From positions 1 through 22,597 of IMG/VR virus record IMGVR_UViG_2554235483_000003: DNA of 22,597 nt. The stretch is one strand, 5' to 3'. Below are positions 1 through 22,597 of the stretch, piece by piece. The notes beneath the pieces were generated by a model, which did no database searches, was not told the origin of the DNA, and saw only the letters and a list, made by a program, of their open reading frames with translations. Within the stretch, counting starts at the first letter, position 1; every line of letters begins with the position of its first letter. The translations under genes and the position numbers were made by a program. This stretch comes from a virus.

Positions 1-594
1 ATGGACGCTGAATTCTTGGCGAAAAGTCTCAAACGTGTTTTCGATGAATGCCAAGAGGCTCAAAATCGTGAGGATACTGGACGTGTTGGAACTACTCTCG
101 TAGAAGAGTTTAATGATTTACTTGAGAAATACAAATCTGAATACCAGGAGAACAAAATCATTCAGGAGATTGAACCAGTTGGCTTCCACAACTGGAGTGG
201 TTCAGATGCACACCCAAAGGACGTACAGCAGGTGAAGCAGAACTGCCTGAAGATTGCGGACAGTCTGGAACTTTCTACAGATGACTTTCGAGAACCATCT
301 ACGTCTGAGAGTTTTACCACGATTCATTTCGAGGCAAACCAACGAGTCGAGCAGTCTGTCTCGGTCGAGAACGTCCTCGAGATGATCAACCAGCAGATGA
401 TGCCTGACAACGAGAAAGAAGAACTGAAAGATGTTGTCGAAGAATTCACTGGTGAGCTGGAAAAAGAGAATCCAGACAAATCCAAACTTGAGCGACTCCT
501 CAATACGGCGCGAGAATATCAACCTCAGATTGCTCTCCAACTAGGCGCAATCGGCCTCAATAACGGTATTGACGTTCTTCTCGGTGCGACGTAA
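1..594 (+). CDS. Hypothetical acidic helical protein (197 aa), convergent with the viral late operon
   Basis: Full ORF from ATG to TAA with Glu/Asp-rich halophile composition and a predicted helical C-terminus (EKEELKDVVEEFTGELEKENPDKSKLERLL). No family motif recognised. Confidence 0.75.
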   Translation: MDAEFLAKSLKRVFDECQEAQNREDTGRVGTTLVEEFNDLLEKYKSEYQENKIIQEIEPVGFHNWSGSDAHPKDVQQVKQNCLKIADSLELSTDDFREPSTSESFTTIHFEANQRVEQSVSVENVLEMINQQMMPDNEKEELKDVVEEFTGELEKENPDKSKLERLLNTAREYQPQIALQLGAIGLNNGIDVLLGAT

Positions 595-712
595 CGAAGT
601 TTAGCCTAAATCATACAAACCACTGTGTCAACCCAAGTGTCGAGACTGATTGGTTCCCCAACTCCCATCCTACCTAGAGCGTCATCGGGGCGACGTGCGC
701 GCCAGTTTCAGC

Positions 713-753
713 GTTACCCCACGGATTCCATCGTCTCCAACTCGTGGGGTAAC
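713..753. repeat. 41-bp element copy 1: GTTACCCCAC-N11-TCTCCAA-N3-GTGGGGTAAC
   Basis: 10-bp perfect inverted arms at 713-722 and 744-753 around a 21-nt spacer. A second copy lies at 849-889. Confidence 0.9.
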
Positions 754-754
754 T

Positions 755-803
755 TTGCTGGCTCTGGAGCCAGCAATGTCGCAGAGTCGAGTAGCGACTC
801 TGC
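755..803. other. Two further perfect stem-loops between the 41-bp elements
   Basis: TTGCTGGCTC-tg-GAGCCAGCAA at 755-776 and GCAGAGTCG-agtag-CGACTCTGC at 781-803, read directly from the sequence. Confidence 0.85.
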
Positions 804-848
804 TAGACTCCAAAGAGACGGTGCGAGGTGACGGACGACGTTGTCCAA

Positions 849-889
849 GTTACCCCACAGGGTGTACTCTCTCCAAACCGTGGGGTAAC
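849..889. repeat. 41-bp element copy 2: GTTACCCCAC-N11-TCTCCAA-N3-GTGGGGTAAC
   Basis: Same arms (849-858 and 880-889), same 21-nt spacer length, and TCTCCAA at the same spacer offset (12-18) as copy 1. Confidence 0.9.
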
Positions 890-894
890 TCCCT

Positions 895-1290
895 TCAATC
901 GACGTCGTCCCGATCGAATTCGAGCGACTCCTCGTCGTGGAGTGCATTGATCAGATCATCGATCCGACGGCTGATTTCCTCGTGACGGTCGTCGAGTCGC
1001 TCCTGGATCTCCTCTAATTGCTCAGCAAGATCGTCGAACTGATCGTCCATGTCGCCGGCAAATCCTCGATCAGTCGCATCCTCATCGTTACCAAACGCCC
1101 ACGCGAAGACTGTATCTAGCTTCCGGTGGATGTTCGCATGTTCGTCTTCGAAATCCCCCACCTCATCCTCGAGCGCGTTAATTCGAGATAGAAGACGACG
1201 ATAGATAATACCAAGGAGCGCAGTGAGAGCACCGACAATCAGCGCTATAAGTGTATCCAGTAGTCCAACAGGGAGAGCAACGTCCGACAT
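895..1290 (-). CDS. Single-pass membrane protein with acidic coiled coil (131 aa), holin-like or lysis-associated candidate
   Basis: Start moved to ATG at 1290 (MSDVALP...). Hydrophobic segment LLDTLIALIVGALTALLGIIY is followed by RR and heptad-like acidic helices. It is the last gene of the late operon. Confidence 0.7.
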   Translation of the reverse strand: MSDVALPVGLLDTLIALIVGALTALLGIIYRRLLSRINALEDEVGDFEDEHANIHRKLDTVFAWAFGNDEDATDRGFAGDMDDQFDDLAEQLEEIQERLDDRHEEISRRIDDLINALHDEESLEFDRDDVD

Positions 1291-1396
1291 AGATATCTTA
1301 CTATAGCGACAACTCGGCGATTTTAGAACTAAGAACAGAGTAATTCTATTATGAGAGAAACACTTATCCTGGACAATATCATCAAATAAGACATAA

Positions 1397-1654
1397 ATGC
1401 ATGTGGAAGACATCAAACCAGATCACATCATACAGGGTATTTTAATCGCAATTATAGCACCAGCTCTTATCCCTGCTATTCTAGAAATTTCTGCAGCAAA
1501 GCGAGTAGCAGTCAGTGATCTATTATCAACCGGGTTTAGTGTTGAAGGGGGATGGGAATTGAAGATGATTTTCGTTCTAATGGCCGGATTGGTTATGCTA
1601 TCAATCCCATCGTGGGGAATCCTCAAGGAAGTAATCGAGGCAATCCTGAAATAG
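1397..1654 (+). CDS. Small two-TM membrane protein (85 aa), antisense, AT-rich, moron-like
   Basis: Two hydrophobic segments (IIQGILIAIIAPALIPAILEI; MIFVLMAGLVMLSIPSWGIL). It fills the gap between two minus-strand genes. GC is 18/60 in the upstream line starting at 1321 and 21/60 in the line starting at 1381. Confidence 0.6.
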   Translation: MHVEDIKPDHIIQGILIAIIAPALIPAILEISAAKRVAVSDLLSTGFSVEGGWELKMIFVLMAGLVMLSIPSWGILKEVIEAILK

Positions 1655-1690
1655 GGTGCGATCGATTGAATTCCTGTTTGATCGAATTGA

Positions 1691-3880
1691 TCAGAGTGCG
1701 CGTCGGTTTCTGCGGACATCGCGCTGTGCCAAGATGAGCTCGGTATCGATCCGTCCGCTAATATCGAAATCGAGTGACATCGTCTCCCCGCTCCCCAGCG
1801 AGATTTGCACCTCGTCTAACTCCCCAACGTGATCCTGATACTCGGCACCGACAACTGTCCCGGCGGATCCATCCGCTGTCTCTGGAGACTGTGCTACACC
1901 GTGGTTGACTGCGAGAGAGGGATCGGAGCTATCGTTAAGTCTGTAGTAGATCCCTGCTGTGCCGAGACTTGCTTCAGTCCGGACGAGGTCGTCGAACGCG
2001 TGCTCGAGGATCCACTCCTGTGACTTCGAATTCGAACTCGACGTCCAGATTCTGACGTCGGCTACACCACCAACGAACCCGCTCGATCCGTTTGGATCAT
2101 TGCCGACGTAGTTGGTAACGTCGAGCTCGTAGGGCGAGATGATCGAGTTGTTGATTGCATCTGTCTCCCACTCTACTTGGCCGTTGACGAGGACTCGTGT
2201 CGTCTCAATACTCGGGCCCCAGATTACGGACAACCGTTGGCGGTAGTCGTTATCGACGATGCCTAATGGACTTCGACCCTGCCAGTCCGGATCACCACCG
2301 TGGATCTCGATACTCCCATCACCGTAGAGCCGAATCCAGGAGGAGGGATCTTCACCGGAAATCTCGTGTATTGTGTAGTACTCGTTGTCGCCCATCGCGT
2401 CGAGGCCGTCGGGCCGAATTAGATACTCGAACGTCCAGTACCCTCCTGGATGATCCGATTCTTGAGGGAATTTGTAACTGAATTCGATATGAGAATTGCC
2501 GTCGAAATAGAGCGAGTTCTGTCCGATTTGCCCGCCATAGGGGAACGCGTCCCCCCAAGCACTCACATTGTAGGAGTAGCCAGGCATCACCATCTGTGGA
2601 ACGATCTCTAGTGCTCCAGACTCATCGCGCTCAGTAATTGATTCCTTGAGGAGACGATCGGCTCGCGACTCTACTTCGGCTTCCGTTTCGAGATCGAGAC
2701 TCTTCTCATACTTCTCGATCACGCCGTCGTCTCCGAGTCCGCGCTCTGCCATGAGATCGATCTCCTCCTGGTGCTCCGATGTCGCCGTGTACGATGATCC
2801 ATCATCGAGTCGTGCTCCAGTGACAGTGACACTGTTAGCGTAGTCGGTGAGATCTTTCGACCTCGTCGACGATGTAATCCGCCAGTCTGGTTCGATATTG
2901 ACAGTTCCCACGGGGGAGGTGTCTACTGCTTTGGCGTCGTAGTCTCGGATTGCAAAATTGTAGGATCCAAGATCGTGGAGTTCCTGGAGGATTTCGAACG
3001 TTGTTCCCTCGATCTCGGCCTCGTCAATCGCAACAAACCCTGCTTTGTCGGGGGCGAGCACTTCCGTCCGGATCACTTCGATTGGTTCTCCGTTCTCGAG
3101 CATTGGTCGGAAGAGACCGTACTGATCTGAGCCGAATTCGAAGTAGAAGTAATGGTAGCGTTGTGGGCGTTCGTGCTCGACAGTCGTCCACACCTCCTCG
3201 ACGATTTCGTCCGTGCTATTCGGATCGAGATTCTTCATCCCTCCACGGAGCCAATCAGTAGGCTCGTCTGTGACGACGAGCATTGCGATCCAATCAGTCG
3301 GTTCGTCCGTCTGGATCGTCTGGAGTTGATCGCCACTATCTGGCTCTTCATCGTCGAGGACAATGTTGGCCTCTTCAAAGACGAGACGGTTGCGCTCGAC
3401 AGTCACACCCTCCGTCTGGATCGAAGTAGCCGGGTTCCAGGCCCAGAGTGAGCAGTGATCTCGATCTGAGAGAAAGACGCTGTCGTACAGTTCACGGTTC
3501 GGTGGGAGGATGAGAGCGTCATAATCGAGATCCGCCCAGAAATCGACAAGTGCGTCGTAGACTGTGGTCTCGTTGTACTCGACAGTGGTAACGTTGCGAT
3601 CTAACTCGACGAGCACTCCACGACCACTGATCGTTGTCTGGGCAGACTCGTAATCAGCCTCGTACGACTCGAGTTCGCCACGGAAGATGAGATCACCGTC
3701 GTAGTAGATCCAGATGTCGGAGTAGATCTCGTCACCGAAGTCGTCTGTGTAGGGGAGTGTCCCAGTCCAGGATCCCATCGAGGACGAGCCCTCAGTGACG
3801 TCGAGGCTCACAAATCGAGTAAACTCCTGGGCCCCATCGCTATCGATCGGCCCGCCAAGAGTCAAGACGTACTCAGTCAT
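1691..3880 (-). CDS. Baseplate hub / tail tip protein (729 aa) with inserted LamG-like jelly-roll domain
   Basis: Position after tape measure and Dit-like genes. Hub-like motifs IFRGELESY...TTISGRG and YANSVTVTG. LamG-like segment SLYFDG...WTFEYLIRP...VLVNGQ...FVGGVADVRIW...YYRLND. Confidence 0.75.
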   Translation of the reverse strand: MTEYVLTLGGPIDSDGAQEFTRFVSLDVTEGSSSMGSWTGTLPYTDDFGDEIYSDIWIYYDGDLIFRGELESYEADYESAQTTISGRGVLVELDRNVTTVEYNETTVYDALVDFWADLDYDALILPPNRELYDSVFLSDRDHCSLWAWNPATSIQTEGVTVERNRLVFEEANIVLDDEEPDSGDQLQTIQTDEPTDWIAMLVVTDEPTDWLRGGMKNLDPNSTDEIVEEVWTTVEHERPQRYHYFYFEFGSDQYGLFRPMLENGEPIEVIRTEVLAPDKAGFVAIDEAEIEGTTFEILQELHDLGSYNFAIRDYDAKAVDTSPVGTVNIEPDWRITSSTRSKDLTDYANSVTVTGARLDDGSSYTATSEHQEEIDLMAERGLGDDGVIEKYEKSLDLETEAEVESRADRLLKESITERDESGALEIVPQMVMPGYSYNVSAWGDAFPYGGQIGQNSLYFDGNSHIEFSYKFPQESDHPGGYWTFEYLIRPDGLDAMGDNEYYTIHEISGEDPSSWIRLYGDGSIEIHGGDPDWQGRSPLGIVDNDYRQRLSVIWGPSIETTRVLVNGQVEWETDAINNSIISPYELDVTNYVGNDPNGSSGFVGGVADVRIWTSSSNSKSQEWILEHAFDDLVRTEASLGTAGIYYRLNDSSDPSLAVNHGVAQSPETADGSAGTVVGAEYQDHVGELDEVQISLGSGETMSLDFDISGRIDTELILAQRDVRRNRRAL

Positions 3881-4335
3881 AGTCCGGCCTCGAACTCGTT
3901 TTCGACGAGCGCTCGATCAGAGTACTCTGCTCCCCGTGCCACAACGAATAGCTCGAGTTCTACTTGGCGATTAACGCCGATCGAATTGGTCGAGAAGGTT
4001 CCACTAGTAATCACACACCACCAGTCGTCGATGTCAGAGAGAACGTCTCCAGGCACAAGGTGGACAAGTTGCGAGCTATAGCTTGACTGGGGATGGATCG
4101 ACTCGTGATACCAGGGTCGTCCCCGGATATCGAGCCCCGTATTCGACGTTGAATCGTTGGCGTATCGAACAAACTCGCGTAGGATGTCGATCTCACCCTC
4201 AGCCATCTCGTCGACGAGGAAAGCGATGGTGATGTCGTCACCTACACTAAAGGAAGGGAACGTATCACCAGTCGCTCCAGGGATCGTGATTGTCCCTGAC
4301 GTATCAGTCTCGATGTTCCAAGAAGTATCTACCAT
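3877..4335 (-). CDS. Distal tail (Dit-like) protein, 152 aa
   Basis: Lies between tape measure and hub and overlaps the hub start by 4 nt. The call rests on synteny and size only. Confidence 0.55.
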   Translation of the reverse strand: MVDTSWNIETDTSGTITIPGATGDTFPSFSVGDDITIAFLVDEMAEGEIDILREFVRYANDSTSNTGLDIRGRPWYHESIHPQSSYSSQLVHLVPGDVLSDIDDWWCVITSGTFSTNSIGVNRQVELELFVVARGAEYSDRALVENEFEAGL

Positions 4336-4358
4336 AGTATGTTACTAAAAATAAGGAG

Positions 4359-7103
4359 TTACATCCGCGAGATTCGGTTCGACTTCGACTGTTCATTTTC
4401 CTCAACGACGAGTTCAGCATTCTCGCGTATGAGTTCCGCGAGCTCACCGTCGCCCTCGATCTCCAGTCGTGCCGTAATGGTGCCACCACTCACGCTCTGC
4501 ATGGATCCACGAGTCGTCTCAGTCACTGTTTGTCGACCGACTTCGTAGGCCGTATCGAGGTACCCACTCAGTTTGTCGAGCGGGACGACGGCCTCCTGTC
4601 CGGCCTCACCAATCATTGCGATCGTCGCACTATCGACGATGCCACCGTCGGCTAACTGTGGGAGATCAAGTCCCTGTCCACCGACCGTTGTTGATGGGAC
4701 ATTGATGCTGCCACCCCCGACAGTCCACCCACTCTCCCCTGGAACTGGATTGGGGATATCCACTGTCGGAACACTCAGTCGTTGGCCCCCAACAGAGATC
4801 TCGGGGATCTCGAGCGTATCGGGAACGAGCTGGTTGAAGAGATCGACAGCACTGTCGACAGTACTTCGGATCTCCCCAAGAACCCACTCTGGTAGCTCTC
4901 GGATCATGTCCTTTACCGCCTGAATGGCAGTGTCGATGGGGGAGACAATCGCCTCCTGAACAGCACCAAATGCACCCTCGATCGCATTGGAGCCAGTCTC
5001 AGCCACCCAGTTAGCGATGTTGGCAATCGTCCCACTAACACCTCCAGCGAGCTCCTCGAGGAACCACATCAAGTTCCCAATCGTCACGTCGAAAACTGCC
5101 TGGAAGGCGTCAGAAATCATCCTGACTGCTTTTTCTCGGATCCACGTTTCGATCTCTCCCAGAGTCGTTTTGAATCCAGTAATGAGATCACTGAAGAACC
5201 CGTTAAAGTCAGAGATCGTATCGCTGATCCATCCTCTAATGAATTCGAGGATCTCGTTGAAGGTATCGGGGACGATCGAACCCCCAATCAGGAACTCGTA
5301 GATATCTTCGAAAATCCCCTTGATGAAACCGAAGATCATCTCGAAGGCTGCCGTCAGTCCCTCCCAGAAGTCCTCAGTGATGAAGTTCAGAATATCACCG
5401 AATGTTGTCTGCCAGAAATTCCAGATGATTCCGAGCGCTTCGTCGAAGTCGCCTCGGATGAGCGCGAGGACGGTGCGAATTACCGTTGAGATCGCTCGCA
5501 TGGCAGTCCCGATGGTGAGCTCAAGGAAGGAGAATGTCGTTTCGACGATCGTCATTACCTCTTCACCGTGATCGTCCCAGAATGATTCGAGCCACCCGAG
5601 AACGGTTTCAACGTGATTGGCTACCACTTCGAGCGTCTCGATCACGTCTTCGACAATCGCTTCGAAGTGCGTCTCGAAGGTGTCTGCCAATCGCTTGAGG
5701 AGTGGCATCGCATACTCCTCGAAGACGAACATCAGCGTGTTGTAGATACTCTGGAGGATTGGTTCGAGAGTGTCCCAGAGTTCTCTCGCTTTATCCTGAA
5801 TCCCGCCGAGATTGTTGCTCCACGCGTAGTAGAGCACACCAACAGCAGCTGCTATCGCTGCAACTGGAGCGAGAATCGGAGAGAGAGCACCAACAATTGC
5901 GGGGCCGACGCTGACTGCGATTGCTCCCAATCCGGCGAGCGTCGTCCCGACGAGGGCGATGAGTGCTGGCATCCCATCGAGGGACTCATTAAAGTCGAGG
6001 AATGCATCGACCGCAGGACGAATGAACTCGATACTGTCCGTCAGGACAGGGAGGAGTTGCTCGCCAATGTCGATTGCGAGGTTATTGAGCTCGTTTTTGA
6101 GGAGCTCAACCTGTCCATGGAACGTATCAGTCTCAGTCGCAACTTCACCAGCGAGGGATCCACCCTCCACCATCGCCTGATTGGATGTCTCCATCGCTTC
6201 TCGCATCGTATCGGCCGATTCTGCTGTATCGCGGAAGGCGCGTGCTTGAGACGTAGTGAGCTCGCTATTTAGGGTATCGAGGGCGTCCTGATTGCCACTG
6301 ATGGAGTCCATTAACTCCATCATCGTCTCCTGGGGAGCCTCGTCGCGCATCGTCTCGAACTCCTCAGCAGCCACTCCCAACATATCGGCGAACATCTCGA
6401 CGTTATCGGGATTCATCATCGACTCAGACACCTGCTGCATCCGCTGTGCAGCCTGTCGACTCGAAGGGGAAACCTCATTGAAGGCAGCAGAAAGGCCGAG
6501 GATCTCGTCGGACTCCAGTCCGAGCGTACTCATCGCCTGCCCAGCACGCTGGGTGGAGTCAACGATCTCGTCGGATGTCGTCTGGTAATTGTTCGAAAGT
6601 TCGTTAATGGAGTCGCCAAGCGCTCCGATATTGTCGAGTGGTTCGTCGAGAGCAGACGACATCTTTCCGAGCGCAGTGCCGGCTTCATCAGCAGAGAGCG
6701 TCGTCGCCGATCCCATCTGGCCGGCGACTCGAGTGAACTCCTCGATCTCGTCTGAGCCTTCTGCTCCCATTCTGCCGGCCTGAGTGGCTAGTCCAGCGAG
6801 TTCTTCCTGCGCTAGCGGGATTTCACCCGAAAGATCCTGAATCGCCTCAGACAGCTCTGCAGCTGTCTGTGGATCTGTCACCTTTTCAACGTCAGCCATA
6901 GCCTGCTCGAAGTCAGCAGCAGCACTCGCACTCGCAGCGAGTCCGGCAGCTCCCGCTCCAGCGAGGACACCTCCGGCTCCTGCAACGGCCGTCTCCATGT
7001 CGACCGCCGAACTCTCCACGTCGTCGAAGACATCCGCAGCTCCCTCGTCAGAAGCCGTGATTTGGATCGCTAACTCTTGACTGCCGTCTGCTGTAAATGA
7101 CAT
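4359..7103 (-). CDS. Tail tape measure protein (914 aa)
   Basis: TP901-type core (DFEQAMADVEKV...LAGLATQAGRMG), Ala-rich helical composition, central hydrophobic stretch, periodic W/F repeats, C-terminal LADGGIV...IGEAGQEAVVPL motif. Confidence 0.95.
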   Translation of the reverse strand: MSFTADGSQELAIQITASDEGAADVFDDVESSAVDMETAVAGAGGVLAGAGAAGLAASASAAADFEQAMADVEKVTDPQTAAELSEAIQDLSGEIPLAQEELAGLATQAGRMGAEGSDEIEEFTRVAGQMGSATTLSADEAGTALGKMSSALDEPLDNIGALGDSINELSNNYQTTSDEIVDSTQRAGQAMSTLGLESDEILGLSAAFNEVSPSSRQAAQRMQQVSESMMNPDNVEMFADMLGVAAEEFETMRDEAPQETMMELMDSISGNQDALDTLNSELTTSQARAFRDTAESADTMREAMETSNQAMVEGGSLAGEVATETDTFHGQVELLKNELNNLAIDIGEQLLPVLTDSIEFIRPAVDAFLDFNESLDGMPALIALVGTTLAGLGAIAVSVGPAIVGALSPILAPVAAIAAAVGVLYYAWSNNLGGIQDKARELWDTLEPILQSIYNTLMFVFEEYAMPLLKRLADTFETHFEAIVEDVIETLEVVANHVETVLGWLESFWDDHGEEVMTIVETTFSFLELTIGTAMRAISTVIRTVLALIRGDFDEALGIIWNFWQTTFGDILNFITEDFWEGLTAAFEMIFGFIKGIFEDIYEFLIGGSIVPDTFNEILEFIRGWISDTISDFNGFFSDLITGFKTTLGEIETWIREKAVRMISDAFQAVFDVTIGNLMWFLEELAGGVSGTIANIANWVAETGSNAIEGAFGAVQEAIVSPIDTAIQAVKDMIRELPEWVLGEIRSTVDSAVDLFNQLVPDTLEIPEISVGGQRLSVPTVDIPNPVPGESGWTVGGGSINVPSTTVGGQGLDLPQLADGGIVDSATIAMIGEAGQEAVVPLDKLSGYLDTAYEVGRQTVTETTRGSMQSVSGGTITARLEIEGDGELAELIRENAELVVEENEQSKSNRISRM

Positions 7104-7125
7104 CTATCTATTGAATAAAATAGTC

Positions 7126-7407
7126 TCAGTTCCGTTGCTGATCTAACTCTCTAATCCACTCTTTGTCCGACTCTCGGGCTTCACCTGGAACGCGCTCGTG
7201 TGGGCCACTCCCCTGGGTTTGGCCGGAGTTCTTCGCCTTCTGACGATTCTGTTCGTTTGCCCCTTCAAGGAGTACGCGCGTCTCGGGAAGTGTCAGTTTG
7301 TAGAATGACGTGTCGCCGGTAAACCGATAGCCAGAATCGTGGAGTTGTTTGATCCAGAGTGCTTGCGTCTTCAGTTCCGACTCTCGGCTAGTTCCATTAA
7401 CTTTCCC
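7126..7407 (-). CDS. Frameshift extension of the tail assembly chaperone (lambda gpT equivalent), not in the supplied ORF track
   Basis: The -1 frame reads from the slippery site: GGG AAA GTT AAT GGA ... LKTQALWIKQLHDSGYRFTGDTSFYKLTLPETRVLLEG...ELDQQRN TGA (7126-7128). It contains no Met and fills the gap before the tape measure gene. Confidence 0.85.
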   Translation of the reverse strand, partial: GKVNGTSRESELKTQALWIKQLHDSGYRFTGDTSFYKLTLPETRVLLEGANEQNRQKAKNSGQTQGSGPHERVPGEARESDKEWIRELDQQRN

Positions 7408-7826
7408 AGTTTTTCTGGATCATCGATCTTCTCCAGCATCTCGAGATTCTCCATGTTGACGCCATTCTGAATGTCGTATCCAGACGCACGGAGGATCGCA
7501 GTAAGAAGTCCATCGACGCCGAAGGCAATCATGTCCTCCTCAACCATCTCAGCCGTGACGTCGAGATTGTCGTGTTCGCGAACGTCGTACCAGTGTTCGT
7601 TGAAGAGTTCGGCAACCTCTTCGGAGGCGAGCTCGTTCGGGTTGAGTCGATCACCAGATCCGCCGTACTTGTTAATGTCGCCCATCGTCATCGGGACGAC
7701 TCTGACGTGCTCCTGGACGCCAGGTAGCTTCTGGGTGACTGGCTGGAGTTCGTCATCGTCACTCCGGGTGACGAAAAAGTCCTCGGGCTTTGCGATCGAA
7801 AGTTCAGAATCGTCTTGGGTAGACAT
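7371..7826 (-). CDS. Tail assembly chaperone (gpG-like, 151 aa)
   Basis: Lies between tail tube and tape measure. Start moved to ATG at 7826 (MSTQDDSEL); 7865 is an alternative. A slippery heptamer is present near the 3' end. Confidence 0.85.
   Translation of the reverse strand: MSTQDDSELSIAKPEDFFVTRSDDDELQPVTQKLPGVQEHVRVVPMTMGDINKYGGSGDRLNPNELASEEVAELFNEHWYDVREHDNLDVTAEMVEEDMIAFGVDGLLTAILRASGYDIQNGVNMENLEMLEKIDDPEKLGKLMELAESRN
7401..7407 (-). promoter_or_regulatory. Programmed -1 ribosomal frameshift site G GGA AAG
   Basis: X XXY YYZ heptamer in the correct phase (CTG GGA AAG = L-G-K), identical to the lambda G/T slippery sequence. Confidence 0.85.
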
Positions 7827-7844
7827 TGTAATCAGTCTCGTTGG

Positions 7845-7865
7845 ATGAGTCCGGGGTGGACTCAT
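7845..7865. other. Intergenic stem-loop upstream of the chaperone gene
   Basis: ATGAGTCC-ggggt-GGACTCAT, 8-bp perfect stem. Confidence 0.5.
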
Positions 7866-7923
7866 AGGAGTTTGCACAGAGTGTGTGTAGTGCGACAGCG
7901 GAATCAGAAACTAACTGTGGGCG

Positions 7924-9123
7924 TTAGTCGGCCTGGACGTCGATCGACTTGGGAGTAAACGTGTTATCGAGTGTCGAGATGACGTCCCCACTGGCAGGCC
8001 CGACAGTCCCTGGCCCAGTCAGAGCACATCCCTCGAACGTGACGGTACCCCCATCAAAGTGCCACTCGAGATCGAACGTGTTGCCCTCGAGGTGGTCGGT
8101 GAGTGCCGAGTGATATTCGAAGTTGCCGGCAACAGTCGCCGTGAACTCAGGGCTCTGCTCTCCGGTGTGAATTGCCTGCTCCGTCGTCCCCATAACGGGG
8201 TTCTTTTCGTAGCCGTTCTCGAGGGAGAAGCTGGCCGACCGAACCTCGGCAGCCAGCTGGGAACCACCCTTGGTGATCTCGTCGTCAAGGAATCGCTCGT
8301 AGTCCTCGCTGATCGGATCGGCGTGACTGCCGTCTCCGAGAGCAGGAACGCCCAGATCTCCCAGTGCACCATCGTAGCTCTCTGCTCCCTTGAGGCGGGC
8401 GAGTTCGCTTCCATCGGCGTCCTCGATGACGACGTCGCCTGCAGTCGGCTCGTCGAGCTCAATCGCGTCGATCGAATCGAACGGATCAGTCGTCGACGAC
8501 TCCGTCTCCCCATCTAGGACAACTTCGGCGGACGTCGTGGCGCCGTCGGACTCGATCGTCACTGTCTGGGTGGTGTCCTCGCCCGACGTCGAGTAGACGC
8601 TGAGTGCGTCTCCATCTGGCTGTCCCACCTTGTACATCCGAACCTTCTTCGCCTCATACGCAAGCGAGAGGACGATTGGGAGAGCGCTCCCAGGATCGCC
8701 AGAGACATCGTCGATGTTCGGGTATCCACCACGAGCAACGACGTAGGTGCGAGAGTCGCCGTAGTCTGCTCGATCGACGACAGTGTGCGTGTTACGGAGA
8801 TCACCATCGTCGTCACGTAGGATCGCATCTCCCGCAGGATCGAGAGGATCGCCACCGTCGTCGACGAAGAACCGCTGGAGATGGTATCCGATCGACGCAG
8901 TGTGATCCTCTGCCCCGGTAAAGTGATTCTGGACTTCGTGATCACCAAGCCCGCGCTGTTCCTCGTACTGTGCATCCGCATCCCACTGGAACGCCGTATC
9001 GAGCGTGTCCGAGTAGAGCTCCCATTCGGGATCGACTGGCGTCTCACCGGGCGTATCTTCGCGGACGAACTCGACACGGTGCTTCCGGAATCCGCTGTCT
9101 GCGTTAGTTGCTTGATTCGTCAT
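7924..9123 (-). CDS. Major tail tube protein (399 aa) with an internal beta-rich insertion
   Basis: N-terminal RVEFVRE.TPGETP motif and C-terminal SFSLENG...HTGEQSPEFTATV pattern typical of siphovirus tubes. Position follows the neck genes. Confidence 0.8.
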   Translation of the reverse strand: MTNQATNADSGFRKHRVEFVREDTPGETPVDPEWELYSDTLDTAFQWDADAQYEEQRGLGDHEVQNHFTGAEDHTASIGYHLQRFFVDDGGDPLDPAGDAILRDDDGDLRNTHTVVDRADYGDSRTYVVARGGYPNIDDVSGDPGSALPIVLSLAYEAKKVRMYKVGQPDGDALSVYSTSGEDTTQTVTIESDGATTSAEVVLDGETESSTTDPFDSIDAIELDEPTAGDVVIEDADGSELARLKGAESYDGALGDLGVPALGDGSHADPISEDYERFLDDEITKGGSQLAAEVRSASFSLENGYEKNPVMGTTEQAIHTGEQSPEFTATVAGNFEYHSALTDHLEGNTFDLEWHFDGGTVTFEGCALTGPGTVGPASGDVISTLDNTFTPKSIDVQAD

Positions 9124-9191
9124 TAGTAGTGTCTAAGTATGTGAAATATGTCATTCAGAATATGATACAAGTCTGCTCGGACGTCGATCGC

Positions 9192-9683
9192 TTAGGCTGA
9201 TGGAGGCGTCTTCTTCCAAGCGTACTGGATCAAGAACTGGACGGAGTGCTCGGTTGGAGTGGCGTCAGTATCGATGAGCTCCGATTTCTGGCCCACAGAG
9301 AGCACCTCGAGCGAATCAGGTGACTGGTTCTGACCGATAATGCACTCGATCTCTTGGGCCATCTGATCTGCTTGGTACTCTTCAAGGCCGACGCTGTCGT
9401 AGTCGTCCCTGGATCCGGCGAAGGCTGTCACCATCACTGAACCGGAGCGGGTTTGGATCCCACCAGAACCGTCTCCAGTAATCGCACTGAAGCCGGATTG
9501 TCCGCCTCCGAATGGGCCCTCATTCGTGTTCGTCACACCAACCTGTGGGAACCCCTTGCCGTCGTCAAACCAGCCAGTGTGGATGTCCCGATCGACAAGC
9601 GAAACTGGGAGATCGGAGTTGTCCCATCCGTCGCGAAGGATATCTCGGACTTGGAGCTTGATATCCTGGATCGTCTCCGGCAT
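9192..9683 (-). CDS. Tail terminator / tail completion protein (163 aa)
   Basis: Size and position immediately before the tube gene; alpha-beta pattern ending in VQFLIQYAW. Confidence 0.65.
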   Translation of the reverse strand: MPETIQDIKLQVRDILRDGWDNSDLPVSLVDRDIHTGWFDDGKGFPQVGVTNTNEGPFGGGQSGFSAITGDGSGGIQTRSGSVMVTAFAGSRDDYDSVGLEEYQADQMAQEIECIIGQNQSPDSLEVLSVGQKSELIDTDATPTEHSVQFLIQYAWKKTPPSA

Positions 9684-10075
9684 TAGAGTACCTCACAGTG
9701 GACTTCGAACAGTGATCCCTGGTAGTGGTAATCGAGCGCCTTATACCGTCGTTCAGTCGCACTGTCGATGAACTCAGTCGCTCGAGTTTCGTCGCCTTCT
9801 CCAATCTCAATCTCAGCGTCGTTGGGATCGACGTAAATCGTCATGTCGCCTGCGATATCTGCCCCGTCAGGGCCAGACTCGTCTTCCGACTGCGTGTTTG
9901 ATCGGATAGTTGCTGGAACAGTGTTGGGAGTGGATGACGTCTCCACCCAGTCTCCGTCAGCGTAGGGATTGTCATCGCCAGTCGGATCGTACTCGTAGTT
10001 GTAGACATCGACGTCTCTCGCCATCGACTTGTGGGCCCGGCGGACGGCTCGATTTGTCTGTCTGTAGAGATTCAT
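9683..10075 (-). CDS. Head closure (stopper-like) protein (130 aa)
   Basis: Synteny; beta-rich pattern RDVDVYNY...YDP...VPATI...DMTIYV. Confidence 0.55.
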   Translation of the reverse strand: MNLYRQTNRAVRRAHKSMARDVDVYNYEYDPTGDDNPYADGDWVETSSTPNTVPATIRSNTQSEDESGPDGADIAGDMTIYVDPNDAEIEIGEGDETRATEFIDSATERRYKALDYHYQGSLFEVHCEVL

Positions 10076-10395
10076 TGCTTCTCCACCTCGATCGAATCCC
10101 TCAGTGCTCCAGTGTCGACGGGAGCTCTCGACTGTGCATTGTCGGCAATCTCGTTGGCGAGGGTATCGGCGATCGTGTCCGGGTCGAGATCGCTCCCAAT
10201 GATTCGGTCGAGATCTCGGACAGCCTCCTCAACGGCCGGCCGGAGGAACGGTTGGGCCTGCATCTTGGACGTCCCGTACTCGACATAGATGGCGTAGTCC
10301 ACTCCTGCCCGAACCGTATACTGTACCGTCCCCGATGTCCTATAGTCAAGACTGTCGAGGAGGCCGTCGAATCCAGAAATCGAGATCCCAGTCAT
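10072..10395 (-). CDS. HK97 gp10-like neck/tail component (107 aa)
   Basis: Signature motifs YAIYVEYGTSKMQAQPFLRPA and APVDTGALRDSI. Confidence 0.9.
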   Translation of the reverse strand: MTGISISGFDGLLDSLDYRTSGTVQYTVRAGVDYAIYVEYGTSKMQAQPFLRPAVEEAVRDLDRIIGSDLDPDTIADTLANEIADNAQSRAPVDTGALRDSIEVEKQ

Positions 10396-10398
10396 AAC

Positions 10399-10728
10399 TT
10401 ACGTTGTCGCGATCACGAATCCACCAGGTCGAGCAAGGCGGTTAGTCGGATCGAGGAGAACCGCCTGATGCCAGTATCGATCGCCATCAGTCCCGAGTTC
10501 AGCGTCAACACCCTCATGCGAAACCGAGGAGACGCGTGGATCCTTCGACGTCGCCAGGTGGGCTGCAAGATACATCTCGATCGACGCTAAGATGCCCTCG
10601 TCGTCGCAGTAGGGCACACACCGATCCTCGACAACGCGGTGTGCGTCGGCGATGAATGCTTCGAGTTCAGCTTCACTGAGATCCGTCTCGAGCACCTCGC
10701 TAACGTCGTAGTGATTGATTCGTGTCAT
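10399..10728 (-). CDS. Head-tail adaptor (gp6/gp15-like, 109 aa)
   Basis: Start moved to ATG at 10728 (MTRINHYDV). Helical pattern ELEAFIADAHRVV...IEMYLAAHLA...VSSVSHEGV, directly after the capsid gene. Confidence 0.75.
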   Translation of the reverse strand: MTRINHYDVSEVLETDLSEAELEAFIADAHRVVEDRCVPYCDDEGILASIEMYLAAHLATSKDPRVSSVSHEGVDAELGTDGDRYWHQAVLLDPTNRLARPGGFVIATT

Positions 10729-10766
10729 AATAGAGCAGAATCCTAATACGGGACGAGCTGGCTCGT

Positions 10767-11597
10767 TTAACCCTCGATCTTGACGCCAGCGTCGGGACGG
10801 ACAGCCGTCCACCCCATCCGGGTGCGAACCTGGATGACGCGCTCGTTCGTCGTATCCTTCTCGTACTCGTTCGTCGTCATCTCCGTCCGAGTGCTCTCAA
10901 TACCGTAGCTCGAGCTGTCGAACATGACGGCCTCTCCAGCACCGACGTGGCCACCGTTGTCGACATAGACGGGGACACCTGCAACCTCACCGAAGGCGCC
11001 GTCGCGGACGACATCGTCGCCCATCTCGCTGGCGCGAGTGAACTCGTCTGACTTCATCAGGTCGCCCTTCGACTCTGCGGAGACGACGAGCAGATCGGGA
11101 TCGAACGCGCTCCCCTCGAGTGCAGTCATCGCATCGATGACATCGGCGTACTCGAGGTTGCCAGAAGCGTCGCCGATGACAGTGCCTTGGAGATTCTCGT
11201 AGTTGCCCTCAGCGTCGGTAGCACTGATCTCCTCGAACGCTGCTTCGTCGAGCGCGTCGGCGAGATCCTCCGCTCGCTCCTGAGTTTGGAGCGCGATAAC
11301 GTCGAGGAGAGAATCCTCGATCGCCTCGTAGGTGATAGCGATCTCGACACCGTACTTGTCGTGCGAGACGCTGACTTTGCGAGTCCCATTCTCCGATTCA
11401 GGGTACTCAGTACCCTCGTCGACGATGCCCGCGTCGCGAACCTTGTCCGAGACGGGAATCTCGACAGTGTTCGAGTTGATCGCGGTTGAGTCGATCTGGC
11501 TGAATGCCTGTCGCCAGACACGGTTCTCCTGGGCGTACTGATCGACTTCGGCACGAACTGCCTCCTGATCAATAACTTCGTTACTAGAAACTGCCAT
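10767..11597 (-). CDS. Major capsid protein, HK97 fold (276 aa, no delta domain)
   Basis: Motifs VDEGTEYPES, KYGVEIAITYEAIEDS, FGEVAGVPVYVD and VIQVRTRMGW..VRPDA. Confidence 0.92.
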   Translation of the reverse strand: MAVSSNEVIDQEAVRAEVDQYAQENRVWRQAFSQIDSTAINSNTVEIPVSDKVRDAGIVDEGTEYPESENGTRKVSVSHDKYGVEIAITYEAIEDSLLDVIALQTQERAEDLADALDEAAFEEISATDAEGNYENLQGTVIGDASGNLEYADVIDAMTALEGSAFDPDLLVVSAESKGDLMKSDEFTRASEMGDDVVRDGAFGEVAGVPVYVDNGGHVGAGEAVMFDSSSYGIESTRTEMTTNEYEKDTTNERVIQVRTRMGWTAVRPDAGVKIEG

Positions 11598-11608
11598 TTG
11601 CGACGTGA

Positions 11609-11632
11609 CTGCTGTCGCCGAATCGACAGCAG
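11609..11632. other. Stem-loop 12 nt upstream of the capsid start
   Basis: CTGCTGTCG-ccgaat-CGACAGCAG, 9-bp perfect stem. Confidence 0.55.
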
Positions 11633-11696
11633 CGGGCCTCGTTCAATCCGAGCGTTAATCCTAGAGTATGGTGCTTCAGATGAAGCGACACTCGTT

Positions 11697-11716
11697 GGTG
11701 AGTTAGCTAACTCACC
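11697..11716. repeat. Perfect 20-bp palindrome GGTGAGTTAGCTAACTCACC
   Basis: Equals its own reverse complement and overlaps the protease-scaffold stop codon. Confidence 0.85.
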
Positions 11717-12920
11717 GTAGTTCGGCAAGGCGCTCCTCGGCGTCAGTCCGAGCAGCATCCCAACCCATCTCGTCGTATCGTTCGATCTTCGACTCGAGGG
11801 CAGAGATCTCCTCGTCAGTACCATCATCCGTCGTGGAGAGCTCGCTCTGTTCGACGTCACCAGTCTGGGGGGCCGGCGTCGACTCCTCCTGGCCAGGCGA
11901 CTCGAGAACGAGCGAAGCCTCTGCCTCGTCGAACTTCTCCTTCAGCTCATCGAACGTGTACTTCTCAGCAAGCTCTTCGGCTTCGAAGAACTCCGTGTCT
12001 TCTGCGAGTCGTTCGGCATATTCGAGGCGGACACTCTCGAGTTCCCCACGGAGTTCTGCCTTCTCGGATTCGAGCGCTTCGATTGTCTTCCGGAGTTCAG
12101 CTTCAGTTTGAGCCGATTCATCGTCGACTTCCACCTCTTCTACGTCGTTCTCAGACTCTGCAACCTCTGCTTCCTCCTTGACGTTTTCGGTGTCAGTGGG
12201 AGTCTTAGATTCGTCTGCCTCAACTTCGGCTTCGTCGACGTCTTCGCTTAGCGAAGCGTCGTCGTTGCCAGCCGAAGCCGGGCTTTCTTCCGTAGTGTTT
12301 TCAGTTTCTTCAGTCATATTCGAAATCTCGTGATCTGGCTCAGGATCATCCTGTATCAGTCGAGCCACATCGTCTGCTGTAAGCGACGCTAATGCCTCGC
12401 TCGGGCTGGATCCTGCTTGGACAAAGTTAGACGGAGAACCACCGCGGGGAACGACAGAAAGATCAAGAAAGCGGACGTCCTTGACGATTCTCGCGCCATC
12501 GTCAGTCATACCGTTTGTCTGATGGATGGCGTGGATCGACACCTCAAGTCGTCCTCGAGCGATCTTCATCGCAATCTCCTCGTCGTCGACCTCCGCCTCG
12601 AAGACAATTCCGACGTCATCCTCGTAAGCAGCGTCGACGACTTCCCCGATGACGGCATCAACGTCGTTATCCACGTGGTTCTTGTTCAGTGGAACGCCAA
12701 CGAGCGACTGCACGGCTGCACGGAGCTCAGTCGCCGACCAGAACTTGGGCCCGTTCTGCCCGTGAGTAACCTCAGCTTCTCCAATGGCTACCCCGTGAAC
12801 GACGTAGGGCGTGTCCTGTTCGTCGAGTTCTGAACATCGTGCAATCCCAGTGGGAGAATCCACTCGGACAGTATGCTCTTGCTCGCCAGTGTTCGAATTC
12901 TCAGTAGATTCAGTACTCAT
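11712..12920 (-). CDS. Prohead protease fused to an acidic scaffolding domain (402 aa)
   Basis: N-terminal half has VPLNKNH, VIGEV, EVSI and DLSVVPRGG motifs of phage prohead proteases. C-terminal half is very Glu-rich coiled coil. It sits directly upstream of the capsid gene. Confidence 0.85.
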   Translation of the reverse strand: MSTESTENSNTGEQEHTVRVDSPTGIARCSELDEQDTPYVVHGVAIGEAEVTHGQNGPKFWSATELRAAVQSLVGVPLNKNHVDNDVDAVIGEVVDAAYEDDVGIVFEAEVDDEEIAMKIARGRLEVSIHAIHQTNGMTDDGARIVKDVRFLDLSVVPRGGSPSNFVQAGSSPSEALASLTADDVARLIQDDPEPDHEISNMTEETENTTEESPASAGNDDASLSEDVDEAEVEADESKTPTDTENVKEEAEVAESENDVEEVEVDDESAQTEAELRKTIEALESEKAELRGELESVRLEYAERLAEDTEFFEAEELAEKYTFDELKEKFDEAEASLVLESPGQEESTPAPQTGDVEQSELSTTDDGTDEEISALESKIERYDEMGWDAARTDAEERLAELR

Positions 12921-12928
12921 ACAGAAAA

Positions 12929-13255
12929 TCAGTCAGTGATAATTACGTCGTGGAACCCGTCATTAGGAAATGTCTCCTGAGATCCGTCGGGATAATCCAC
13001 GATGAAATCAGCTCGAAAACGCCCGGTGAGCTCGGATATCTCGTCTTCGCTCCAGGAGTACCTGACAATCCCTCCATTAGCATCAAAGCTAGTGGCAGCG
13101 TCATTTAGAACAGGTGATCCACCACGTGGTTCTTGGAGTCGGAATTGAACCTCGGCATCGTTGAGGTCGATCGACTCGCCGTTTTCGTCGAGTAGCACAG
13201 CCTCAAGGACAGGTGCAGTGTCTCCAGACTTGAGATAGAACGATTCACACACCAC
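12929..13255 (-). CDS. BppU N-terminal-domain-like virion protein (108 aa)
   Basis: Pattern LKSGDTAPVLEAVLLD.NG..IDLNDAEV.F...GIVRYSW...RADF.V.YPDG..ETFP resembles the stand-alone BppU_N/DUF2479 type domain. Confidence 0.6.
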   Translation of the reverse strand: MVCESFYLKSGDTAPVLEAVLLDENGESIDLNDAEVQFRLQEPRGGSPVLNDAATSFDANGGIVRYSWSEDEISELTGRFRADFIVDYPDGSQETFPNDGFHDVIITD

Positions 13256-13267
13256 ATACCACCGACG

Positions 13268-13657
13268 TTATTCAACAGCCATCCCAACGTTCGTGAGATC
13301 CAGAACGTCGACTGAGCCGAGATCGTACGTCTGCTCAAGTTCACTGGTGAAGATCAGATCCCCGCTCGAACTATCTCGAACGTAGATATAGTCAACAGCA
13401 ACGTCAGAATCCCCAACATCGAAACTAATTTCGCCAAGATTAAGCTCAGCATTCCCATTCTCGTTCTGCGAGATGGTATGATTACTCACCGACTGAGGTG
13501 CGTAGTTGCTACCCACGGGTTCCGAAGTGATGTCAGCATACGTACTATCCTCAGCAAGTGCATCCGTCGAATTATCGAAGAGCCCTATTTCCACAGTACG
13601 TCCGTCGAACGCGCCGTTGAGAACAAGCAGCTCTCCGTCATTGTGTAGATAAGCCAT
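13268..13657 (-). CDS. Small beta-rich virion protein of the fibre-associated type (129 aa)
   Basis: Pattern VEIGLFD...DALAEDST.ADITSEP.GSNYAPQSV...ISFD recurs in small proteins next to phage fibre genes; recognised from memory only. Confidence 0.5.
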   Translation of the reverse strand: MAYLHNDGELLVLNGAFDGRTVEIGLFDNSTDALAEDSTYADITSEPVGSNYAPQSVSNHTISQNENGNAELNLGEISFDVGDSDVAVDYIYVRDSSSGDLIFTSELEQTYDLGSVDVLDLTNVGMAVE

Positions 13658-13739
13658 AATTGTCTCTAAAAGTGCTTTACTGCGACTGTCACTGATGAGA
13701 ACTACTCAAGAAACGAGCTACCCGCGTATTATCTTACGC

Positions 13740-13770
13740 TCTATACTAATATAAGACTTTATGCTTCCGT
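13740..13770 (-). promoter_or_regulatory. Candidate archaeal promoter (purine-rich BRE-like run followed by TTATATTA)
   Basis: Minus strand reads GGAAGCATAAAGTC-TTATATTA (box at 13747-13754) in a 141-bp AT-rich gap, about 90 nt upstream of the 13657 start. Confidence 0.35.
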
Positions 13771-13798
13771 GAATGATATAATATTGGGAATAGAGCCC

Positions 13799-16700
13799 TC
13801 ATTCGTCTGATCTCTCAGAACTGTATATATCAGCGTCGTTCCCTCCACTAATACGTAGATCATTCTCACCACTGACGCTCATACCATTCGATCCAACGGA
13901 CAATTTCCTTACAACCTGAGAGTACTGGAATGGGGCATGGAGACTAACCGTGAGATCAATTAGAGTTGGAGTTAGCGTGATACTGGTGAATATGTTGCTC
14001 CTCTCTTGGAGTGTAGTAGTGGTATACGTAAGATCTCCACTCTTGGCGTTAGATATAGAGGAGATATCTGTTGGAATCGAAGTAGCAAACACTATCTTAG
14101 ATGAGGTGGCTCCGCTTGTCTCCGATTCAGGAATCGATATCTTTGAAGAAATCAGTAGCCTTGCCTCGTCACGTTCGAACTTCCCGGAAGTGATCTCGAG
14201 AATAGAGATATCGACGACGTCAGCATGGACATCATCAATAATCCCCTGTAGTGTATTAATTTCGCTTAGTGATAATTCTGATTCAACTAGATGAACGTTT
14301 GGAGTTGCTACTGAGAACCCACTTGGTGTAAGTTCCTGAGCAGTGAGGGAAATCGTCGAGGAATCTCTGATTGTAGAGTGTGATTCCACAGCAATTGGGT
14401 GCGCTGTAGTATCCAACAGAGCGCTCTCTACGAGTGTGTGAGTCGTTTCACTCGGATTAAGGATACTCGCTCCGACTCCGATATCGACATCTTCATTGAG
14501 GCTAGTAGCCATCTCATTGGAGTCCAGAATCTCCACTCTTCCATTGTACACGACTGTGCGGTTAGTGGTCAACGACGCTCCAGTCGTATCGACAGGATCT
14601 ACACCAACACCAACTCTATCCGTATCTGAGACACCCAGTCCAACCAACTCAGGCTCGCCAATCGTCACTGACGTAGGGGTTGACACGGGAGTAGAGTTTG
14701 TAGTAGCGATTATATCTGTGAATTGAGTAATGGCCAATTCAGTGAGAACCGGAGCAGTTTCAGTAGACGAGTGTCCTACTGTCTGATCGATATCCGCTGT
14801 TGCACTAATACCTCTAGTCTCGGTCGTAGACGAACTTGTGCTCTGTAGGTTCGGGATCCTCACTATTGCGTTGAGTCCCTCTGACTCGTCAACGATTATA
14901 CGTAGCGGAGTGTGGGGATCAACAGATGCACTGGTGACTTTCAACGAATTATCAGCAACCGTCCGGACGACGGTATTCTTTGCTTCCCAGGCATCCTGAC
15001 TCCCTGGAAGCTGTGGATGCGAGACGGTCGTGTACGACTCGTCGTCAAGCGTCCACGCTTCAGAGCCATCATCTGCGTTGTACGCTCGGATTCCGTCAGA
15101 CTCACACCCCACGTAGATCGTCCCAGTCTGATCTATCTCAATCGAGCCCGAACTTGAATTGATGCTTCGCTCCCAGACAATTTCTGCATAGTCGTTGTCG
15201 GGGTGAATCGATTCAGATGGATTCTCAGCTATGTACTTGAACAACCTCGTCGAGTTTGATCCATTCGTCTCAATGAAATAGAGCGCATCATCGTCGTCAG
15301 CAACGCCATCAATCACATCATTAGAGAAAAGAGAGATGCCGTGTGGATCTGCAGTGCCTTCTGGGACGAAATATAGGATATCTTCGCCAAATACGAAGGG
15401 CTCTGGACTACTCACATCGTACCTTGGAATAACACCGACGGGATCGAAGTTGCTCCCGAGACTCTCGTCCATGTACACCGTATTGTGATTGACGTGAGCT
15501 CCCTGATCCCCTTCTCCACCAGAGACTACCAAGTATCGCTGCGATTCTGGGTATTCATCAGATGTTTCATCGTCGTATCTGACGAGCTTTGGAGAGTCAC
15601 CTGCCTCATCGTCAGTTATCGAGTACTCAGGGATATCTGGCCATCCATTGGTGCCTGTGTCCTTGACGAATACACACCAGTCGTCTTCCCAGTCGGTAAC
15701 TCTGTCAGTTAGAATGTACAGGTATCCCCAGTCGCTGATGTCGATATCAAGGAATTCGATGTCAGAATCACCGAACCCCGCAACATCCTCCTCTGAGACA
15801 GTCCATCGAACATTACCATCTGGACTGTAGGAGATAATCCGATCAGGTTGATTGTTGTAGAAGACGTACGCATTTCGGTCGCTATCGACAACAATGTCAA
15901 ACGGTTCCTCTGGAAGACTCTTCCTCCACGAAACGTTCCCCTCGTTGTCAAAGAAGATGAGCTCACCCGTTGAGCTTGAGTAGGCGTAGTTGTACGGCTC
16001 AATCTCACTTTCCTTAGTGGTGAACACACTCGGATTGGTGATTCGAGTGCCAACCCGAGTTACGGCTGGAGCTGCTTCCTCGTTCCCAATTGGTGATGTT
16101 GTGTATACATCCCCAATTGACAGCGTACTATCAGCACTAACTATTGACGAAGCCCCCTCTGCAATGGCTGTAGACGTCGAAGCTATCGAATCCCCCTTGA
16201 TGGCAGCCATACCACTCGTAGAACCCACCGAAGCCACACTATGAACGGAGGAGAATTCAGCAGTGAGAGGCGCAGCAACTCCCTCTATCGGTACTTTCGA
16301 TGATGCTCTCGAATCAAGTGATAATGTCGATGCACCAATGGTATGTATCCCTGCTGAAACAGTAGAATGGCCGATCGGTAACAACCCATCACCGTTGACA
16401 CTAACCGTGGCAGGAGTATCTGCTTTCGATGACATCGTCTCTGGTGTCGTTGTAGTAATAGTACTCGTTGTCGTGATCGACACAGGAGATACTGATGAAG
16501 TCTCTGAGGGGCTGTGCGGATATCCCTGTAAATCTATCTGTGATGTGATGGGCGAACCCACAGCGGTCGCTGATGGAGAGGTGACAACTGTTTTCCCAGT
16601 AGTGACGCTTGCACTCGCCGTCTCAATCTCTACTGTCTGGGTAGAGACGTGGGGTGGGAGTATTTTTGAAGACAGAGTTGTCTTCAACGCAGTTGCATTC

Positions 16701-17320
16701 TCTATTATTGGATCGGGACTGTCGTCAGTATCTGTGATACGAACACCATCCCAGTGAAATGCAGCTGCTTCCTTATCACCAGCTGAACCACTACTAAACC
16801 CGATACCAAGGGCATCAGCTGAGTTACTAGTGATGGTGAGCTGATCTTGTTGCGTTCCATCATAGTAGAACGTCGCGGTTGTCTCTCCAGTGGCAGTAGA
16901 TCCCCAGTCAACCTCCACCTCAATCCACTCATTTTCTGGTAATACGTAATCCCCAGTGACTTCGGTTCCAGAGTACCCATCATTGAGGGTTACAGTAGAG
17001 GTTGAGTCAGCACCGACGCTCCAGGAGTTATCTTCTAATGCACCCTCGTCATTTGTATAGGCATCACAACCGAATAAGAACGAGAATTGCCCATCTAGAA
17101 TCTCTGTTCGTATCCAGAGTCGAAATACGTGTCCTTGCTCTGGATACGTATTTAGTCCATCTTCTGGATCCGAATAGATCGTTGGGGTGGAATCAACTGG
17201 ATCTATAAAGAGATGCGATCCTCCGGACGCAGAATCCTCTGATGAGATAGTAGCAATATCGACGTCACCATAATATTCCGTCAAATCCTCATCTTCGAAG
17301 TCGTCAATTATCTCAGCCAT
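13799..17320 (-). CDS. Large multidomain fibre/adhesin-like protein (1173 aa): jelly-roll domain, Ser/Thr stalk, beta-propeller, second Ser/Thr stalk
   Basis: N-terminal IIDDFED...WIEVEVDW...FHWDGVRI domain. Two long S/T/V/I-rich low-complexity tracts. Central repeats such as FFDNEGNVSWRKSL, SYSPDGNVRWTVS and RAYNADDGSEAWTL typical of PQQ-like propellers. Confidence 0.75.
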   Translation of the reverse strand: MAEIIDDFEDEDLTEYYGDVDIATISSEDSASGGSHLFIDPVDSTPTIYSDPEDGLNTYPEQGHVFRLWIRTEILDGQFSFLFGCDAYTNDEGALEDNSWSVGADSTSTVTLNDGYSGTEVTGDYVLPENEWIEVEVDWGSTATGETTATFYYDGTQQDQLTITSNSADALGIGFSSGSAGDKEAAAFHWDGVRITDTDDSPDPIIENATALKTTLSSKILPPHVSTQTVEIETASASVTTGKTVVTSPSATAVGSPITSQIDLQGYPHSPSETSSVSPVSITTTSTITTTTPETMSSKADTPATVSVNGDGLLPIGHSTVSAGIHTIGASTLSLDSRASSKVPIEGVAAPLTAEFSSVHSVASVGSTSGMAAIKGDSIASTSTAIAEGASSIVSADSTLSIGDVYTTSPIGNEEAAPAVTRVGTRITNPSVFTTKESEIEPYNYAYSSSTGELIFFDNEGNVSWRKSLPEEPFDIVVDSDRNAYVFYNNQPDRIISYSPDGNVRWTVSEEDVAGFGDSDIEFLDIDISDWGYLYILTDRVTDWEDDWCVFVKDTGTNGWPDIPEYSITDDEAGDSPKLVRYDDETSDEYPESQRYLVVSGGEGDQGAHVNHNTVYMDESLGSNFDPVGVIPRYDVSSPEPFVFGEDILYFVPEGTADPHGISLFSNDVIDGVADDDDALYFIETNGSNSTRLFKYIAENPSESIHPDNDYAEIVWERSINSSSGSIEIDQTGTIYVGCESDGIRAYNADDGSEAWTLDDESYTTVSHPQLPGSQDAWEAKNTVVRTVADNSLKVTSASVDPHTPLRIIVDESEGLNAIVRIPNLQSTSSSTTETRGISATADIDQTVGHSSTETAPVLTELAITQFTDIIATTNSTPVSTPTSVTIGEPELVGLGVSDTDRVGVGVDPVDTTGASLTTNRTVVYNGRVEILDSNEMATSLNEDVDIGVGASILNPSETTHTLVESALLDTTAHPIAVESHSTIRDSSTISLTAQELTPSGFSVATPNVHLVESELSLSEINTLQGIIDDVHADVVDISILEITSGKFERDEARLLISSKISIPESETSGATSSKIVFATSIPTDISSISNAKSGDLTYTTTTLQERSNIFTSITLTPTLIDLTVSLHAPFQYSQVVRKLSVGSNGMSVSGENDLRISGGNDADIYSSERSDE

Positions 17321-17333
17321 GTACTATCGAGAG

Positions 17334-18032
17334 CTACAATCTGAACAGTTCGTCATCGCTCGTCATCTCGGCGATAAGTTCTTCTTGACGTACCCACACG
17401 TTGTCAGGGATCTCTTCTTCAGTATGATCAATTTCGAGTGTATCTACGATCCCATTCCTCACATCGTTAACCAGTGAATCATCTATCTCATCAATAGTGC
17501 CAATCCGTTCTTCAACGGTGTCTACGAGTTTCCCGTCGAACTTGGAGTCAGGCAATCGGATGTGCTCGTACATGGGCAGTTCGATTCCTCCGTTGATGAA
17601 CATACCAGCGAGTCCTCCTCCGTATGCAAATCCTGCAACCTTACGCCCGTCTATGACGATATCATTGCCCTGCTGACTATTCTGATCGAGATAGGCATCG
17701 TATCCGTGATCACGAAGCACATCTCGCAGCGTAGCAAAGACATCCTTCAGATCACTGAACGAGTAGCCATCACCTAGTATGAAGCCTACTGTCGGAGATG
17801 CATCTGCAAGCACAGATGCCTTCGTTGCCTTGAGATGTTTTCCTCTAACAACAGGGTATCCGCTTTCTCGAGCACTCTCGATATCAAGAAACTTAGACTC
17901 CGTCGAGTCAGGGAGATAGTAGTGTGGCTCCGTCGTCTGACAAATAAACAGAAACCCGTCGTACGTCTCATCCAGTGCACACCACATCGGAGCGCAATCA
18001 ATACCGGGGCCTTCGTATCTAAATACTCTCAT
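17334..18032 (-). CDS. Lipoate-protein ligase (BPL/LplA/LipB superfamily)-like protein, 232 aa
   Basis: Start moved to ATG at 18032 (MRVFRYEG). Contains GNDIVIDGRKVAGFA (17631-17666 core), the upstream DIESARESGYPVVR segment, and LPDSKFDGKL..TVEERIGTI. Confidence 0.7.
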   Translation of the reverse strand: MRVFRYEGPGIDCAPMWCALDETYDGFLFICQTTEPHYYLPDSTESKFLDIESARESGYPVVRGKHLKATKASVLADASPTVGFILGDGYSFSDLKDVFATLRDVLRDHGYDAYLDQNSQQGNDIVIDGRKVAGFAYGGGLAGMFINGGIELPMYEHIRLPDSKFDGKLVDTVEERIGTIDEIDDSLVNDVRNGIVDTLEIDHTEEEIPDNVWVRQEELIAEMTSDDELFRL

Positions 18033-18411
18033 AATCAAACGGTTGGATGTACCTCTGGTGTCCTGCTGGTAGAGAGGTAGTGCGATTCTTGATATAGTCG
18101 TAGAGTGTGGTGTCATCCACAGAAACCTCCTTGATGTCAATCCCGTACCCCTCCTGGATCTGCGACTGTATGTCGTCTACTACATCTGGCAACAGGGTTC
18201 CTGGCTCCATCCGAAATCCCTCGACAACAGCTTCACCCTCTGTCAGCTTTTCAGCGTTGTAGTCTTCAAGGTCGATCTCGCTATCGAGTGCCCAGAGTTC
18301 GTCACAACTATGTGGATCTCTGGCTAGCTTAACACCGTATGTTTTGGGTGGAGCAAACTGCTCATGTGGTTCGCGAGTATACAATACATACGTCAGATCC
18401 TTAGTAGTCAT
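18019..18411 (-). CDS. Hypothetical protein (130 aa)
   Basis: Acidic ORF starting 6 nt after the portal stop and overlapping the next start by 14 nt. No motif recognised. Confidence 0.7.
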   Translation of the reverse strand: MTTKDLTYVLYTREPHEQFAPPKTYGVKLARDPHSCDELWALDSEIDLEDYNAEKLTEGEAVVEGFRMEPGTLLPDVVDDIQSQIQEGYGIDIKEVSVDDTTLYDYIKNRTTSLPAGHQRYIQPFDYESI

Positions 18412-18417
18412 AACGGA

Positions 18418-19926
18418 TTAGTCCTCGAGAGATACCTTCGATCTATTATCTCCAGTCTCGACTGAGTCTGGAGTGGCCGGTTTGTCGTACAGATCCTTTA
18501 GCTCAGACTCGACAGCCTGTTCAGTCTCGCTCTTAACATTGTCAGTGCCATTCTGATTGGACTCGTCTCGATCCGGGAGTCCAAGCATATCTCTGAGTTC
18601 GTCAACACTCACAACCTCCTGTGGCTCTCCAGCGGTCGCAGTGTTGATTCCCTGTGCAAATTCCTGGAAATCGCCGATGGAGAAGTCGTCCCGCTCAAGG
18701 GGGCTCTCGTCGTGACTCTCTTCAATCTTCAGACGGATGCTATTGACGTCAGATTCAGCGTAACCGAGTTCCTCGGCCTTCCGACGGAGAACAGGTTCGA
18801 AGGTGGTTGAAAGTCGCCGTCGTTCCATCTGTACAGTCCGCTCGTACTGTGGTGACTGCTCGGAGGTAACGTCGCGATTGACATTATCCGTGAATCCAAG
18901 TTTGTACTTGGGGACAGGCATCGCAGAGAGAATCTCCTCGACGTACCAGTCGAGAATCTCCTGGATCTCGGGCACATCGCTCGAGATCGTCTCTACCTTG
19001 ACATCGCCTGGAACGAAGTCCTTCTGTCCGACTTCCCATTCTCCGTCTTTGTGGGAGTCTCGATAGTTCTTAATCTCCTCCTCGGGCCAGATTCCGGCTC
19101 GAGGATTCGTGATGTCTCCGTTGGGCTCACCGAGCTTGAAGATCCAATGGGGATAGCCCTTGCTCCTCACTGCTTCCGAGAAATCACCTAACATCTGGTA
19201 GAGTTCGTCGATCTCTTTAGAGACGGGTGCGATCGACGAGTTGCCAAAAATCTCGCTTGTGTCTGGATCCTGAACGAGTTTGACGACATCGTTTTGAGAC
19301 AAAAAGACGGTATCCTTGTCGTCGAATGGGCCAGTGAGAGCACCATTAGCCCACTGTCCATATGCAGCTGCCTCGCCTCTATGGCTAAGATTGATGCCGT
19401 CGAGTTCAGTATCGTCAGGTCGGATCAGCACGGCCTGATTCTCGTAGGTATAGGCTTGCACAGTGGAGGGGTTGAGAAGCCGGAAACCCCAGATTTCGTC
19501 CTCACTCTCGGCCTTGGGGACGACTTCGACGAGTGCTGTCCCACGAACCTCCTGCTGCACAATCGAACCATCGAGGATTTCGGAGAAGTCTCGATGACTC
19601 TCCCCAGCAATGATGCCAGATTGAGAGAGCCAACTCTCGAGTTCCTTTGCGAGCTCATCGTTGTCAGCATCGACGCGGTAACCCGGCTCCGTGACATCCT
19701 CAGCGTACTGGCGGATCGGAACGCGAACAAGTGGACACGTCTGATATTGCTCCCAGTATCTCTCGAGATCACCCTTGTTGGGTCGGATCGATCCAACATC
19801 CGCCCCAAGACTGTACAGCGCGTACTCTCCACGTCGATTCTCTGTCTGGACGTCTGGATCCCCGTGACTGAGTAGGGACTCAGCGACACCCCTTGATGCG
19901 CTCGAAATCCGATCTCGAAGGTTCAT
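18418..19926 (-). CDS. Portal protein (502 aa)
   Basis: Follows the large terminase. Portal-like pattern VRGTALVEVV...FRLLNPSTV...IFGNSSIAPV...ILSAMPVPKYKLG...VSVDELRDMLGL. Confidence 0.9.
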   Translation of the reverse strand: MNLRDRISSASRGVAESLLSHGDPDVQTENRRGEYALYSLGADVGSIRPNKGDLERYWEQYQTCPLVRVPIRQYAEDVTEPGYRVDADNDELAKELESWLSQSGIIAGESHRDFSEILDGSIVQQEVRGTALVEVVPKAESEDEIWGFRLLNPSTVQAYTYENQAVLIRPDDTELDGINLSHRGEAAAYGQWANGALTGPFDDKDTVFLSQNDVVKLVQDPDTSEIFGNSSIAPVSKEIDELYQMLGDFSEAVRSKGYPHWIFKLGEPNGDITNPRAGIWPEEEIKNYRDSHKDGEWEVGQKDFVPGDVKVETISSDVPEIQEILDWYVEEILSAMPVPKYKLGFTDNVNRDVTSEQSPQYERTVQMERRRLSTTFEPVLRRKAEELGYAESDVNSIRLKIEESHDESPLERDDFSIGDFQEFAQGINTATAGEPQEVVSVDELRDMLGLPDRDESNQNGTDNVKSETEQAVESELKDLYDKPATPDSVETGDNRSKVSLED

Positions 19927-19947
19927 ATATGCGACAAAACTGCAGAT

Positions 19948-21489
19948 TCAGTAGCTGTACAATCCATATCCTGCTTCCTCGTGGGCTCTTTCCGTTCGTA
20001 GCGCCCAACACGCAAGCGCCATTGCGTCCACAAGATCGGGGGATCGTCCCATCGACGATGTCTTCTTTAATTCCTTCTTCGACGTCGCGTTCCACGCCTG
20101 TGACGATCGTGTCGACTTCTCCGTGAGCTCGATATGTCTTGAGGCAGATCGCAACTCAGACGCAAGGTCGGACTGTGGCTCGATCGCACCACTCTCAAGC
20201 CATTTGTCGATTGCACAAAGCGCCTCAGTACGCTTGTTGTGGTACTTGTGAGGCTCTATAGCATTCTCCGAACTCTTGAACCGCGTAACGTTGTATGAGC
20301 GATTGAGTTCATCTGCAATACCTGATCCTTCACCGACAGCGTCGACGATAACTGGCGTCCGATTATCTTGGATGTTCTGCTCGATAAGGCGCTTATTGAC
20401 AGAGTGATCCCCTGGACTCTCGACATTCTCGAGGACGTCGACTCGAGAGGGGGTGATGCCGACTACAACTGTCCGGTCGCCCCCTCCCCGCGCTATGTCG
20501 ACGCCGATTGCATCGTAGTCGGGCGTGTAGTGGGGATTGATCCCGTCCCAGCGATCCTCTGCACGGGCTACACCCTCAGGATAGAACGGGCGGACAGACT
20601 GTGCACCATCTGGCGGGAGAACGCCTAGCCGTCGTCTATAAAAGCGCTCGTCGTATCCCGACTCCTCGACGTAAGGGATCCCAGTATCAGGATCCGTTTT
20701 AATCATCTCGAGCGACTCCTCGACGCCAGGGAATCCCTTGTTCGGATGCCAGGCGTCGAAGTCCGCCACCACTTGGTCGAGGTCGACTAATCCAGGGATT
20801 GGTTTCCCCTCAATCATTCCTGCCTCGAGTTGAACATTGTGACTCTCGAATGACGAGAAGTGGATCACTTCCCATCTATCGCTCTCCATTATCTCGTAGA
20901 AGCTGTTGGATTCGTCGTATGGTGGATTCCCAATGGCGATGCACCGATCGCGACTATCCGTCACACTCGAGAGGGCACTATCGAAATGTTGGGCAGAGAG
21001 ATCCGGCTTGTCGCACTCATCTAAAATGCAAAGCACCCTTTCAGCGTGTCTCCCCTCTAGATTCTCAGGGTACCGACCTGAGATAGCTTTCCAATATCGC
21101 TCGGCGTTATCCTCGAACTCGAGACGGGGAGGAGAGTGCTTCATCTTTCCTGGAAGAGGAAAACCCCTGTTTCGAGCACGCTCGAGAAGCGATCGCATCG
21201 ATTTAAAAACCGTCTCCTCAAGGATCTGGTAAGATCCAGACGTCATAATCCCGATCGCGTTCGGGTTAGTGTAGATCCAGGCTAGGTTAAGGATGGCAAC
21301 TGTGTACGATTTACCGGCTCCATTGGCCCCTATGACAGCGACATACCTATCCTGGGTGACGGCCCGGAGGAGCTTCTTCTGTACCTCCGCTAGATCGACC
21401 CCAAGGATGTCGTCTGCGAACCGAACATAGCGATCTTCGCCAGAAATATACGGGTCGAGAGGATGGCTACTCGCCTCTTCAGCAGACAT
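19948..21489 (-). CDS. terL: Terminase large subunit (513 aa)
   Basis: Walker A GANGAGKS, Walker B CILDE, coupling motif IGNP, RNase H-like nuclease motifs IGVDIARGGGDRTV and SPDLVDAMAL. Confidence 0.95.
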   Translation of the reverse strand: MSAEEASSHPLDPYISGEDRYVRFADDILGVDLAEVQKKLLRAVTQDRYVAVIGANGAGKSYTVAILNLAWIYTNPNAIGIMTSGSYQILEETVFKSMRSLLERARNRGFPLPGKMKHSPPRLEFEDNAERYWKAISGRYPENLEGRHAERVLCILDECDKPDLSAQHFDSALSSVTDSRDRCIAIGNPPYDESNSFYEIMESDRWEVIHFSSFESHNVQLEAGMIEGKPIPGLVDLDQVVADFDAWHPNKGFPGVEESLEMIKTDPDTGIPYVEESGYDERFYRRRLGVLPPDGAQSVRPFYPEGVARAEDRWDGINPHYTPDYDAIGVDIARGGGDRTVVVGITPSRVDVLENVESPGDHSVNKRLIEQNIQDNRTPVIVDAVGEGSGIADELNRSYNVTRFKSSENAIEPHKYHNKRTEALCAIDKWLESGAIEPQSDLASELRSASRHIELTEKSTRSSQAWNATSKKELKKTSSMGRSPDLVDAMALACWALRTERAHEEAGYGLYSY

Positions 21490-21529
21490 TTGCGACGATG
21501 AAAACTGCAGAAATTAGCCTAGAACAGAG

Positions 21530-21970
21530 CTATTCGTTGTCAGATGCATCCTTTGCATTGGAAATCCGCTCCATCCAACCGGACTCCATTGCGTCAGCCT
21601 TGCGCGTCTCGGGGTTCTGCTCGAGTAACCCCAATTTCTCGAGTTCCTGGGTAGTATCACGCATCAACCGAGAATAGGCCTTGTTGGCCCGATCTGCAGC
21701 TTCGTCTCCACTCTGGACGAGATCTTCCTCCAAAATGTACTCGTTAGCTCGCGATCGCTTGACAGCATCGACTGCTGCGTTTCGGATCGCCTCTCGTTCA
21801 TAGGCACCGACAGTGCCATCGATTCGATTCATCAAGTCGGTACTGATGTCGATCACGAGTTTCTTCTCGTTGTCCGACAGACGCTGGAAGAGCTTCGATC
21901 GATCAGAATACAGTCCATGTTTCTCGGCATTCCCGTTGTTCTCGGGTGCTCCACCATTATTCTCAGTCAT
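21530..21970 (-). CDS. terS: Terminase small subunit (146 aa)
   Basis: Start moved to ATG at 21970 (MTENN). N-terminal GGAPENNGNAEKHGLYS motif, helical body, directly upstream of terL. Confidence 0.8.
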   Translation of the reverse strand: MTENNGGAPENNGNAEKHGLYSDRSKLFQRLSDNEKKLVIDISTDLMNRIDGTVGAYEREAIRNAAVDAVKRSRANEYILEEDLVQSGDEAADRANKAYSRLMRDTTQELEKLGLLEQNPETRKADAMESGWMERISNAKDASDNE

Positions 21971-21987
21971 TTGTATTAAAACTCCCA

Positions 21988-22104
21988 CTATTTGCCTATA
22001 TGTGCCCGATCGACGTGGTTATAGAGCAATTCTACGTTCTCGAACAGGCTCTCGCAAAAGGGACACTGTTCGAAGGGATCGGCGTCGACGTCGTCTTGCT
22101 TCAT
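21988..22104 (-). CDS. C2H2 zinc-finger microprotein (38 aa), not in the supplied ORF track
   Basis: Manual translation MKQDDVDADPFEQCPFCESLFENVELLYNHVDRAHIGK matches C-x2-C-x3-F-x5-L-x2-H-x4-H exactly and fills the gap between the HNH-like gene and terS. Confidence 0.8.
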   Translation of the reverse strand: MKQDDVDADPFEQCPFCESLFENVELLYNHVDRAHIGK

Positions 22105-22133
22105 CAGAAATACGGTGTATAAGAGCTAGAGCA

Positions 22134-22451
22134 CTACTCAGACTGGATCTTAGTTCGCTTCGTCCGGGGGTGAAGCCCGTCGATCTCTCCATCACAATCT
22201 CCACAGACGGAGACAAGATTTCGATTCTCATCTTCTCCAGATGGATCGATCTTGTGCACTATGAGATCTCCATCAGCATCACAACGAACACAGGCATTGT
22301 CATCGCGTTCAAGAACGGCTTCTTCGAGATCCGAGTACTCAGGCCCGCCCTGACTACCCTCCTCTTCAACAGCGTCACAGTAGCGCTGATGAGCAGGCAG
22401 TCCTTGCTCCTTGAACGCCTCTCCACAATACTCACATTCGACGTCGCTCAC
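22134..22451 (-). CDS. Zinc finger plus degenerate HNH-like domain protein (105 aa)
   Basis: CEYCGEAFKEQGLPAHQRYC finger, then VLERDDNACVRC...VHKID...NRNLVSVCGDC HNH scaffold. GTG start is preceded by GGTGAGGA. Confidence 0.8.
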   Translation of the reverse strand: MSDVECEYCGEAFKEQGLPAHQRYCDAVEEEGSQGGPEYSDLEEAVLERDDNACVRCDADGDLIVHKIDPSGEDENRNLVSVCGDCDGEIDGLHPRTKRTKIQSE

Positions 22452-22597
22452 TCCTCACCACCCTCGGCTTCCTTTTTCTCTTCATGAGCTCGAAGGAGGA
22501 GTAATCCCACCCCATAGACGAAGATCGAGAAGAGGAGAATGATACGGCCGATTCCTTTGATTTCCCAGTACCGTTCCGTCTCGACAATCGACTCCAT
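22448..22597 (-). CDS. Small single-TM protein (49 aa from the ATG at the window edge; may extend further)
   Basis: Manual translation MESIVETERYWEIKGIGRIILLFSIFVYGVGLLLLRAHEEKKEAEGGEE. Its TGA overlaps the GTG of the next gene (GTGA). Confidence 0.6.
   Translation of the reverse strand: MESIVETERYWEIKGIGRIILLFSIFVYGVGLLLLRAHEEKKEAEGGEE

Follow-up and report, generated by a model that had tools for sequence, protein, structure and literature searches.

Why does a provirus of a salt-loving archaeon carry a lipoate-ligase-like gene among the genes for its virion? Nearly all known enzymes of the LplA/LipB/BPL group attach cofactors to a small number of metabolic carrier domains. We analyzed a 22,597-nucleotide stretch of viral DNA (positions 1 to 22,597 of IMG/VR record IMGVR_UViG_2554235483_000003; hereafter the window), in which a first-pass annotation had singled out a 232-residue LplA-like protein as part of a candidate virion acylation system.

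The LplA-like gene is coupled to a small gene in the late operon

The LplA-like gene occupies positions 17334–18032 of the window on the minus strand, stop codon included. An ATG at position 18032 and a stop codon at 17334–17336 give an open reading frame of 232 residues, whereas the gene call of the source record starts at a later methionine and yields 217. The 232-residue start is better supported, because residues 2–9 form a β-strand in the structural model (pLDDT 97) and the alignment with homologues begins at residue 1. Immediately upstream lies a gene for a protein of 130 residues (18019–18411, minus strand), which starts 6 nt past the stop codon of the portal gene and overlaps the start of the LplA-like gene by 14 nt. 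The portal gene itself (18418–19926, minus strand) is identified by a match to phrog_9232 (E 5.7e-154) and a weak match to PF04860, and its position immediately upstream places the pair in the late (virion) operon. On the other side, a gap of 13 nt separates the LplA-like gene from the gene for a protein of 1173 residues (13799–17320, minus strand) in the same operon, such that the pair is packed tightly between the two. The 1173-residue protein is a candidate fibre or adhesin that contains S/T-rich tracts and gives a weak signal for a PQQ/BamB-type propeller (Pfam PQQ_2, E 6e-6, below the cut-off). The cassette is closed by a gene for a BppU_N-like protein of 108 residues (12929–13255, minus strand; PF10651, E 1.2e-6).

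The 232-residue protein is an LplA-superfamily catalytic domain

The AF2 model of the 232-residue protein (pLDDT 92.1, pTM 0.89) adopts the LplA fold. Foldseek matched it to Thermoplasma LplA (3R07_A and 2ART) with E-values of 4e-14 to 1e-13 and TM-scores of 0.76–0.77, the values for 3R07_A being 4e-14 and 0.76, and it superimposes on an archaeal LplA cluster of the ESM Atlas with a TM-score of 0.83 and an rmsd of 2.4 Å over 224 residues. At the sequence level, phmmer with the single protein reached PDB entry 2ARS (Thermoplasma LplA) at E 1.1e-3 and the profile of its family did so at 1.9e-14. Pfam PF21948 (LplA-B_cat) scores 21 bits (E 3.5e-4) on the protein alone, against a curated cut-off of 27 bits, and is matched by 13 of the 14 family members (best E 5.3e-12); TIGR00545 (LplA) scores 22.2 bits (E 6e-5), below its equivalog cut-off of 280 bits. 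The protein is a genuine, if very divergent, LplA-superfamily catalytic domain, with homology well above chance. There is little similarity to biotin protein ligases, as the family profile matched those in the PDB with E-values of 0.18–0.32 and Foldseek gave TM-scores of 0.34–0.42, and the protein found no match in PHROGs, in PADLOC or in a tblastn search of phage records.

The best match by both sequence and structure is the LplA of the Thermoplasma acidophilum LplA-LplB system (Ta0514/Ta0513m; 2ARS, 2ART, 3R07). The two proteins have the same catalytic-domain fold, a length of ~230–260 residues and no fused C-terminal domain; in agreement with what had been seen at first pass, the viral protein stops where Thermoplasma LplA does and carries no LplB-like domain. 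They also have in common the catalytic lysine (K145 in T. acidophilum, K131 in the viral protein), the aspartate of the preceding strand, a PD.KF..K....R.RV segment and a C-terminal SD..(W/F) helix. The octanoyl- and amido-transferases LipB, LipM and LipL, which belong to the same superfamily and lack an LplB domain, likewise resemble the viral protein in consisting of a catalytic domain alone, in the conserved lysine and in an arginine that opens the substrate loop, but structures of this group match the viral model less well (2QHS, E 2.6e-9; 1W66, E 1.6e-7) and the LipB structures in the PDB were not matched by the family profile. Among virus-encoded proteins, BFVD contains only four with an LplA fold, including the ligase of Bodo saltans virus and two ‘Siphoviridae sp.’ proteins (Foldseek E 4e-13 to 3e-8), and these are 13–15% identical to the protein of the window. 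None was recovered as a sequence relative of the viral family, and the Bodo saltans giant-virus ligase is a full-length protein of 396 residues that is annotated as canonical.

Catalytic residues are kept and lipoate-pocket residues are lost

Members of the family are only ~30% identical in pairwise comparison, and the columns of their alignment that are invariant or nearly so comprise G110, D116 and P161, which are structural, together with R63, N123, D124, G129, K131, K168 and R176. The latter set falls on the positions aligned to the loop arginine, N121-D122, K133 and the K...R segment of LplA. The motifs N123-D124-I and G129-R-K131-V-A-G, which had been read in the protein at first pass, are present in the catalytic strand pair (residues 123–134, NDIVIDGRKVAG; 17631–17666, minus strand). 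Alignments, including that to 2ARS, equate N123-D124 with N121-D122 of E. coli LplA, and K131 with K133 of that enzyme and K145 of the T. acidophilum protein; K131 is thereby the counterpart of the conserved active-site lysine of the superfamily, which is K135 in E. coli LipB. N123, D124 and K131 are each conserved in 13 of the 14 members. In LplA, the catalytic lysine is essential for adenylation as well as for transfer (PMC7186572; PMC9307952). Residues 161–176 (PDSKFDGKLVDTVEER; 17505–17552, minus strand) align with the sequence PDEKFRDK...RERV of Thermoplasma LplA and contain K168 and R176, which are invariant across the family.

The lipoate-binding loop has fared differently. Where RRxxGGGxVxHD would be expected, alignments to the LplA proteins of E. 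faecalis, the host and E. coli place residues 61–74 (VVRGKHLKATKASV; 17811–17852, minus strand), which bears out the observation at first pass that RRxxGGGAVxHD had been exchanged. Relative to archaeal LplA, only the arginine is retained (the invariant R63), the glycines and the histidine are gone, and the loop is four residues longer. The signature RRxxGGGxV(F/Y)HD is represented by RGKHLKATKASVLAD in the window and by the consensus R..H..AG.YS in the family. Both pocket histidines of E. coli LplA (H79 and H149) are also lost; A78 and A142 take their places in the protein of the window, as do residues that are hydrophobic or small across the family, and these alignments show the equivalents of GGG, His79 and His149 to be replaced family-wide. 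Roles have been described for the loop residues and for the lipoyl-contacting pocket histidines H79 and H149 of LplA, and LipB is fully active only with its glycine-rich loop, which has been termed crucial for LplA (PMC9307952). Judged from the alignments, the acyl pocket appears to have been rebuilt. The absence of the glycine-rich loop counts against an active ligase. The 232-residue protein is acidic (pI 4.3), and six of its eight lysines lie within the loop, the catalytic segment and the K168/R176 segment, with three in the loop.

LipB-type transferases use a Cys-Lys dyad (PMC9307952). The alignment of the 14 members contains no conserved cysteine column, and three of the proteins lack cysteine altogether, so the viral family, unlike LipB, LipM and LipL, has no such dyad and no means to form an acyl-enzyme thioester, nor does it retain the glycines of the LipB RGG loop. 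A thioester route of the LipB/LipM type is therefore unlikely on sequence grounds.

The family forms a separate, virus-associated lineage

The viral LplA-like family comprises 14 representatives among 1.8 billion proteins. In the phylogenetic tree it is placed apart from the sampled cellular LplA and LipB proteins with support of 97/99 and forms its own long branch. A member was found in one of 401 haloarchaeal genomes, the one that contains the window, and in the contexts seen the family occurs in virus-only settings, namely the late modules of tailed viruses, with neither a LipA/LipS neighbour nor a lipoyl acceptor close by. The family is virus-associated and distinct from host ligases. Neither a missing LplA fold nor a grouping with host ligases in non-viral contexts, either of which would have spoken against the first-pass reading of the locus, was seen, and that reading is supported in part. 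Pattern scans of IMG/VR, GTDB genomes and JGI metagenomes confirmed no further members, a word-index search returned only the 232-residue protein itself, and looking for longer, fused forms of the protein brought up none, which is weak evidence. We found no literature that links a lipoate ligase with haloarchaeal viruses or tail fibres, and such an enzyme goes unmentioned in a 2025 preprint about the viruses of haloarchaea and nanohaloarchaea.

Within the late modules, the family gene is accompanied by portal, capsid, cement, terminase and BppU_N-like genes, and the position of the cassette varies among loci, as it may follow the portal gene, follow the capsid genes or precede the terminase gene. 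Its recurring neighbours are GT4 glycosyltransferases, phosphatase-superfamily enzymes, beta-propeller proteins and BppU_N-like proteins. By clustering, homologues of the BppU_N-like protein accompany the pair in three other loci (L007, L009 and L016), and BLAST of the 108-residue protein against those of L007 and L009 gave E-values of 1e-17 to 1e-18. The tie to the giant fibre-like gene that had been suggested for the window holds there, where the 1173-residue reading frame follows directly, but BLAST and hhalign detected no relative of that protein at the other family loci. What recurs is a general theme of propeller and S/T-rich large proteins (the latter in L009 and L016) together with a BppU_N-like protein. 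At other loci the pair is followed by a propeller family, and the 1173-residue protein was rejected as a relative of it, as there was no BLAST match and the hhalign probability was 0.3%.

The partner is conserved and shows no detected similarity to LplB

The translational coupling to a small upstream gene noted in the window extends to the family: in 8 of 10 loci the LplA-like gene is immediately preceded by a homologous partner gene that overlaps or abuts it; outside the window, the homologues are 117–123 residues long (L004, L006, L007, L009, L011, L012 and L016). This gene order is also that of cellular archaeal lplB-lplA loci, in which a small coupled gene precedes lplA (haloarchaeal loci L022, L024, L029 and L030). 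However, LplB is ~90 residues long in these loci, as compared to 117–130 for the viral partner, and the partner lacks the GDFF motif of the aligned haloarchaeal LplBs, with no likeness to LplB detected in profile or fold. Identity with LplB found no support, since the hhalign probability was 0.5% for a comparison with one haloarchaeal LplB and 0.2% for a comparison with four. PF10437 (the LplA C-terminal/LplB domain) did not match the partner, and no LplA C-terminal domain was present among its fold matches, which were obtained with a model whose N-terminal half is of low confidence and whose C-terminal half is predicted to be helical. More generally, the partner had no match in Pfam (E <= 0.1), PHROG, PADLOC or the PDB, Foldseek against the PDB returned nothing with E < 0.69, the ESM Atlas gave nothing usable, and a wide VIA-align search yielded only generic ferredoxin/ACT-like matches (Z <= 5.1) on the low-confidence residues 1–59. 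The partner's lack of LplB likeness, and the lack of a GT or phosphatase gene beside the pair of the window, count against an active two-subunit ligase.

The first-pass annotation had proposed the 130-residue protein as either partner or acceptor of the ligase. The conserved pairing agrees with the first role, whereas the second was rejected. No lysine of the protein is invariant, the best candidate columns contain lysine in five of eight members, and the lysine of its EGxKMxPGT motif is an arginine in the window and tryptophan or glutamine elsewhere; nor does it match a lipoyl-type profile (Biotin_lipoyl, GcvH). It is therefore an unlikely acceptor, as far as its sequence tells. The absence of lipoyl or biotinyl domains, seen at first in the neighbouring proteins, applies to the whole provirus contig, on which no Biotin_lipoyl or GcvH domain was found.

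A possible substrate-shifted ligase and its alternatives

The reading that we favour, at slightly less than an even chance, is that the 232- and 130-residue proteins form an active, substrate-shifted, virus-specific ligase of two subunits that is made late in infection. The 232-residue protein would descend from an archaeal LplA-type ligase whose acyl pocket was rebuilt to accept a carboxylate that is neither lipoate nor octanoate. By analogy with LplA, this carboxylate would be converted to an acyl-adenylate in a site formed by R63, N123-D124, K131 and the K168/R176 segment, and K131 would then promote transfer to an amine of a target that is produced or encountered at a late stage of infection; a protein of the virion surface or of a fibre is the likeliest. 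The 130-residue protein would be an obligatory accessory subunit, the positional counterpart of LplB for archaeal LplA, and not the acceptor. What is observed is the fold, the catalytic residues that are kept, the pocket residues that are gone, the recurrent gene pair and its place in viral late operons, whereas catalysis, adenylate chemistry, a complex of the two proteins and the nature of substrate and acceptor are inferred. The neighbours, often other enzymes of modification (GT4, the metalloenzyme/phosphatase superfamily and a weak sulfotransferase), agree with this reading. A broader version is rather unlikely in our estimate. It holds that archaeal tailed viruses possess an undescribed two-component modification system, in which an LplA-derived ligase and a small subunit place a non-lipoate carboxylate on lysines, either in proteins of the virion surface or fibres or in a host target, as part of a mobile host-interaction cassette that includes glycan-tailoring enzymes. 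Acylation of the virion itself is a putative outcome.

The strongest alternative, which we consider unlikely although it must be taken seriously, is that the LplA fold was co-opted as a non-catalytic module for ligand binding or scaffolding, which together with its partner assembles or anchors the variable large propeller or fibre proteins on the virion, or forms a minor part of the virion itself. Placement within structural and late modules and the loss of the two pocket histidines and of the lipoate loop in its canonical form are consistent with such a pseudo-enzyme, as is the finding that R63, K168 and R176 (14 of 14 members) are more strictly conserved than K131 (13 of 14). One member, P0006, has jointly lost N123, D124 and K131 but retains R63, K168, R176 and the partner gene, which argues that in this lineage at least the protein is probably used without N-D-K chemistry and keeps a non-catalytic role a live alternative; the same loss counts against an active ligase. 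On the other hand, preservation of N-D...K in 13 of 14 members at such low identity would not be expected for a purely structural role, the shifting position of the cassette is unlike that of a core structural gene, the gene lies within a lower-GC block of the window, and PHROG shows no match to it among known virion proteins.

It is less probable still, though more than a formality, that the ligase acts on a non-protein acceptor, such as the amine of a glycan or lipid-linked sugar, and so contributes a step to glycan tailoring by a viral cassette (GT4, phosphatase-superfamily and sulfotransferase enzymes) that decorates S/T-rich virion proteins or remodels the host envelope. Of the 10 loci, 5 carry GT4 genes, which directly follow the LplA-like gene in three (L006, L009 and L016), a ~300-residue metalloenzyme/PF01663-type family occurs in four, a weak sulfotransferase match lies directly upstream in L018, and the S/T-rich tracts of the large proteins of the window, L009 and L016 would offer sites for decoration. 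However, in the provirus of the window the pair has neither a GT nor a phosphatase-superfamily gene as a neighbour, which implies that the pair works without them; co-occurrence in mosaic viral cassettes is a weak sign of a shared pathway, and we know of no LplA-superfamily enzyme that acylates a sugar.

Finally, the notion of an auxiliary metabolic gene, in which a bipartite lipoate/octanoate ligase captured from the host acts in the infected cell to lipoylate GcvH and the E2 proteins of the host's 2-oxoacid dehydrogenases, is highly improbable: the nearest solved relatives are archaeal and bacterial LplAs, the gene order resembles lplB-lplA and the host encodes lipoyl-domain and GcvH proteins (on other contigs), but the lipoyl-contacting residues (the GGG loop, the V77/H79 region and H149) have been exchanged in every member, the host encodes a canonical LplA of its own that carries the full set of motifs, the partner shows no likeness to LplB, the family forms its own long branch and is seen in viral contexts only, and, judging from gene position, the late structural operon would drive its expression.

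Should the fold prove to be non-catalytic, the family would still plainly illustrate how virion morphogenesis can recruit the fold of an enzyme. If the substrate-shifted ligase is real, it would represent a natural virus-specific lineage with a kept catalytic core, a rebuilt pocket and a new partner. Engineered LplA variants are valued protein-labelling tools because their pocket can be retuned, and the viral enzyme would add a halophilic ligase scaffold of new specificity. The chemistry known for the superfamily would be broadened, and a new kind of covalent modification, of archaeal virions or of host proteins, may come to light.

Fold, family and distribution

The LplA-like protein is encoded by a 232-aa ORF (window 17334-18032, minus strand; ATG at 18032, stop at 17334) that overlaps the upstream 130-aa ORF (18019-18411, minus strand) by 14 nt and is separated at its end by 13 nt from a 1173-aa ORF. 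The source gene call comprises 217 aa, starting at Met16, and is probably truncated at the N-terminus, as the 15 residues added by the upstream ATG (17988-18032, minus strand) contain the first β-strand (AF2 pLDDT 97), align with homologue N-termini and thus belong to the domain. Used alone as a query, the protein yields sub-threshold matches to PF21948 (21 bits, E 3.5e-4; cut-off 27 bits), TIGR00545 (E 6e-5) and 2ARS (E 1.1e-3). When 1.84 billion representatives were searched exhaustively, 13 relatives emerged (215-255 aa, 28-36% identity), and a profile built from the resulting 14 sequences matched Thermoplasma acidophilum LplA (E 1.9e-14), several bacterial LplAs (~1e-12) and E. coli LplA (1.3e-8), with biotin ligases reaching 0.18 at best; 13 of the 14 members match PF21948. 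The AF2 model (pLDDT 92.1, pTM 0.89) matches T. acidophilum LplA (3R07_A, E 4e-14, TM 0.76; 2ART, TM 0.77), followed by bacterial and mammalian LplA/LipT and then LipB, with BPL distant, and an ESM Atlas search pairs it with a cluster of archaeal LplAs (TM 0.83, rmsd 2.4 Å over 224 residues). The profile, AF2 and ESM Atlas matches establish the LplA fold for the modelled protein; the first-pass annotation's assignment to the lipoate-ligase superfamily, which it had staked on a structure search finding this fold, is thereby upheld.

The family is rare, and its associations are viral. Nine relatives could be placed on contigs, and wherever flanks exist the neighbours are tailed-virus genes: portal, two Phage_capsid_4 proteins, a cement protein and a BppU_N-like protein at locus L009, and terminase, portal and BppU_N-like proteins at loci L007 and L016. 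Among 401 haloarchaeal genomes searched with an HMM, this one alone had a true member (257 bits), the remaining matches (≤75 bits) all being canonical cellular LplAs. A maximum-likelihood tree, with limited sampling and long branches, sets the 14 viral sequences apart from 10 LplA/LipB sequences of cellular origin (support 97/99), and BFVD holds four viral proteins with an LplA fold, none of them close. Given these viral contexts, the tree split and the few, distant fold relatives, the family does not cluster with host ligases in non-viral contexts, in keeping with its proposed distinctness.

The rebuilt active site

The family was aligned to the host's canonical LplA (P0016, carrying TRRQTGGGGIYHD, RKISG and QHGS), a canonical haloarchaeal LplA (locus L022) and E. 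coli LplA (Ec). R63, the loop Arg (Ec R69/R70), is kept in 14/14 members, as are K168 and R176, where the Thermoplasma LplA (Ta) segment reads PDEKFRDK...RERV. N123-D124 (Ec N121-D122), G129 and K131 (Ec K133, Ta K145) are kept in 13/14, and the C-terminal SD..F helix is retained. In LplA, K133 touches AMP oxygens, while the lipoyl moiety is contacted by R70, V77, H79 and H149 (PMC9307952); both half-reactions require the Lys (PMC7186572). The glycine-rich lipoate-binding loop is gone from all members, its replacement being four residues longer (consensus R..H..AG.YS; RGKHLKATKAS in the window), and equivalents of His79 and His149 are missing throughout. The conserved Lys and changed pocket first noticed in this protein are thus correct and hold family-wide. 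LipB and LipM use a Cys-Lys thioester mechanism (PMC9307952), which is excluded here since no conserved Cys was found in the 14-member alignment. The 232-aa protein is acidic (pI 4.3), and six of its eight lysines (K65, K68, K71, K131, K164 and K168) fall within three active-site segments, a clustering that would suit an anionic ligand.

One member, P0006 (L011:363-1091; pI 8.4), from a non-halophilic sample, has lost N123, D124 and K131 together (TCCSLL...GRMFAC) but keeps R63, K168 and R176, with the partner gene still upstream, and is likely a pseudo-enzyme lineage. That N, D and K went together speaks for a functional link between them, and P0006 also shows that the LplA-like protein can persist without them. 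This degenerate member and the lost glycine loop are the main support for a non-catalytic adaptor or structural role for the family, which we consider the foremost alternative to an active ligase, if an unlikely one.

A linked small partner

A gene of 117-130 aa lies immediately upstream of the LplA-like gene in 8/10 loci, overlapping it by 14 nt in the window, 10 nt at L009, 4 nt at L006 and L012 and 1 nt at L004 and L016, abutting it at L007 and lying 2 nt away at L011. Of the other two loci, L020 is on a contig too short to tell, and at L018 the directly upstream gene (L018:1-636) is a different one, whose product, 212 aa or longer, matches Sulfotransfer_3 weakly (E 9e-4). The small proteins are mutually homologous (BLAST 1e-6 to 1e-18) and share the core motif LTEGEAxxEGxKMxPGT...VD.I....YGID.K. 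The invariant residues (G26, W40, A61, G65, P70, G71, T111 and P124) include no Lys, and the position of the motif Lys is taken by R (window), W (L009) or Q (L016). The partner model (pLDDT 74) is helical in its C-terminal half; with its N-terminal half at low confidence, it gave no meaningful match in a PDB fold search. The 130-aa protein had been put forward as partner or acceptor: its recurrent pairing supports the former, while the variable motif Lys and lack of an invariant one, its failure to match any lipoyl-type profile and the helical C-terminal half argue against the latter.

The same gene arrangement occurs in cellular haloarchaeal lplB-lplA pairs (L022:1486-2613, L024:1046-2085, L029:962-1974 and L030:920-1932), which lie beside lipoyl synthase and in which lplB (~90 aa) overlaps the start of the ~250-aa lplA by 4 nt. 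An invariant GDFF motif is shared by the cellular LplBs, of which two of four match PF10437; the window's host genome has no PF10437 match, though it has a canonical LplA. Archaeal LplB is needed for adenylate formation, and lineages from which it was lost became transferases (PMC10332631). Profile-profile comparison of the partner with LplB gave a probability of 0.2-0.5%, and the two are alike by gene position only, no profile or fold likeness being detected. Because of the shared arrangement and the archaeal need for LplB, an LplB-like accessory role, drawn by analogy, is the most economical hypothesis for the partner.

Provirus, late operon and cassette

The window (G000:C29:9652-32248) lies within a haloarchaeal genome of 4.4 Mb in 49 contigs, and its viral element is an integrated provirus, with a host TrkA-N/DHH gene (63% GC) to its left and, right of the late operon, a tyrosine integrase (L033:11900-12895) and a restriction-modification gene of Eco57I type and low GC. 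This last gene (L033:1269-5408; G000:C29:33517-37656) encodes a 1379-aa fused Eco57I/MmeI-type enzyme and lies within the provirus, between late operon and integrase, where GC is 42-47%. Every large window gene is on the minus strand, and these genes are one tailed-virus late operon: large terminase (19948-21489), portal (18418-19926; phrog_9232, E 5.7e-154), the 130-aa, 232-aa and 1173-aa genes, a 129-aa protein (13268-13657; phrog_17792, E 2.7e-49; weak Gp80 fibre-I and calycin-like matches), a BppU_N-like 108-aa protein (12929-13255), a 402-aa DUF2213-type protein, HK97-type major capsid protein (10767-11597), a gp10-like protein, tape measure (4359-7103) and a 729-aa LamG-containing protein. 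The 129-aa and BppU_N-like proteins are flanked by the large protein and the DUF2213-type protein, which places fibre/baseplate-type domains within the head-gene region. GC is ~47-50% across 13-18.4 kb, spanning the 1173-aa, LplA-like and 130-aa genes, versus 53-60% in flanking structural genes, which suggests that this block is a separately acquired cassette.

ORFs of all loci were clustered to find families recurring with the pair. A Vgb_lyase/SGL-type β-propeller family occurs in six loci, directly downstream in three (L004:8824-9528, L007:1554-2246 and L012:2350-3069) and fused to long S/T/P/E-rich tandem repeats in two (L009:10988-12322 and L016:10942-13035). These propellers have 5-6 blades with the motif D.DGCIW...IY..TQSGS.VSSF..PS. 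A ~300-aa metalloenzyme/PF01663-type family and BppU_N-like proteins each occur in four loci, and GT4 glycosyltransferases in five (directly downstream in L006, L009 and L016). Were the cassette one for glycan tailoring, the acceptor might be a glycan and not a protein, which we regard as improbable; the window cassette, comprising the pair and the 1173-aa, 129-aa and BppU_N-like proteins, has no glycosyltransferase or phosphatase-superfamily gene. Its 1173-aa protein has S/T-rich tracts and a weak propeller signal of the PQQ/BamB type, and has no detectable relationship to the Vgb_lyase/SGL-type family. The cassette lies after the portal, after capsid genes or before the terminase, depending on the genome; given this variable position and the deviant GC in the window, it behaves as a mobile accessory element for the particle or host surface, not as a core morphogenetic gene.

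Proposed function

The likeliest reading, which we nonetheless hold at somewhat short of even, is that the LplA-like protein and its small partner constitute an active, substrate-shifted ligase made late in infection. Such a ligase would retain adenylate chemistry, would form a complex with the partner and would act on a target. A conventional lipoylation auxiliary gene is very improbable because of the pocket changes, the LplA that the host already has and the late-operon position. The structural and comparative basis of the finding is well founded, while the function, and with it the virion acylation raised by the first-pass annotation, is a candidate only. Full-text literature yielded no description of this viral LplA-like subfamily. 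The superfamily itself is known; the novelty lies in a subfamily that is confined to viruses and deeply divergent, with its pocket rebuilt and with an obligately linked partner that is likewise new.
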